Below the pieces are notes generated by a model. The model was given only the letters and a program-made list of their open reading frames with translations, was not told the DNA's origin and made no database searches. A stretch of 64,000 nucleotides of DNA from the IMG/VR virus record IMGVR_UViG_3300020450_001133; one strand, given 5' to 3'. Made by a program: the position numbers and the translations under genes. This stretch comes from a virus (taxonomy: Duplodnaviria; Caudoviricetes). The stretch's first letter is position 1. The number at the start of each line of letters is the position of its first letter. This document shows positions 1 through 64,000 of the stretch, piece by piece.

Positions 1-70
1 TCACATATTCATGATTTCTGTTTTCAGCATACTCAATTGCACATTCTATTACGTTGTCTACTCCATTCAT
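1..70 (-). CDS. 5' end of a probable ClpA/ClpB-family AAA+ chaperone (runs off window edge)
   Basis: Hand translation from ATG at 70: MNGVDNVIECAIEYAENRNHEYV, resembling the Clp N-domain start (A..RHEY/FvT). Only 23 codons visible. Follows dnaJ. Confidence 0.5.
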   Translation of the reverse strand, partial: MNGVDNVIECAIEYAENRNHEYV

Positions 71-78
71 ACTAATAT

Positions 79-891
79 TTACTCTTTGCTGTTTTTAATA
101 TCTTCTATTCTTGAAATCTGTTCTTCTGTTAGGTTTGGACTTACAACTTCCACTACAACAATAAGGTTTCCTGCCCTACCATTATTAGGATTTGGCATAC
201 CTTTTCCTTGTAATTTTAGTTGTGATCCAGGGTTTGTTCTTTTAGGCACTTTTATATCTAGTTGCTTATTATCCAATTGAGTAACTCTTACTTCAGTGCC
301 AGTCATTGCTTCTAAATAATCTATCTGTACTCTACAATATAAGTCATCGCCTCGTCTATCCCATTCAGGTGGATTGTGTATAAAACATCTAACAATTAAA
401 TTTCCTGGTGGTAATCCTTGATGTTCTGTTGGACCTTTACCAGGCATATTAAATTTAGTACCATGTCTGGTTCCTGCAGGTATAGTAATTTTAAATGTAC
501 CATATCCTGTGTTTATCATTTTTTCTACACCATGATAAACTTCATGTAATTCTAAATGTAAGTCTACTACTCCGTCAGGGTTCCTTGTTGGCTGTCTTTG
601 TTGCTGTCTAAATCCACCCCCAAATATTTCTTGGAATACATCTCCAAAGTCTCCTCTGAAGTTAAAGCCGCCTTGACTAAATGGGTCGCCGCCTTGGAAT
701 GGATTTGGATTATCGTATTGCTGACGTTTTGCAGGATCGCTAAGAGTTTCGTATGCTTGTTGTATTTTCTTAAATTCATTTTCATCTCCACCTTTATCTG
801 GATGATGTTTACCCGCAAGTTTACGATAGGCTTTTTTAATTTCCTTGTCGTCTGCTTGAGGTGATACACCTAATGTTTGATAATGATCCAT
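79..891 (-). CDS. dnaJ: DnaJ class B (CbpA-like) co-chaperone
   Basis: J-domain with HPD (KHHPDKGG), G/F-rich linker, C-terminal substrate domain, no CxxCxGxG zinc finger. Confidence 0.95.
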
Positions 892-897
892 GACTTA

Positions 898-926
898 ATT
901 ATACACTTTATAAAAATGAAAGTCAA
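898..926 (-). promoter_or_regulatory. sigma70-type promoter, leaderless, for dnaJ
   Basis: TTGACT-17nt-TATAAT; -10 box lies 6 nt from the ATG at 891; no SD. Confidence 0.85.
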
Positions 927-934
927 GGACAAAG

Positions 935-1165
935 TTAGGAGAGATTTTCTACTAAATCTATTATATCTTGGATAGTTTGTATGCTATCGATTTCATCATC
1001 TGTTGTTTCAATGTCAAACTCTTTTTCAAGTTCTAAAACAACTTGAACACTATCCAAACTGTCAAAGTTTAAATCGTCGAATACATGTGCTTCAGGAACA
1101 ATTTTATCCTTGTCAATTCTAAGTTCTTCTGATATAATTTTTGTAATACGTTCTACGGTGGTCAT
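935..1165 (-). CDS. acpP: Acyl carrier protein
   Basis: 76 aa acidic; DLNFDSLDSVQVVLELEKEFDI with the phosphopantetheine Ser motif DSL. Confidence 0.93.
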   Translation of the reverse strand: MTTVERITKIISEELRIDKDKIVPEAHVFDDLNFDSLDSVQVVLELEKEFDIETTDDEIDSIQTIQDIIDLVENLS

Positions 1166-1167
1166 AA

Positions 1168-1905
1168 TTAATCTTTTGTATTGCCTATACTAGGTATAAG
1201 CGATTTTAAACTAAAACCTGAGTTTTCCTCTACTTCAGGTTCAACAGAAGCCTGTTCGTTATCTGCTTTTGCTTCTTCTACTTGTTGTTCTTGTCTTTCT
1301 TTGTTCTCTTCTAACCAACCATCAGGTCCTTTGGGTGCAGTTGCTTCTCTATAATAGTAAATTATATCTTTTTGTTGGTTAATGTATCTTTTTATTTCTT
1401 GCAAGTTAGCAGACATTTTTTCATATCCTACAGGAGTAACTGCAAATATTACAAAGTCACCATCTAACATTAATTCTACTTCTGCTATTTTTTGTTGCAA
1501 GTTACCACATACTTGTATTACACCATTGCCATCTTCTAACTGTGGTAATTCAATTCTATTGCCTTCAGCATCACGTTTTACTTTACGTCTTGTTTCTTGC
1601 TTTTCTTCATCAAAGTATTCTTCATATTCAAATCTTTCTGTAGTGTAATACCATTTGCCTTCTGATAATGTCTTTTTACCTGTTGCAGGTTTGCATGGAG
1701 TGTTGGTAATTACTTTCCATTCTACATCATTAAGTTGAATCTCAGGTGGTAAAGGTGGAGCATAAATCTCTACTTCAACAGTTTCCGTAATTACTTTGAC
1801 TGGAGGTAATGGTTGATATCCTCCTCTAGACGCACATGCAGTCATTAGAACTGTAAGTGCAATAATTGAAAATGTCTTAAATGTTCTGTTTCTTAAAATA
1901 TCCAT
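1168..1905 (-). CDS. Lipoprotein, o-spanin-like, with a large internal insertion
   Basis: Lipobox LMTAC, Pro-rich start, C-terminal GYEKMSANLQEIKRYINQQKDIIYYY as in T4-like o-spanins; downstream of i-spanin-like gene. Confidence 0.65.
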   Translation of the reverse strand: MDILRNRTFKTFSIIALTVLMTACASRGGYQPLPPVKVITETVEVEIYAPPLPPEIQLNDVEWKVITNTPCKPATGKKTLSEGKWYYTTERFEYEEYFDEEKQETRRKVKRDAEGNRIELPQLEDGNGVIQVCGNLQQKIAEVELMLDGDFVIFAVTPVGYEKMSANLQEIKRYINQQKDIIYYYREATAPKGPDGWLEENKERQEQQVEEAKADNEQASVEPEVEENSGFSLKSLIPSIGNTKD

Positions 1906-2045
1906 ATCAATAATAGTGTCAGGACTACTCCTTTAAAAAAAGAAATCCAATATGCTGTGTATTCATCGATGTTTAATTTGTACATCCAATTATCTATTTG
2001 AGTGTTATGCCAATCTCTTAACTTTTCTAATTGTTCACTAATCAT
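1893..2045 (-). CDS. Small membrane protein, 50 aa (not in ORF track)
   Basis: MISEQLEKLRDWHNTQIDNWMYKLNIDEYTAYWISFFKGVVLTLLLIWIF; fills the gap with overlaps to both neighbours. Confidence 0.7.
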   Translation of the reverse strand: MISEQLEKLRDWHNTQIDNWMYKLNIDEYTAYWISFFKGVVLTLLLIWIF

Positions 2046-2475
2046 CTTTTCTCTCAACCTCATCTAAGTTTGCTACTTCTTTACTGTCTTGTTCAACTGC
2101 ATCAAATACTTCCTTTGTTGCATTGTTGGCCCTATCTTCAATCATACCAGGTCTTAACCTAGATAATTTTGTGAAGTTATGGTCTTTAAAAATTTGTTGT
2201 GCGTCTTTGGCTTGTCTTTCCCATTCATTAGACTTAACTGTTAAATCACTAATCTGTTCTATTTGTCTACTTGCAGTTTCTTCTAAACTCTTAATAGTTT
2301 TCTCATTAATCTCAGCCGCACTTTGTAATGCCACATTTTGTTGGTTTAATACATCTATTTGTCTTTGCTGTTGTTCTACAGTTTTGTTTAGGTTGCCAAC
2401 AATAAAACTATGGGCACCCCAGGCAAACAGTAATGCTATTCCTACAAATGGTAATGAACGTATAAAACTTAACAT
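2038..2475 (-). CDS. i-spanin (Rz-like)
   Basis: N-terminal TM helix followed by long coiled coil, ending RPGMIEDRANNATKEVFD. Confidence 0.7.
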   Translation of the reverse strand: MLSFIRSLPFVGIALLFAWGAHSFIVGNLNKTVEQQQRQIDVLNQQNVALQSAAEINEKTIKSLEETASRQIEQISDLTVKSNEWERQAKDAQQIFKDHNFTKLSRLRPGMIEDRANNATKEVFDAVEQDSKEVANLDEVERKDD

Positions 2476-3227
2476 GGCCTTGCTATTAACACTTGGTCAG
2501 TAGCAGGATTATGAAATACTATATGTTTGTTGATTGGTATGATGTTTAAATTACCTCTCATGCTCTCTAAAGTTTTCACTAATGACTTATCCCAATCGAA
2601 GTCTAATGCCGCTTCGGATATGCCTGCTTCTTCTAGTGTTACCTTTCCTTCTCCAAATTTTACAAATTCTAACTGTACGTTATACTTATAGTCCTTTAAA
2701 GTTAGAATGTCATTTTCTAGAACCGCACTTTGGATTATTGCATTGTCTTTTAAGAAGTTTACAATGCTTTCTTCCTTTTTGCTTTTCTTATCTGCTTCAA
2801 ATTCTTCTTTAGTCATATACTTGTCAGGATCTGTGATAACATATTCATCTAACAATGGATCTGATATATCAAAAGAATCATCTGACAAGAGAGGTTTTAC
2901 TTTCCAATTCATTCTGCCTGATGTGTTTTCTATATCTAAAACATACTCTTTTAACTTATCCAATAATCCTTCTTCTCTGTCTACTTCTACAAACACCATA
3001 TAAAGATTGTCCTCATTTGGATTAGGTGTTACTTCAACATCTCTGAAATTGAAATGACTTTTTTGTAAAAAGTTTTTAAGGTCTGCTCCAACTTTTTCTT
3101 CAGTAACGTAAAAACCTATTACAGATATTTCTTCTTTCTTACCTGTTTTAGGTTCATACTCATCTATACTAATGTTAGATGAAATTACTTCTTCTAAGTC
3201 ACCGTGCCTAATATTTTCATTTATCAT
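2469..3227 (-). CDS. Hypothetical phage protein
   Basis: 252 aa ORF coupled to its neighbours. Confidence 0.75.
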   Translation of the reverse strand: MINENIRHGDLEEVISSNISIDEYEPKTGKKEEISVIGFYVTEEKVGADLKNFLQKSHFNFRDVEVTPNPNEDNLYMVFVEVDREEGLLDKLKEYVLDIENTSGRMNWKVKPLLSDDSFDISDPLLDEYVITDPDKYMTKEEFEADKKSKKEESIVNFLKDNAIIQSAVLENDILTLKDYKYNVQLEFVKFGEGKVTLEEAGISEAALDFDWDKSLVKTLESMRGNLNIIPINKHIVFHNPATDQVLIARPC

Positions 3228-3781
3228 ATTATAGGTGCTCCTGGATCTACTGGTGGTGCTAAAGGATCAGCCTGTGGTTGTTGGTCTAATGATTGGTCTT
3301 TTGCACTTTGGATATCTTCCATATCAATGTAGGCATCTTCTGCCGCTTCAACTTGCTCTGTGCTAAACTCATCTACAAATCTTCTTGGCATTTTGATTTC
3401 TACAATCCATACAGGCAATCTTTCTGTTTTAGCAACACGTCTTGGAAGTGTTCCTCTTACTTTGATTTCTGTATCTTCTATGCCTTCAATCTTTTTTGAT
3501 TTAACTAAATCGTCTTTGTACATTTTAACTTTACAGTCATTTTCTCTAAGACGTCTAATTGCATATGGATCAGGCATATCTTCTTGTGGATACATTAACG
3601 CAACTTCAATAAAATACCTGCCTAATTTAGGGCCAGCAACTATTTCTCCTTTGTTCCAGTTCTTGTAAGCATAAACATCAAAACTGTCTATAACACCTTC
3701 GAACTCTAACAACATGTCTAAAAGAGTATTTGTTTGTGATATCTTCTTTACGTTGTCGTTTATAATCTTTAATGTTTGCAT
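3224..3781 (-). CDS. Hypothetical phage protein
   Basis: 185 aa; SD-like AAGGA and TAAATA late promoter (3803-3808) upstream. Confidence 0.75.
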   Translation of the reverse strand: MQTLKIINDNVKKISQTNTLLDMLLEFEGVIDSFDVYAYKNWNKGEIVAGPKLGRYFIEVALMYPQEDMPDPYAIRRLRENDCKVKMYKDDLVKSKKIEGIEDTEIKVRGTLPRRVAKTERLPVWIVEIKMPRRFVDEFSTEQVEAAEDAYIDMEDIQSAKDQSLDQQPQADPLAPPVDPGAPII

Positions 3782-3972
3782 ATTAATATCCTTCGTTACT
3801 GTTATTTATCACTTTTAAATAAGATGTGTTAATAATTAAAAACCGAAACTAAATAATATTGTAATATGAAAATACTACACATACAAAACAAATCATTCTT
3901 TTCCCCCTATAGTCGTAACTTAGGTGAGCATATCGCTCAGGGGAATCACTATGGCAGAGACAGGAGCATAAC

Positions 3973-4716
3973 ATGTCTAGAAAAAAACGCAAAGAACGAG
4001 AATTTAAAACAAGATTTAAGGAGAGTCAATATTTGAAAATATTACAAGGTGGTCAAGTCGAGACAATAAAACGGCAAACCCAGGTTCGCATAGTTCCCAG
4101 AAACTTTAAGCAAGACGAACTACTAGGTCTATTAACAGACCAAACAAAGCATATAGTGTTTACAACAGGCCCTGCAGGCACAGGTAAAACAATGATAAGC
4201 ACCTTACATGCAATAAAACAATTCAAAGAACGTAGAGTAGATAAAATAGTCATTACGAGACCAGCAGTAAGTGTAGATGAACAACACGGTTTCTTGCCAG
4301 GTACATTACAAGAAAAGATGGCACCATGGACTAGACCCATATTTGATATTATGGAAGAGTTTTATCACCCTAAAGAAATAGAATATCTTTTAGAAAATAA
4401 CAAACTAGAAATAGCACCATTGGCATATATGAGAGGTAGAACATTTAAAAATGCTGTTGTGTTAGCAGATGAAATGCAAAATGCAACACCAGAACAAATG
4501 AAAATGTTATTAACAAGAATAGGAGATAACAGCCAACTTATAGTAAATGGTGACTTAAACCAACACGATAGAGGTTACGAAGCCAACGGACTTAAAAACT
4601 TCTTGGATAAATTAAATGATACAGAGTCAACAATGATTGCACATGTAGAATTTGATAAAAGGCATGTTGAAAGACATCCGGCTGTAAGTGAAGTACTTAA
4701 GATTTATCAAACATAA
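3973..4716 (+). CDS. phoH: PhoH-family ATPase
   Basis: GPAGTGKT Walker A, RPAV, GFLPG, RGRTF, DEMQN, GDLNQHD motifs; SD CAGGAG. Confidence 0.96.
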   Translation: MSRKKRKEREFKTRFKESQYLKILQGGQVETIKRQTQVRIVPRNFKQDELLGLLTDQTKHIVFTTGPAGTGKTMISTLHAIKQFKERRVDKIVITRPAVSVDEQHGFLPGTLQEKMAPWTRPIFDIMEEFYHPKEIEYLLENNKLEIAPLAYMRGRTFKNAVVLADEMQNATPEQMKMLLTRIGDNSQLIVNGDLNQHDRGYEANGLKNFLDKLNDTESTMIAHVEFDKRHVERHPAVSEVLKIYQT

Positions 4717-4918
4717 TAGATAATTGTCTTAACACTTCTTCGCATAATGGGCCGAACTGGCAGTCTTCAATATCATGAAGTTCTCTCATTCGGTCCACTG
4801 CACTTTGAACTGCTCTTAATGGATCTGGTCTTCCTTGTTCCAAATGTTTAAATACAAAACCATTCTCTTTGAACTCTGGCTCTGATAATATCTGTTCTGC
4901 TAAATTCCCTATATCCAT
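4697..4918 (-). CDS. Hypothetical protein
   Basis: 73 aa ORF convergent with phoH. Confidence 0.6.
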   Translation of the reverse strand: MDIGNLAEQILSEPEFKENGFVFKHLEQGRPDPLRAVQSAVDRMRELHDIEDCQFGPLCEEVLRQLSIMFDKS

Positions 4919-5039
4919 AAATCCTTATCTTTTTTTGACTCTTAGTAAAACAAGTATTTAACTTCTAAACGTTGTTTACCTTTGGCAAAACTGGTTAAAT
5001 AATATTGATTCAGGAATGAATCACAAGGGAGAATATTAT

Positions 5040-5285
5040 ATGGATATAATTAAAAAAATAGGTGATTGGGCCTATAGTTTAACACAAACAGGAATATCTA
5101 TATTAGCACTAGGCATTGTTCTAGAAGTCTTATTTAACGGAGTTGGAATTCCATTCTGGCCCGAAATAAGTGTTGTAGACAATGTTATGGGTATCTTAAA
5201 AGGACTATCAGCAGAAGGATTGCTTGGTCTAGTAGGTGCTTTTGTGCTATATCACATTTTCAATAGACCTATGCCTAAAAAGTAA
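5040..5285 (+). CDS. Small two-TM membrane protein (start moved to ATG 5040)
   Basis: SD AGGGAG before ATG 5040; TAAATA at 4996-5001; two hydrophobic helices. Confidence 0.75.
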   Translation: MDIIKKIGDWAYSLTQTGISILALGIVLEVLFNGVGIPFWPEISVVDNVMGILKGLSAEGLLGLVGAFVLYHIFNRPMPKK

Positions 5286-5303
5286 GGTTAATTGGGATTG
5301 CTA

Positions 5304-5332
5304 AGTAGCCGGCTCATGTCGGCTACTTTTTT
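5304..5332 (+). terminator. Rho-independent terminator
   Basis: AGTAGCCGGC-TCAT-GTCGGCTACT followed by a T tract. Confidence 0.85.
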
Positions 5333-5344
5333 GACTGAATCTTC

Positions 5345-5352
5345 TATAAATA
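5345..5352 (+). promoter_or_regulatory. T4-like late promoter TATAAATA
   Basis: Exact TATAAATA 8 nt before ATG 5361, just after a terminator. Confidence 0.75.
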
Positions 5353-5360
5353 CTATTCTA

Positions 5361-6692
5361 ATGACAACAAGCATTCATAGACCTAAATGGCAATTAAACA
5401 ACGATCCTGCATGTCAGTTCAAATGGACATGGAGTACTTTATTCTTAAATTTTGGTACAACATCAAGTTGCCATAGATGTAAGCATTGGAAACTTACAGT
5501 AGAAAACTTTATGGACTTTCATAACTTACCTGGTAAGATTGGTGATAGAGAAAAAATGGTTAAAGGGCAATGGCCCGGTAATGGTTGTGAATATTGTAAG
5601 GTTGTAGAAGATGCAGGTGGTATAAGTGAACGTATAGGTTATATCAACGACTTAGAAATGGTACCACCAGAAAATGAAATTGACCCAACAGAAACACATG
5701 TTACTCCAAGACTATTAGAAGTTTATTTTAGTAACTTATGTAATATGAGTTGTACCTATTGTAGTGCAAAATTTAGTAGTGTTATCCAACATGAGAATCA
5801 AAAGTTTGGAGAGTTTACTAAAAATGGCTTAGAAATATATGAATGGCCCGATAATCCAGAATACGAAGTAATGAGGGATATGTTTTGGGATTGGATGGAC
5901 TTACATGGACAAGAATTGTTTACATTACATGTTTTAGGTGGTGAGCCTTTATTCCAACCAGAGTTTGAAATGTTTTTAGATTGGTTTGATAAAAATCCAT
6001 GTCCTAATTTAGAATGGGTTATATTCAGTAACCTTAAACACAATACAATAAGATTAGTTAGCCAAGTTGAAAGAATAAAAGAACTTATAGCAAAAGGTAA
6101 ACTAAAAGGATTTCAAGTTAATGTAAGCATAGACAACTTTGGCAAAGAAGCCGAGTATGCCAGACATGGAATTATTTGGGACCAATTTGTAGATAACTTT
6201 ACATTCTTAGCACAAGAAAAATGGATTGGTATGCAAGTACAAAGTACAATATGTCCTATTACAGTTCAAAGTATGTGGCAACTGTATGACTTTATATTGA
6301 ACTTTGAAGACCCTAGAATAAATTTAAGTTGGAACACAATACAAGATCCTAAATGGTTTAATCCAAGTAGATTTGGAACATACTGTTTAGATGGTATAGA
6401 TAAATTGATAGAAAGGTTAAACCAATCTCCTTTCTCACAGCATCATAACATACCATATCTATTAGGAATAAGAAATCAAATTAGTAAAGCAAGATGTGAC
6501 TCATATGAAATGATAAGATTTAAAACACATTTAGACGAACTAGATGTAAGAAGAGGCTTGAAGTGGAGACAACTCTATCCTGACTTATCTGAACACATTG
6601 AAAAAAATATCACAACTGATGATATTATATTCCAAGAATTAAAAATTATGGGTGCTCCGACTGGAGACCAAGAAGTTAAGAACGCAACTTAA
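5361..6692 (+). CDS. Radical SAM protein with N-terminal Twitch-like Cys cluster (start moved to ATG 5361)
   Basis: CNMSCTYC (CxxxCxxC), GGEP motif, N-terminal CQFKW...SSCHRC and CEYC. The track start lies upstream of a terminator. Confidence 0.88.
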   Translation: MTTSIHRPKWQLNNDPACQFKWTWSTLFLNFGTTSSCHRCKHWKLTVENFMDFHNLPGKIGDREKMVKGQWPGNGCEYCKVVEDAGGISERIGYINDLEMVPPENEIDPTETHVTPRLLEVYFSNLCNMSCTYCSAKFSSVIQHENQKFGEFTKNGLEIYEWPDNPEYEVMRDMFWDWMDLHGQELFTLHVLGGEPLFQPEFEMFLDWFDKNPCPNLEWVIFSNLKHNTIRLVSQVERIKELIAKGKLKGFQVNVSIDNFGKEAEYARHGIIWDQFVDNFTFLAQEKWIGMQVQSTICPITVQSMWQLYDFILNFEDPRINLSWNTIQDPKWFNPSRFGTYCLDGIDKLIERLNQSPFSQHHNIPYLLGIRNQISKARCDSYEMIRFKTHLDELDVRRGLKWRQLYPDLSEHIEKNITTDDIIFQELKIMGAPTGDQEVKNAT

Positions 6693-7615
6693 CTAACACT
6701 ATTCATTTCAAGTTCAACAAGTGTAGCCGCTAAGTTTATCTCAGGATCTGCTACTGCAACACTCTTTGCAATACCATTTCTTATAATAACGATTGCTTGG
6801 TCTTGTTGTAGTTCTGTTTTACCCCATAACTCTAAGTTACGATACATGAACTTGTAAACTTCTTCATACTCTTCAGGTCTTGCTTGATTAACAATCATTG
6901 TTCTTGCGTCTTTGTACTTACCTGCTTTGAATAATTCTACTGCACTCAACATCCAATCACTTGTATTACCATCACCATCTTGTGGCTTTTGTAAAACATT
7001 ATCTACTACGTTTTGTTGTGTAAGATTAATTGCTTTACGCAAGTCTGGATATGTTGCTTGTACATAAGTGTCTAGTGTTTCTAAATCTACTTCAACACCT
7101 TCTTCAATACATATTGTTGCAATACGAGCCGTGAACTCTGTTATGTCTAGTTTCTCTATGTGGAATCCTTGACATCTGCTATGTAATGCAGGAATAATTC
7201 TTTGTGGGTAGTTGCAAGTTAGTATGAATCTACAACTGGTATGATACATCTCCATAACACCACGAAGTGCCGCCTGTCCATTAGGAGTAATGTAATCAGC
7301 CTCATCAAGCAACACATACTTCATATCACCAAAAGGCATTGTGCCACTAAAGTTTGTTATTTTGCTTCGGATAGTTTCAACACTATTTTCATTACTTGCA
7401 TTTATTTCAAGTATGTCCATACTGTCTACATCAAGTTCTAGTAACAATACCTTTGCAAGTGTTGTTTTACCAGTTCCAGGAGCACCACTAAATAGCAAGT
7501 GTGGTAGTGCTCCTTCTTGTACCCAGCCACTCACCTGCTGGCGTTGACCGTCATCTCTAAACACATAGGTACCTATGTTCGACGGTCTATATTTCTCTAC
7601 CCATAAATCCTTCAT
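6689..7615 (-). CDS. Clamp loader small subunit (RFC / T4 gp44-like)
   Basis: WVEKYRP, GAPGTGKT, LLDEAD, SRC motifs. Confidence 0.95.
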   Translation of the reverse strand: MKDLWVEKYRPSNIGTYVFRDDGQRQQVSGWVQEGALPHLLFSGAPGTGKTTLAKVLLLELDVDSMDILEINASNENSVETIRSKITNFSGTMPFGDMKYVLLDEADYITPNGQAALRGVMEMYHTSCRFILTCNYPQRIIPALHSRCQGFHIEKLDITEFTARIATICIEEGVEVDLETLDTYVQATYPDLRKAINLTQQNVVDNVLQKPQDGDGNTSDWMLSAVELFKAGKYKDARTMIVNQARPEEYEEVYKFMYRNLELWGKTELQQDQAIVIIRNGIAKSVAVADPEINLAATLVELEMNSVS

Positions 7616-7770
7616 ACACTAATTCCTATTAACCACATTGATATTCCCATGGCTAACAACATAATAACCTGTACGCCTGACATCACAGTAATCATTTTCA
7701 TTGGGTGTACTTTATCTATAGACCCTAATTGTTCAGCCTGTGTGTCTTTTATTTTGGAATATTCACTCAT
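7612..7770 (-). CDS. Small membrane protein, 52 aa (not in ORF track)
   Basis: MSEYSKIKDTQAEQLGSIDKVHPMKMITVMSGVQVIMLLAMGISMWLIGISV; TGA overlaps the RFC ATG. Confidence 0.7.
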   Translation of the reverse strand: MSEYSKIKDTQAEQLGSIDKVHPMKMITVMSGVQVIMLLAMGISMWLIGISV

Positions 7771-7774
7771 ACAA

Positions 7775-8005
7775 TTATCCTTTAGGCAAAATAGTTATCG
7801 CTTCAACATCATCGTAACCACCATTAATGGTAAACTTCCTTGTAACAGTAGTACGTTTCATGCCTGCTGATACATTTTCGTATGTTACGAACTCTTGTTG
7901 AACTAATCCTTCTCTTGGTTGTTCAAAAATCATATCATTTTTATAGTCTGATACAACCCTTGCACCTTTAGTGAATGTTGCTTTTGTTGTAAATTCTTTG
8001 CTCAT
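7775..8005 (-). CDS. Hypothetical protein
   Basis: 76 aa; SD GGAG; downstream of a consensus promoter. Confidence 0.7.
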   Translation of the reverse strand: MSKEFTTKATFTKGARVVSDYKNDMIFEQPREGLVQQEFVTYENVSAGMKRTTVTRKFTINGGYDDVEAITILPKG

Positions 8006-8032
8006 TTATTGTCTCCATTTGTAACTGCTCTT

Positions 8033-8061
8033 ATTATAGTACATCATAGAACCAATGTCAA
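8033..8061 (-). promoter_or_regulatory. sigma70 promoter
   Basis: TTGACA-17nt-TATAAT, perfect consensus. Confidence 0.9.
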
Positions 8062-8107
8062 GTACTATTTTGATAAATAGTTTGTATAAGATCCGTAGGA
8101 GCATTAG

Positions 8108-10735
8108 GTGGCAAACGAATATAGATATGGTCAAAAAGGTGTATCAACCGACCTTCAATTTGGTAAAAGAGGACCAAGAGTAGTAGCAAACGCAACAACA
8201 TCAGCATTACAAGTGACTGCGGCTGATGGTACTACATTAAGTAATTTAAGAATTGCCAATGCTGTTATCGATTCAGATGCTGTTAATAAAGCACAATTAG
8301 ACGCAGAAGTATCAAATATTTCAACAAATGCATATAATATTACACTAGGATCTGGTGGTGATGGTAGTTTTAGTAGTCCAGGTAGTGTAACAAGTTTAAC
8401 AGGTTCAACAACTGTTTCAGAAGCAATAGATAGATTAAATGAAGTCACAGAGAATATTAGAAACAACACATACGTTAAAAGTGTTGATGCTTCAACAAGT
8501 GCTACCTCAGGTGGTAATCCTTTATCAGTAACATTAACTTTAACAGTTGTAGGTAATGCAAATCAGTTTGATATTGATTGGGGAGATGGTTCATCAGACA
8601 ATGCTACTTCAGATAGTACTCCAAGTCATACATATACGGACAATAGTAACTCTCCTTTTGATGTAGTAATTACAGCAAGAAATACAAATGGTAGTGGAGA
8701 GGGTAGTGAAGCAAGTGTAACTAAAACAAACTTCATAACATTGTTTACAGCAACTCCTGTAGCAGACTTTGAATTATATACAGCAAGTTCAGGTGGTAGT
8801 GCATTAACAGGTAACAGTAGAGAAATAGATGCTGGTGAAACAATTTATTTAAAAAATACAACAACAAATTCAAGTTCAGCAACATGTACATATCAAATCA
8901 ATTGGGGTGATGGTTCAGCAAATACATCAGTAACTTCAGGTGGTACAGGTGATGTTGGACAAGCAAGAGCACCACATACATATACTGCTGACAGTGGTAG
9001 TTCAACAAGAACAATTACAATACAACAAACTGCTCACAGTACTGCAGACCCAGGTGAAGTAGGCAGTACAGCAACTGATATATTAAAAGTTTACAATCCA
9101 AGTATAGCCGCACCAAGTGGATTAAGCAGTAAGACATTAGTGTTTGGTGAAAGTAGTTCAGGTTCAAGTCCAAAACTTGCACATGGATTTACAGACAATA
9201 GTGCAGAAGATTCACAAACTGCAGGATCAAGTGTTACAAGGATAACAAATAGTAGTGCAGGTACAAATACGCAAACAAACATTTTATCATCATTTGCTCA
9301 TAACGGTGATAGTGGAACATTAAAAGCAATAGTTGATGGATCCGATGCAGGTTCAATAACACTCAGTAATGCTGATGATAGTGGTACATCAGGCAACTTG
9401 GTTATAACAGAAGAAAGCGATTATCAATTTTTAAGTACTGCTGGTAGTAGCACATCATTTAGTAGTTCAATTTATTCTCCAGGATTATATCAAGGTTTTA
9501 AAGCAAGAATAAGTTCAACAACTACAAGTTTAGGTGTTGGTACTCACAGTTATAAACTGTCACATAGTACAACTGGTAATACAAATATTCTAAGTTTTAC
9601 CAAAGATGATGTTACATCAAGTCCAACAACTAGCATGACAGGTGCAACATTAGTTCAAGCAAGTGCTGGTACACTAAAATATATCTCAGGTGTTCCTTAT
9701 TACACAAATGATGCAACACTTACATTGGGTGGTGTTACAGTACATGATTGGATTGGACAATGTTATGCAGATACAAGCACACCTTTTACAGTACAAAATG
9801 GTACTAATCTAGAAAGTACAAGTGGTAGTGCAATTGGTACACAAACTTACACCTATGCAAACATAGATGGTTCTACTACGTTTTTAAGTGGTAGTACACC
9901 TAAAGCAAACACAGGTGAAAACAGTGGAGCCGCATATACATTAGGTGATTTAACAGTTAATGTTAATGGTGGTGGAATAGGTATAGAACAATTAAAAGCA
10001 AGAATGTTTAGTGTAAATGGTAATGGTTCTTTTGCAGAACTTACAGGCAAATACATACAAGCATTTAATGGTAGCACAGGTATAGATGAAGAAGCAATAT
10101 CAGTAAGTGATAGTTTAGGTGCTACACATGATGATGACGGAAAGAGAATAACAGGATTTAGTGGATCTGCAGATACTCCAGCATTTGATAGTAGTGTAAA
10201 CAACTATACTGCAAATGTATGGACTGGTGCTCAAACAGTAGCAGGTACATCAGAAGCAATTACACGTTGGGGAAGTATAAAACATTTTGATACAGATTTA
10301 AGTAGTAGTGCTTACTTGCCAGCAGGACCAGATTTGAATACAGGTAGAAGTGGAGCACAATATTTTACTTTTGCATTTAGAAGAAGTACAATGAGTAACT
10401 TTACTGTAAGACTTTCAGGTACAGTGAGTGGATTCTTTATAGCCGCTCCAGGCACAAGTATAGATAGTGCAAGTACACTTAATGGTTGGGTAGATGCAGG
10501 AACAACATACGGTGGGTCAGGTACTCCTGGTGCTGACACAGGCAATGGTGGTAATGGTTCAAATGGTGTTGCATTTACATCAGGTGACAGAATTATAGAC
10601 GGAACAAGTTATAGTAATGATACATTCACACTTACATTAGGTGACCAGAATGCATCAAACAGTACAGGTAATAATATACTTGTAAGAATAAAATTAGAGG
10701 ACGGTGACTCCTTAACAGCATTGAGTATTGAATAA
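8108..10735 (+). CDS. Virion structural protein with PKD/Ig-like domains (tail or baseplate associated)
   Basis: S/T/G-rich; two PKD signatures (IDWGDG, INWGDG...HTY); TAAATA at 8074-8079; GTG start with SD AGG. Confidence 0.8.
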   Translation: MANEYRYGQKGVSTDLQFGKRGPRVVANATTSALQVTAADGTTLSNLRIANAVIDSDAVNKAQLDAEVSNISTNAYNITLGSGGDGSFSSPGSVTSLTGSTTVSEAIDRLNEVTENIRNNTYVKSVDASTSATSGGNPLSVTLTLTVVGNANQFDIDWGDGSSDNATSDSTPSHTYTDNSNSPFDVVITARNTNGSGEGSEASVTKTNFITLFTATPVADFELYTASSGGSALTGNSREIDAGETIYLKNTTTNSSSATCTYQINWGDGSANTSVTSGGTGDVGQARAPHTYTADSGSSTRTITIQQTAHSTADPGEVGSTATDILKVYNPSIAAPSGLSSKTLVFGESSSGSSPKLAHGFTDNSAEDSQTAGSSVTRITNSSAGTNTQTNILSSFAHNGDSGTLKAIVDGSDAGSITLSNADDSGTSGNLVITEESDYQFLSTAGSSTSFSSSIYSPGLYQGFKARISSTTTSLGVGTHSYKLSHSTTGNTNILSFTKDDVTSSPTTSMTGATLVQASAGTLKYISGVPYYTNDATLTLGGVTVHDWIGQCYADTSTPFTVQNGTNLESTSGSAIGTQTYTYANIDGSTTFLSGSTPKANTGENSGAAYTLGDLTVNVNGGGIGIEQLKARMFSVNGNGSFAELTGKYIQAFNGSTGIDEEAISVSDSLGATHDDDGKRITGFSGSADTPAFDSSVNNYTANVWTGAQTVAGTSEAITRWGSIKHFDTDLSSSAYLPAGPDLNTGRSGAQYFTFAFRRSTMSNFTVRLSGTVSGFFIAAPGTSIDSASTLNGWVDAGTTYGGSGTPGADTGNGGNGSNGVAFTSGDRIIDGTSYSNDTFTLTLGDQNASNSTGNNILVRIKLEDGDSLTALSIE

Positions 10736-11802
10736 TGGCAATATCAGATAGTCAAAAAATTGATTTACTTTGGAAGAAGATTGGTTTTGGAAAAACTAAG
10801 ACAGATACCAATGCGAATAAAAAAGCACCTAACGAACCAAATGCAAGTAACTTTATTATTAAGGACTCAGACATTTGGAATCAGTCAGCAAGTATTCCAT
10901 CAACCATACCAAGTGCTAATTCAAGTATAGCAAATGTTTATTTGGATAGTGTAAGTGGTGCTTTAGAAACAACTGAAGATGGTTCATCAACTGATAACAG
11001 AACTTGGAAGACAGGCAAAACAAATTGGATACCACCAACATTTGGATCAACATATCAATTAAAAGTATATGCCGCGGCTAGTGGTACAAATAATCCACAA
11101 ACAAATGGTACACAACTATTTGAAACAGGTTCAGGAAGTAATGACGAATGGTACTTTGATTATCAATCAGGAATACTAAACTTCATAGGAAGTAACTTAC
11201 CTACTGCAATAGGCACAGGTACAAGTAATACTATTTTTGTTGCAGGAGCAGTTTATGTTGGTAACACAGGTGTTACTTCAACTGGCAGTAACATGGTGTA
11301 TCATACCTTTGCAAACTTAACTGCCTTATTTGCCGCAACAACTGTTGAAGCAGGAGACTTTGTTAAAGTTGATGATGGTGGAGACGGTGAATACAGATTG
11401 TTTATTGCTAATCAGGCTGACCCAGCCAACTCAGGACACTTAACACTAATTGGTACAGCCGATAGTGCCGTTACTGATGCTGGAACACTTACAACAACCA
11501 TTATACATACAACTGGTGCTAGTGTTGTAATTGGTAATATAAGTCAAAACAAAAAAGTTCAAACTGTTACTGTTGATGTTACTACTGCATTTGATGGTAG
11601 TGCTCCAACACTTACAGTTGGTGATGCCGGTGATAATGATAGATTGTTGACAAACGATTATATAGATTTAAAAGATGTTGCAACATACGAAGTTGCACCT
11701 AACTTCACATATACTAATGCCGCTGATACTGATATATTGGCTTATTTTGATGCTGATAGTAGTTCGACAGGTACTGCTGTTATTACAATTAGTTACGCCT
11801 AA
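10735..11802 (+). CDS. Virion structural protein
   Basis: T/G/S-rich beta protein, TAATG-coupled to the upstream gene. Confidence 0.75.
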   Translation: MAISDSQKIDLLWKKIGFGKTKTDTNANKKAPNEPNASNFIIKDSDIWNQSASIPSTIPSANSSIANVYLDSVSGALETTEDGSSTDNRTWKTGKTNWIPPTFGSTYQLKVYAAASGTNNPQTNGTQLFETGSGSNDEWYFDYQSGILNFIGSNLPTAIGTGTSNTIFVAGAVYVGNTGVTSTGSNMVYHTFANLTALFAATTVEAGDFVKVDDGGDGEYRLFIANQADPANSGHLTLIGTADSAVTDAGTLTTTIIHTTGASVVIGNISQNKKVQTVTVDVTTAFDGSAPTLTVGDAGDNDRLLTNDYIDLKDVATYEVAPNFTYTNAADTDILAYFDADSSSTGTAVITISYA

Positions 11803-11969
11803 TCGTTAGTCTTACCGCTTTCTAATCCAGTTCCCATAAGTATTAAAACAATACCAGCAATTATCCACCATGGGTTAATTGCATTGAAAACTACTCCTGC
11901 TAATACAATACAACCTGCTAATCCTATTGTAGATAATCCTGTTCTATTTTCTGTGTTTGGAAATTTCAT
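11799..11969 (-). CDS. Small two-TM membrane protein, 56 aa (not in ORF track)
   Basis: MKFPNTENRTGLSTIGLAGCIVLAGVVFNAINPWWIIAGIVLILMGTGLESGKTND. Confidence 0.7.
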   Translation of the reverse strand: MKFPNTENRTGLSTIGLAGCIVLAGVVFNAINPWWIIAGIVLILMGTGLESGKTND

Positions 11970-12325
11970 ATTGCGTCTGGTTTCATAGATGTTAAACTAC
12001 CAATATTAATTGTGTTCTTAGGTTCTTCATCTGATATAAGTAAACAACCTTCAGGGTCTACTTTCCAAAGTTTTGCACCTTCTTCTAGTCTATCATCTTT
12101 AACAGTAAAGCCTTCAGTCCATCTACCATATGAAACATATAGCCATTGACCTGGTTTTACCCAATCAATGTCTGGTCCAACTTCAAATGCTTTGAACCAA
12201 CGTGGTGTTATTCCTTCGTCTTTACCTATTGTGGATTTAATAATAATACCTGCTTCAGTGGTCTTGTCTCCAAAATCACCTTCAATGCAAAGTATGTTGT
12301 CTTTATATGCTCTAAGAGTCGGCAT
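11966..12325 (-). CDS. GroES/gp31-like co-chaperonin (start moved to ATG 12325)
   Basis: LRAYKDNILC...KTTEAGIII mobile loop...EVGPD...VKPGQWLYV pattern of the cpn10 fold. Confidence 0.7.
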   Translation of the reverse strand: MPTLRAYKDNILCIEGDFGDKTTEAGIIIKSTIGKDEGITPRWFKAFEVGPDIDWVKPGQWLYVSYGRWTEGFTVKDDRLEEGAKLWKVDPEGCLLISDEEPKNTINIGSLTSMKPDAI

Positions 12326-12773
12326 CGTTTTCCCAATCGTCCTCGTCATCGTATATTGGTACCATTTCAATGTCACCATTTGGTAATTCAACTTCTTTAT
12401 ATCCTACTGGTGTCCTTTCTTCATCTGCTTTTGCAGGAACACTTGCTGGATCTACTTGGTCAATTACACTTTGGTTTGCTTCAGTCTTTTGTGCTTCAGC
12501 AGTTTTAACTTCTGGTTCCATCTCTGAATCTGTTTGTGCCGGTTGGTCAGGCTGTGCGCCTTTAAGTGTAGATTTAGCAGTACTTGACTTAGGATTTTCT
12601 GTATAGTATGCCCTGGCTCTGTCTTCAGCAGTTTGGATTATTTCACCATTTTTACCAAGTACATCACCTTTTGCATTAACTTTCATGTTGCCCATTGCAG
12701 GCTCTTCTGAGTTTTGAGCAAGTAAGGCTTCCATATCTATTATAATGCCTTTATTTGTTCTTCTTTGTACCAT
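12312..12773 (-). CDS. Hypothetical acidic protein
   Basis: 153 aa ORF with SD-like AGGA. Confidence 0.7.
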   Translation of the reverse strand: MVQRRTNKGIIIDMEALLAQNSEEPAMGNMKVNAKGDVLGKNGEIIQTAEDRARAYYTENPKSSTAKSTLKGAQPDQPAQTDSEMEPEVKTAEAQKTEANQSVIDQVDPASVPAKADEERTPVGYKEVELPNGDIEMVPIYDDEDDWENDADS

Positions 12774-12781
12774 CTTATCCT

Positions 12782-13273
12782 CTACTTTAAGAATTCTTTA
12801 ATGTCTAAGTTATATTTCAAACTATCTACTTTGTGTACACCTAGTAAGTATAATACATAACTGGCTACACTACTACCTCTTCCAACACCCCAAACAAGTT
12901 CATGCTTACGCATGGTCTCTATAATATATATTAGTATTCTCAACACTGGAAATAAATTCCTGGCTTCGAATTCAGTTAGTTCCATTTCTACTCTTGCAAG
13001 TTCGCCTGAGTCACCTTGCTTTACTAACTTTCTAACATATTCCTTTACATCTATTGTTTGGTAGTGTTCTGGAATGTTATATGTATTTATGCGGTCATAG
13101 TCACTATCGCCTAATTTTTTTAGCACATTTATATCAAAATCATTACAAAATTCATTAAACTTGTCTATGTCTTCTGATGTTGAAAACTCTGTAGAATGTA
13201 GGCTCTTGCCCTTATACAGCATTTCTAAGCCTGTGTTTTCATCACTCTGATATCTGTTAAACTTATCTAACAT
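12782..13273 (-). CDS. Stand-alone fragment of DNA polymerase III alpha (DnaE) palm region
   Basis: WGVGRGSSVASYVLYLLGVHKVDSLKYNLDIKEFLK matches the DnaE G(P/V)GRGS...Y.LGI..(I/V)DP.KY.L motif; only 163 aa. Confidence 0.8.
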   Translation of the reverse strand: MLDKFNRYQSDENTGLEMLYKGKSLHSTEFSTSEDIDKFNEFCNDFDINVLKKLGDSDYDRINTYNIPEHYQTIDVKEYVRKLVKQGDSGELARVEMELTEFEARNLFPVLRILIYIIETMRKHELVWGVGRGSSVASYVLYLLGVHKVDSLKYNLDIKEFLK

Positions 13274-13279
13274 CTTTGT

Positions 13280-13308
13280 ATTATATGGGATATATGTGTA
13301 TTTGTCAA
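13280..13308 (-). promoter_or_regulatory. sigma70 promoter, leaderless
   Basis: TTGACA-17nt-TATAAT, 6 nt from ATG 13273. Confidence 0.9.
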
Positions 13309-13313
13309 CCGTT

Positions 13314-14117
13314 TTATACTAACTTTGGCTTCCATGCTTTTTTCTTTTTCTTTCTAATATCATCTAACTGAATAAGTTCTGCTGTTTTTTGCATTTCCTC
13401 TTCTGTCATTTCGGACAAGTCTTTAGTTGTCAATTGCATAGTAACTGCTTCTTCAATTTCTTTAAAGTCTCGTTCTAATATATCTTCACTCTCTAATAAC
13501 TTCAATCTTATATTTGTTAGTTCTTCTGTATTCAATGCTTTATTGTCATATGTACTCACGTCATCACGTTCCCACCAAGGTTGTTCATATACACTTAGTT
13601 CTCCCATAAAGTCTTTTTGTTCAGGTAGAGAACTTGGAATTATATATGCATCATCTTGATAATCATATGACATGTTTGTTGCAAAGTCATACAATTTTAT
13701 ATCGCTAATGTGAATATCTGGTTTACTAATGCTGTTAAACTTTGCAAATAAGGCATTACATAATACTGATATATTTGTATTTGGTGTAACTAATAATCCA
13801 TTGTCTGTTGCACTAAAATGATTATCCACACATTCCATACTTTCAGGAGCATACCATAACGAACTATCTACATAAAAAGTTAAAAAGTGATGTATTTTTT
13901 GATATGATATATTTTGGTCTATTGCAAGTTTGTCATAATCTGAATCCGGGTGTGCTTCTGCAAACATGCTCCAACTAATATTAAATCTATTAGGTTGTAC
14001 TGCTACAACTTCTTTTTTACTACCAAAGATAGTTACAATACTAACTTCTTTACTACAAGATAGTTTAACTATCGGTCCTATCATCTCTGTCATTTTTGCT
14101 CCTATATAATTCAGCAA
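13314..14117 (-). CDS. Hypothetical protein
   Basis: 267 aa ORF; start uncertain. Confidence 0.7.
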   Translation of the reverse strand: MLNYIGAKMTEMIGPIVKLSCSKEVSIVTIFGSKKEVVAVQPNRFNISWSMFAEAHPDSDYDKLAIDQNISYQKIHHFLTFYVDSSLWYAPESMECVDNHFSATDNGLLVTPNTNISVLCNALFAKFNSISKPDIHISDIKLYDFATNMSYDYQDDAYIIPSSLPEQKDFMGELSVYEQPWWERDDVSTYDNKALNTEELTNIRLKLLESEDILERDFKEIEEAVTMQLTTKDLSEMTEEEMQKTAELIQLDDIRKKKKKAWKPKLV

Positions 14118-14403
14118 CTGTTTTTGTTAATTTATCATTAACATCATCATAGTCTGGTGAGTACTCTTCACTGTTTATTTCGCCTATCTCTATTATCTTT
14201 TCTGGTTCTTTCAACTTTTCTTTTTGTAAAGACATAAACATTTTTTCATTGTATGCTTGTTGGCATTGTGTTTGTAAATCTAAAACTTGTTGATATAAAG
14301 GACTATTACCATTTATCTTTTGTAACTGCATTGTATATTCTTTGTTTTTATCTAACAGTTCTTCCTGTGTCATGCTTTCAAAATTAATAAATGGATTACT
14401 CAT
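14065..14403 (-). CDS. Hypothetical protein
   Basis: 112 aa ORF, coupled to neighbours. Confidence 0.65.
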   Translation of the reverse strand: MSNPFINFESMTQEELLDKNKEYTMQLQKINGNSPLYQQVLDLQTQCQQAYNEKMFMSLQKEKLKEPEKIIEIGEINSEEYSPDYDDVNDKLTKTVAELYRSKNDRDDRTDS

Positions 14404-14753
14404 ATCGACAACCTCATAAGAAATGCATACTGTGAATCAGCAAATCTAACTACATGTCCTTTTATTTGATAATCTATCATTTCTTTTAATTCATGTTTGT
14501 CTGTAAAATCTTTTATTACTTTTTTAACATCCATATATTCTAATGCTAATTTGTAACGGCTGTATTGTTCAATTGCTTTCTGTGGAAGTACAACTTGATT
14601 GTCTTCCCAACTGTCCCACAGGTTACCAAAATACTCTGCTCTTTCTGAAATACTTACTTCTGCACTACCAAAAATATCCTGTAGTTGTTCTTTAGATAGT
14701 AAGGCTTCCATATTCATTCTCATAATATTTAATCGATTCTTCATTGAGACCAT
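14400..14753 (-). CDS. Hypothetical protein
   Basis: 117 aa ORF; start uncertain. Confidence 0.6.
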   Translation of the reverse strand: MVSMKNRLNIMRMNMEALLSKEQLQDIFGSAEVSISERAEYFGNLWDSWEDNQVVLPQKAIEQYSRYKLALEYMDVKKVIKDFTDKHELKEMIDYQIKGHVVRFADSQYAFLMRLSI

Positions 14754-15564
14754 TGTGATTGTGACGTTGACTTATAATAACATTAAGTTTTGGGAGTAGT
14801 TCAGGGAATGATTTTTCCAATACATAACTTTTTGCTTTACCGCCAATGTTCAAATCCCAACCTTTTATAACATGTCTTGGAGGTAATTCTTGTGGATCTT
14901 TTTTATATTTTTTATCTATTTCTTTTAAACGTTCTTCACTAATATCAGAAGTTTCAAATCCTCTAGCAACATATTTTGAAACAACATCTACTATATCGTT
15001 TGTTTTTATAACAAGTGTATCTATTTTATTTTCTTGTGTATTAGTATTCCACATTACAGAAAATCTATTTTGTGGACAAACAGATGTAGTATAATCATCT
15101 GTTTTCTTAACAGTTCTAAAGTTAAGTGATTCATTAAATTCATTTATATTTTCTTTGTTGGAAGTTGAGTAAACAACACCAGCAAAATATTCTATTGGCA
15201 CATCAACACCTGCAGGGTTCATAGTAGTGAAGTGATTATCATAATTGTCTTTGAAACTTTCTATAGGGTATGTTAAAATTTCATGTCCACTTTTATTAAT
15301 AAACTTATTCATACCTGTTGTATCGCAGTGAGTAGAACCGTCTGGTGCATTAGAAGAGTTGAAACCAAAACCACTAATGCCAGTTGGTAAATTATTATCT
15401 CTGCTTACAAGCATAATGCATTGATTACATGCCCACATTGTAACTTTGTAATCTTTTGACTCGCTTATTATTTCAAAGCCAATATTTTTTAAACGTATGA
15501 CTAGGTCTTCGGTGATATCCGATTCATCATTTACGTTATACTTTATGAAGTTAAGTTCAGACAT
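14692..15564 (-). CDS. VOC-fold protein resembling a degenerate 4-hydroxyphenylpyruvate dioxygenase
   Basis: N-terminus (RLKNIGF...KVTMW..NQCIMLV...GISGFGF) and C-terminus (VIISQRHNHNG) echo HPPD; metal ligands not evident. Confidence 0.45.
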   Translation of the reverse strand: MSELNFIKYNVNDESDITEDLVIRLKNIGFEIISESKDYKVTMWACNQCIMLVSRDNNLPTGISGFGFNSSNAPDGSTHCDTTGMNKFINKSGHEILTYPIESFKDNYDNHFTTMNPAGVDVPIEYFAGVVYSTSNKENINEFNESLNFRTVKKTDDYTTSVCPQNRFSVMWNTNTQENKIDTLVIKTNDIVDVVSKYVARGFETSDISEERLKEIDKKYKKDPQELPPRHVIKGWDLNIGGKAKSYVLEKSFPELLPKLNVIISQRHNHNGLNEESIKYYENEYGSLTI

Positions 15565-15828
15565 TTAGCACCCAGTATCGTTTGGGTCAAATCCTAAGTC
15601 TTCATCAGATGTTTCACAACTGTTACAACATTCATCAGTACCACACTTGTCATGCAATACGCCATCTTCATCGTAACCATGTTCGTCAACCTTCTTTTTG
15701 GAACTGGATAGATCCTCGCCATAACGTCCACGGTCTCTGTTACCATCGCCGTTTAGTTCTGTTGCATCTTGTTGAACTTCCTTAAAATCCTTTTTAAGTT
15801 GTACTTTCTTTACTTGCACCTTCGTCAC
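15565..15828 (-). CDS. Hypothetical acidic Cys-containing protein (GTG start 15828)
   Basis: SD AGGAG before GTG; C-terminal [13 protein letters not shown]. Confidence 0.6.
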
Positions 15829-16414
15829 TCCTTTTCTCAATGATTTCGTCAGCAAGACCAAACTCTAGTGCTTCTTCGCTAGTCATAAAGTTATCTCTAT
15901 CCATAGCAGTTTCAAATTCTTCGTAAGTTTTGCCTTTACTGTTGTGCTTGACATATATCTCTGTCAACTCTGTTTTAATTCTTTCTAATTCCTTAGCACG
16001 AATTATAACATCACTAGCCTGACCGTTTGCACCACCTAATGGTTGATGTATCATAGTCCTGCTTTTAGGCAATAAAAATCTTTTACCTTCAGTACCTGCT
16101 TGTGCAAGTAGGCTTCCCATTGAAGCCGCTTGTCCCATTACAATAGTAGAAATATCTGGTTGTATATACTGCATGGTATCATACATTGCCATTCCACTTG
16201 TAACTGCACCACCAGGTGAGTTAATATAAAAACTTATATCAGCAGTTGGGTCTTCTGCTTCTAAGAAAAGTAGTTGAGCACAGATACTGTTTGATACTGA
16301 GTCCGTTACTTCTCCATTCAAGAATACAATTCTTTCTTTAAGCAGTCTACTGTAGATATCATAACTACGTTCTCCTGCTGACGTCTTTTCTATTACATAT
16401 GGTACAAAATTCAT
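15794..16414 (-). CDS. clpP: ATP-dependent Clp protease proteolytic subunit
   Basis: [30 protein letters not shown] (catalytic Ser), MIHQP (His), DRD. Confidence 0.98.
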
Positions 16415-16442
16415 ATTATCCTCTTTATATAGTATATTTATT

Positions 16443-16826
16443 TTAATTTGCTAATTGCTTTATGCGGTTTAGGAAACTTGTAACGCCTTTTAATCGTTGG
16501 TATGATATAATATTCGTATTGAGAAAAGGATACTTTTCTAAAGTAACATTTTTAATATCTTCACGTGAAGATAATTGCGAACATATAACTGTTAGTAATC
16601 CTTTTACAAAAGCACTACTACTATCAAAGATTAACTGGTCACCTTCTAATACAACCCAAACATTACTGGTACAACCATATACTTTGTTGTCTTCTGTTTG
16701 AATTTCTCTGACATGCTCACGGTCTGCTAGTTCCATAACAGTCTCGTAAAAGTCAGCCGGTGATAATTCGTTTAAGTAATCTATTTCCATTGTCATTATT
16801 ATATTGCCTTTTACTGCAAATGTCAA
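16443..16826 (-). CDS. sufE: SufE-family sulfur acceptor
   Basis: [11 protein letters not shown] (acceptor Cys), [10 protein letters not shown], final SYQRLKG pattern; start uncertain. Confidence 0.8.
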
Positions 16827-16838
16827 TGCAATTATTTA

Positions 16839-17300
16839 CTATCTATGGTCTTTATAGGGATCACCTTTTGGCGCCTTAGGTGCCTGAAGGTTAGTTGATT
16901 TCTTTTTCTTCTTTTTCTTTTTCTTTTTGTAAGGTCTGCTACCGAATGGTACAAAATATGCTAATCCTATACCTGAGCCTTTTTGTGATGGTGTGGAATC
17001 AGCGGACGAATCACTACTGCTATCACTAGCACCAGAGTCTGCAGAACCTCCGCTGTCTCCACTAGAACTTGATGTGCTTGAACCGTTACCTGCGGAACCA
17101 GGTACTCCAGTAGCACCACTGCCTCCTCCAGAACTTCCTGCTCCGGCTCCACCTGAGCCTCCTGCTCCAGCACCGCCGCCACCGCCGGCTCCACCGCCGC
17201 CAGCACCACCGCCGCCACCGCCGCCTCCGCCTCCGCCGCCACCGGCGTTTGCGTTAAGACGACTTTTCTTAACTGCTTCTAAAAGTTCTGAAAGTTTCAT
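16839..17300 (-). CDS. Low-complexity Gly/Ser-rich protein with poly-Lys tract, probable head/internal protein
   Basis: MKLSELLE start, G/A/S run, KKKKKKKKKK. Confidence 0.7.
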   Translation of the reverse strand: MKLSELLEAVKKSRLNANAGGGGGGGGGGGGGAGGGGAGGGGGAGAGGSGGAGAGSSGGGSGATGVPGSAGNGSSTSSSSGDSGGSADSGASDSSSDSSADSTPSQKGSGIGLAYFVPFGSRPYKKKKKKKKKKSTNLQAPKAPKGDPYKDHR

Positions 17301-17302
17301 GT

Positions 17303-17737
17303 TTACGGTTGACTAGGGTCAAATCCACTGTCTGTTAAAAGTGTTGATATTTCACTTGAGTCTACAATTTCAACAATAGAATCACTATTGCCATTGTCTG
17401 CTTTGTAGTATTTTGCATCACCATCTACATCTTTGTAGAACCATGTTCTGTAATCTGCACCACTAACACTATCATCATAATGTATTGCTTGATACTCTGC
17501 AAAATCACTAGGGCCTTCTCCACTATTGTTTTCAGGACCTAGTCCTTTTAAAATAGTGTTTGAACCCATACTTGCAACTTTGGCATCTAACAATGCCTGT
17601 GCGGCATCTTTATCTGATTCGTTAGTTAATGCCCACATACCACTTGCGCCTTCAGTAAAATAATCTGCATAATCGCCACCTTCTCTTATTAAAAGTAGGT
17701 GAGCCCTCATCATTTTTTCTTGTGCAAAAGTTGACAT
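17303..17737 (-). CDS. Hypothetical acidic protein
   Basis: 144 aa; SD GAGGA. Confidence 0.7.
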   Translation of the reverse strand: MSTFAQEKMMRAHLLLIREGGDYADYFTEGASGMWALTNESDKDAAQALLDAKVASMGSNTILKGLGPENNSGEGPSDFAEYQAIHYDDSVSGADYRTWFYKDVDGDAKYYKADNGNSDSIVEIVDSSEISTLLTDSGFDPSQP

Positions 17738-17740
17738 TTA

Positions 17741-17905
17741 TTAATCCTCTTTCTTGATTAGTGTCCAAATACCATATGCTAAACCGGCCCATGCCGCAAT
17801 TTTAACTATGCCACCGAACAAAATTATTGCTAGTGAACCAGCAATAATAACACCGCCGTCCCAACTAGTTCTCTCTTTAATTCTTGATTTTATATAATCT
17901 AACAT
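17741..17905 (-). CDS. Small membrane protein, 54 aa (not in ORF track)
   Basis: MLDYIKSRIKERTSWDGGVIIAGSLAIILFGGIVKIAAWAGLAYGIWTLIKKED; SD AGGAG; TAAATA 17929-17934. Confidence 0.8.
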   Translation of the reverse strand: MLDYIKSRIKERTSWDGGVIIAGSLAIILFGGIVKIAAWAGLAYGIWTLIKKED

Positions 17906-17927
17906 ATCTATCTCCTATGCTATGTTA

Positions 17928-18719
17928 CTATTTATCGTCTTTAGCAATGATGCCTGCACGTTCTACATACAAAGGCATAGCATGATCCGATACAAAATCA
18001 AAGAATTTGAATTGTTTTATTGCCGCCCAAATACCTCTCCATTGGTCTTTTACTCTTTGCCAATAAGTCATAGTTCTAATTTTTCCATGATGATTAATAT
18101 ACATTAATTTACCACCATGTACAAATAATAACCACGTAGGTGGTACACTAGGAACAATATCGTTGTTATTAACATAACGAATGTATGCACCAATATCGCA
18201 ACCCTCTAGGTGCTGACGGAACAATCTATTTCCTACTCTCGGTTGCCCATAAGTTCTAAGTTCCTTCACTGGAATACCTTCGTGTGTTAATGCTTCTGCA
18301 ACTAATACTGCCATTGCTCCACCTAAACTGTGACCAATAACATATACGTTTTCCTGTTTCTTTCTGTTTGCTTTTACAATTTCTAATACTTCATCAAATA
18401 TTAAATTAGTGTATTCATAAAAGCCTGCATGTACTCTACCGTTACGTGGATGTCTTACTGGATATGTTTTTAAATCTGCTAGTATGTCACTGAACTTAGT
18501 TGGTTCTGTGCCTCTACATGAAACAATAATACCATCGTCTCTTGTAAAAAACACCCATGCTTCTGCATCGCCATCTTTTACAAGAACTGCTTTCTTGCGT
18601 TTCATTTTAATTTGATTTTGAGCATCTTTTAACTCTTGCTCACTGAGATATGCCCTACCAGCCAACTTGGCTAAAACAGCCGCACGTTCGCCTTCGGAAC
18701 AGTCTGCTAACCATCCCAT
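17928..18719 (-). CDS. Class 3 lipase (start moved to ATG 18719)
   Basis: RGTE, RVHAGF, GHSLGGA nucleophile elbow, TYGQPRVG, DIVPSVPP, C-terminal DH; SD AGGAG; late promoter 18761-18766 lies inside the track's longer start. Confidence 0.92.
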   Translation of the reverse strand: MGWLADCSEGERAAVLAKLAGRAYLSEQELKDAQNQIKMKRKKAVLVKDGDAEAWVFFTRDDGIIVSCRGTEPTKFSDILADLKTYPVRHPRNGRVHAGFYEYTNLIFDEVLEIVKANRKKQENVYVIGHSLGGAMAVLVAEALTHEGIPVKELRTYGQPRVGNRLFRQHLEGCDIGAYIRYVNNNDIVPSVPPTWLLFVHGGKLMYINHHGKIRTMTYWQRVKDQWRGIWAAIKQFKFFDFVSDHAMPLYVERAGIIAKDDK

Positions 18720-18778
18720 AATTACTCCTACATAATCATAATAGATTTCTATTATAGCAGTATTTATCTTTAAGTCCA

Positions 18779-18810
18779 TAAAAAAAGGGGCCTTATTAGA
18801 CCCCCTTTCT
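18779..18810 (-). terminator. Probable Rho-independent terminator
   Basis: AAAGGGG...CCCCTTTTTTT on the minus strand. Confidence 0.7.
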
Positions 18811-18836
18811 TTGTAGTTATGTAATTATGTTTATAA

Positions 18837-18941
18837 TTAGCACTCCTTAGGATTGGCTTTACAATACCTTTTTAATTCTTTTATTAAAAGTTTTATATCA
18901 CCATCTATGCCATTCTTGTCTGAATGGCTTAGTCCTTTTTT
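18837..18941 (-). other. -1 ribosomal frameshift signal and trans-frame extension
   Basis: A_AAA_AAG (18941-18935), 6-nt spacer, GCCATTC-AGACAA-GAATGGC hairpin (18928-18909); -1 frame open for 32 codons with no start codon of its own. Confidence 0.7.
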
Positions 18942-19213
18942 TCCGGAGTTTCTTTATCTTGTAATTCGTCGGTTTGATTATCAATTTCGTCACTGACAGT
19001 TTCTATTACACCACTAGAGACTTTCGCCGCTGTTGCTGTAATGTCTGATACATCTTCTAAAACTGCTGTACTTACAGTAGCAACACCTTTAACAGAACTA
19101 TCTATTACGCCTGTTGTGAAATCTTTTCCACCTTCAATGACTGCTCCAACTGAGGCACATGATGGTAGTAATACTAAACCAAGGATTGCAAGAAGTGAAT
19201 AAAGTTTATCCAT
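18929..19213 (-). CDS. Lipoprotein with probable programmed -1 frameshift extension to 18837
   Basis: Signal peptide ending LVLLPSC; ends ...GAA AAA AAG GAC TAA followed by a hairpin. Confidence 0.8.
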   Translation of the reverse strand: MDKLYSLLAILGLVLLPSCASVGAVIEGGKDFTTGVIDSSVKGVATVSTAVLEDVSDITATAAKVSSGVIETVSDEIDNQTDELQDKETPEKKD

Positions 19214-19283
19214 ATCTTCTCCTGATTTATGTTATAAGCCAACTGCTATATAACAGTAATATTTATCATTATAACTGTATATT

Positions 19284-19619
19284 TCAATAGGTTAAAGAGT
19301 CTTTATATACAGGTTCGCCACCTAAACTATGTAGGTCTGCATACCATAATTCTTCTAATAGGATTTTTCGTGTGCTTTCATTTTCTGTAGCATTTATTAA
19401 TGTAATTAAATTTTCTCTATTGGATTGCTCTATCTGATAACATAACTCAACCCATTTGTACATAATAAAAAATGTTCCTGGAACAAAAATTATATAAAGC
19501 AGTTGTATTGGATAATAATATGCAACAAGTAATATGTGTAAACCAATTACAGTTGCTAATTGGATATGTACAGAACGTACATATTTCTTTATTGCTTTAT
19601 TGACTTGGATCTGACTCAT
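19284..19619 (-). CDS. Membrane protein, hypothetical
   Basis: 111 aa with two hydrophobic segments. Confidence 0.65.
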   Translation of the reverse strand: MSQIQVNKAIKKYVRSVHIQLATVIGLHILLVAYYYPIQLLYIIFVPGTFFIMYKWVELCYQIEQSNRENLITLINATENESTRKILLEELWYADLHSLGGEPVYKDSLTY

Positions 19620-19758
19620 ACATCACAGTTGTTGTACCACGCCAATAACCATCTAATCCTATGTCAACCATAAGTGCAATTAATAGTAGTGTCGCAATAA
19701 TGGAAAGGTATAGATTAATACCTGCGGATATTTTCATCCATTTGATTAGATGTTTCAT
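19597..19758 (-). CDS. Small membrane protein, 53 aa (not in ORF track), leaderless
   Basis: MKHLIKWMKISAGINLYLSIIATLLLIALMVDIGLDGYWRGTTTVMYESDPSQ; 6 nt from a -10 box. Confidence 0.75.
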   Translation of the reverse strand: MKHLIKWMKISAGINLYLSIIATLLLIALMVDIGLDGYWRGTTTVMYESDPSQ

Positions 19759-19764
19759 AGGTAT

Positions 19765-19792
19765 ATTATAACAAATTTAAATCATTTGTCAA
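19765..19792 (-). promoter_or_regulatory. sigma70 promoter, leaderless
   Basis: TTGACA-16nt-TATAAT, 6 nt from ATG 19758. Confidence 0.85.
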
Positions 19793-19796
19793 CCAT

Positions 19797-19825
19797 AAAA
19801 AAAGACGCACTCCGAAGAGTGCGTC
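19797..19825 (-). terminator. Rho-independent terminator with cUUCGg loop
   Basis: GACGCACTC-TTCG-GAGTGCGTC-TTTTTTT. Confidence 0.92.
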
Positions 19826-19869
19826 ATAAAATTGTTTGGGAGAATATAAAATTCTTAAATTTTTAAATT

Positions 19870-20049
19870 TTAAAAGCGAAGTATCGGTTCCATAGCAACG
19901 TACATGAACCAAACCATAAATGCCAAACTGCCTAAAGTGGCTATGTCATTACATAGTTGTCCACTAGGGCAATACTTCTCTTTAAAGGTTGTCCAGTTAT
20001 CTTTTGCAATATGAATTATCGATTTCGCATTACTCGTTGTACTGCTCAT
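19870..20049 (-). CDS. Small membrane peptide, 59 aa (start moved to ATG 20049)
   Basis: SD CAGGAG; C-terminal TM; terminator follows. Confidence 0.65.
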   Translation of the reverse strand: MSSTTSNAKSIIHIAKDNWTTFKEKYCPSGQLCNDIATLGSLAFMVWFMYVAMEPILRF

Positions 20050-20230
20050 CTTAGAACTCCTGTAGTCTATATTAAATAGCACTCCAGTTCACATTTCCTT
20101 ACGGACAATGCTCAGGGGTTAAAAGTTCCTAAACTTTTTTCAACTTCGTAATGTGAAAATAGTAACCACAATCTTCACCGACAGTTGCCAACACCTCTGT
20201 TGTGGAAGTCGGATTGCTTTAACTTCCAAC
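20040..20230 (-). ncRNA. Candidate structured leader / ncRNA, family unassigned
   Basis: Several helices including UCC-GUAA-GGA GNRA hairpin, AAAAGUU/AACUUUU, GGAAGU/ACUUCC, UUCACAUU/AAUGUGAA. Confidence 0.45.
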
Positions 20231-20289
20231 CTTATTTATCAGAAGTTAAAGCATGTGTTTAGTTTTGTGGTACTTTTGAATCGAAATGA

Positions 20290-20538
20290 TTATTTCTTTG
20301 ATGCTTTGAGTACTTCAGCGACTAAATCGTCTTTCTTTTTGCGTCTGTCTACTTCAACTCCAAACTCTCTACCTTTCTCTTCGATTTGTGCTTTAGTAAG
20401 TTTTGACAAACTTGCCTTAGTCACTTTCTCTGCAGGTGCAGGTTGAGCCGCTGGTGCTTTCGCTTTTGCCTTAACAGGTTCAACTGCTTTAGGCTCTTCA
20501 GACTTAAAAAAACTGATTATCCATTCGAAAAATCCCAT
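20290..20538 (-). CDS. Small protein with C-terminal Rho_N/HeH-like nucleic-acid-binding helix pair
   Basis: LSKLTKAQIEEKGREFGVEVDRRKKKDDLVAEV. Confidence 0.65.
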   Translation of the reverse strand: MGFFEWIISFFKSEEPKAVEPVKAKAKAPAAQPAPAEKVTKASLSKLTKAQIEEKGREFGVEVDRRKKKDDLVAEVLKASKK

Positions 20539-20539
20539 T

Positions 20540-21499
20540 TTATAAACTCCTGTCTAATGTCTCTAACAAATTAAACCTATCATTAAAAATTGGATGATTT
20601 AAGTTGTAAGGGTTAAATCTTTTAAAAGTTGTACTTGCTATTCTATTTGCAACAAGTGTAATTTTTTTATTAACTTTTAAATCCGTAATACTATTTATAT
20701 ATAATTCAACAGTATTTTTATCTAATCTTGGTAAAGATAGCAGTTCAAAAAGGGCAATATCGAACTCTAAGTAACTCATTCCTAGTTGGTCTGCATCACT
20801 ATTTGATATGCCTAAACCGTCAGTTGGAACTGCTTCTACCGTTGCTTGTGGTACATCTAACATCTTTGCTAACATAGGAACTTCCCAACTTTTGTTTAAA
20901 GATTGGATAGGTGCAATATCACCTACGTCACCATGTAGTGTCCAAAACCCTGCGGCTAGTTCACTAAAGTTATCAGTACTACCAACACACCCTGCAACTT
21001 TATGTGCAAGGTTATACAAAGTAATCATTCTAAGTCTTGCTCTGATGTTACCTTGTCTTTGTTGTACACGATATGTACCTGCTTCTAATTCATCTTTATC
21101 TATAATAAACTGTTGCATACTGTCAAACTGTTCACTTAAATCGTAACTATGTGATTCTAATCCAAGTGCTTCTATGTTTTCCAGTCCTCTGTCAGTTTCT
21201 TCTTGATTTTGATGTATAGGCATTGTTACACCATGTACTGTCCAGCCTGCTTCTTTAAACAAAGCGGCAGTTAAGGCACTATCAACGCCTCCACTCATTC
21301 CAACAACAACATCTTCAATTTGATGTTTGTCAGAGTATGCAGATAAATCATCTACTATGCTTTGCTTGATTGCGGCTAGTTCGCCTTCATTTGGATAAAG
21401 ACCATTGTTAATATGTGTTTCCAGTTTGTCTAAAAACCAACTATCAACATCTTCTTCCATCCCTGGAGTAATGTCTAATATTTTATCCTTCATGTTCAC
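20540..21499 (-). CDS. nadE: NH3-dependent NAD+ synthetase
   Basis: VVGMSGGVDSAL, NIRARLRMITLY, STDNFSE, GDIAPIQSL motifs. Confidence 0.9.
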   Translation of the reverse strand: MNMKDKILDITPGMEEDVDSWFLDKLETHINNGLYPNEGELAAIKQSIVDDLSAYSDKHQIEDVVVGMSGGVDSALTAALFKEAGWTVHGVTMPIHQNQEETDRGLENIEALGLESHSYDLSEQFDSMQQFIIDKDELEAGTYRVQQRQGNIRARLRMITLYNLAHKVAGCVGSTDNFSELAAGFWTLHGDVGDIAPIQSLNKSWEVPMLAKMLDVPQATVEAVPTDGLGISNSDADQLGMSYLEFDIALFELLSLPRLDKNTVELYINSITDLKVNKKITLVANRIASTTFKRFNPYNLNHPIFNDRFNLLETLDRSL

Positions 21500-22022
21500 G
21501 TTGTATCTCCTCGGGCGACTTTATTTTAATCATCGCTCCAATTTTATCTCGACTAACTTTTCTTCTTAGCCAAAATTTCAAATCCTTTACAGGCTTTCCT
21601 TCATCTAAAAAGAAAGACCCCATTTTGCCATGTTTGCCTTTTATAAAAAGTGTCATAGCATATCCACCTTCTGGTATTTCAACTCTATGGAAGTCATTGT
21701 GTGAACGCCAAGCAAACCAGCCTGGTCCTCTCCACTTTCTCTCCTCTCCTCTTACCTCATAGTATCCTCCCGACAGTATGAGTGTAAAATATCCCCAGGG
21801 GTGATTGTGTTCGACAGGTAAATCACTGCCTAATATTAGATTGAAACAAACTCTTCCTGCACCATACTTACCAGCAATTCCATCTTGAAATATTTGTCTG
21901 CCTAAAAATACCCTGTGCATATATTCTTGCCCAGTGTATATATTAGTTAATGTTTCAGTGCCTCGTTTCTTTGCTAGGTACCAAAATAGTTTCTTCCACA
22001 TGTTACTATTTACTTCATTCAC
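21483..22022 (-). CDS. Cupin-like phage protein
   Basis: HNHPWGYFTLILSGGYYE...FHRVE; paralogous to 46835-47258. Confidence 0.7.
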   Translation of the reverse strand: MNEVNSNMWKKLFWYLAKKRGTETLTNIYTGQEYMHRVFLGRQIFQDGIAGKYGAGRVCFNLILGSDLPVEHNHPWGYFTLILSGGYYEVRGEERKWRGPGWFAWRSHNDFHRVEIPEGGYAMTLFIKGKHGKMGSFFLDEGKPVKDLKFWLRRKVSRDKIGAMIKIKSPEEIQREHEG

Positions 22023-22024
22023 TC

Positions 22025-22055
22025 AAAAAGAAAGGCACCATTTGGTACCTTTCTT
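22025..22055 (-). terminator. Rho-independent terminator
   Basis: AAGAAAGGTACC-AAAT-GGTGCCTTTCTT-TTT. Confidence 0.8.
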
Positions 22056-22076
22056 CTGTTTAATAAGTTTTAAGAC

Positions 22077-22445
22077 TTATAGGTCAAATGCTGTAATTGC
22101 CGCACCTGCTAGGTTGACTCCGTCAACTGTGCCTAATGCTTGTACAACGTCTTCCAAGTGAGCCGCTAGTGATTCACTGTTAGATCCATCATATGTATCT
22201 GTTCCGTGTTCACCTTCGAAAAGAACTTTAAGTCCTTGTCCAGTTCCACCTGTGTTGTCAACTGCACCAATGGCGAATGCTGTTAAGCCTTCGTTCATGA
22301 TTGCTTTCATTGTTGCGTCTACGGCTGATCCAACTGCCAATTTTGCTGAACAGTCAGCACCGAAATCAATTTGGATTCCAGCGATTACTTTACCGCCTAC
22401 GTGACCTGCGGCTACTGCCGCTCCTGCGTTTTGAGTTTGTGCCAT
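22077..22445 (-). CDS. Probable abundant virion (head decoration-like) protein
   Basis: A/G-rich 122 aa; own late promoter (22523-22528), SD AAGGAG and terminator. Confidence 0.6.
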   Translation of the reverse strand: MAQTQNAGAAVAAGHVGGKVIAGIQIDFGADCSAKLAVGSAVDATMKAIMNEGLTAFAIGAVDNTGGTGQGLKVLFEGEHGTDTYDGSNSESLAAHLEDVVQALGTVDGVNLAGAAITAFDL

Positions 22446-22604
22446 TTTATGACTCCTTAATTTCTAGTGTAATACGGTTAATCCTACGTTTTTTTATTAA
22501 CTCTATATTACTTTGTTACTAGTATTTAGTAAAAATTAAGGAAAATTTAAAGTTATAGATTAAATAATTTCTCCGAAATTACTTAATTATTGTGAAATTA
22601 TTTG

Positions 22605-23399
22605 TTAATTATCTCTAATTTTTTTATTAGAACTTACTGCTTTACGCAATACACTCATTTTGATGTTCTTTTTGTCAGCATAATTTAATAATGCTTCTGT
22701 GTCTTTTGGGAAACAATGCCCACCAAAACCTTGTTTACCATCTGGTCCTGGTACTTGCATGTGTGATTTACCCACACGTTCATCTCTGCTTAACATATCT
22801 GTGAATTGTTCCCAACTTACCATACTAGTACCTAACTCATGTAATGTCTTTAATTCGTTAAAAAACATTACTTTGGTTGCTAACCAACTGTTAATACTGT
22901 ATTTTAATAAACTTGCAGTGGTTAAATCTACTTTGAATGTAGGCACTATCTTAACAGAACTATGTCTTAGATATGCTTTTTCAACTACTTCACAGTCTTT
23001 CCATTTGCCTCCAAACACTTGAAATGGAGGGTTTTTAAAGTCTTCATCTGCATTTGATTCTGTTAGAAACTCTGGATTATACACTATTTTAAGGTCAAAA
23101 CACTTCTTAAATTCATGTAAATAATCTGGTATAATTGTACTCTTAATAACACAAACTCCCTTGTAATGAAGCATATCTAACTCTGTGAGTACTTCTTTTG
23201 CTATTGTAGTATCGCAACCACCATCTTCTGCTATGGGTGTTGGTACACATATAAAAAGAAGTGGTGGCCCAAACTCGACAAGTTGTTCAAGTGTGTTGTC
23301 TGAAAATTGTGGGTCCACCACAAACTGTTCGACATCACGGTCAAAGCCGTTTGCTACTGCTGAGCCTACAAAGCCTTTACCAATGATGCCTAATTTCAT
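22605..23399 (-). CDS. UDP-glucose/GDP-mannose dehydrogenase family (short form)
   Basis: GIIGKGFVG Rossmann motif, KSTI, YNPEFL, GFGGHCFPKD. Confidence 0.92.
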   Translation of the reverse strand: MKLGIIGKGFVGSAVANGFDRDVEQFVVDPQFSDNTLEQLVEFGPPLLFICVPTPIAEDGGCDTTIAKEVLTELDMLHYKGVCVIKSTIIPDYLHEFKKCFDLKIVYNPEFLTESNADEDFKNPPFQVFGGKWKDCEVVEKAYLRHSSVKIVPTFKVDLTTASLLKYSINSWLATKVMFFNELKTLHELGTSMVSWEQFTDMLSRDERVGKSHMQVPGPDGKQGFGGHCFPKDTEALLNYADKKNIKMSVLRKAVSSNKKIRDN

Positions 23400-23665
23400 A
23401 CTTTACCTTTTAATCTGTTCATTAAGTATATATCTTCATATGGTTCTTCTCCTGAATAAGTTGGCGCATCTACTAATGCTTCATCAACTGCATTTTTGAT
23501 ATCCCATAACCTTTTCTTCATATCCGAACCTGTCCAACCATCATTACGAGGGTTATTCATTTCAAACTTTAGTTCCCATATAATGTGTTCTGCTTTTTTA
23601 CTATCTGGTATAATCATTCCTTCTCTGTTATAATATATTCTTTCATTATGTGCATTGTCGCTCAT
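23396..23665 (-). CDS. Hypothetical protein
   Basis: 89 aa ORF, coupled. Confidence 0.65.
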   Translation of the reverse strand: MSDNAHNERIYYNREGMIIPDSKKAEHIIWELKFEMNNPRNDGWTGSDMKKRLWDIKNAVDEALVDAPTYSGEEPYEDIYLMNRLKGKV

Positions 23666-23670
23666 AACAC

Positions 23671-24729
23671 CTATTCGGAAACTTGATAACCTTCATATAC
23701 AGGGTTATAAGTTTTTCCACCATTAACTTGTACAAAGGTTGTGCATTTAGACAAGTTTTTCAACTTATCAGCACCAACATAAGTACAAGCAGAACGCAAC
23801 CCTCCCAAAATATCGGTGACCACATCATTAACGGTCCCTTTGTAAGGAATGCGTACAACTCTTCCTTCGCTCGTTCTATGTTCTTGAACTCCACCTGATT
23901 CCTCCTGTGCTACTGTGGTACTGCTACCAAAAAATTCAACTGTACCACCATCACGGACTTCATGTCCGATTCCTTCTTTTGTTCCTGCCATCATGCCACC
24001 TAGCATTACGAAGTCAGCACCGGCACCAAATGCCTTTGCTACATCACCAGGGCTAGTACAACCACCGTCAGCAATGATATGACCGCCAAGTCCATGAGCC
24101 GCGTCAGCACACTCCATGACAGCGGAGAGTTGAGGATATCCGACTCCAGTTTTAATACGAGTAGTACAAACACTACCAGGCCCAATACCAACTTTAACAA
24201 TGTCTGCTCCTTTTAGTAATAGTTCTTCTGTTATATCAGCAGTTACAACATTACCTGCAATAATAACTATGTTAGGATACTTCTCTCTAAAACGTGCTAC
24301 ATAGTCTAAAAAACGTTCACTATAACCATTAGCAACATCTAAACAAACATAGTCTATACTTCTTGACAGTTTAAGTGTAGCATCAATTCTTTCAATGTCT
24401 ACATCTGTTATACCTGTTGTTACTGCTATGTTTCTACATAAGTCAGGCTTATGTACATGATTGTTAATCCAATCCCAAATGTCTGCAGGTTGATAGTTTT
24501 TATCTAAACATGTAAACATTGGTACTTTAATAAGTTCTTCTGCCATTCTAAATGTGCCAACACCTTGCATGTTAGCCGCCATAATAGGAATGCCATCATA
24601 TGTTCTGCCACTGTTTAAGAACTTATATTGTCTTTTAAGTTCGACATTCTTTCTACTTCCTAATCTACTTCTCTTAGGACGTAATAGTACATCTGAATAA
24701 TCTAATTTAATATCTCTTTCTATCTGCAT
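23671..24729 (-). CDS. guaC: GMP reductase
   Basis: [56 protein letters not shown]. Confidence 0.95.
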
Positions 24730-25079
24730 AAAATCACCAATAAAACGTATGTCATAAAATGTAGGAATTGGTCAACACCATGTGCTACCCAATACATTTG
24801 GTCACTAGGACCTAACTTCCTTGTCTTCCAGAAGTTACTTTTTACATAGTCTACGTGATAATGTATTACACTATCCAATAGACCTAGTAATATAGAAAAG
24901 AATATAGGAAATCCAAACCAGGTAATTACGGCAGTAGTTAAAATACCATGCCACCCACTATGTGCTAATCCTCCCCAAGCACCATAGTTGCCTTTATCCT
25001 TTATCATCCAACTGTATTGCATGAAGTAATCTGCAATAACATGTTTTATCATTAGATATGTAATCAATTTTAATTCCAT
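24720..25079 (-). CDS. DUF3307-like membrane protein
   Basis: KHVIADYFMQ...K...H...HYHVD...DQFLH pattern. Confidence 0.75.
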   Translation of the reverse strand: MELKLITYLMIKHVIADYFMQYSWMIKDKGNYGAWGGLAHSGWHGILTTAVITWFGFPIFFSILLGLLDSVIHYHVDYVKSNFWKTRKLGPSDQMYWVAHGVDQFLHFMTYVLLVILCR

Positions 25080-26338
25080 ATTTGTGCCTCAACACTATTT
25101 AATCTTTGGTCTATACTCATTTGTAATAATCTTCGCCAATTATGTAATGCACATGCTCTTAAGTATTTTTCATTTTTATCTACAATATTATTCATGTCTT
25201 TAATAATGTCTATGATGTTCTCATTTGTTTTTATAAAGTCATCTTCTACTATATAATCACCAAAGATATCTCTATAACTTTTAAATCCTAATTCTTCTAA
25301 AAACTCTAAAGAACCATAACTGCCATTTACAATAAAGGGCAACCCATACTGTATTGCTTTATATGTTTTTTCAGTAATATGCTTCATGCCAGAATTACAG
25401 CCTTCCCACCATGTTTCATTTGATATCCAAACTTTTGCATCTGTAATCCATTCATATGCTACACTTCTATCATTTAAAATTTCTTTATTGTCTCTTACAA
25501 ACTTGTTTGTTTCTGTAGGTTCATACAAAGTATCTTGAAATCGTTTATCATAGGATCCTACTATATTAAATTCTTGCATGTTTTCAACTTGCATTTTGTT
25601 CCACAAGTCTTCTCTATGTGGTTTTAGAAAACCAAACAAGCACACAAAGTCATGCTTTTTATCATTGATGTTAGATAAATTTTTTTCTATAAACTGCTCA
25701 TATCCTACTCTAAAATTATAAATCTTTTCAATCCAAGGAGCATGGTCTCTAAATGATCCGCCTTTTGTTTTACTTGTATTTGTTATAGTGCCATTAACAT
25801 CTTTAATCCATCTATCTGTAACATTATCCACATGAGCAATGGCTTCTAATAAAAATACGTCTGTTCTTACAAAATTAATGTGTGGGTATTTTTCATTCCA
25901 TGTTGTATCAAAATTATCCCATACAACAACAAACTTACTAGCAAGTTCTGACATATTAAAAAAGTCATCATTAACATCTATAGTTGTATTTTCTTGTAAA
26001 TGATATTTGTGGGAATTTTGAAATCCATATAAAAATGCTTCGTTTGGATTTGAAATTAAAATATTTCTATCTTTAACTAACTTTACTTTATGCTCGTCTT
26101 TTAATAGATGCCAATCTAAATCGCTTAGTTCGTATATTGCACTAGTGTCGTTATGGTCAATATTTCCCAGCAATTCTGTAAGCAATATTGTAGTATATTT
26201 TCTTGGTTCTTTATACCAAAAATTAAAGAGTCTTTCTGTAACAGTACCAGTAGCATGACTAAAGTCTATATCATTAACCCAAGGTGTTTCTGAAACTCCT
26301 ATTTGTAAGGATTTGTCTACTATTACTTGTACAATCAC
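25070..26338 (-). CDS. Hypothetical protein, possibly glycosyltransferase-related
   Basis: 422 aa, GTG start; C-terminal ITEKTYKAI..GLPFIVNG...LEELGF pattern. Confidence 0.55.
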   Translation of the reverse strand: MIVQVIVDKSLQIGVSETPWVNDIDFSHATGTVTERLFNFWYKEPRKYTTILLTELLGNIDHNDTSAIYELSDLDWHLLKDEHKVKLVKDRNILISNPNEAFLYGFQNSHKYHLQENTTIDVNDDFFNMSELASKFVVVWDNFDTTWNEKYPHINFVRTDVFLLEAIAHVDNVTDRWIKDVNGTITNTSKTKGGSFRDHAPWIEKIYNFRVGYEQFIEKNLSNINDKKHDFVCLFGFLKPHREDLWNKMQVENMQEFNIVGSYDKRFQDTLYEPTETNKFVRDNKEILNDRSVAYEWITDAKVWISNETWWEGCNSGMKHITEKTYKAIQYGLPFIVNGSYGSLEFLEELGFKSYRDIFGDYIVEDDFIKTNENIIDIIKDMNNIVDKNEKYLRACALHNWRRLLQMSIDQRLNSVEAQIWN

Positions 26339-26339
26339 T

Positions 26340-26477
26340 CTACCACCACTTAAGATGTTGTGGTAGTCTGTTTTTAATAGGTCCTAATATCTTTTCTTCA
26401 ATTGGTCCTATAAAACGGGGTCTTGGAATGAACCACCCTAAAATAACTCCCAGGATGATTAATAACAAAGTATCCAT
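26340..26477 (-). CDS. Small membrane protein, 45 aa (not in ORF track)
   Basis: MDTLLLIILGVILGWFIPRPRFIGPIEEKILGPIKNRLPQHLKWW; coupled to both neighbours. Confidence 0.7.
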   Translation of the reverse strand: MDTLLLIILGVILGWFIPRPRFIGPIEEKILGPIKNRLPQHLKWW

Positions 26478-26779
26478 TAACTGTCTCCTTCTTTAACAAA
26501 CACACCATCAACCATTTTGCCTTTACGGTCTTTGATGTCGTCCCATGCTTTTGCTAAACATTCATCTATAGTAAGATTATTTCTTTCTGCTATATTAATC
26601 AATACTACAATCATATCACCAATGTCATCTGATATATCATTACCTTTACAGATATTATCAGATAATTCACCTGCTTCTTGAATAAGTTTAGCGAATTGTG
26701 ATTTATCATCTGATCCATCTATAAGATTTCTATCATGATGCCATTGTGCAATATTCTTCACGTGGTCATTTATCGCCAT
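26477..26779 (-). CDS. MazG-like nucleotide pyrophosphohydrolase
   Basis: KLIQEAGEL...DDIGDMIVVL...AWDDIKDRKG. Confidence 0.85.
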   Translation of the reverse strand: MAINDHVKNIAQWHHDRNLIDGSDDKSQFAKLIQEAGELSDNICKGNDISDDIGDMIVVLINIAERNNLTIDECLAKAWDDIKDRKGKMVDGVFVKEGDS

Positions 26780-27150
26780 ACCAGTGTGTCTCCATTTTCA
26801 GTTACGTCATTGCCTCTTACACCTTTGTATTGTTCATACCCTGTGTCTGGTAAAAAATACATCCATGCTTTTCCTTGTGTGGTGTGTACAATTTGTTTGT
26901 TATAAAATTCTGGATACCCTTCAATGGCGTCTAATTGTTCCATTACATCATCACTGACTTCCCATACTTCACCTTGTATGTGATATTTTCCATTTAGAAA
27001 TACTCCTGGAAATGCTCCTAGGTCAGACATCTCGTAATCTGGATATTGTGTTTTTGCTTTTCCTACAATACTAGCACCTTCACCAAATTGATTAAGTCCT
27101 CTAATTTCTCCGCCACTTTTTAGTGTTCCATATACAAATACTTTATTCAT
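26770..27150 (-). CDS. Gamma-glutamylcyclotransferase (GGACT/AIG2-like)
   Basis: VFVYGTLKSG, GEVWEV, LDAIEGYP. Confidence 0.88.
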   Translation of the reverse strand: MNKVFVYGTLKSGGEIRGLNQFGEGASIVGKAKTQYPDYEMSDLGAFPGVFLNGKYHIQGEVWEVSDDVMEQLDAIEGYPEFYNKQIVHTTQGKAWMYFLPDTGYEQYKGVRGNDVTENGDTLVWR

Positions 27151-27382
27151 AATCTTTCCTACTCTCTACATCTAAGATTTTATCTTCAAGCATTTTGATT
27201 CTTGCATTCATTCCACTAATAATCATACTAGTATCTTGGTCCGCAATAATAGTATCTAATGCAATTCTATCATTTTGCATTGTTTCTATTTGGTCTTCTA
27301 ACTCTTTAACCTTATTTTCCAATGTGTATGCAAGGTCAATTAGTTCTGCTTTAGTCATTTGTGTCTTAGACTTTTTACTCAT
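27143..27382 (-). CDS. Coiled-coil hypothetical protein, leaderless
   Basis: 79 aa; 6 nt from a -10 box. Confidence 0.7.
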   Translation of the reverse strand: MSKKSKTQMTKAELIDLAYTLENKVKELEDQIETMQNDRIALDTIIADQDTSMIISGMNARIKMLEDKILDVESRKDYE

Positions 27383-27388
27383 AGATAC

Positions 27389-27417
27389 ATTATACGTTAT
27401 TTTTTAACTGATGTCAA
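27389..27417 (-). promoter_or_regulatory. sigma70 promoter, leaderless
   Basis: TTGACA-17nt-TATAAT, 6 nt from ATG 27382. Confidence 0.9.
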
Positions 27418-28353
27418 CTAGTATTCTAACGTATTTGACTCCTTTATTTTTGTGTACTTTGTAAAGTAATTATCAATAATTCGGTCATAATGGAAGGTTA
27501 TTCTATGTAAGACACGTTTTGCAATTATCTCAGGTTCCCATTCTACTCGTTTGTGTAATGTTAATACTTGGTCACTTATAACAATGTCACCTGGATGCCA
27601 TTTATGATTGTAGACATATTTGTCTTGAAAACAATGTTCTTTAAGAATTTTTTTAAGTTCTGGATCTGTAGGAAATCTACAGTTATTATGAAAGTGAAAA
27701 TATAGGCCCTTTTGACCGTTAAATGCTTCGTGTAACAGGTTCATTTGGTACTTATGGTTACCAATACCAAAGCCTTTCATTGCCATTAGTTGTGGCATAG
27801 GTACACCTTTTGCCCAATTTTCAGGTGCATATTCAAAGTCTCCCACAACTCCTTCACACCGTTCTTTAATATCATCTGGTAAGTCTCTGTATGCATTTAC
27901 AGTATTCATAAATGCTGTATGAGTTTCTTCGCTATTCCAAGCACCTTGTAATGCAACACCTCTTGCTCTATCCATATCACCATTCATGTTGCTATGCCAG
28001 TCCAATTCTCCATTACCAAATATGCCTGTAGCCATTCCTTTGTCTGTAGTTTCGCCTGTAACTCTTTGTAAAGGGTAATTGTTATCCTCTCCGTCAAATG
28101 TAAAAGGATCTATAAATTCTGTTTTAGGTCTTGTAGTACCATCTTGATTCCATAACATTTGCTCCCAATTTGCAAAGGTACCCATTTTGTGAATAAGTTT
28201 AGTAAAAGGAATTGTTTCAAAAGGCTGATTTTCAAATACTATAACAAGTTTGTCTAAATAAATTTCGTTTATATCTTGATAGTCTTGTTCACTAAGTTTG
28301 CTAATGTCACAGTCTATTTTAACTGCAACATCTCTAATTTTTTCTACTTTCAT
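27418..28353 (-). CDS. TauD/TfdA-family Fe(II)/2OG dioxygenase (start moved to ATG 28353)
   Basis: LDWHSN (HxD/N variant), HKWHPGDIVISDQVLTLHKR, R.LHR. Confidence 0.8.
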   Translation of the reverse strand: MKVEKIRDVAVKIDCDISKLSEQDYQDINEIYLDKLVIVFENQPFETIPFTKLIHKMGTFANWEQMLWNQDGTTRPKTEFIDPFTFDGEDNNYPLQRVTGETTDKGMATGIFGNGELDWHSNMNGDMDRARGVALQGAWNSEETHTAFMNTVNAYRDLPDDIKERCEGVVGDFEYAPENWAKGVPMPQLMAMKGFGIGNHKYQMNLLHEAFNGQKGLYFHFHNNCRFPTDPELKKILKEHCFQDKYVYNHKWHPGDIVISDQVLTLHKRVEWEPEIIAKRVLHRITFHYDRIIDNYFTKYTKIKESNTLEY

Positions 28354-28853
28354 TCTATATGTTCCACAACACACCCACTCTTTTCTAAAAATTCTCTACC
28401 TGATCCTTTATCTGCTTTGTAAGTATGTTTGAATATAACTGTTTTAATACCCGATTGATATATTAACTTTGCACAATCCATACAAGGTTCATGTGTGCAA
28501 AACAATGTAGCATCTTTACAGTTTTCGTTACTTTGTGCCACTTTTGCAATAGCATTTGTTTCTGCATGTAATACTTCTGGTTTTGTTCTTAATCTACTCC
28601 AAGTAGCACCGTGTGGAGAATCATGGAACTTTGCTCCTTGGTTTTCCCATTCCTGTCTCATGTGAGGAATATCATTCCAAGTTTCTGTTGTTTCGCAATC
28701 ATTGGTCCAACCACTAGGCATGCCGTTGTAACCAATACTAATAATTCTATTGTCCTTAACAATACATGCACCTACTTGGGCTCGTTTGGCACTACTTAAT
28801 TGTGCAAATCTTTCTGCACAATCCATAAATGCATGTTTAAACTTCTCTTTCAT
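28350..28853 (-). CDS. dCMP deaminase
   Basis: IGYNG, HAETNAI, PCMDC zinc motifs. Confidence 0.93.
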   Translation of the reverse strand: MKEKFKHAFMDCAERFAQLSSAKRAQVGACIVKDNRIISIGYNGMPSGWTNDCETTETWNDIPHMRQEWENQGAKFHDSPHGATWSRLRTKPEVLHAETNAIAKVAQSNENCKDATLFCTHEPCMDCAKLIYQSGIKTVIFKHTYKADKGSGREFLEKSGCVVEHIE

Positions 28854-30051
28854 CTACTACACTCACTGCGGCACTTCTGCCACCAAATCCAAAACTAGTT
28901 TTAAACAGCCTTGTGTATTCTTTTTCTTCTATTTGAGACAATAAATTAAAATAACCATCTTCTGTAAATGGTTTTACTAAATTTGCATTTGCAGGAACAA
29001 ATCCTTGCTTCATTGCTTCTGCACCTAATACTACTTCTGCTAATCCACTAGCACCCATTAAATGGCCCACTTGACTTTTATTTCCGTACAAGTGACTTCC
29101 CTCTGGAAAATAATCTTTCAACACGTTGTATTCTACAGGGTCACCAAATGGTGTACTAGTAGCATGAGCATTTAATACATTATAGTCTACAGCACTGGTA
29201 CCTGCTTGTGATAATGCTTTATCAATAGCAATCCTGGCACCAGTGCCTTCCAAATCAGGCTGGGTAGCATGAGCACCATCGTTCGCTATCCCGATGCCAT
29301 CTACTACCCATCTGATATTTGCTCCCCTCTCCCTAGCAAGTTCTAAAGGTTCAACTACCAGATAAACTGTACCCTCGCCCATAACAAAACCATCTCTACT
29401 TTCGTCCCATGGTACACTTCTACCTGTTGGACTTATTGCTCCTAACAGTTGAAAGTATATTGTACTCATAGAACTAGTCATAAAGTCTGTTGCACCTACA
29501 ACGGCACAAGTATATTCTTCTGTCATCATATACTTTTTGGCAAGGTCTAATGCTTGTACTCCACTAATACATGTACCACTTGTACCCATACTGGCACCAT
29601 GCCATTTGTAATGACTACTTACGTGATTACTAACGTATTCGTGTGAACTACTTAATAAAATTTGGGGGTGTACTTTGCGTCTTTGTTCATGTAGTATTTG
29701 TCCATACCTTGCTAGGTTTGGTGCACCTCCTCTGATAGTGCCCACAAATACTGGAGTATTGTCTGGAAAATCTAAGCCACTCATTTCTACTGCTTCATTT
29801 ACAGCAATCATGCTGGTAATAACAGTAGGATCTAACCAACGTTTATCTTTTGCTTTTATTAAATCTTCTAAATCAACATCTTCATAGTTACAATGAAATG
29901 CTTTTTCTACATTCAAAATCCAATCACTAAAATGACCTTGTGGTTTATAATCACTAATTGGAACTTGTAGAGCCTTTAAATTTTGTATGTTTTCGAAGAG
30001 ATTATTGCCTAAAGGCGAAACAATACCCACTCCGGTGATAGCGAGTTTCAT
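28837..30051 (-). CDS. fabF: Beta-ketoacyl-ACP synthase (FabF/FabB-type)
   Basis: GTCISG (Cys), NAHATST and GHLMGASG (His-His), GFVMGEG, SFGFGG; TAAATA 5 nt before ATG. Confidence 0.9.
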   Translation of the reverse strand: MKLAITGVGIVSPLGNNLFENIQNLKALQVPISDYKPQGHFSDWILNVEKAFHCNYEDVDLEDLIKAKDKRWLDPTVITSMIAVNEAVEMSGLDFPDNTPVFVGTIRGGAPNLARYGQILHEQRRKVHPQILLSSSHEYVSNHVSSHYKWHGASMGTSGTCISGVQALDLAKKYMMTEEYTCAVVGATDFMTSSMSTIYFQLLGAISPTGRSVPWDESRDGFVMGEGTVYLVVEPLELARERGANIRWVVDGIGIANDGAHATQPDLEGTGARIAIDKALSQAGTSAVDYNVLNAHATSTPFGDPVEYNVLKDYFPEGSHLYGNKSQVGHLMGASGLAEVVLGAEAMKQGFVPANANLVKPFTEDGYFNLLSQIEEKEYTRLFKTSFGFGGRSAAVSVVDEREV

Positions 30052-30078
30052 ACAAATATTTATGAATGGATTTAAGTA

Positions 30079-30972
30079 TTAAGCCAGTTTCTTGATAGCC
30101 ATTGACTGGTATGCACCAGTGTTATCAGATTCTGTATTATTATAAATTACTGAGTCCCATTTAGAAGTATCAATCTTTGATAATGCATCTGATACTGCTA
30201 AGTTTACTGCATTAAGGTGAATTTTATCGTATATAAGCACACCGCCAACTGGTATTTTATTAAAGAATCTATGTAGTTGCATACTCATATCTTTTCTAAG
30301 AACTGCATCAATTCTAGTTTCTTCATCACCACTTGCTCCTGTATATGAACCTGAGAATGCTGGTGATGGGCAAAATACAATTACATCTGATGGTATTGAA
30401 TCTGAACTGCCATCTTCTAATTTAGCATCGTCTTTGTTTAAGACATCATTTTTAGTGTGGAAGTCATATAAATTTTTAGCAACTTCTGTGGCTATGTCTT
30501 CATCTGACATGTTTACAAATGGTGTAGTTAATGTTGTGCCGTCATCTTTTGTATCAATTACTGCATCTGTAACATTATTTTTAATTGTTATTTCAGTGTT
30601 ACCAACACCTGCCCAATTAACAACGCCATGCATTTCTTGTAGATAAACATTATCAATTGAACCTAATACTGTTTTTACATTTGCTCTGTGATTGTTAGGT
30701 TGACTACTTGTATCATTAAAAGCATCTCTTAAAATAACTTTAAGATCCGCACCGTTTGTACAATTTTGAACAATAAATTTTGGAGTTTTGCCTGTTCCTC
30801 TTCCTGGGGAAACAACTTGCACATATTCACCTGCGTCTAGTTGGTCGCAAATAAGTTTTAATAATGCTCCGTGAGCCTTAGTTAAGGAACCTGGATCAGA
30901 ATCAGACCAAGTAAATGCGGATGTATCTACTGCGGCTCTTTCCACTTCAGTAGGTAATGTGATATTAGGCAT
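30079..30972 (-). CDS. Class I SAM-methyltransferase-like protein, paralog A
   Basis: PGRGTGKT Gly loop followed by LKVILRD; N-terminus homologous to the next gene. Confidence 0.45.
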   Translation of the reverse strand: MPNITLPTEVERAAVDTSAFTWSDSDPGSLTKAHGALLKLICDQLDAGEYVQVVSPGRGTGKTPKFIVQNCTNGADLKVILRDAFNDTSSQPNNHRANVKTVLGSIDNVYLQEMHGVVNWAGVGNTEITIKNNVTDAVIDTKDDGTTLTTPFVNMSDEDIATEVAKNLYDFHTKNDVLNKDDAKLEDGSSDSIPSDVIVFCPSPAFSGSYTGASGDEETRIDAVLRKDMSMQLHRFFNKIPVGGVLIYDKIHLNAVNLAVSDALSKIDTSKWDSVIYNNTESDNTGAYQSMAIKKLA

Positions 30973-31037
30973 GTTTTACTCCAATAAAATAATTTTTTAA
31001 CACAACTATTTATCTATTTTGTGCAAACACACGAGTT

Positions 31038-31868
31038 TTATGCAGTACGTTTTATTAGTCCAACACTAAAATTACCATTTACTTCATTGCAAAACACTTC
31101 TTCAAACTCGTATCCTAAGAGTTTGTTGGCTTCATATGCCTGCCAAAATGCTACATTTGTTTTAGGTAAATGAAAGTACGTTACTACTAATACGCCATTA
31201 ACTGGTAAATTTTTTATTACACCTGACAGTTCTCGTATCAATCCATCTTCTTCATGTGCGGCACTTCCTATGGATATGGGCCAAGTCATGTAAATTACTA
31301 ATGAAGGCTTAAACTTTTCATCACTAGGGCCTAATGCTTCATTATTTACATTTTTAATACAAGATAATGGAACAGTTACAGCATCTAACTTGCTTAATTC
31401 TGCTTTTGTCAATGCAACAGGTTCTGTGTTTAAATCTATTGTTCTATAATGATTAGGTGGGTCATAGTTAAAAGGATCAATTAAATTTACAGTTACAGGA
31501 TTACCCACGTCATCATATACTATATCTCTTGTACCTGATATGTCTAGTTTATATACATTGCCATGATTAGTACAATTTAAAAAATAATCTGATGTAGCAA
31601 AGAATGAATCATCAAACATATCTACTGTAACAATTTTTAGACTTAATCCGTTAGTTGCATTGTCTTTAATAAAAGTTGCAGTTTTACCTGTACCTGCATA
31701 CATTTCTCTACAAGATATATGTTCACCAGAATCCATTTGGTCTGTTAAAAGTTTTATAATTGCCGCAACTTCTGGTGTTAGTGGTCCGTCAATTAAGTCG
31801 TCCCAAACTAATGCAGATGTATCTACTTCACCTATTTGTTCAATTGTTGGAAGGGTAAGATTACTCAT
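31038..31868 (-). CDS. Class I SAM-methyltransferase-like protein, paralog B
   Basis: EMYAGTGKT...LKIVTVDMF (motif I/II-like). Confidence 0.5.
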   Translation of the reverse strand: MSNLTLPTIEQIGEVDTSALVWDDLIDGPLTPEVAAIIKLLTDQMDSGEHISCREMYAGTGKTATFIKDNATNGLSLKIVTVDMFDDSFFATSDYFLNCTNHGNVYKLDISGTRDIVYDDVGNPVTVNLIDPFNYDPPNHYRTIDLNTEPVALTKAELSKLDAVTVPLSCIKNVNNEALGPSDEKFKPSLVIYMTWPISIGSAAHEEDGLIRELSGVIKNLPVNGVLVVTYFHLPKTNVAFWQAYEANKLLGYEFEEVFCNEVNGNFSVGLIKRTA

Positions 31869-32475
31869 CGCTGTCAGAATCTACTTCTGCTTGTGCTTCT
31901 TCAAATTCTGCTTGTGCTTCTTCGTATCGCTTTATTTCTTCTCGTCTCACATCTCTTGCAGTTTCTAAATAAGAAAACATTGTGTCTACATCACTTACTT
32001 CAAATGGGTCACCAGCAAAGTTATCTTCTTTGCCCTGCTCACAGAATATCATTTCAACTCTGCCATTGTCAATAACTGCAGAATATCTTTGGCTTCTTAA
32101 TCCAAAGCATACTGCTGATTTTTCAACAAGCATACCCATATGACGTGTGAATTCACCGTTGCCGTCTGCAATAGGTTTAACATTTACTATACCTTGGTCT
32201 GCAAACCAGGCATTCATTACAAATGAATCATTTACACTCAAACAATATACTTCATCGATGTCTTGTTCAAGCAGTTCATTATACCTTGCTTCATAACCTG
32301 GTAAGTGTGTGCTACTACAAGTAGGAGTAAATGCTCCTGGTAGTGAAAATAACACAACCCGTTTTCCTTCAAACAAATCCTTTGAGTCTTCTTCTATCCA
32401 CTCATAATCTGTTTTACCTTCAGGAATCGCTCTCTTGTTCCATTTTACCAAAGGTATTGTCATTTCAATAGCCAT
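31861..32475 (-). CDS. Peroxiredoxin, Prx5 type
   Basis: LPGAFTPTCSSTHLPGY, SVNDSFVMNAW, ADGNGEFT, RSQRYS; late promoter 32503-32508. Confidence 0.95.
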   Translation of the reverse strand: MAIEMTIPLVKWNKRAIPEGKTDYEWIEEDSKDLFEGKRVVLFSLPGAFTPTCSSTHLPGYEARYNELLEQDIDEVYCLSVNDSFVMNAWFADQGIVNVKPIADGNGEFTRHMGMLVEKSAVCFGLRSQRYSAVIDNGRVEMIFCEQGKEDNFAGDPFEVSDVDTMFSYLETARDVRREEIKRYEEAQAEFEEAQAEVDSDSDE

Positions 32476-32510
32476 ATCATATCTCCTTTATTGCTAATCG
32501 TATATTTATT

Positions 32511-32903
32511 TTATTTAAAAAGTTGTTCCATATATTTTTGTAAACTTTGAATAGGAAATCTATTTGCAAATTTTAACTCAAATATCATTCTTTCTTCCTC
32601 TGTGAACTTTTTGCCTAAAGGTCTTATCCACACATTTACACTAAACTGAGGAAAGTCCATGCCATACATAGCATGTGGTTTTCCATAACTCATGCGTATT
32701 TCATACTCTATGCTATTCTTATCAAACCATTTTGTAAAAGGCTTTATAGCATTATGTACAGCCGCTTCAGTCATATGCTCATAGTCAGCATCATCATTGC
32801 AAGGAGCACACAATACTAATAATGCTCCTTGCAAATCTTTTAGTTCTTCATTTACAGAACCTTCTAAAAAGTTCTCCATCTCTTGTCTATCTTTGTTTGG
32901 CAC
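32511..32903 (-). CDS. Hypothetical protein
   Basis: 130 aa ORF. Confidence 0.65.
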   Translation of the reverse strand: MPNKDRQEMENFLEGSVNEELKDLQGALLVLCAPCNDDADYEHMTEAAVHNAIKPFTKWFDKNSIEYEIRMSYGKPHAMYGMDFPQFSVNVWIRPLGKKFTEEERMIFELKFANRFPIQSLQKYMEQLFK

Positions 32904-33330
32904 CTAGGTAATCCTTATCCTTGTATGTTTTTATCATATGGCATTTAACACACAATGTCTGTATATTATCCTTCGTATTAGCACCACCTTGGCTCTTTAG
33001 GTGTATATGGTCACCATGCATAATGGCTCGCATTACACGAACTCTATGATACTCATCATCTATTTCTTCAAACTGAGGATCTTCAGTTGGGTTATATCCA
33101 CACTTTGCACATTCCATAGTCCTATAAAATGTCCAAGGTCTTTCAGGTTTACCCATACCGCCGTACTCGACACATTCCAATTGATGTTCTCTACATAAAG
33201 TGTTGCTACCAGGACCGTCATATATACTGATTGTATTATCACAATCCTCTAGCAAACACTTTTTGTTGAGTTGCTCTTTTAAGACTGCGTTAGATTTTAA
33301 CTTGTCTTTGTTTGGGTCTCTTATTGCCAT
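32887..33330 (-). CDS. HNH endonuclease
   Basis: CAKC...HGDHIHLKSQGGANTKDNIQTLCVKCH. Confidence 0.88.
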   Translation of the reverse strand: MAIRDPNKDKLKSNAVLKEQLNKKCLLEDCDNTISIYDGPGSNTLCREHQLECVEYGGMGKPERPWTFYRTMECAKCGYNPTEDPQFEEIDDEYHRVRVMRAIMHGDHIHLKSQGGANTKDNIQTLCVKCHMIKTYKDKDYLGAKQR

Positions 33331-34484
33331 AATTCAAAATCCAATACACTATACCCATTGTTAGGAGAGTATGTTGGAGTTTTTAAGTCTGTGCTTTTCT
33401 TAATTTGTGCAATAAGGAAAGGTCCGCCACAACGCCATTCTGTAGTAAACCCTCTAACTATAATTTCGCCATCCTCATTTTTATCATCGCTATGCTTGTT
33501 AGCACCTCGATACCAATTTGAATAACTTTGTTTTACCTTATCCCAAAACATTCCATTCTCACTAAAGTCTGCTTCAAAGTATTCTTTAGTGAAGTCTGCA
33601 AGTTTTCTGCAGTAATCATCATCTACTTTTATACCTTGGTTATAACAAGCATCAAAGTATTCATACAGTTGCCTTGCTTCTTTAGGTCTTACAGGTCTGT
33701 CCTGATTCAAGTAACTCCAGTAACTAGTAAACATCTTAGTAATGTTTGGATGTTTTCTCTTTCTTAAACTTTTACTCATTAAGGTGTCTGCTAACAATGT
33801 AAATGCACCATTCTCATCTTCATCGCCAAACTTATTGTTTGTAGCAAACAAACCTGCATTTTCAAAGTATTGTTGCTTTTGTTCTGAATCAATCCAATCC
33901 TCATCTGTTGCTCCATCGACTCTCACACCAAACACCATTTGCTTGAATGTGTCAATAAAGTCTAAAGGTTCCTTTGCATCTCCATTTAACAAAATAAAGT
34001 TACGTCTTATCTCTAACTTATTTTCTACTGGATATTCTACAACTGGAATCTCAACACTTGCAGGACGTTGTCCAAATACTTTTGTTGCAATAATGTATAA
34101 AGTAATAGCAGTATGTTGTCCGTCCCATGCTATCCATTCATCACCTGGAGGAACTTCTTTATACACCTGTATAGGCATAACCATACTCTGACTAAAGTAG
34201 CCAAGTATCTTTATAACATGCCTAATATTCAGAGGACGTTGTAATGTAGTATCAATTACAATGTCACTCATCTTTGCAGGAATAGAATTGCACAATGTAA
34301 TATCATCAAATGACTTCCATTGTTTATTTCTACGTTTGAATTCATCTACTGCACCATCCAGCATTTTTGCAAATACTGGATTTAGTTCTAGTGCATCATT
34401 TAGACGTTGTTGTAATGAAACAAGATTACTTGCTTCTTCTGTGAATTGCTGATTTATTTTATCAGCATAACTTGTAGTAGTCAT
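33321..34484 (-). CDS. ParB/Srx-like domain protein
   Basis: DTTLQRPL...PIQVY...WDGQHT motif. Confidence 0.6.
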   Translation of the reverse strand: MTTTSYADKINQQFTEEASNLVSLQQRLNDALELNPVFAKMLDGAVDEFKRRNKQWKSFDDITLCNSIPAKMSDIVIDTTLQRPLNIRHVIKILGYFSQSMVMPIQVYKEVPPGDEWIAWDGQHTAITLYIIATKVFGQRPASVEIPVVEYPVENKLEIRRNFILLNGDAKEPLDFIDTFKQMVFGVRVDGATDEDWIDSEQKQQYFENAGLFATNNKFGDEDENGAFTLLADTLMSKSLRKRKHPNITKMFTSYWSYLNQDRPVRPKEARQLYEYFDACYNQGIKVDDDYCRKLADFTKEYFEADFSENGMFWDKVKQSYSNWYRGANKHSDDKNEDGEIIVRGFTTEWRCGGPFLIAQIKKSTDLKTPTYSPNNGYSVLDFELWQ

Positions 34485-34765
34485 TTAGCAACAACTCCTA
34501 CCCATAAATTATCATTTTCATATCTACGGGTTCTAATCATTACATCACTGTCTTTGTAATGCCTTCTATTATAATTTGCCACAGCACTTAACATACGACA
34601 ACCGCCGCTTTTGTTACGTTTTATGCTTTCGTGGTTTGCTGGAATTACTAAAGCACTTCCTTCACTTAATAAATGTAACTTGTACCTAGAATTAGTACTG
34701 TTACGTCTTGGTGGCATTGCCGCCGTTACAATTTCAAAATTGTAATCTTCATTGTTTGTCTTCAT
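34481..34765 (-). CDS. Small basic protein (start moved to ATG 34765)
   Basis: Strong SD GAGGAGG precedes ATG 34765. Confidence 0.7.
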   Translation of the reverse strand: MKTNNEDYNFEIVTAAMPPRRNSTNSRYKLHLLSEGSALVIPANHESIKRNKSGGCRMLSAVANYNRRHYKDSDVMIRTRRYENDNLWVGVVAK

Positions 34766-34832
34766 ATTAAACCTCCTCGCCATTCTCGGCATTAGCGGGC
34801 CTCATCGCCCTAAGTCATATTAGACATTTTTA

Positions 34833-34860
34833 ATTATACTTCTTTATTCTAATTTGTCAA
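34833..34860 (-). promoter_or_regulatory. sigma70 promoter
   Basis: TTGACA-16nt-TATAAT. Confidence 0.8.
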
Positions 34861-35100
34861 GCCTTTTCTTTTGAAAAACATAACAACACCATATAAACTA
34901 ATAAGAAACCAAAATACTTCAATTACTATACTAGCAAGGTTTGGTGTATAAACTAAACTTACTGTAACAAGTATTGCAACCAATAAGTTGTTAAAACTGT
35001 ACCAAAACCCTTTAGGGTCTATCTTATCTAATTGCAGTAGTGCATACGTGATTATTAATAATGCAACTCCTGTTAATCCTATTAGGTCTGGTAATGTCAT
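34849..35100 (-). CDS. CBU_0592-like small membrane protein
   Basis: DLIGLTGVALLIITYALLQ...YSFNN...SL...NLASIVIEVFW. Confidence 0.7.
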   Translation of the reverse strand: MTLPDLIGLTGVALLIITYALLQLDKIDPKGFWYSFNNLLVAILVTVSLVYTPNLASIVIEVFWFLISLYGVVMFFKRKGLTN

Positions 35101-35243
35101 TTTTTATCCTTTCTTTTTTCTCCAAATATCTTTTCCCATGCTTCTGCATACTTGTTCTGGTCAGTAGGTTTTTGTATGGAGCCTTTGCCTCCATGCCATT
35201 TACCTTTACTCGCTGTCTCGTTGTTCTTTTTCTCTTTGCTCAT
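35097..35243 (-). CDS. Small basic protein, 48 aa (not in ORF track)
   Basis: MSKEKKNNETASKGKWHGGKGSIQKPTDQNKYAEAWEKIFGEKRKDKK; TGA overlaps the next ATG. Confidence 0.65.
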   Translation of the reverse strand: MSKEKKNNETASKGKWHGGKGSIQKPTDQNKYAEAWEKIFGEKRKDKK

Positions 35244-35358
35244 ATTCTAACCAATCCCACGGATATCCAGTTCTTGGCTCTTTGTTTTCCTTTGCTCTTT
35301 TCCAGGCTTGATCCTGTAAAGTATTAGGAGTCTTTTCTTTTTTCTTTTCTTCGCTCAT
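35206..35358 (-). CDS. Small charged protein, 50 aa (not in ORF track)
   Basis: MSEEKKKEKTPNTLQDQAWKRAKENKEPRTGYPWDWLEYEQREKEQRDSE. Confidence 0.55.
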   Translation of the reverse strand: MSEEKKKEKTPNTLQDQAWKRAKENKEPRTGYPWDWLEYEQREKEQRDSE

Positions 35359-35527
35359 TTGTTTTAAGTGTCTCTCCACAATGTGGGCATTTAAGTGGTA
35401 TGTCTAATAATTCGCTATATGCAGTATGTTTATTCCATTCCTCATCTATGTCCACAGTAGGTATAACCTCTGCGTGGAACATCTCAGGTGGTAAAGGAAA
35501 TCCTACATGTTTGTTTGAGTCTACCAT
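35324..35527 (-). CDS. Small protein with CxxC
   Basis: LKCPHCGE. Confidence 0.6.
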   Translation of the reverse strand: MVDSNKHVGFPLPPEMFHAEVIPTVDIDEEWNKHTAYSELLDIPLKCPHCGETLKTNERRKEKRKDS

Positions 35528-35820
35528 TTTTCTAAATTTACACCTCGGGTATTAAATGTTCCTTTTGTTCTGCTTTCTCTATAATCAAATGGTACACTTA
35601 CACTAAAAGGATCTGATATTCCTGTGCCTACCCATTCAGCAGTATTGTAAATTGTACTAGGATTTACATGGTCCAAATACTTTTCTACAAACATATTATT
35701 CTTTTCACACCATGCTTCTATTTCTTCATAAGTTCCATACACCAATGTACCCATTTTGTATTCACTGTGGTCTGCATGTAGCACTCTTGCTATTTCTTGA
35801 TGTGATATACAGTTACTCAT
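35521..35820 (-). CDS. Hypothetical protein
   Basis: 99 aa, coupled. Confidence 0.65.
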   Translation of the reverse strand: MSNCISHQEIARVLHADHSEYKMGTLVYGTYEEIEAWCEKNNMFVEKYLDHVNPSTIYNTAEWVGTGISDPFSVSVPFDYRESRTKGTFNTRGVNLEKW

Positions 35821-35960
35821 CCTATCTTTGGTGTTTCAGGATTTGGCTGATAATCAAAATAATCCAAACTATCTACGGTACTTTGCCACCTGGTTATAAT
35901 AATAAACAACACTGAAACTATCAGCATTGTAATAATTAGGTCTGGTATTGGGTTTCTCAT
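35817..35960 (-). CDS. Small membrane protein, 47 aa (not in ORF track)
   Basis: MRNPIPDLIITMLIVSVLFIIITRWQSTVDSLDYFDYQPNPETPKIG; SD GGAG. Confidence 0.65.
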   Translation of the reverse strand: MRNPIPDLIITMLIVSVLFIIITRWQSTVDSLDYFDYQPNPETPKIG

Positions 35961-36178
35961 ACTATATCTCCATGTACATCTATCTCATCATATTGCTCTA
36001 ATCTTTTAGGAATTACAACTACATAATTACAAGTCTCACAACATCTTCCGTCCATTATGGGCCAAGCATTATGACTTTCAATTCCCTTTATGGGTTTAGA
36101 ACAAAGACAGCAACTTATAGTATCACCTTTCAGTCTACCTATAACATGTTTTGCGTCTTGTTCTGTAAAATCAGACAT
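35957..36178 (-). CDS. Small zinc-ribbon protein
   Basis: CCLC...GHNAWP-like SHNAWP...RCCETCN. Confidence 0.7.
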   Translation of the reverse strand: MSDFTEQDAKHVIGRLKGDTISCCLCSKPIKGIESHNAWPIMDGRCCETCNYVVVIPKRLEQYDEIDVHGDIV

Positions 36179-36363
36179 TATTCAACCTCTTGCCAATAAC
36201 CTTGATTCAATAAATTATCAATGTATAATTGACCACCTTCATATGTCATAAGATGATTTTCGCCATCTTCATTGACTTTCCAAAATTCTAAACCTTCTTC
36301 ACGGGTACTTTCAAATGTAATAACATTTTTACCGTTTGTTAAAACTTTTACAAATTCAATCAT
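36178..36363 (-). CDS. Hypothetical protein
   Basis: 61 aa, coupled. Confidence 0.6.
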   Translation of the reverse strand: MIEFVKVLTNGKNVITFESTREEGLEFWKVNEDGENHLMTYEGGQLYIDNLLNQGYWQEVE

Positions 36364-36806
36364 TTGCCTATATCTTTAATGTTGTTTTTGCCAATAACCT
36401 GATATGCACCTTTGTTGTAAGCAGGAGCAATAGTATAGTTCTTGCATATTTCTGCTTTTTCTTTCTCCCACTCAAGGTCATCTTTCTTAGTGCTACTGCC
36501 ACCAGTCAAAGGCATACTAGGATATTTTTTAGCATGTTCTTTCATTTGCCTAGCACGTTCTAGTGCCGCATGGTCAGGTTTTGCTGGCTTGAATGCTTCT
36601 CTACTTCGAGGATCTATTTTAGGTGTTATGCCATGACAGTAATCAACATACTGTTCAAAAGTCCACTTAGGCAGACCCATACGTTTATGTTCTTTGTTCT
36701 TAACTCTTAAGCCTTCTTCCCACTTGGCAATGTTTGCCTTAGTCATCTTAGGCTTATACTTTCTATTTCTAATGGTCGTTAGACCTTGTGCTAAATGCAT
36801 TGTCAT
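36360..36806 (-). CDS. Hypothetical phage protein, leaderless
   Basis: 148 aa; ends TIAPAYNKGAYQVI; 7 nt from a -10 box. Confidence 0.75.
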   Translation of the reverse strand: MTMHLAQGLTTIRNRKYKPKMTKANIAKWEEGLRVKNKEHKRMGLPKWTFEQYVDYCHGITPKIDPRSREAFKPAKPDHAALERARQMKEHAKKYPSMPLTGGSSTKKDDLEWEKEKAEICKNYTIAPAYNKGAYQVIGKNNIKDIGK

Positions 36807-36813
36807 AATTTAT

Positions 36814-36842
36814 ATTTTACCGGATTTATTGATTAATGTCAA
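36814..36842 (-). promoter_or_regulatory. sigma70 promoter
   Basis: TTGACA-17nt-TAAAAT. Confidence 0.8.
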
Positions 36843-36854
36843 GAAAAAATCTAT

Positions 36855-36883
36855 AAAAAAATGCCCGACCGAAGCCGGGCATT
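36855..36883 (-). terminator. Rho-independent terminator with cUUCGg loop
   Basis: AATGCCCGGC-TTCG-GTCGGGCATT-TTTTT. Confidence 0.9.
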
Positions 36884-36897
36884 GAGTTGGTTTGTTC

Positions 36898-37137
36898 TTA
36901 TCGGATGTCTGATTGAATTTGTTTACCATTTGCTTTTTCAAATGCATCTGCTAAAACATCAAACATCGCATAATGTTTTTGGTTGTTTGCAGGATTGCCA
37001 TCTGTGTCACGAGGACCAACATCCATGTAAACATCAGCATCAACAAAGTTCCAGTTGACGTGTCCATTAGACTGAATGTTTTCAGGATTAGTTACAGCCT
37101 TGTTAAAAGACCTTGCCATTTTTACATCTACGTTCAT
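36898..37137 (-). CDS. Hypothetical phage protein
   Basis: 79 aa; NWNFVDADVYMD. Confidence 0.7.
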   Translation of the reverse strand: MNVDVKMARSFNKAVTNPENIQSNGHVNWNFVDADVYMDVGPRDTDGNPANNQKHYAMFDVLADAFEKANGKQIQSDIR

Positions 37138-37658
37138 TAAGCCACCTCTAGTGATTGTTCAACATAATTTTTTACTTGGTCAGTGATATCTTCAAATCCA
37201 AAACTAGCAACAATATGGAATGTACCGTTGTCAACGTCTTGAACAATATCACCAACACTCAAAGAGTGCATGTCACGGAAAGTTACAACTTCACCGTCTT
37301 TGCGAGTAACAGTTTTCATTTTGTAATCGCTTACATGAGCATCGAACACAGGATCTGTTTCAGTGTCCTCATCATAGTATCTACCGTTAAGAACAGCAAA
37401 CACATCTTCCAAATCACGTACCTGCCAACTATCACCGGAACCATCAACAAGACCTGCGTCTTTCTTTACAGAAGCAACATGGGTAAAATGTTGAAAGTCA
37501 GTATCTTTGAATTTGATTTCATCACGGAAACTGTGACGCAATCTCATGTATGCTTCGTAGATTGGGTATTTTTCTTCAGCACCAACATGTCCTCTATCGT
37601 TGCTATTCACAAAGTTGTGGACTTCTTTGTTGATTTTGATTTGAAATACTTTATACAT
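37137..37658 (-). CDS. Hypothetical protein with YodL-like C-terminal motif
   Basis: HSLSVGDIV; SD AAGGAG. Confidence 0.6.
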   Translation of the reverse strand: MYKVFQIKINKEVHNFVNSNDRGHVGAEEKYPIYEAYMRLRHSFRDEIKFKDTDFQHFTHVASVKKDAGLVDGSGDSWQVRDLEDVFAVLNGRYYDEDTETDPVFDAHVSDYKMKTVTRKDGEVVTFRDMHSLSVGDIVQDVDNGTFHIVASFGFEDITDQVKNYVEQSLEVA

Positions 37659-37689
37659 AATTACTCCTTTTCTTTAACCTACATATACT

Positions 37690-37717
37690 ATTATACGTCT
37701 TTTAGGAGTAAAGTCAA
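37690..37717 (-). promoter_or_regulatory. sigma70 promoter
   Basis: AAAAAGG-TTGACT-16nt-TATAAT. Confidence 0.8.
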
Positions 37718-37744
37718 CCTTTTTACCGGTTTTTTTGGTAAATT

Positions 37745-38131
37745 TTAGAAGAAATATCTGAAGAATTGCCCTAAAAGTGCTGAACCAAGGGCAAATACAA
37801 TGATTGCATTAAGGATAATTAGGGCTCTATCCTTCCACATTAGTCCAACCCATGTCCAACCCAAACAACCTATCAAACTGAGGATTCTGTCTGCTGTCTG
37901 AAATGTTTCTCCGTCTTGGGCTCTCATCATTACAGCCAATAAAATGAACATACTGGCTGTCCACTTTACATACCAACTTAGGTCACCTTTGGGTGTAGCA
38001 CTTTTTACAATACGTTTAGAATGTTGTATTTCACCTATGCTATACTCTTCCCCTTTATCTGTTACAATTACAGTATCAGGAGATGGTGTTGGGTCTGCTT
38101 CTTTTATAGTAAATTCTTTTTTAATACTCAT
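37745..38131 (-). CDS. Membrane protein, hypothetical
   Basis: Three TM segments after SWYVKW. Confidence 0.7.
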   Translation of the reverse strand: MSIKKEFTIKEADPTPSPDTVIVTDKGEEYSIGEIQHSKRIVKSATPKGDLSWYVKWTASMFILLAVMMRAQDGETFQTADRILSLIGCLGWTWVGLMWKDRALIILNAIIVFALGSALLGQFFRYFF

Positions 38132-38598
38132 AACAGTCCTAATTGATATTTTCCTTCATCGCTTACCATGGTATGTGGATTCCACGGTGGGTCAAATGTT
38201 AAAACTACATTAACCTTATTTACACACTCAACTGCTCTAGTGGCAAATTCTATTTCCATTGGTATGATTTCTGCCGCAGGACAATTTGGTGTAGTTAATG
38301 TAAATATGATTTGTGCATCGTACTCTTTATTTACTGCAACTTCATAAATTAAACCTAAATCATACACGTTTAAGTTCAATTCAGGATCGTACACTTTACG
38401 CAAATTTGCTATTATTTGTTCTACCAATTGATCCTGTAAATTTTCTGGGGGCTTAGGCATACTTGCTTTTTCTTCTGCCGTTGGAAGTGTTCTTGATTCA
38501 TAATCTCTACCTTGCAAGGTAGAATTTTCTTGGTCTAACTCTTCAAGTCTTGGATCAGGTTCTTTACCTACAGTTTCATCTTTTCTATCGCCTGCCAT
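38128..38598 (-). CDS. sufT: SufT / DUF59 Fe-S assembly protein
   Basis: LRKVYDPEL.LNVYDLGLIY, TLTTPNCP, LTFDPPW. Confidence 0.9.
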   Translation of the reverse strand: MAGDRKDETVGKEPDPRLEELDQENSTLQGRDYESRTLPTAEEKASMPKPPENLQDQLVEQIIANLRKVYDPELNLNVYDLGLIYEVAVNKEYDAQIIFTLTTPNCPAAEIIPMEIEFATRAVECVNKVNVVLTFDPPWNPHTMVSDEGKYQLGLL

Positions 38599-39782
38599 AG
38601 TCCCTCAACTAATTTTACGCAATCATGTTCATCATTATATGGTGCTGAACTAACTCGTAAAATTCCTTCATTATTTGTGTATCTGTAACTTGCCGGATAG
38701 GCACACATATGACCCGTCCTTACACAAACATTTTGCATGTCTAAAAATCCTGCTAAATCACTTGGACTTGTTCCTTTTACTTTAAAACTATAAACACTAT
38801 TTGGTTTAATAGGTCCAATAAGTTCCATTTGTTCTATTTCAAATAGACCTTTGTCTTTTAACATATTAAAAAATTCTTTTTCACATTCATGAATTTCATT
38901 GTATGTGATATCTTGTATCCATTTTGCCGCCGCACCTAAACTATGAACTCCTGCTACATTAGGAGTTCCGGCTTCCATTCTTTCAGGTCCTCTTTTCAAA
39001 GTGAATGTATCAAAATCGCATTGTGTGATTGTTCCGCCACCTAACCAAGTTTGTACATCATCAAATCCGCCTTTATGATATAAAACTCCTGTGCCTGTAC
39101 TTGCATACATTTTATGTCCACTAAATGCCATCCAATCTATATCATTCTTTTTAACATCAATTGGTCTATGTCCTATACTTTGACAAGCATCTATTACAAC
39201 TTCACAGTCATGTTCTTTTGCAATCATTATCATTTGTTGCCAAGGAAGTTCTTGTCCTGTAAAATTACTTTGTGTTAAGAAACTGCAAACACTTCCTGGA
39301 TTGTCTTTTACTGTTTCATACCAAGCATTTACGTCTACATTACCTTCATCGTTACTAGGAACTATTACTAACTGCCCATTTGCTTTTGTTCTACCTTGTT
39401 GCATCCAAGGTAAAATGTTACTGTGATGTTCTACCTCAGTCATAATTACTGTTGGTTCTAACGGAGTCCAATCTGCAATTATGTTTAAACTTGCAGTTGT
39501 TCCATTTGTAAAAACAATCTCATGTGGTTCAGCATTTATAAGTTTTGCAACTTCTACTCTTGCTTCGTCATACTTGTCACTTGCAATGGTACTAGTCTTA
39601 AAGTCTCCCCTATGAACATTTGCTCTGTAATTATAATGATAATCACTAACCGCTTTGATTGAACTATCAACAGTTTGACTACTTGCGGCATTGTCCAAGT
39701 ATGTCAAATCGCTATATGCTAAACTAGGAAAACAATTCCTAATCTGTTTGATATCTTTTGCTTTTTTATAAACTTTTAACAT
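38568..39782 (-). CDS. sufS: SufS-type cysteine desulfurase
   Basis: YLDNAASSQ, EHHSN, DACQS, FSGHKM (PLP Lys), EAGTPN, RTGHMCA (group II catalytic Cys). Confidence 0.93.
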   Translation of the reverse strand: MLKVYKKAKDIKQIRNCFPSLAYSDLTYLDNAASSQTVDSSIKAVSDYHYNYRANVHRGDFKTSTIASDKYDEARVEVAKLINAEPHEIVFTNGTTASLNIIADWTPLEPTVIMTEVEHHSNILPWMQQGRTKANGQLVIVPSNDEGNVDVNAWYETVKDNPGSVCSFLTQSNFTGQELPWQQMIMIAKEHDCEVVIDACQSIGHRPIDVKKNDIDWMAFSGHKMYASTGTGVLYHKGGFDDVQTWLGGGTITQCDFDTFTLKRGPERMEAGTPNVAGVHSLGAAAKWIQDITYNEIHECEKEFFNMLKDKGLFEIEQMELIGPIKPNSVYSFKVKGTSPSDLAGFLDMQNVCVRTGHMCAYPASYRYTNNEGILRVSSAPYNDEHDCVKLVEGLWQAIEKMKL

Positions 39783-41086
39783 AAAAAACTACTTACTAAT
39801 ACGTCCTCGGCTATGTCTTTTGCTAGTCCTCGGCTCTGCAAATAATATAATTTGCTTTTATCTATATTACTTATGGTACAACCATGAGTACATTCAATTT
39901 CTTTGGTATGTATATCTAGTATGGGTCTGGAGTGCATTTTTGTATTTGGAGTCAACATTAAATTTTCGTTTTTCATATGACCATCAAATCCTACACTATT
40001 AGGACTTACATCAAATCTGCCTATAAAACTTGTACTAGCATTTTCATTTCCAACGTTCTTAATATCAATTATACTTTTGTTATCTGAACTTCTACTGTCA
40101 ACATGCACAAACTGATGATATTCATGTCCTTTGTAGATGTTGTTTCTACCATTAAGTGTTAAATCTACATTTGTGGTTAAGTCAAAATAAAAGTTTTCTT
40201 GATAGTAGTCTGATCCTGTGTTTTTAAAATTTACAGTTATCTTACTGTTAGGGTGGCAAATAAATTTGCTATCAAATACACCGAAGCCTCCATAATCGTT
40301 TGTAATTCTATCTATAACCAGTTCACTGTTTTCTCTAACAATGTAGATTATATTGTTCATTTGTCCAGATTGTAATTTTACATTCTCTTTTAAATGAACT
40401 TTTGTTTTGTGTTGTACATCTATAATGTTTGTATTGCATTCTAAAATACCTTTAGAATTCTTATTTAGATATTGAATACTAATTGGATTCTTCATAAAGT
40501 TTCCATTAGCACCAGATGGAACAATCACAGTATTTAAAAAAGGTGAGAATGCGTATGTAAAATTAGAAAAGTTTTCTGTCCTTCTTATTAGTTTTACATA
40601 TTCATCTTGCTTGTTCCTGTTTACTTTTATTTGGTCTAAAATTTGTAATTGGAAAGGTTTCTTAACTCCTAAGTCGTTGCTAGGATAAAGTATTCCGTCA
40701 TTAAACAATAATGTATTCTTTTTAAATGCTACTTGTTCAAATGGTTCTAGGTCTGCAAGATAATTTTTTTCATTGGGCTCACTTGACCAAAGTATTTCTT
40801 TATTGTAAAGTTTGTGTAAGTTTGCAAAGTTGAATTGTTCAGATTTACTATCAGGCAAGCCTATTTTACTAATGTATTCTACATTATTGTTATAGCCGTT
40901 ATAAAAATTATTTAATTTATGTTTAAGATGATGAAAGTCTCTTGTTTTTGTATTCTCACCTATAACATAATCATAAAGGTCTTTGATAGTGTAATAACTA
41001 TCAAACTCATTTGTAGGTTCTAATGTTTCTCTGTAGAATAAATTTTTATACACTTTCAAACCCTTGACTAAATATTTTGTTTGCAA
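39776..41086 (-). CDS. sufD: SufD (divergent N-terminus)
   Basis: C-terminal SRPILDIHTKEIECTHGCTI..ID...LYYLQSRGL; start uncertain. Confidence 0.85.
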   Translation of the reverse strand: MQTKYLVKGLKVYKNLFYRETLEPTNEFDSYYTIKDLYDYVIGENTKTRDFHHLKHKLNNFYNGYNNNVEYISKIGLPDSKSEQFNFANLHKLYNKEILWSSEPNEKNYLADLEPFEQVAFKKNTLLFNDGILYPSNDLGVKKPFQLQILDQIKVNRNKQDEYVKLIRRTENFSNFTYAFSPFLNTVIVPSGANGNFMKNPISIQYLNKNSKGILECNTNIIDVQHKTKVHLKENVKLQSGQMNNIIYIVRENSELVIDRITNDYGGFGVFDSKFICHPNSKITVNFKNTGSDYYQENFYFDLTTNVDLTLNGRNNIYKGHEYHQFVHVDSRSSDNKSIIDIKNVGNENASTSFIGRFDVSPNSVGFDGHMKNENLMLTPNTKMHSRPILDIHTKEIECTHGCTISNIDKSKLYYLQSRGLAKDIAEDVLVSSFLC

Positions 41087-41741
41087 GTTCTATATCGCCT
41101 GATAGAACTCCATCCTTCTTCAATACTAATACTTTGTCTGGGTTTAACCCTTCAACTAATTTTTGATAATGTGTAACAACAATCAAAGTGTTATTATCAT
41201 TACGCCATTCATTGAGTTGTTCTATTAATGCTTTTATTCCATCTACATCTAATCCACTGTCTGGTTCATCAAGCATTGCCAATTTGGTATTAAGCATACT
41301 CATTTGTATGAGTTCATTTTTCTTTTTCTCACCACCACTGGCGTCTGTGTTAAGGTTTCGTTTATCCCAATTATCAGGCAAGTTAAGTTTTGCACTTACT
41401 TCTTTAAAATTTCTTAATGTTTCTGCTATATCTTTTCCTGATATATTTAATGCCTGTTTCATAAACTGAAAGTTACTTAAACCAGGTACACTTGTTGGTG
41501 CTTGGAAACCTACAAACATTCCTAGTCTTGCTCTTTCATCTGTTTCTAACTCTGTAAGGTCACTACCCATAAAAGTCATTTCGCCAGATACATTAAGGTC
41601 AGGTCTTCCCATGATGCCATGTAATAGGGTGCTTTTACCTACACCATTACTTCCCATCACCACATAAGTTTTGCCAATGTCGAAAGTCGTACTGACATTG
41701 TCAAGTATATGTTCTACAGAAAAATCTTTTAATTTTAACAT
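41046..41741 (-). CDS. sufC: SufC ABC ATPase
   Basis: GSNGVGKS, GMFVGFQ.P, SGGEKKKNE, LDEPDSGLD, VTHYQKL. Confidence 0.95.
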   Translation of the reverse strand: MLKLKDFSVEHILDNVSTTFDIGKTYVVMGSNGVGKSTLLHGIMGRPDLNVSGEMTFMGSDLTELETDERARLGMFVGFQAPTSVPGLSNFQFMKQALNISGKDIAETLRNFKEVSAKLNLPDNWDKRNLNTDASGGEKKKNELIQMSMLNTKLAMLDEPDSGLDVDGIKALIEQLNEWRNDNNTLIVVTHYQKLVEGLNPDKVLVLKKDGVLSGDIELANKIFSQGFESV

Positions 41742-41747
41742 GCCGAT

Positions 41748-41776
41748 ATTATACTACCTTTTAGGTATTAAGTCAA
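41748..41776 (-). promoter_or_regulatory. Internal sigma70 promoter, leaderless, for sufC-D-S-T
   Basis: TTGACT-17nt-TATAAT, 6 nt from the sufC ATG. Confidence 0.85.
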
Positions 41777-41778
41777 TA

Positions 41779-43236
41779 TTATCCAACTGCCCCTTCCAGT
41801 TGTACAGCCAACAATTGATTGGCTTCTGCGGCAAACTCTAATGGTAGTTTTTGGAATACGTCTTTACAAAATCCATTCACTACCAAATTCATTGCATCAT
41901 CTTCACTGAATCCTCTAGTTGCAAGATAATACATTTGTTCTTCACTAATTTTTCCAGCACTTGCTTCATGCTCTATCATAGCACTATCATTTTGGCTAGT
42001 TACATAAGGAATTGTTAATGCTCTACTATCTTGTAACATTAAACTATCACACTTTGTATAGTTAGACGCATTTTTGGCTCCTGGATTAACTTTTACTGAA
42101 CCTCTATATGTATTTGTGCTGTCTCCAAAACTTATACCTTTGGATATAATGGTACTTTTGGTATTCTTACCTAAGTGTATCATTTTTGTTCCTGTGTCTG
42201 CTTGTTGTTTGCCTTTTGTTACTGCAACACTAAAGAACTCTCCAATACTACCTTCACCTTTTAAAATGCAACTTGGATATTTCCAAGTTACTGCTGAACC
42301 TGTTTCTACTTGGGTCCAACTAACTTTACTATTTTTGCCTTCGCACTTTGCACGTTTTGTTACAAAGTTATAAACACCACCTACTCCATCTTCATTACCT
42401 GGATACCAATTTTGTACTGTGGAGTATTTTATTTCTGCATTGTCTTTAGTAATTAATTCTACACAGGCGGCATGTAATGTATTCTCATCATATGCTGGTG
42501 CAGTACAACCTTCTAAGTAACTTACATAACTATCTTCGTCTGCTATTATTAATGTGCGTTCAAACTGACCTGTGTTTCTTGCATTTATTCTAAAGTATGT
42601 GTTTAGTTCCATAGGACATGAAACACCTTTAGGGATATACACAAAAGTACCGTCTGTGAATACAGCAGAGTTCAGTGTAGCAAAGTAATTGTCTGTGTAA
42701 GGTATCACACTACCTAAGTATTCTTTAACTAGTTCTTCGTGGTCTTTTACTGCTTCACTAATACTGCAAAATACAATGCCATGCTTCTTTAATTCTGCTT
42801 GGAATGTTGTAGCAACACTAACACTATCAAAGACAGCATCAACGGCTACTGTTGGTATAAGATTTTCTTTTTTTGGTTTTTCTGTATCAAGTCCTAGTAA
42901 GGCATCACGTTCATGCAAAGGAACACCTAACTTTTCAAATGTATCTAAAATCTCTTGTGGTATTTCGTCTTTGTTTCTAGTCTTAGGTGCTGAGTAATAA
43001 CTTAATGCTTGGTAGTCAACAGGGTCATAATCAAGTTCACTCCAATTGGGCTCACTCATCTGCTCCCATCTTTTGAATGCTTTTAGTCTAAATTCAAGTA
43101 ACCATTCTGGCTCATCTTTGAGCATACTGATATTTTTAATAATATCTTCATTCAAACCCGTGGGGAATGTTTCGTTTTCTAAATCAGTTACGAATCCTTC
43201 TTTGTAATATTTGTCGTTAAAATTATCAATACTCAT
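41779..43236 (-). CDS. sufB: SufB Fe-S scaffold
   Basis: [54 protein letters not shown]. Confidence 0.98.
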
Positions 43237-43538
43237 TATTCCACTTGTTTAACTTTTAATTGTAAAGGATGTCCTTGTCCTCTAGCAACGGTTGTTCCTT
43301 CTGCACATTTCTGTTCTGCAATTTCATAAGAATATGTACCAGCAACTGCTGAACCTGACTCATGAACTTCGAGTGTTACGTCTTTTGCTGACTTAAGATT
43401 CTTGTTAAAGATTTCAACTAACAGTTTGATTACAAATTCTACTGGAGTAAAATCGTCATTAAAAATTATAACATCATACCTTGGTGGGTATTTTAATGCT
43501 ACATTAGTTCTTGTCTTTTGTTCAACTTGTTCTGTCAT
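43236..43538 (-). CDS. clpS: ClpS adaptor
   Basis: [37 protein letters not shown]. Confidence 0.95.
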
Positions 43539-43539
43539 A

Positions 43540-43743
43540 TTATTTACTATGTGGTGGTAATTTTGCCTCTACAAACATTTCATGTTTTCGTTTAACCGGA
43601 TTATACTTTCTTAATTTTAACTTCTGATTTTCAATTGTCAACCTTTTTGTTTTCAAAGCGGTGTAATGATATGTGTGACTATCTCTGGTTTCACCTTCCG
43701 GTATTAAATAAACTAAGGTTTTTCTTTTGTCTTTCTTTGCCAT
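43540..43743 (-). CDS. rpmG: Ribosomal protein bL33 (Cys-free type)
   Basis: KLKLRKYNPVKRKHEMFVEAK; basic, 67 aa. Confidence 0.8.
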   Translation of the reverse strand: MAKKDKRKTLVYLIPEGETRDSHTYHYTALKTKRLTIENQKLKLRKYNPVKRKHEMFVEAKLPPHSK

Positions 43744-43752
43744 AATAATAAA

Positions 43753-43776
43753 GGGTAGCAGAAAATACTGCTACCC
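43753..43776 (-). terminator. Hairpin / possible terminator after hsp20
   Basis: GGGTAGCAG-6nt-CTGCTACCC, short U tract. Confidence 0.65.
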
Positions 43777-43794
43777 ACATATTTACCGCAAAGT

Positions 43795-44235
43795 TTATGA
43801 TATTTTTATCTTTTGTGGTTTCATAGCATCAGGTACGTTCCTGAACAATGAAACTCTTAAAATACCATCTTCTAGTTTTGCTGATTTTACTTCTACAAAC
43901 TCTGCTAGTTTGAATGTTCTAGTAAAGTTTCTTTCAGCAATACCTTTATGAAGATACTCAATTTCATCTGAATCTAATACAGCAGATGTACCTGATATTT
44001 TTAAAGTACCATCTTCTATTTCAATTTCGATGTCATCTTTCTTAAAACCTGCAACGGCTAAAGTTATTTCATATATGTCATCTTTGCCTTTGCTGATATT
44101 AAAGGGTGGATACCCTGTTGCGTTATTTGTGAAAGTAGGGTCGTTAAAGAATTGCTCTGCAAGTCTATCAAAGCCTACGGACATTTTATATAGTGGGGAT
44201 AGTGATTCGGTTGTGAATCGGATTTGCTTATTCAT
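43795..44235 (-). CDS. Small heat-shock protein Hsp20 (IbpA-like)
   Basis: GYPPFNI, LAVAGFKKDDIEI, YLHKGIAERNF.R.F.L, LEDGIL. Confidence 0.96.
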   Translation of the reverse strand: MNKQIRFTTESLSPLYKMSVGFDRLAEQFFNDPTFTNNATGYPPFNISKGKDDIYEITLAVAGFKKDDIEIEIEDGTLKISGTSAVLDSDEIEYLHKGIAERNFTRTFKLAEFVEVKSAKLEDGILRVSLFRNVPDAMKPQKIKIS

Positions 44236-44263
44236 ATTAATCTCCTATATTTAGCAAGTTAAT
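44236..44263 (-). promoter_or_regulatory. ROSE-like RNA thermometer hairpin
   Basis: AUUAA-CUU-G-CU-AAAUAU-AG-GAG-A-UUAAU-AUG: UUGCU pairs with the SD AGGAG leaving a bulged G. Confidence 0.7.
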
Positions 44264-44613
44264 CTATTCCAACTTTTAAAACCCTAATGGCGAATTAAAA
44301 GTTCGCGTGTGAGGTCGTTTCTGTTAGTATGTGTCTGTATCTCCTCACGACACTTGTCCATCTTCTTGGTTTCTTTTGATGTTACCATCTCCAGTCCTTT
44401 GTTGGTGGACCCAATCATGTATATACTTCTTAGTCTGTTACCATTCGGTTTATTTCACTTACGATCCTTAAACCTTGTGTATCTTCCCAGTTGTTTATAC
44501 AAGGCATTTCTGGTTGTCCTAGTTGTACAGTAGACATTAGTCTCTTACGATTCCAATGCCCTTGCACTTCTTTGTCCTTCCTTAAAATGCAAAGATATTT
44601 ATAATCTATATGT

Positions 44614-44643
44614 ATTATATAGTACTTTTTTGGCAAAAATCAA
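44614..44643 (-). promoter_or_regulatory. Possible sigma70 promoter upstream of hsp20 region
   Basis: AAAAAAGG-TTGATT-18nt-TATAAT. Confidence 0.55.
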
Positions 44644-44720
44644 CCTTTTTTGACATCTTTTTTATATTTTTTCATTAAAAACTATTATTATTGGGCCTTT
44701 TGCTAGGTATAAGTAATTGT

Positions 44721-44957
44721 ATGCAACAAGACAAATTTGCAAAAATAATTCTAATATCCGACTTATTAAAGGATAAAGAAGCAAAAGAAGAAGAACTTGC
44801 ATATTACGAAAAAGTAATGCAAGAACTCCTGGTTAAAATGCATATGGTTAAAAATGAAATAAACTTAACCAACACAATTATAGATGTTATAAAAAACGAA
44901 AAAGCGGACATACTACAACAGTTTATAGAATCTAAAGACAACACTAGAGTAATATAA
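44721..44957 (+). CDS. Coiled-coil hypothetical protein (start moved to ATG 44721)
   Basis: TATAAGTA 5 nt upstream of the ATG. Confidence 0.65.
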   Translation: MQQDKFAKIILISDLLKDKEAKEEELAYYEKVMQELLVKMHMVKNEINLTNTIIDVIKNEKADILQQFIESKDNTRVI

Positions 44958-45018
44958 ATCCATATATCGAAAAACATCTTGTATTCACCCTCCCTGTGAA
45001 TACTTGGGGAGAAAACAA

Positions 45019-45270
45019 ATGAATACGAGAAAGCGACATAGAATCATCTCGACATTAAAAGCCTGTACATGGCGTGTACTTGCGTCTGCTGACACCTTTC
45101 TAATTGGTTTCTTATTAACAGGTAGTGCGGCTATTGGTGCCAGTATTGCTAGTATAGAAGTATTAACTAAAATGTTCTTATACTATTGGCATGAAAGAAT
45201 GTGGGAAAAGCCAAAGATTAATATGTTTGTTATGCAGTCTTATAAAAGAATAGGGTCCTATATAAAATAA
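45019..45270 (+). CDS. DUF2061-like membrane protein (start moved to ATG 45019)
   Basis: STLKACTWRVLAS.DTF...IEVLTKMFLYYWHERMW; SD GGGGAG. Confidence 0.8.
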   Translation: MNTRKRHRIISTLKACTWRVLASADTFLIGFLLTGSAAIGASIASIEVLTKMFLYYWHERMWEKPKINMFVMQSYKRIGSYIK

Positions 45271-45314
45271 AACCCTATCCAAAGTTATTAATAACGTAAA
45301 GGACTTCTAATTAC

Positions 45315-45959
45315 TTAGAATGATTTGCTAACTGAAAATACGAAAGTATCTTCGTCTGCAAGTCCTGAGCCGTCTTCAGCGGCAAAGTCTACATAAGCAA
45401 CTGTTCCTTCAATACCCATAGGTAAATCAAAACTTCTACTTACTGACCAATTATCGCCTACAGTATCCCAAGAACCATAAGACACATCAACTGCGTCCAT
45501 TACGTTATATGAGACTTCTGTATAGTCGTTGAAGTCATCGTTTCCGATGAAATGTGAGACAGACAAGTCTTTCCATGTTCCTGAAATATAAACTTCAGAA
45601 CCATCTAAAGCACCATCACCACTATATGCATAATCGATGTAACCAACGTCAAGACTAATGTCATTGCCTATTGATCCAGCCCAACCTACATATAGGTCAG
45701 TTTCTCTGTCTGCATCACTGCCAACATAAGAAACTTCTGATGCCCAAACTCCAGCATAAATGCCTTTACCTGCGTCTACATGTAGACCCATTGATAAAGC
45801 ACTATCGCCTTCTGTTTGAGATTGTCCTCTGAAAATGTAGTCACTTCCGTAACCAACACTTCCACTCACTGAAGCCGCTTGGGCTCCGAATGCCATAATA
45901 GACAATAGTATAATTACTAAAGCCTTATATCCATTCTCAATACTGATTAAATTTTTCAT
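45315..45959 (-). CDS. TorF/TIGR02001-family outer-membrane beta-barrel protein
   Basis: Signal peptide, SDYIFRGQSQT, YAGVWAS.V, ETDLYVG, terminal aromatic (VSKSF). Confidence 0.85.
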   Translation of the reverse strand: MKNLISIENGYKALVIILLSIMAFGAQAASVSGSVGYGSDYIFRGQSQTEGDSALSMGLHVDAGKGIYAGVWASEVSYVGSDADRETDLYVGWAGSIGNDISLDVGYIDYAYSGDGALDGSEVYISGTWKDLSVSHFIGNDDFNDYTEVSYNVMDAVDVSYGSWDTVGDNWSVSRSFDLPMGIEGTVAYVDFAAEDGSGLADEDTFVFSVSKSF

Positions 45960-46036
45960 TTAATCCTCCTTCTTATTATTATATTACTATGCTACAACAG
46001 ACAATAATACTGCCTGTTTTGTCACAGTAATCTATT

Positions 46037-46065
46037 ATTATACACAAAGTAGGAATATATGTCAA
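46037..46065 (-). promoter_or_regulatory. sigma70 promoter
   Basis: AAAAGG-TTGACA-17nt-TATAAT. Confidence 0.9.
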
Positions 46066-46087
46066 CCTTTTATCCAATAAATATCAA

Positions 46088-46424
46088 CAAGTTATCCACA
46101 GGATATTAACAATATTCTAGTTTATATGGAAATTAAAAAAGTGTGTTTTTTGATTGGAGACTTATACTTATCTAATAAATGTGTTTGGATTTTGTTTGGA
46201 TAATGAGAATACCTTTAGAAAAAAGTGTTACTCATTTACAACACTCTCTTCTATTAGATTGGCTGAGTTGCTTCTACGTCTACTTGAATGTACTATTTCA
46301 ACGTCTAATCCAACAAAACCACAATAAACGCCGAACACAATATTAATGATTATCTGTTTGTGTTCTTTCTTCCATATGTGTTTTCAATCAATCATAAAAA
46401 AAGCACACCCGAAGGTGTGCTTTT
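46088..46424 (+). ncRNA. Candidate long structured non-coding RNA
   Basis: ATAAATA at 46077-46083, nested long-range complementarity, ends in a bidirectional terminator; no convincing ORF. Confidence 0.4.
46396..46424. terminator. Bidirectional terminator (cUUCGg on minus strand)
   Basis: AAAAAAAGCACACC-CGAA-GGTGTGCTTTT. Confidence 0.9.
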
Positions 46425-46451
46425 ACTTAACCGTATTAGGTTATTTGCTAC

Positions 46452-46715
46452 TTAAGAAGTGGCAAGTGATTTGTACCCTGCGGCAATAACGGCTCTAGAA
46501 GCAGTACCTAGTCTGTAAACATTTCTAGTTCTACCTTTAGTGTCAGTTACCGTGTTAAGGTAAATTGGATAACCTTTGAAACGTAGTGATTGAATCACTG
46601 CTTGTGGGTTACCAGCACCAAAATGTGCTTTGATTTGAGCTGAACTTAAAGTTCTGCCTTCTTGTAGAGCTGAAAGTACTTTCATCTCTTTACTTACGAA
46701 TGTTGTTGTAGTCAT
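46452..46715 (-). CDS. Winged-helix DNA-binding protein (start moved to ATG 46715)
   Basis: SD AGGAGG; KVLSALQEG.TLSSAQI...GNPQAVIQSLR..GYPIY...YRLG. Confidence 0.75.
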   Translation of the reverse strand: MTTTTFVSKEMKVLSALQEGRTLSSAQIKAHFGAGNPQAVIQSLRFKGYPIYLNTVTDTKGRTRNVYRLGTASRAVIAAGYKSLATS

Positions 46716-46810
46716 ATGACCTCCTAATTTCAACAAACCAACTAATCTAAATATAAAATTTTTCATAGTCTTTTTAATTATGTTAAGGACAATTCCTTAA
46801 CTTACTCACT

Positions 46811-46838
46811 ATTATACGTCTTTTGTTTTCAATGTCAA
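46811..46838 (-). promoter_or_regulatory. sigma70 promoter
   Basis: AAAAAAGG-TTGACA-16nt-TATAAT. Confidence 0.85.
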
Positions 46839-47314
46839 CCTTTTTTTGACATTAAATATGTTTCGTTATGAATCCACTTGTTTTTCTTGATAAATCCCCA
46901 TTCTCTAACACGTGGACCTACAAAAAATAATGTCCAAACGTCAACACCAGGCTCTAATTCTATACGGTGTAATGACTTACTACCAGCAAATCTCATACTT
47001 CCTGCTTTACGCCAAAACTTTCCTTTGGGTGTGTATTCCCAATATCCACCTTTAAGTATGATTGTGAAGTAACTCCAAGGATGGTCATGTAGGTCATCTG
47101 GGTCACCTTTATGAAAATTATGTAGGAAAAAATTAAAAGGGAACCATTTTCTATCTTTTAGGAATACATAATACCTAGTTAGATATGGTTCTTGGTGTAT
47201 TCGGTCCAGTATTATTCGTTTTCTACCAAACCTTTCTAGTAGATTAAGAAGAATTTTCATGTTCTGCAACTCTCTGTCTGAGACTGGTACTGCTAAAACT
47301 ATGGTCTCTGCCAT
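46835..47314 (-). CDS. Cupin-like phage protein (true start probably the internal MKILL)
   Basis: LHNFHKGDPDDLHDHPWSYFTIILKGGYWE...LHRIEL. Confidence 0.75.
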   Translation of the reverse strand: MAETIVLAVPVSDRELQNMKILLNLLERFGRKRIILDRIHQEPYLTRYYVFLKDRKWFPFNFFLHNFHKGDPDDLHDHPWSYFTIILKGGYWEYTPKGKFWRKAGSMRFAGSKSLHRIELEPGVDVWTLFFVGPRVREWGFIKKNKWIHNETYLMSKKG

Positions 47315-47690
47315 TGAATACTAATTTAATATTCCTGTCTTTGCAGATTTGCTTACCAGTGAATTGTTTATCTTTGTATTCAACTCCTAACACTCTAACA
47401 TTTATAGGAAGTGTTAAAAGTAAATCCTCTAAATCTTGCTCTGTTGCGTAACATACTATTTCATCTACATATTTTACAGCCGCCAACTGTATTTGTCTTT
47501 CTACTAAACTTTGTACTGGCGGATTTTTACTGTCTGGTCTGTCTATTGTAGGATCAGTTTGCAATCCTACTATCAAAAAATCACAATGTCTTTTTGCTTC
47601 TTCAAGCATTGTGATATGACCTGCATGTAACAAATCGAATGTACTACAAGTAAATCCTATTTTGCCACAATCTTTATAACTGAGTCTCAT
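47244..47690 (-). CDS. Cytidylyltransferase, glycerol-3-phosphate CTase-like
   Basis: STFDLLHAGH (HxGH), LIVGLQTDP, ER..QL.AVKYVDE, R.HSFSST.LR. Confidence 0.9.
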   Translation of the reverse strand: MRLSYKDCGKIGFTCSTFDLLHAGHITMLEEAKRHCDFLIVGLQTDPTIDRPDSKNPPVQSLVERQIQLAAVKYVDEIVCYATEQDLEDLLLTLPINVRVLGVEYKDKQFTGKQICKDRNIKLVFNGRDHSFSSTSLRQRVAEHENSS

Positions 47691-48127
47691 GCAAAGTCCT
47701 TTAACATTTTTTTGATTTCTAATGCGTGTTGTTCTTCTTGTCCAATTTGTCCTCTAGCATATTCTTCTAAATACACACTGGCACCTTCTACTTCAGAAAG
47801 TAGTTCTTTATATAAATTAACTGCATGAGTTTCATGTTCTAAACTTTCTTGTAATATTTGAACAATGCTATGGTCATGTGATTCCACAATTGGTGCTATA
47901 ACTTGACTAGGATGTCCGTCTAAGCCTGTAATTAATTCTCCGGCTTGTAAGGCATGTTGTAAACTTTCATTTGCTTGTTCTTGCAAAAATGTTACAATAG
48001 GAATCCTGTAAGGTCCAGTAATCATTAACGAACTATGTGCGTATCTGACAACTCCAGCCATTTCATATTCCACTATTGAATTAAGTATCTCACATACTTT
48101 ACTTTGGTTTAATTCTTTCAATTCCAT
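47687..48127 (-). CDS. Bacterioferritin/ferritin-like protein
   Basis: E(MAGVVRY)...ESLQH...EHE...EEQH di-iron pattern. Confidence 0.8.
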   Translation of the reverse strand: MELKELNQSKVCEILNSIVEYEMAGVVRYAHSSLMITGPYRIPIVTFLQEQANESLQHALQAGELITGLDGHPSQVIAPIVESHDHSIVQILQESLEHETHAVNLYKELLSEVEGASVYLEEYARGQIGQEEQHALEIKKMLKDFA

Positions 48128-48897
48128 TATTCTCCGTTATAATAATGAAGACGTTCTATATCATCTTCACTGGTCTCATCACCATATTGTATTTCAATAA
48201 TGTGACATGGTTTATCATTTCTATTAACAATTTGATGCCAATCATTTGCTTTCACATGAAAATTATCATCTTGTTTAAGAGTTACATTTGTAAAGTTGTC
48301 TGGATTACTAGCACTATACTTTACTTCGCATTCTCCTTTACTGACAAACCATATTTCACTTCTTTTAAAGTGACGTTGATAACTGATACCTTTCCCTGGT
48401 TCAATTATCAACTCCTTAACTTTTACTACTTCATCTTGGAACAAATCACTAAATTCGCCCCAAACCCTTCTAGTAGTTGGATATTGCCATTCCTTTAGTA
48501 TCCAACTGCTACTGTTTGATTTATTGGAACCTCCAACACCAAACACAAATTCAACGCCTTCAACAATCATTTCTGGAATGTTATCTTTTGTTCTATCACC
48601 TCCGTTGCAAAAGATAATTTCTGCATGTTCATATGCCTTCTTGGCATTTTCCAGAGCCTCAACTGCTGAGCCGTCTTTATCATCGAAACCCCAAACATTG
48701 TCTACCATGTCCATTGTTTCTAGAATTCTTGCCCTCTCTTCGAAAGGCATAAAGGGCCTGCCTTTTTTTCTTGTGAGCCACTCATCGCTATTAAGTGCTA
48801 CAACTAGTTTGTCTCCTAATTGTTTTGCTCCTTCTAAGTAGTCTATATGTCCAGAATGCAGTGGATCAAATCCACCTGATACGACTACTACTTTCAT
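48127..48897 (-). CDS. Cytidylyltransferase fused to a cupin (mannose-6-P isomerase type C-terminus)
   Basis: SGGFDPLHSGH, NSDEWL.RKKG, NGGDR; C-terminal RVWG...ISYQRHFKRSEIW...WHQI.N. Confidence 0.88.
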   Translation of the reverse strand: MKVVVVSGGFDPLHSGHIDYLEGAKQLGDKLVVALNSDEWLTRKKGRPFMPFEERARILETMDMVDNVWGFDDKDGSAVEALENAKKAYEHAEIIFCNGGDRTKDNIPEMIVEGVEFVFGVGGSNKSNSSSWILKEWQYPTTRRVWGEFSDLFQDEVVKVKELIIEPGKGISYQRHFKRSEIWFVSKGECEVKYSASNPDNFTNVTLKQDDNFHVKANDWHQIVNRNDKPCHIIEIQYGDETSEDDIERLHYYNGE

Positions 48898-49325
48898 TAG
48901 AAGTTACCACGACTTCTCTGCATAGCGGCTATCCTTTCGTTGTATTCTCTTACTCGCCTTGTTTTACGTTTGGACTTCATCCATTTTTGACCAGTGGGCA
49001 TGTATTGTTTAAAATCGCCTCTTGCTTCGGCTTCTCTAACATACTTGTCCCATCTCTTTTTGGCTTGTTTCTTTTTACGATTTCTTTTTGCACTAGGCTT
49101 TTCGTAATATTGTTGCTTTGCTAATTCCTTTTGGAATTCTGCTTTTTCTAATCTCTTTTTCAAAACTCTTAATGCCTTATTCACGTCGTTGTTTCGAACT
49201 TCAATAGAACTATTGAATTTGTCCAGATAATGTTTATCTTTCTTAGGTTGTTCTTTCCTTTTATTGGAGTTCCAACCTTGCGTTATCTTTCTACTTTGCT
49301 GTCTGCCTTGCGATTTATTACTCAA
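48897..49325 (-). CDS. rpsU: Ribosomal protein bS21 with N- and C-terminal extensions
   Basis: Core IEVRNNDVNKALRVLKKR......KEL....YYEKPSAKR.RKK..A.KR. Confidence 0.85.
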   Translation of the reverse strand: MSNKSQGRQQSRKITQGWNSNKRKEQPKKDKHYLDKFNSSIEVRNNDVNKALRVLKKRLEKAEFQKELAKQQYYEKPSAKRNRKKKQAKKRWDKYVREAEARGDFKQYMPTGQKWMKSKRKTRRVREYNERIAAMQRSRGNF

Positions 49326-50590
49326 CTTTTACCTCTAATTTTTATTTTATAATCTTTATCCGATTTTTCATTACCGTTAGTATAAACGAAAACAGGGTAA
49401 GTGTCAACATCTTTTGTTGGATATTTGTTGAATCTCACCGTTTTGACCCCATTTTCTTTTAGTTTAGGTGCTCTGTACATAATGTTGTGTAAACTGTTTT
49501 CTACTATGGATTTTAATCCTCTAGCACCAGTTTTTGTTTTACTAGCCAGTTTTGATATATCATCTATGTACTCATCATTAAACTCTAATTCTATATCATC
49601 AAACTCTAAAAGTTTTTTAACTTGTGGAATAACACTTGCTTTTGATGATTTTAAAATTGTTTTCATATCGGATTGTGATAATGGTTCTAAAGGTACAATG
49701 TTTGGTAATCTACCAACAAGTTCTGGAATGAGACCATAACTGATTAAATCGTCATGCTCTACTTTGTGTTGCCAATTGTCTTTTTTGGTTGTTGATTTTA
49801 ATTGTTTGTTGAATCCTATGTTCTTTTTGTTTGCCTTAGTGTTTATTTGTTTTTCTAAACCTACAAATGCACCACTACATATAAACAATACATTTGTTGT
49901 ATCAAACTCTACATATTGGTCCATACGTTTTGAACCGTTAGAAGATACTTTAACTACTGTACCTTCAATTAATCTTAGGAGTGCTTGTTGTACACCTTGT
50001 CCACTAATGTCCTTTGTGCCGGTGTTAGACTCGCCCTTACGAGCCTTTTTATCTATTTCATCTATGAATACAATACCTTTTTGTGCTAGTTCTAAGTTCC
50101 AATCGCACATATTAAGTAAACGTTCAAGCATACTTTCAACATCTTCCCCAACATAACCTGCTTCTGTTAATGTTGTAGCATCAGCAATAGCAAAAGGTAC
50201 ACTTAATTTATCTGCAAGTGTCTTTGCTAATAAAGTTTTACCTGTTCCTGTATTACCCAATATAATAATGTTACTTTTTTCTATATCAGTTTCACTATCA
50301 TTGTAAATTGTTTTGTAATGATTGTATGCACATACAGATAATATTTCTTTTGCATACTCTTGGCTAATTACATATTCATCAAGATGTGCTTTGATTTCTT
50401 CTGGAGTTGGGATATCTTCGAAGGATAAGTCTTCTAATGTATCTTCTTCATTGATAATTTTATGACTGATGTTAATACATTCGTTACAGATGTAAGAATT
50501 AGGACCTGCTATTAACTTTTTTACTTCAGTTCGCTTTTTACCACAAAAACTACAACTTAGATTTTGTTCGTTGTCTCTATCACCGGGCAT
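49322..50590 (-). CDS. clpX: ClpX unfoldase
   Basis: CSFCGK...ICNEC zinc domain, GNTGTGKT, GYVGEDVE, IDEIDK, IGF loop, GARGL. Confidence 0.97.
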   Translation of the reverse strand: MPGDRDNEQNLSCSFCGKKRTEVKKLIAGPNSYICNECINISHKIINEEDTLEDLSFEDIPTPEEIKAHLDEYVISQEYAKEILSVCAYNHYKTIYNDSETDIEKSNIIILGNTGTGKTLLAKTLADKLSVPFAIADATTLTEAGYVGEDVESMLERLLNMCDWNLELAQKGIVFIDEIDKKARKGESNTGTKDISGQGVQQALLRLIEGTVVKVSSNGSKRMDQYVEFDTTNVLFICSGAFVGLEKQINTKANKKNIGFNKQLKSTTKKDNWQHKVEHDDLISYGLIPELVGRLPNIVPLEPLSQSDMKTILKSSKASVIPQVKKLLEFDDIELEFNDEYIDDISKLASKTKTGARGLKSIVENSLHNIMYRAPKLKENGVKTVRFNKYPTKDVDTYPVFVYTNGNEKSDKDYKIKIRGKS

Positions 50591-51426
50591 TATTTCCTCG
50601 TAACATAATTTGTATCTGTTGTGTCATCATCTGTGTCGTTTGGTAATGGTACTGCCCAAAAGCCTCCCAACTGTTTATTTACATCTTCTTCGCTTAATTC
50701 CTGTAACATCTTGAGTATTTCATCAGTGGATAAATCATTTACATTCATTTCACTATTTGCTATTAATGTTGCCGCAGTTCTAAGGTCTCCTGTGTTAGGC
50801 AATTCTACTCTTACTGCACGTCTAGGACCTTCAACAATCTTTTCTTTAACCGGTCTCTGTTCTAATTTGTTTTCTAACTCTGCAACTAAGGCTGTGAGTC
50901 TATCTATTTCTCTATTGTCAGTTCTTACAACAACTCTTTCAGGACCTTGTATAAGTTTTTCTACAACTTTTTCTACGGGTACTTCTACCTTTACTTCTTT
51001 TTCAACAATTTTTTCTACAATCTTTTCAACAGGTACTTCTACTTTTATTTCTTTTTCAACTATTTTTTCAACAGGTACTTCTACTTCTTTGATAACTTCA
51101 ACTTCTTTGATTACTTCTACTGGAACTTCTTTGATTACTTCGACGGGAACTTCGACGACTCGTTCTGGTCCTGGCACTTCGACGATTCGTTCTGGTCCTG
51201 GGACCTCTTTTTCGATAGTGACCAACTTCTCCTCTGGGACAAGGATCTCCTTCTCAACTGTGACAACCTTTTCGACCTCAACTTGCACTTCCTTAGGCTT
51301 TTTAGCCAGTTCGTTTTCTAAATGTTCTATTTGATCCAAAGCATCATCTAACATTCCTAATGTGTTAGCATACTTTGTATTTAATACATTTATTGCTTCT
51401 TTAACTGTTATCTTCTTTTTTGCCAT
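50590..51426 (-). CDS. V/E/K/P repeat protein (articulin/alveolin-like repeats)
   Basis: Tandem VEVPVEKIVEK, VPVEVIKE and VPGPERxVE units. Confidence 0.75.
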   Translation of the reverse strand: MAKKKITVKEAINVLNTKYANTLGMLDDALDQIEHLENELAKKPKEVQVEVEKVVTVEKEILVPEEKLVTIEKEVPGPERIVEVPGPERVVEVPVEVIKEVPVEVIKEVEVIKEVEVPVEKIVEKEIKVEVPVEKIVEKIVEKEVKVEVPVEKVVEKLIQGPERVVVRTDNREIDRLTALVAELENKLEQRPVKEKIVEGPRRAVRVELPNTGDLRTAATLIANSEMNVNDLSTDEILKMLQELSEEDVNKQLGGFWAVPLPNDTDDDTTDTNYVTRK

Positions 51427-52816
51427 CTTTTTTAAGTTTCTTTTCTAGTCGTTTTTCTAATTCTTTAATAGCAGGTGGTGTGCTTAAATCTATTTCTGCT
51501 TCTACTTCTTTTTCAACAACAACTTCTTTTTCCACTTCCTTAATGACTTCTACTGGTACTTCTTTGATAACTTCTTTTTCTACAATCATAGGTGCAGGTT
51601 GTTTATAACCTGACATGACATCTGCCGCATCATCTACTGCACTTGGTGGACTAGGTTGTCTTGGTAAATCTGGAGAAGTTTCTTCTTTTAATTGGTCTCG
51701 CAAATCAGGTCCTGTTTTTTCCAAGTTAATACCATAACGTAATAATGTTTGGTTGGCGGCTATAATTAATACAACTGCTAATGGATCGAATACAAACACT
51801 AGCATTAATATAAACAGTCTTACTGCTTGGTCCAAATAACTTTCAGTATCTTCGCCATATATTAGTTGTGCAACATACTTAATAGGACCTACTTCTTTTT
51901 CTAAGTTTCTTACAATACTTTCTGCTTCAAACTTTTCATCTTTTAATATCACAATGTTGTCATATATTTCATCAATTTGTGTATTGTAATCATCTATCTT
52001 AATGATATTTTCATCTTGTTGACTGCTGTTTTGATTTCTTAATCTGTTTATTTCGACGTTAGCATCGTCTATTGTTTTTTGGGCCTGTTCTCTATACTTG
52101 TCAATGTTGTCTTGTTGAACTTGTATATCTACTCTAATTTGGTCACGTTGTTCTTTTTGTTGTGCAAATAATTCATTTGCCTGTGCTACATAATCAATCT
52201 TTTCAGTTTCTGCTTGTCTAAAAGCACCACCTTCATCTAGTGTTACAACTTCAACACCTTTTTCTCTAAGGTCATTTACTGCTTTGTCTAATACTGCTAG
52301 TTGGTCTCTTAATCTATCTATTTGACCATTTGCATAATCTATATCACCTTGAACTCTTGCCCAAGCACCATCTCTTATTTCTTCTTGTTGTCTTATGCTT
52401 TCGGAAACATCTATACTACCACCTACTCCTAATATCCTATCTTCAAGTAGTGCAATTTTGTTTTCTTCTCTTTCTATTTGTCCATCTATTCTTTCTACTT
52501 TAGCAAAAGCATCGCCTGTTTCACCTGCTTGGTCTAAGTGTGCTTTAGATAGATAACCAAAAATACCCATGCTTGTGATTAACATTAAAACAACCACGGC
52601 TATGGACAAGTATGTTTTTAATAGTAATGAAGTTTCATGCCAGTATCTATACAACCAACTTGCAGTAAGTAACTTACCAACTTCAAGTGTTCCAGCCATA
52701 ATTGCAATAGGAAGTGCTGAGGCACTGAAAATTGCCATAAGTCCTTCAATGGAAAACCATGCCGCAACTCCGGCTATGGCTAAGGCTGTTATTAATGTAA
52801 AGATACCGAATAGCAT
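51401..52816 (-). CDS. Membrane-anchored long coiled-coil protein
   Basis: Three N-terminal TM segments, about 250 aa coiled coil, TM (FVFDPLAV), C-terminal VIKE repeats; TAAATA 5 nt before the ATG. Confidence 0.75.
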   Translation of the reverse strand: MLFGIFTLITALAIAGVAAWFSIEGLMAIFSASALPIAIMAGTLEVGKLLTASWLYRYWHETSLLLKTYLSIAVVVLMLITSMGIFGYLSKAHLDQAGETGDAFAKVERIDGQIEREENKIALLEDRILGVGGSIDVSESIRQQEEIRDGAWARVQGDIDYANGQIDRLRDQLAVLDKAVNDLREKGVEVVTLDEGGAFRQAETEKIDYVAQANELFAQQKEQRDQIRVDIQVQQDNIDKYREQAQKTIDDANVEINRLRNQNSSQQDENIIKIDDYNTQIDEIYDNIVILKDEKFEAESIVRNLEKEVGPIKYVAQLIYGEDTESYLDQAVRLFILMLVFVFDPLAVVLIIAANQTLLRYGINLEKTGPDLRDQLKEETSPDLPRQPSPPSAVDDAADVMSGYKQPAPMIVEKEVIKEVPVEVIKEVEKEVVVEKEVEAEIDLSTPPAIKELEKRLEKKLKKDGKKEDNS

Positions 52817-52887
52817 ACCAATATTTATCGTATTTTTGCAACCAATTAAACAATACTGATTACATAAACTATCCTGTTAATGCATAA

Positions 52888-52908
52888 AACCCCCATAACT
52901 AGGGGGTT
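52888..52908 (-). terminator. Probable terminator after queD
   Basis: AACCCCC-7nt-GGGGGTTTT. Confidence 0.6.
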
Positions 52909-52930
52909 CTATTGTGTTTTAATTTAATTT

Positions 52931-53404
52931 TTAAACGATTTTTTGATGGTCGTTACGTTCTACAGTTGCAGAGTTATGTTCATGTTCTCTGACTGTAACT
53001 TCTTGTACCCAACATCTGCCATCAGTTAAATCATCAACCAAGTCTTGTGCAAAGTCAAATACCTGTTCAGCAAAACGTTCGCAACCAACTGCTGGAACAA
53101 GTCTCATGTCAATAAGATTCTTTTCTTGTAACATTTTAATTGTTTCCAACTCTGGATCATCTTCTGCAACTAGATATGTGTGGTCAAACATATATTTTAA
53201 CCATTCTTTGAGTGGCTTTAATCCACCAAAGTCTACTATCCAATTTCTTTCATCTAATTCACCACCGAACTTCAATTCAAATTGTAGTGCATATCCGTGA
53301 ATTAAATTGCAATGGCTATCTGCTCGCCATTGTCTAAAGGCGCAACTGTGTCCTGTTGCATGACTATAAGTCTTTCCACTGTAAAATCTTTTCTTTACTG
53401 CCAT
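52931..53404 (-). CDS. queD: 6-carboxytetrahydropterin synthase (QueD/PTPS)
   Basis: GHSCAFRQW...SHCNLIHGY, WIVDFGGLK, FDHT, GCERFAE, VREH..N.A. Confidence 0.9.
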   Translation of the reverse strand: MAVKKRFYSGKTYSHATGHSCAFRQWRADSHCNLIHGYALQFELKFGGELDERNWIVDFGGLKPLKEWLKYMFDHTYLVAEDDPELETIKMLQEKNLIDMRLVPAVGCERFAEQVFDFAQDLVDDLTDGRCWVQEVTVREHEHNSATVERNDHQKIV

Positions 53405-53697
53405 TATAATGTCTCTATCTTTGATGTTTGTTTTGTATAGCCTTTACTTATTTCATCATTAGTCTTAGCCATACTTAAAATATGTTCCATCTTGATAGTT
53501 ACTGTGGATTCTGGATTGACTGTCATCATGTATGGCATAAGTCCGAAGCCTTCTGCACTTCTACCTACAATTAAAGGCGTGTCGAGTTCAACATAACCGT
53601 CATCTCTTTTATCTTTCTTTAGTCTTGCAACTAATTCTTCGCCTGTTGTAAGTCTGCAACTAACAACTTCATTCTCTTTAATAACTTCAATAAGCAT
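53404..53697 (-). CDS. Small Sm-like beta protein, hypothetical
   Basis: RLTTGEELVARL pattern. Confidence 0.55.
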   Translation of the reverse strand: MLIEVIKENEVVSCRLTTGEELVARLKKDKRDDGYVELDTPLIVGRSAEGFGLMPYMMTVNPESTVTIKMEHILSMAKTNDEISKGYTKQTSKIETL

Positions 53698-53718
53698 ACT
53701 TCTATCCTGTAAAATTGT

Positions 53719-53746
53719 ATTATACAGAATAGTTATGAAATGTCAA
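53719..53746 (-). promoter_or_regulatory. sigma70 promoter
   Basis: TTGACA-16nt-TATAAT. Confidence 0.85.
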
Positions 53747-53754
53747 CCTATTTT

Positions 53755-54213
53755 TTATTGAATTCCGGCTTCTTCTAAAGTGACGTCAACTAACCCTTCT
53801 CTGATTAGTTTTTTACGGTTTGCCATATGCTTGTCTTGGATTTCTTCCTTACTGCCTCCGAAGTATGCAACTGCATGTCCTTCTTCTACAAGTATATCAG
53901 TAACCATTCTGCCATCTTCAGTAACAAAGTCACCTAAGATACGTCCAAACTTACCTCGCATATCTTCGCCTTTTTTATTAATCTGTGTTTTGAGAATTGG
54001 TCCGGATCTACCACCGATAAGTTCTTTCAACCTTGCCTTACTAGCCAAGCCAAATTTCTTTTCAACTTTATCTCTGGTTCTACTTTCTGGTGTGTCAATA
54101 CCCATAATACGAACTCTTTCGTCTCTGAGCATGATATCAAAACCTAAATCAATGTCCACGTCAACCGTGTCGCCATCAATCACTCTGATGACTTTACATC
54201 TGTATTCGTACAT
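53755..54213 (-). CDS. Thermonuclease (SNase-like)
   Basis: RVIDGDTVDV, VRIMGIDTPES, GKFGRILG; SD AGGAG; late promoter 54240-54245. Confidence 0.9.
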   Translation of the reverse strand: MYEYRCKVIRVIDGDTVDVDIDLGFDIMLRDERVRIMGIDTPESRTRDKVEKKFGLASKARLKELIGGRSGPILKTQINKKGEDMRGKFGRILGDFVTEDGRMVTDILVEEGHAVAYFGGSKEEIQDKHMANRKKLIREGLVDVTLEEAGIQ

Positions 54214-54260
54214 AATTACTCCTGTGTTTCCTACAAGAGTATTTATCTTAAAATACTGTT

Positions 54261-54806
54261 TTAATCGTTTCTAATTAAGAAAGTATGATTGCTTAAAATA
54301 GCAACAACTGGATATACTTGACCCCAACTAGGTTGACTGATATTGTGATTATAATAATGTGTTGCACCACTTGTTGGATCTATAGTCACACCATACATTG
54401 CCAATAAAGAAACTTGAACACTTTGTTTCCAGGCTTCCATATTAGGACCAATTGGTTTTCCAGCATTAATCTTTTCATACACTATCTGAATATTATCTGA
54501 TTTGCCATCACAATACCAACTGAATTGACACATACCTATAATAGGTACTTCGTATCCTCTCCAATTAGTTCTATACTTTGCTTGTTTTGTAACACCACAG
54601 ATAGTGCTAGGATATTTTTTATGTGCAACTCTGTTAAGAGTAACATGAGCAACTGCTGATTTACCTGCTAGGTTTTCACCTTTTGCTTCGTGGTAAACAT
54701 TCTGTGCTAAACAAAATGCTTCTTCTCTATCAATAAGAACGTCAGTAGCATTGTAGGGTGCATAACTTAACATCATAGATGTTAATACTGCTAATAAAGT
54801 TTCCAT
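54261..54806 (-). CDS. SleB-like cell wall hydrolase (Hydrolase_2)
   Basis: CLAQNVYHEAKGE, VAHVTLNRV, CQFSWYCDG, GATHYY. Confidence 0.9.
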   Translation of the reverse strand: METLLAVLTSMMLSYAPYNATDVLIDREEAFCLAQNVYHEAKGENLAGKSAVAHVTLNRVAHKKYPSTICGVTKQAKYRTNWRGYEVPIIGMCQFSWYCDGKSDNIQIVYEKINAGKPIGPNMEAWKQSVQVSLLAMYGVTIDPTSGATHYYNHNISQPSWGQVYPVVAILSNHTFLIRND

Positions 54807-54831
54807 ACTCCCCTTCTCCCTTTATTTTTTG

Positions 54832-55212
54832 TTAGGCAACATTCCTTACAACATGAGCATCATGGTCATGTTCAATAAAACTACCATCTGGATTTCTACC
54901 AGGTGATGTTGAAGCATGGATAACATTATCAAATGTTCTAATGTCATATCCAGTTCTATGTAGTATGCTGTCAACAATTCTTTGTCTCATCAACTTCATG
55001 AAAGGAACATTAATATTTACAGGGTTATCTGAACCTTCTGGATGATTAACATTTTCTTCGTGATTATACCACATTGATTCTAAACCTGTAAGTTGAATCG
55101 TAACACCTGGTTCATCAGTATTGTCATTAGAACAACTAACTGTATTAATCCAGTATCCATTTACAGATGTAATTTTATCTTTGCTTTGGTTTGTTGTGTA
55201 AATACTATTCAA
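54832..55212 (-). CDS. Hypothetical protein
   Basis: 126 aa, TTG start with SD GGGAG. Confidence 0.6.
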   Translation of the reverse strand: MNSIYTTNQSKDKITSVNGYWINTVSCSNDNTDEPGVTIQLTGLESMWYNHEENVNHPEGSDNPVNINVPFMKLMRQRIVDSILHRTGYDIRTFDNVIHASTSPGRNPDGSFIEHDHDAHVVRNVA

Positions 55213-55245
55213 TTTTGCTCCCTTTCTTATTTAAAATATACATAT

Positions 55246-55274
55246 ATTATACTAAAATTAAGGTGGTATGTCAA
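55246..55274 (-). promoter_or_regulatory. sigma70 promoter
   Basis: TTGACA-17nt-TATAAT. Confidence 0.9.
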
Positions 55275-55313
55275 GTATTTTGTGCCAGTTTTTTTGGCGT
55301 ATTTTGAACTTAT

Positions 55314-55667
55314 TTAATCGATTTGTTTGGCTGGTATTCTACTCACTTTACTCCAATTTTCATCGTCAGTATAACTAGCCGCCTCTTCGTATGTGGGTAA
55401 TGGATCTTTTACTTTTGTGATTACGGGCCAAGTTTTGCTCATTTCTGTATTAAAATCTAGCCACTGTTGGTCTGATTCTGTTTCAAGTTTTCTATCTGAC
55501 ACAATGGCGTTGACTGGGCATTCAGGTTCACAGATAGCACAATCGATACAAACTTCAGGGTCTATAACTACTGTATTCTCTCCTTCATGAAAACAATCAA
55601 CAGGGCATACTTGAACGCAGGTTGTATGTTTACAATCTACGCATTCACCCTTTACAACATAAGTCAA
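55314..55667 (-). CDS. fdxA: 7Fe/8Fe ferredoxin (FdxA-like)
   Basis: CVDCKHTTCVQVCPVDCF and CIDCAICEPECPV; TTG start, SD GAGGAG, late promoter 55691-55696. Confidence 0.93.
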   Translation of the reverse strand: MTYVVKGECVDCKHTTCVQVCPVDCFHEGENTVVIDPEVCIDCAICEPECPVNAIVSDRKLETESDQQWLDFNTEMSKTWPVITKVKDPLPTYEEAASYTDDENWSKVSRIPAKQID

Positions 55668-55869
55668 ACTAAAACTCCTCTTAACACCAATATTTACTCA
55701 AAATACACCATTTCTACATACTTTTCCAGCAAATGGTTAAATATTAGCAACTGATTGGTATTGAACCAGTTGACAACATAAAGTATTTCACCGCTCATTA
55801 AGATGTGATAGATAGGAAAGGAACTCGGTGTTCCCCAATCAGTCAACACAAAAAGACTCCGGAGTCAAT

Positions 55870-56925
55870 TTATGTGTTTAGATATTGCAGGTATAGTTGT
55901 TCACTAGCAAGGTTTTTAGCCTTTGCTTCGCATTGAATGTCAAAATTATCAAAGAAACTCAGTGCCCATTCATTAACTTTTTCGTTAGGGTAAAAATCTG
56001 AGTGTGCTCTAAGTTTTTGTTTTTTGCAACCTAAATCCAGTAAGGTTGAAAAGTCATGCATTGTTGTATGTCTACTTCCTGATTCAAACAAGGATGGTTC
56101 AGGTAACCATTCATCCCTGCTATAACTATAATGTAGAGTAGGCCTAACACCACGCCAACTATCAATGACCCTTTTAACACGGTCGTCATCCGCTTGTATA
56201 TATTCTTCATCTCTAATCCAATGGTGATGTATGTCCAACACCAGTGCTAAATGTTTCTCCAATTTTAATGATTCATCAAGTCCGTGACACATTTCATCAT
56301 TCTCGATTGCAATAGTGTTACGAGCCTCGGGTGATAACTTAGGTAGTATATTTATAATACCTTCTGCTCCTTGGCGTCCAGATATGTGTATATTGAGTTT
56401 CATATCCATAAACTCTTGTCCATATCCCATCCAACGTGCCATGCTGGCATGATATTCGAATTCGTCTATACTACGTTCTACTACATCAGGCTTATCACTA
56501 GCAAGGACACAAAACTGCCCAGGATGAAAACTAATACGCACATCCAAATCTTTTGCAAGTTGTCCAACCTTGGCAAATCCATCTTCGAGTATTCGTTGAT
56601 TGTCAGCATCATCCCAAAGATAACGCCAAGTAGGCTCAGTAGCCATAGGTATTTGATTACTTCCAAGTCTTACCATCCTCCGTTCTGCTGGTAAAGTTGT
56701 ACCTACCCATTCAACAAGATTGTAGGCACTTTGCATATTGTGAGTGACCAAATCCAGCATTCTTTCTTCAGCCACATGTTTTTCCTGTCTGTTACACCAT
56801 GCAACTGTTGTAACTTTCTCAGTATAATTTTGTTGTATTTCTTTTAGTATCTTGGGTTTTTGACTCTGGTCAGGATCAAGATACTTACAACAAAAACCAA
56901 TTCTCTTTACAGTAGAATCAAACAT
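55870..56925 (-). CDS. uvdE: UV-damage endonuclease (UvdE/UVDE)
   Basis: IGFCCK, RLGS, SFHPGQF, IENDE, LDIHHH, RPTLHYS, AHSD, EAKAK. Confidence 0.92.
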   Translation of the reverse strand: MFDSTVKRIGFCCKYLDPDQSQKPKILKEIQQNYTEKVTTVAWCNRQEKHVAEERMLDLVTHNMQSAYNLVEWVGTTLPAERRMVRLGSNQIPMATEPTWRYLWDDADNQRILEDGFAKVGQLAKDLDVRISFHPGQFCVLASDKPDVVERSIDEFEYHASMARWMGYGQEFMDMKLNIHISGRQGAEGIINILPKLSPEARNTIAIENDEMCHGLDESLKLEKHLALVLDIHHHWIRDEEYIQADDDRVKRVIDSWRGVRPTLHYSYSRDEWLPEPSLFESGSRHTTMHDFSTLLDLGCKKQKLRAHSDFYPNEKVNEWALSFFDNFDIQCEAKAKNLASEQLYLQYLNT

Positions 56926-56931
56926 GCTGAT

Positions 56932-56960
56932 ATTATATTATATAAAGTAGTCAATGTCAA
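56932..56960 (-). promoter_or_regulatory. sigma70 promoter, leaderless
   Basis: TTGACA-17nt-TATAAT, 6 nt from ATG 56925. Confidence 0.9.
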
Positions 56961-57024
56961 CTGATTTCGATAAATATGTACAGTAGTAAACTACATATAA
57001 TCGATTATACAATGGAGTAACCAC

Positions 57025-57612
57025 ATGGCAGACGTAAACAATTTTGGTTTGAAGGGTATTGCAAATCTAGTGCAATTCGGCAAACGCGGATTAAAACTTC
57101 TCACAAACACCACAGATAATGAATTTACATTTACTGACAATGACGGTTCTACTCTTGTTGAAGTTAAGGGTGCAGATGCCACCCAGGCTACTGCATTTTT
57201 TACAAAAGGACAATTTGATAGTGCTACCCAAACAGTTGCACAATATGTTAGTACTGAAGTTCAATATAACTCAGGAACAACAACATTATTTGAGGCACCT
57301 GCAGATTCTATGATATTTAGTATCAGTGTAGATGTAGGAAGTCCTTGGGTAAGTGCTGACGATACCACAACTATAATAGTTGGAGATGATGGTGATACTG
57401 ATAGACACTTTGGTACAGGTGATGCTGATATGACGCAAACATTCCAATTTCAAAGCAGTCATCAACACATATATAGTTCAGCAACTAATGTAAAAGCCAC
57501 TGTTGCGGCAGGTAGTGCCTCCAGTGGAACAGCAGTTATTACAGCAATCGTACTTACTCAAGCAAGTGTTACAAGTAACATTACTAGAGATTACGGTTCA
57601 GTTGCTTCATAG
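57025..57612 (+). CDS. Virion structural protein, modular
   Basis: Late promoter 56971-56976, SD GGAG, own terminator; shares modules with genes at 8108 and 10735. Confidence 0.7.
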   Translation: MADVNNFGLKGIANLVQFGKRGLKLLTNTTDNEFTFTDNDGSTLVEVKGADATQATAFFTKGQFDSATQTVAQYVSTEVQYNSGTTTLFEAPADSMIFSISVDVGSPWVSADDTTTIIVGDDGDTDRHFGTGDADMTQTFQFQSSHQHIYSSATNVKATVAAGSASSGTAVITAIVLTQASVTSNITRDYGSVAS

Positions 57613-57632
57613 TAAGTAGAAACTAATTTAAG

Positions 57633-57659
57633 AGCACACCTTCGGGTGTGCTTTTTTTT
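57633..57659 (+). terminator. Rho-independent terminator with cUUCGg loop
   Basis: AGCACACC-TTCG-GGTGTGCT-TTTTTTT. Confidence 0.92.
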
Positions 57660-57693
57660 GGCAAAATTAGAGAAACTGATAAATACACACATA

Positions 57694-58170
57694 ATGTTTA
57701 AAAATTTATTTAAGGATACTAAATTGAATAGAGAAGCAGTATTTGAACAACTAAAAATTGATGAAGGAGTAGTAAATGAAATCTACCTTGACCACCTCGG
57801 CTATCCCACATTTGGAGTCGGTCACCTTATCCTCGAAAGTGACGAGGAACATGGACGGGAAGTTGGAACTCCAGTTACTGAAGAAAGAGTCAGGTCGTGT
57901 TTTGAAAGAGACCTTGACATTGCCATCGGAGAGTGTGAACTATTATACGAAGACGGGGTCTTTGGAAACTTACCAGACGAAGTCCAACAAATCCTGGTTA
58001 ATATGATGTTCAACATGGGGAGAACTAGATTAAGTAAATTTAAAAAAATGCATGCCGCAATACTAGAAGGCAACTGGAAAGAAGCCGCAGTAGAAGGCAG
58101 AGATAGTAGATGGCACAAACAAGTAACCAATCGTGCAGAAAGATTAATGAAAAGATTAGAGGAAGTGTAA
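57694..58170 (+). CDS. T4-type lysozyme (GH24) (start moved to ATG 57694)
   Basis: LKIDEG...YLDHLGYPTFGVGHL (Glu-Asp-Thr triad), NMMFNMG, SRWHKQV.NRA; TAAATA 57680-57685. Confidence 0.93.
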   Translation: MFKNLFKDTKLNREAVFEQLKIDEGVVNEIYLDHLGYPTFGVGHLILESDEEHGREVGTPVTEERVRSCFERDLDIAIGECELLYEDGVFGNLPDEVQQILVNMMFNMGRTRLSKFKKMHAAILEGNWKEAAVEGRDSRWHKQVTNRAERLMKRLEEV

Positions 58171-58541
58171 TGAAACTTAATGAAGTAATAGTTCAAGAGC
58201 AAACTGAAGAAGAAATAAAAGCAGAATTAAAAAGGCTTGAGCCTATTGCTGATAAGTTTGAATTTGCACAAAGTGAAGCAAGAGATATAACCAAAGCAAT
58301 CAAATATGAAAACACTACTATGGAAATAATGATTGGTCTCAGTGGTCTTGCTGACAAACTTGGAATAGATGAAAGAGAATTAGACTACTATGAAAGTAGA
58401 GTACGTGAAGCAAAAAATCAATTAGAGTCTGCAGTTTATGAGATGGAAGAATTATTTGCTGACAAGTATAGTGATGTAAGAAACAAAATTGATGAACTAG
58501 AAATGGATCTAGAAGATTTAGAATACGAGAGAAACAGATGA
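58170..58541 (+). CDS. Acidic coiled-coil protein, probable head/scaffold (start moved to ATG 58170)
   Basis: MKLNEVIVQE; TAATG coupling with lysozyme. Confidence 0.65.
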   Translation: MKLNEVIVQEQTEEEIKAELKRLEPIADKFEFAQSEARDITKAIKYENTTMEIMIGLSGLADKLGIDERELDYYESRVREAKNQLESAVYEMEELFADKYSDVRNKIDELEMDLEDLEYERNR

Positions 58542-59572
58542 AACTAAGTGACTTTAACGAATCATTCAAACACTATCAAGTAAAACACAAAAGAAGTGGT
58601 AAAGTCTATAAAGTGACTGCTATGCATGATAAGAGTGCAAAAGAAAAAGCCAGAGCACAACATGGTGGATCTGCATCACGATACACTGGGTCATCAATGG
58701 ATGATTTTGAAATTGTTGAAGGCATATTTACTAAACATAGTGATGATCCTATATCAGGTGGTGGACAATCAAGTCCAAGAAAACCAGTTCCTGTAGAAGG
58801 ACAAGTTATTACTTTAGATAATGAAAGATATAAAGTTATTAAAGTATCCAATGATAGAAAAACTTTTGATGTTGTAAATGTTAAAGATCCTAGTGAAAGT
58901 CATTTTGGAATTAAAGTTGACAAAAATCCGTTTTTCATAGAAGGCAGAAAGAAACAAGTTAAAGCAAATAGCAAAAAACCTAAATTAATAAAACCAAATA
59001 GAGGACATGAAAGTCCACATCCTTATCAAGGTAAACTAGTTGGTGAAGAAAAAAACAAAATGCCAAAGCAGTCTAATCCAGTTGCAAAACATTCAAGAAA
59101 TAAAAGTGGGGCAGGTGCTCACAAATCAATTAAAGACTACGATAGAAAAAAAGAAAAACAAGATTTAAAAAAGATGAACTTTGATGAAGCAGATTTTGTT
59201 GCATCAAAATCAGCAGTAATAGATTCTATTCTAAAAAAACTTAAAGATGAAGCACAAGAAGATGATAAATTGTTAAGACATTTAGCAAAACTTGTAAAGA
59301 AAGATGCTAAACCAAGATTTCATAACAAACCACAAGGGAGATTTACATTATCTCCTCTAGAAGAAGAAATGAAAAATGTTTGGGAAGTTCGTCAAATAAT
59401 GACAGAAGAAGAATTTGACGAAGCGGCAGGTAAGAAAGATGCCTGTTATCACAAAGTAAAATCCAGATATAAAGTTTGGCCCAGTGCTTACGCCAGTGGT
59501 GCATTAGTACAATGCAGAAAGAAAGGTGCGGCTAATTGGGGCAACTCTAAAAAGAAAAAGAAGAAAAAATAA
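58538..59572 (+). CDS. Mosaic basic/acidic protein, probable internal head polyprotein
   Basis: MKLSDFNE; modules separated by hydrophobic-x-E sites; ends with the CYHKVKSRYKVWPSAYASGALVQCRK module. Confidence 0.6.
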   Translation: MKLSDFNESFKHYQVKHKRSGKVYKVTAMHDKSAKEKARAQHGGSASRYTGSSMDDFEIVEGIFTKHSDDPISGGGQSSPRKPVPVEGQVITLDNERYKVIKVSNDRKTFDVVNVKDPSESHFGIKVDKNPFFIEGRKKQVKANSKKPKLIKPNRGHESPHPYQGKLVGEEKNKMPKQSNPVAKHSRNKSGAGAHKSIKDYDRKKEKQDLKKMNFDEADFVASKSAVIDSILKKLKDEAQEDDKLLRHLAKLVKKDAKPRFHNKPQGRFTLSPLEEEMKNVWEVRQIMTEEEFDEAAGKKDACYHKVKSRYKVWPSAYASGALVQCRKKGAANWGNSKKKKKKK

Positions 59573-60687
59573 TGCGTTTATTCGAAGTATATCAAGCAGA
59601 AGACAATGTCGTTAAAATGGCAGAGCCTGGCGCATATGATCCAAAGTTAAAGTTACCGCATGATGAAGTGGAAAGTGTCATTACTAGATGGATAAATCAA
59701 GATGACCACATTGAGTTAAGTAATGGTATGCATATTTTAAGTGGTGAGAATCACGGCTACAATGATAACGAAGCACTTGTTATAGACCAAGATTACAAAA
59801 TACTAGACCATGATTCAGACATAGTCGACTTAATGCAACAATTTACACCAATCGAAATAGACCAAAGCATTGTAGAAACAATAGTTGAAAAATGTTGGAA
59901 AGGATATCAAAAGAAAGGTATGAAAACAATGTTTGGCAAACGTGTACCCAACTGTGTCAAGAAAGAAGCAGTAGAAGAAGAAATAACATCAGGCGATAGA
60001 AATATTGCACTTATGTTGCCAAGAAACGAAATGAAAGTTCTTAAAGCAGAAGACAAAGATTACGACAGAGGACTACTAGTTAAATTGTTAGATGACGGTG
60101 GTTATGATATGGCATATTGGTATGAGAAACATGTACCATTTGAAGTAGAAGTATTAGTAGACGGTAAATCAATAAAGAAAGATGCTAAAGTTGTTACTAT
60201 GAAATTTCATCCTGAACTTGATGGCATGATGGACAAAGTTAATAAATTCAGAATGTATGACATAGAAGCAGACATGAAAGATTTAAGAGACAAAATTGAA
60301 ATGGCAAAACTAACTGAAACTTTAGAGTTTGGTCAAGATTTTAATGCTCTAATAAATGGCATTGAGGAAGGTCTAGCAGAAAGACAACTAGAATTAGAAA
60401 ATCTTCGTGCTTGGTTTGGCAAAGGCAAAAAAGGTGGTGCTGGTGGCGGAGGCTGGGACCGTTATAATACTAAAGGTGAAAGAATTGGTAAGTGTGGTGA
60501 CAGCAAAAAAGGTGAAGGTAAACCTAAATGTCTAAGCAAAAGCAGAGCCGCAAGTTTACGAGCCAAAGGTGGTAAAGCCGCCATTGGTGCCGCAGTTAGG
60601 AAGAAACGTAGAAATGATCCTAATAAAAACCGCAAAGGTAAGGCTAAAAACGTAAGTAACACTACAAAAAAATCTAAGAAGAAGTAA
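59572..60687 (+). CDS. Mosaic basic/acidic protein, probable internal head polyprotein
   Basis: MRLFEV; KCWKGYQKKGMKTMFGKRVPNCVK and LRAWF...KPKCL modules. Confidence 0.6.
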   Translation: MRLFEVYQAEDNVVKMAEPGAYDPKLKLPHDEVESVITRWINQDDHIELSNGMHILSGENHGYNDNEALVIDQDYKILDHDSDIVDLMQQFTPIEIDQSIVETIVEKCWKGYQKKGMKTMFGKRVPNCVKKEAVEEEITSGDRNIALMLPRNEMKVLKAEDKDYDRGLLVKLLDDGGYDMAYWYEKHVPFEVEVLVDGKSIKKDAKVVTMKFHPELDGMMDKVNKFRMYDIEADMKDLRDKIEMAKLTETLEFGQDFNALINGIEEGLAERQLELENLRAWFGKGKKGGAGGGGWDRYNTKGERIGKCGDSKKGEGKPKCLSKSRAASLRAKGGKAAIGAAVRKKRRNDPNKNRKGKAKNVSNTTKKSKKK

Positions 60688-60957
60688 ATGCATTGGCTAT
60701 TCATATTAACATTAAAAAGTATTCTTTCGAGTATTATCGGCAGTAGTTTTTATCAATGGTTTAAAAACACAAAGATGGGTGTATGGTTCCAAGTAAAAAT
60801 GGATAACTGTATGGAGTGGGTAGCAAAAAGATATGACATTGAAATTGCTAGTCGAGAGGAAAAATGGTTAGCACAATATCCATTACTTGCAAAAAGAATT
60901 GTCGATTTAGAAAAAGAAGTTGCAAAACTTAAGAAAGAAAGTAAACAGTTCAAATAA
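60688..60957 (+). CDS. Membrane-anchored coiled-coil protein
   Basis: N-terminal hydrophobic segment. Confidence 0.65.
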   Translation: MHWLFILTLKSILSSIIGSSFYQWFKNTKMGVWFQVKMDNCMEWVAKRYDIEIASREEKWLAQYPLLAKRIVDLEKEVAKLKKESKQFK

Positions 60958-61034
60958 TTCCTAATTAAAACTATTTTTAAATAAATACAAACATCAAAAC
61001 AACACTGATGTATGTGTTGTCACACCGAGGGGTA

Positions 61035-61193
61035 ATGGCTAGAGCGGCAAGAAAAGTATCGACAATAACACCTACAAGGAAAGCAAGTTCCATAGGAAAA
61101 GGTGGACGTGGTAGAAGAACAAAAATATCTACATCAACAATGAACAAGCACAAACGTCGTTCCCACAAGAGGTACAGAGGGCAAGGGAGATAG
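61035..61193 (+). CDS. Very basic small protein (start moved to ATG 61035)
   Basis: MARAARK...KHKRRSHKRYRGQGR; SD GAGGGG; late promoter 60982-60987. Confidence 0.7.
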   Translation: MARAARKVSTITPTRKASSIGKGGRGRRTKISTSTMNKHKRRSHKRYRGQGR

Positions 61194-61195
61194 TT

Positions 61196-61441
61196 ATGCC
61201 AGTTAAATTTGGACCATCAGTTAAAAAATATGCTAAGGGTAGCCGTACTAAATGGCATTGGGAACACGATTACATCAGAGCAAAATCCACAGAATTCTTA
61301 TTCGAATACGTCAACAAAGAAAAAGGTTCATACAAACCTAAAACAAGAGTAAAATGCATTAAAGAACTACAACGTAGAGGCATAAATCTTGTGTGGGTAG
61401 AACGTAAAGACCAAGAAGACGAACTACAAGAAAACAAATAA
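61196..61441 (+). CDS. Hypothetical basic protein
   Basis: 81 aa. Confidence 0.65.
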   Translation: MPVKFGPSVKKYAKGSRTKWHWEHDYIRAKSTEFLFEYVNKEKGSYKPKTRVKCIKELQRRGINLVWVERKDQEDELQENK

Positions 61442-61468
61442 ATCTGCTAAAAGTGATAAATAGTTTAT

Positions 61469-63379
61469 ATGAAACTATTCGATTTTACAGCAGATAAAAA
61501 CAAACTCTCATCACAAATCACAGAAAGCATTTCTGTAAACGAAGAAGAGTCTGTAAATGAATCACTCCAAGCATTAGCAAAACATGTTAAAGAAGGTACT
61601 GCACTATGTGATAGTCCTTTTAGACATGGCAGTAAAGCATACATCGAAACATTCCAACTAGCAAAAAAATTACGTGAAGCAGGATCTTTACCTGAACTTG
61701 ATTGGGAAAGTGAAGAAATGCTTGCCACAGACATAGGCGAACAAGTAACACTTAAAGGTGGTAAAAAAGTTTGGCTAGATATTCCTTACTTAAATGAAGA
61801 AGAAGATGAAGGAATGATTGGTGAACCAGATGATTACTATGATGCTGAAGAAAGAACTGAAGCATACGATGAATTACAAGATGCACTACAAGGCAATTAC
61901 ATGGACGACTATATCAAAGATGGTGTATGTCCAGCCTGTGGTGGAAATGGGTACATGGACGGTGAAGAAGAAATGTACAACGATGAAACAGATGAATACG
62001 AAGAAGGCTTAGAATGTGATGGCTTTGGAAAATATGGCTGTGACGAAGGTGAAATGACTTATGGTAGTGATGGTCCAAGTTGGGTAGAAATTATCAAACA
62101 TGATAAAGGTAATGCAGAAAGACAAAAATCCAGAGACGAATATCCAGGTGACGAAGAGGTAATTAAACAAGTTGCTAGTTATATGAAACGAATGGATGAT
62201 CCAAGACAAGCATATCAACAAATGCAGGCAGACTTCCCACACATGGGCAGAGGACAACGAAGTGAAATATTAGGTAAAGCATCTAAAATGGCATTTGGAG
62301 AAAATATAAACGAAGGCGAAGAAAGAAGTATTATACAAGATGCAGTAGTGGATCATTTAATAGATACATTTGGTGGTGAAAATTGGATGATATTTGCTGA
62401 TACTAGAGAACAACTAGAATCAAGAATGTATGATGAGATTGAAACATTAAGTGTCGATGAAGTAGTAGATCCAGAAATGGAAGTAGGTGGACAACCAATT
62501 GGTAACTTTGCTAGTGGTAGAGTACTAGATGTTATAGATAGCAGTAGTGCTATTGAAAGTGCGATGCAATATGTAGAAGGATTAGACGAAGGTATGATGG
62601 ATTTAGATGATTTACCAATGATTAAATCATACAACACACCAGAAGAAAATGCAGTAGGAAAAATACTTGGTAGAGCATTAATGAAAAAGGATTGGGCAAA
62701 ATATTCACCACAAGAATTATTTGCAGAATTAGAAAGTGAGAATCCAGAGTTAGCAGACGACATTGCCAAGGTTGCAAAAATTGTTTACAATGTAAAATTA
62801 GAAGAAAGAGCATTTAAAGATGTTGGTGTAGCAGATGTTGTAAAAGATACACGTGGTAAAGAATTCAAGTTTAATAAAGACAGCAAAATGTTCAAAGCAA
62901 TAGACGGCAGTGAAGAAGCAGACGTTAAAACTAAATTAGGTAAAGACTTGATGAGACGTAGACGTAATGCAATGAAAAGAACATCACCAAGTTATCCAAA
63001 GAACAAAAAAATGATGGACGGTAAAAGTCCACATAAAAAAGGTACAAAGAAATATAAAAAACACATGGCGGCTATACATGCCGGTGAAAGTGTTACCAAC
63101 GAAGCAGAATATCAAGGCAAAAAAGTAGAACTTAACAAACCAAAAAGAGGCGGTAGTAAAAAATATTATGTTTATGTAAAAAATCCTAAAACTGATAGAG
63201 TTAAAAAAATTAGTTTTGGAGATGTTACAGGACTTAAAACTAAGGCAGGTAATAAGAAAAGAGCAAAATCATTTGCCGCAAGACATAATTGCGAAAAGAA
63301 AAACGACAAAATGAAGGCAGGTTATTGGGCATGTCGTTTACCAAGATACGGTTTAGTTAAAGGTGGCAAGTGGTGGTAG
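61469..63379 (+). CDS. Large mosaic protein, probable internal head polyprotein
   Basis: MKLFDF; acidic blocks, CPACGGNG zinc-finger-like motif, basic C-terminal module ending SFAARHNC...AGYWAC; TAAATA 6 nt before the ATG. Confidence 0.65.
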   Translation: MKLFDFTADKNKLSSQITESISVNEEESVNESLQALAKHVKEGTALCDSPFRHGSKAYIETFQLAKKLREAGSLPELDWESEEMLATDIGEQVTLKGGKKVWLDIPYLNEEEDEGMIGEPDDYYDAEERTEAYDELQDALQGNYMDDYIKDGVCPACGGNGYMDGEEEMYNDETDEYEEGLECDGFGKYGCDEGEMTYGSDGPSWVEIIKHDKGNAERQKSRDEYPGDEEVIKQVASYMKRMDDPRQAYQQMQADFPHMGRGQRSEILGKASKMAFGENINEGEERSIIQDAVVDHLIDTFGGENWMIFADTREQLESRMYDEIETLSVDEVVDPEMEVGGQPIGNFASGRVLDVIDSSSAIESAMQYVEGLDEGMMDLDDLPMIKSYNTPEENAVGKILGRALMKKDWAKYSPQELFAELESENPELADDIAKVAKIVYNVKLEERAFKDVGVADVVKDTRGKEFKFNKDSKMFKAIDGSEEADVKTKLGKDLMRRRRNAMKRTSPSYPKNKKMMDGKSPHKKGTKKYKKHMAAIHAGESVTNEAEYQGKKVELNKPKRGGSKKYYVYVKNPKTDRVKKISFGDVTGLKTKAGNKKRAKSFAARHNCEKKNDKMKAGYWACRLPRYGLVKGGKWW

Positions 63380-63382
63380 GCT

Positions 63383-63652
63383 ATGAGTGGACCCTATACT
63401 CAAACCAATCTAACTGAAAATACATTTGAAAGAGTATTTGACTTATCAGTAGACAATGAAGAACTTGTTTGGCACAGAGATAGAAGAACAAGATTTGTAA
63501 AAGTATTAGAAGGCGTTGGTTGGAAATTTCAATTTGACAACGAACTACCAAAAGAAATAGGCCCAGGTTCCACTATACATATCAACAAAAGATGTTATCA
63601 TAGACTTATCAAAGGTTCAACACCATTAAAGGTTAGAATTGTAGAACTATGA
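63383..63652 (+). CDS. Small cupin-like phage protein
   Basis: ELVWHRD...GWKFQFDNELP...HRLIKG. Confidence 0.65.
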   Translation: MSGPYTQTNLTENTFERVFDLSVDNEELVWHRDRRTRFVKVLEGVGWKFQFDNELPKEIGPGSTIHINKRCYHRLIKGSTPLKVRIVEL

Positions 63653-64000
63653 AAAAAGCAGTAATATATCCAGGAAGATTTCAACCTATGCTACCTCATC
63701 ATGAGATAGTGTACAAAAAACTGCAGGCAGAATTTCCTGATGCAGATGTATATATTGCAACATCAGACAAAGTAGAAGGCAGTAAAAGTCCTTTCAATTT
63801 TAAAGAAAAAGCAGAAATAATGGCACAAATGTTTGATATTCCTGTGGATAAAATTATACTTGCACCTCAACCTTACCTAATAGATTCATATAAAACTAAA
63901 TTAGATATGGAAAATACTTTGGTTATATTTGCAGTAGGGGAAAAGGATACAGACCGTTTTCCAATGAATAATGTGGACGAAAAGACAGGTTTAGACATGA
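63649..64000 (+). CDS. Nucleotidyltransferase (cytidylyltransferase/NMNAT-like), partial, runs off the window (not in ORF track)
   Basis: MKKAVIYPGRFQPMLPHHEIVY...IATSD...SPFNFKEK...AVGEKD.DRF. Confidence 0.75.
   Translation, partial: MKKAVIYPGRFQPMLPHHEIVYKKLQAEFPDADVYIATSDKVEGSKSPFNFKEKAEIMAQMFDIPVDKIILAPQPYLIDSYKTKLDMENTLVIFAVGEKDTDRFPMNNVDEKTGLDM

Follow-up and report, generated by a model that had tools for sequence, protein, structure and literature searches.

The minus strand of the window (the whole 64,000-nucleotide stretch of phage DNA that was analysed) carries, directly behind a phage clpX gene, a gene for a ribosomal protein bS21 of 142 residues. bS21 is the ribosomal protein that phages carry most often, and its typical, though not defining, size is ~55-75 residues, so this protein lies beyond the usual range. 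The genes and features at the locus are as follows.

52890-52905, minus strand: terminator-like hairpin between the clpX-S21 unit and a sigma-70-type unit upstream of it (promoter 53719-53746)
52814-52828, minus strand: T4-late-type ATAAATA box (52822-52828), 5 nt, then the ATG of a gene for a 471-aa membrane protein
49322-50590, minus strand: phage clpX, 422 aa, with ClpX zinc finger, AAA_2 and D2-small domains
49379-49407, minus strand: possible internal sigma-70-type promoter (TTGACA-17-TATACT, 11/12) in the clpX 3' end
49331-49335, minus strand: Shine-Dalgarno (SD) sequence GAGGT, 5 nt ahead of the TTG start and within the coding end of clpX
48897-49325, minus strand: gene for the extended phage bS21, starting at TTG, 142 codons and a stop
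49212-49325, minus strand: N-terminal extension, residues 1-38, with [WF]N, a K/R-rich stretch, PKK and an HYLDKF pattern
49017-49211, minus strand: bS21 core, residues 39-103, with predicted helices 48-73 and 79-102 and the YEKPS motif
48900-49016, minus strand: C-terminal extension, residues 104-142, a loop with a conserved motif, then a predicted helix (119-139)
48127-48897, minus strand: cytidylyltransferase fused to a mannose-6-phosphate-isomerase-type cupin, its start abutting the S21 stop

The initial annotation had described a 142-aa protein with a recognisable bS21 core, and Pfam bears this out: Ribosomal_S21 (PF01165) matches residues 41-91 (E 5.4e-14; 52.1 bits versus a cut-off of 27) and spans profile positions 2-53 of 55. 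An alignment of a relatives-based profile with solved bS21 chains from proteobacteria pairs family positions 38-100 with chain residues 2-65. We set the border between core and C-terminal extension at Gly103, where the second core helix ends in sequences of the alphaproteobacterial type. This leaves an N-terminal extension of ~38 residues, as originally claimed, and a C-terminal extension of ~39, shorter than the ~45 first given. All parts of the protein are strongly basic, and both extensions are also rich in aromatic residues. The N-terminal extension has 11 K/R and three aromatic residues (pI 10.5); the C-terminal one, which had been called basic from the outset, has 12 K/R and five aromatic residues (pI 11.4).

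An AF2 model of moderate confidence (pLDDT 76.8, pTM 0.43) predicts the two core helices (residues 48-73 and 79-102), a further helix at residues 119-139 of the C-terminal extension, where pLDDT is 85-90, and a weak helix at residues 7-24 of the N-terminal extension. Because the model was built without rRNA, it is silent on how the arms would dock. Structure searches with this small helical model, by Foldseek against the PDB and by VIA-align against 48,161 chains (best Z 4.3), brought up generic helices, none above noise, and nothing informative on the extensions. Neither extension, searched alone against Pfam at E values up to 10, had a match. A match of the full protein to DUF3323 (22 bits, below the cut-off) was taken as compositional.

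The reported position directly downstream of clpX is seen as an actual overlap, the clpX stop and the S21 start sharing four bases (TTGA), and clpX appears to be translationally coupled to S21. Between the TTG start and the core there is no in-frame ATG, GTG or TTG. A GAGG-type SD sequence stands 5-8 nt upstream of the S21 start in nearly all syntenic IMG/VR loci, and the position of the start is fixed across them, with TTG, GTG or, in divergent members, ATG as the codon.

The hairpin at 52890-52905, followed by the ATAAATA box, would place clpX and S21 in a late-type transcription unit, with the box at 52822-52828 as the probable start of a transcript running through both genes. The candidate promoter within the clpX 3' end lies ~50 nt ahead of the S21 start. 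In relatives its -10 hexamer is either kept or becomes TATAAT, despite a change in the encoded residue (Thr to Asn), a pattern suggestive of a promoter that might give S21 separate expression.

The two genes upstream of clpX (50590-51426 and 51401-52816, both minus strand) encode proteins in which short V/E/K/P-rich repeats (VEVPVEKIVEK, for instance) follow one another in long stretches. The second product, of 471 aa, has N-terminal transmembrane segments, and both genes also precede clpX in a relative (L084). On the other side, a tightly packed series follows S21 (47244-48897, minus strand): the cytidylyltransferase-cupin fusion, a ferritin/Dps-like gene and a second small cytidylyltransferase. 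The phage ClpX itself carries the GYVG pore loop and the IGF tripeptide. Further genes of interest lie elsewhere in the window.

15797-16414, minus strand: ClpP (E 9e-78)
82-891, minus strand: DnaJ
43798-44235, minus strand: Hsp20
46455-46766, minus strand: small winged-helix gene
52934-53404: QueD/PTPS gene

ClpP, DnaJ, Hsp20 and ClpX make up a phage proteostasis kit, in which clpP is ~33 kb from clpX; ClpP is also found in relatives. The winged-helix protein, of ~105-111 aa, accompanies S21 and Hsp20 both here and in the marine phage HTVC008M. In the Pseudomonas jumbo phage PA5oct a 111-aa hypothetical gene, matched by position alone, stands at the corresponding place. The coordinates in the loci compared are L001 3281-3616 and L083 2680-3015. 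S21, the winged-helix gene and Hsp20 may be an old module of distant large phages.

Genes in the window use both SD-led and leaderless-type starts. Of 93 crude starts, 30 have GGAG or GAGG between -17 and -4, versus a 3% background, a roughly tenfold enrichment that differs from the genes without SD sites by which the Bacteroidetes type is recognized (Jha 2021; Chen 2022). The S21 and clpX genes are among those led by a strong and conserved SD site. The window is also rich in perfect TTGACA-N16-17-TATAAT promoters. A scan for this pattern, with at most one mismatch per hexamer and an ORF of at least 50 codons, found eight sigma-70 promoters with an ATG 6-7 nt past the -10 hexamer, against a chance expectation of 0.06 (mean over first-order Markov shuffles of the window). 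With five ATAAATA-type cases, there are 13 promoter-then-ATG arrangements in the window, which lend sequence support to the initial claim of many leaderless transcripts.

Starting at 56937, 41753, 36819, 27394, 19770, 16803, 13285 and 903, all minus strand: -10 hexamers of the leaderless-type sigma-70 promoters
61456 (plus strand), 52828 (minus strand), 30063 (minus strand), 5346 (plus strand) and 57679 (plus strand): ATAAATA boxes with an ATG 5-8 nt downstream

The genes behind the sigma-70-type set include UvdE, SufC and DnaJ. Leaderless-type 5' ends lie at 891 for DnaJ, at 56925 for UvdE and at 30051 for a ketoacyl synthase. Pfam domains begin at residue 2 in DnaJ, residue 3 in the ketoacyl synthase and residue 13 in SufC; as these domains begin so near the N-terminus, the ATGs of all three genes are the true starts. 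Late genes may be leaderless too, judging from the ATAAATA-type cases. The remaining ATAAATA boxes have 20-34-nt leaders with SD sites.

The co-occurrence of extended bS21 with leaderless richness, raised in the initial annotation, holds descriptively. The density of leaderless-type arrangements per 100 kb is 20 in the window and 16.5 in extended-S21 loci, versus 6.6 in loci with an S21 of 89-97 aa and 1.4 in those with a 79-aa phage S21, a contrast drawn among S21-carrying loci that, coming from one lineage with many near-duplicate loci, counts as a single evolutionary observation. An earlier count of 46 leaderless cases in the short-S21 phage loci was an artefact, and 3 in 214 kb remained after filtering. 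In the loci with a 78-79-aa S21 (L050-L071), many sigma-70-type promoters are followed by ATG-AAA-GG.. and by a second ATG 4-7 codons on; the first ATG lies in a very short SD-bearing leader ahead of the real start, a look-alike of leaderless starts in naive scans.

The S21 core resembles proteobacterial, probably alphaproteobacterial, bS21 (VRDNNV..ALR..KKK pattern, representative matches). Together with the SD enrichment and the sigma-70 promoters, this proteobacterial-type core argues against a Bacteroidetes host and against the model of anti-SD masking developed for Flavobacterium (PMC7797042) and its phages (PMC9723584). A Bacteroidetes host with a masked anti-SD was therefore set aside.

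To follow the extensions through the lineage, we compared 38 distinct IMG/VR loci in which the order clpX, extended S21, cytidylyltransferase-cupin is kept, the last of these genes being syntenic in every extended-S21 locus. Across the 38 loci identity ranges from 100% to 52% for ClpX and from 100% to 43% for S21. Eleven core residues are invariant among 22 sequences (A51, R53, L55, K56, Y74, E75, K76, P77, R83, K90 and R91). The C-terminal extension has a motif of its own, K-[WFYH]-[ML]-K-x-K-[RK]-K-x-R; in a set of 42 sequences whose overall identity falls as low as 24-31%, K117 never varies, and conservation of at least 90% is seen at G103, K119, R120 and R123. Pooled dN/dS (Nei-Gojobori, pairs of intermediate divergence) is 0.27 for the N-terminal extension, 0.14 for the core and 0.30 for the C-terminal extension, at a pS of ~0.5. 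The initial annotation would have been refuted by extensions that were unconserved or not translated. Given these ratios, the conservation, and the SD sequence and start that stay fixed through the 38 loci, neither is the case: on sequence grounds, both extensions are real, translated and under purifying selection.

The two extensions are also separable. Forms of 110-118 aa have the C-terminal extension with little of the N-terminal one. Marine phage S21 proteins of 89-99 aa have a related N-terminal extension (W/F, a K/R-rich stretch, then PK), lack the C-terminal extension and end right behind the core-terminal 'ARGE'.

Marine metagenomes (Tara, JGI, ENA) are the source of the 135 homologs that a word-indexed search found, nearly all of them 132-142 aa long. 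Contigs of 270-340 kb carry identical or related proteins, and identical ones occur on >150 assembled contigs, many from Tara Oceans. Some homologs had been deposited as 'Pelagibacter' or 'bacterium' MAG proteins, evidently from mis-binned phage contigs. A relative of 339,794 bp (IMG/VR, 91% complete) has a single S21 gene, of the extended type. PHROG families are present in the window, which belongs to an uncultured marine T4-like jumbo phage; its lineage, with genomes of ~330 kb, is cosmopolitan and abundant in the oceans.

In an exhaustive profile search of 1.84 billion representatives, ~22 of the 5114 bS21 clusters (defined at 50% identity) align through the C-terminal extension, and all of those that were traced come from marine phage contigs no longer than 340 kb. 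A scan covering 185,579 prokaryotic species, each represented by one genome, found the extended form in no cellular genome. That scan returned three loci, and the C-terminal extension was found on just one of them, a 14-kb MAG contig with full phage synteny. Other S21 forms of 130-160 aa (P0310, P0226, P0245 and others) were rejected as, by their appearance, over-extended calls on GC-rich alphaproteobacterial genes. A search for shorter homologs gave two fragments only, with no host clue.

From these observations we infer, with a probability of roughly 0.6, that the gene encodes a genuine, expressed phage bS21 that replaces the host bS21, and that its basic and aromatic arms tighten incorporation and retune initiation to phage messages. 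The proteobacterial-type core would most likely occupy the normal bS21 site of the host 30S subunit, on the platform and neck by the 16S 3' end and the anti-SD, where the phage copy would displace the exchangeable, late-assembling bS21 of the host. The extensions, ~77 residues in total, would then serve as extra RNA-binding arms. Because of where the bS21 termini sit (PMC7550191, PMC9723584), such arms would extend as far as the mRNA exit region, the SD/anti-SD chamber and the head. The C-terminus is a neighbour of the SD helix and contacts helix h37 of the head (PMC7550191), and the anti-SD is overlain by the N-terminal helix (PMC9723584). A precedent for how an arm of this kind can act is the appended Trp/Arg/Lys helix of Bacteroidetes bS6, which grips the 16S 3' tail (PMC7797042). 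The most likely outcome would be tighter, competitive incorporation, with initiation retuned toward phage messages. As SD-led and leaderless-type starts are both used, no single favoured class of message is evident. The 67-aa bS21 of the pelagiphage HTVC008M is incorporated into E. coli 70S ribosomes, and the resulting ribosomes are nearly inactive in vitro (PMC6375957); incorporation need not, therefore, equal productive retuning.

The leaderless-type arrangements invite a different account, in which ribosomes carrying the extended bS21 favour leaderless phage mRNAs at the expense of the host's SD-led ones, because the protein shifts or masks the anti-SD and occupies the mRNA exit path. We regard this as unlikely. 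It draws on the 13 arrangements themselves (eight sigma-70-type, where chance would give 0.06), on the confirmed N-termini of DnaJ, ketoacyl synthase and SufC, and on the greater density near extended-S21 genes than near shorter phage S21 genes. It also fits reports that bS21 supports the anti-SD in the exit path and that E. coli ribosomes without uS2 and bS21 handle the leaderless lambda cI mRNA better (PMC10491246). In E. coli, however, better leaderless translation goes with a missing bS21 rather than with an enlarged one, and the density contrast is that of one lineage and its near-duplicate loci. Moreover, with SD motifs tenfold enriched at starts and both S21 and clpX SD-led, masking of the anti-SD would harm many phage genes.

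We see a slim chance for a related proposal, in which the arms form an initiation-mode switch: the C-terminal Trp/Lys/Arg motif and helix would hold or displace the 16S 3' tail and so favour leaderless phage mRNAs. Host bS21 would be displaced and the mRNA exit path cleared for 5'-terminal AUGs, leaderless messages from early-type and late-type promoters alike would be favoured, and the phage ClpXP, from the same transcript, might help to remove host factors.

The neighbourhood of the gene could point in another direction, namely that the S21 fold acts outside the ribosome as a free RNA-binding protein or chaperone, or that it is a partner, adaptor or substrate of ClpXP. Every syntenic locus shows the apparent translational coupling of S21 to clpX, and unrelated jumbo phages of Pseudomonas, those resembling PA5oct, likewise have clpX followed by S21. 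Clp genes often lie near bS21 (PMC9723584), and ClpP, DnaJ and Hsp20 are phage-encoded here as well. An extraribosomal role has been proposed elsewhere for bS21, for example in the OLE RNP (PMC12054373). Adjacency of genes alone is nevertheless weak evidence for binding, and a predicted complex of ClpX and S21, run without controls, scored 0.00, which speaks neither for nor against it. PA5oct has the same linkage with a normal S21 of 68 aa, so the linkage to clpX does not account for the extensions. The canonical rRNA-binding core is almost invariant, as would be expected if the ribosomal site were still used, and we consider a role of this kind improbable.

That the extensions are neutral or an annotation artefact, the true start lying further downstream or the tail being read-through, is hardly credible: TTG is a weak start codon, and ribosomal proteins often vary in their small basic tails, with divergent C-termini known in bS21 (PMC9723584), but no in-frame start codon lies between residue 1 and the core, the SD keeps a fixed distance in 38 loci with ATG starts in divergent members, dN/dS is 0.27-0.30 at a pS of ~0.5, and five positions (K117 in all sequences) stay at least 90% conserved down to ~24-31% overall identity.

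If the phage protein does replace host bS21, as we favour, the C-terminal extension may help the phage to take over host ribosomes. The lineage and its relatives provide a natural domain series (core only, N-terminal extension only, C-terminal extension only, both), with which competitive binding and mRNA selection by viral bS21, singly or combined, can be tested, and the same genome offers two built-in classes of reporter, its SD-led and its leaderless-type genes.

Compared with cellular bS21 (E. coli RpsU, 71 aa, and alphaproteobacterial proteins), the phage protein shares the YEKPS/T motif and, by prediction, the two-helix core. The cellular proteins begin 1-3 residues before the core and end ~6-15 residues from the Gly103 position, and neither extension was present in the cellular genomes searched. 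The closest relative in a cultured phage is the 67-aa bS21 of HTVC008M (Mizuno 2019, PMC6375957), with 39% identity over the matched part. HTVC008M is also a marine T4-like phage, and its S21, winged-helix and Hsp20 genes are consecutive. Its bS21, in contrast, is of normal length, without extensions, and follows cobS rather than clpX. A tblastn match reaching upstream of the annotated start had hinted at an N-terminal extension in HTVC008M; this was rejected, the upstream residues being dissimilar and the published peptide confirming the start (PMC6375957). In PA5oct, from another phage family (Arenbergviridae), where the order is QueD, clpX, S21, Hsp20, as in the window, the S21 gene also lies directly behind clpX and overlaps it, but the protein is of normal length (68 aa) and 37.5% identical over 40 residues.

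The bS21 proteins of freshwater Bacteroidetes phages have C-termini conserved within phage clades and Clp genes as frequent neighbours, and late expression has been proposed for them (Chen 2022, PMC9723584). The lineage described here shares these traits. Those genes, however, belong to a capsid/terminase block, whereas the present one lies in a clpX/proteostasis block. They also mimic Bacteroidetes bS21, in which the aromatic Tyr54 masks the anti-SD, and belong to hosts that lack SD sites; the present phage has a proteobacterial-type core and uses SD sites and consensus sigma-70 promoters. In F. johnsoniae, Tyr54 stacks on A1534; W92 and Y96 of the present protein lie in the relevant helix and are at most candidate counterparts.

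Among huge phages, bS21 has been proposed to substitute for the host protein, with its N-terminal extensions aiding competitive binding or selective initiation (Al-Shayeb 2020, PMC7162821). Genomes >200 kb and an N-terminal extension with K/R and aromatic residues are common to those phages and to the present lineage, which differs in being marine, T4-like and clpX-linked and in having an additional, conserved C-terminal extension of ~39 residues with its own motif and predicted helix. No description of a long C-terminal extension of phage bS21 was found in the literature searched. Phage bS21, N-terminal extensions, clade-conserved C-termini and Clp neighbours are already published. What appears to be new is the long, motif-bearing C-terminal extension, its pairing with an N-terminal extension into a protein of double length, the tight coupling to clpX in a cosmopolitan lineage of marine jumbo phages, and the leaderless-rich setting.
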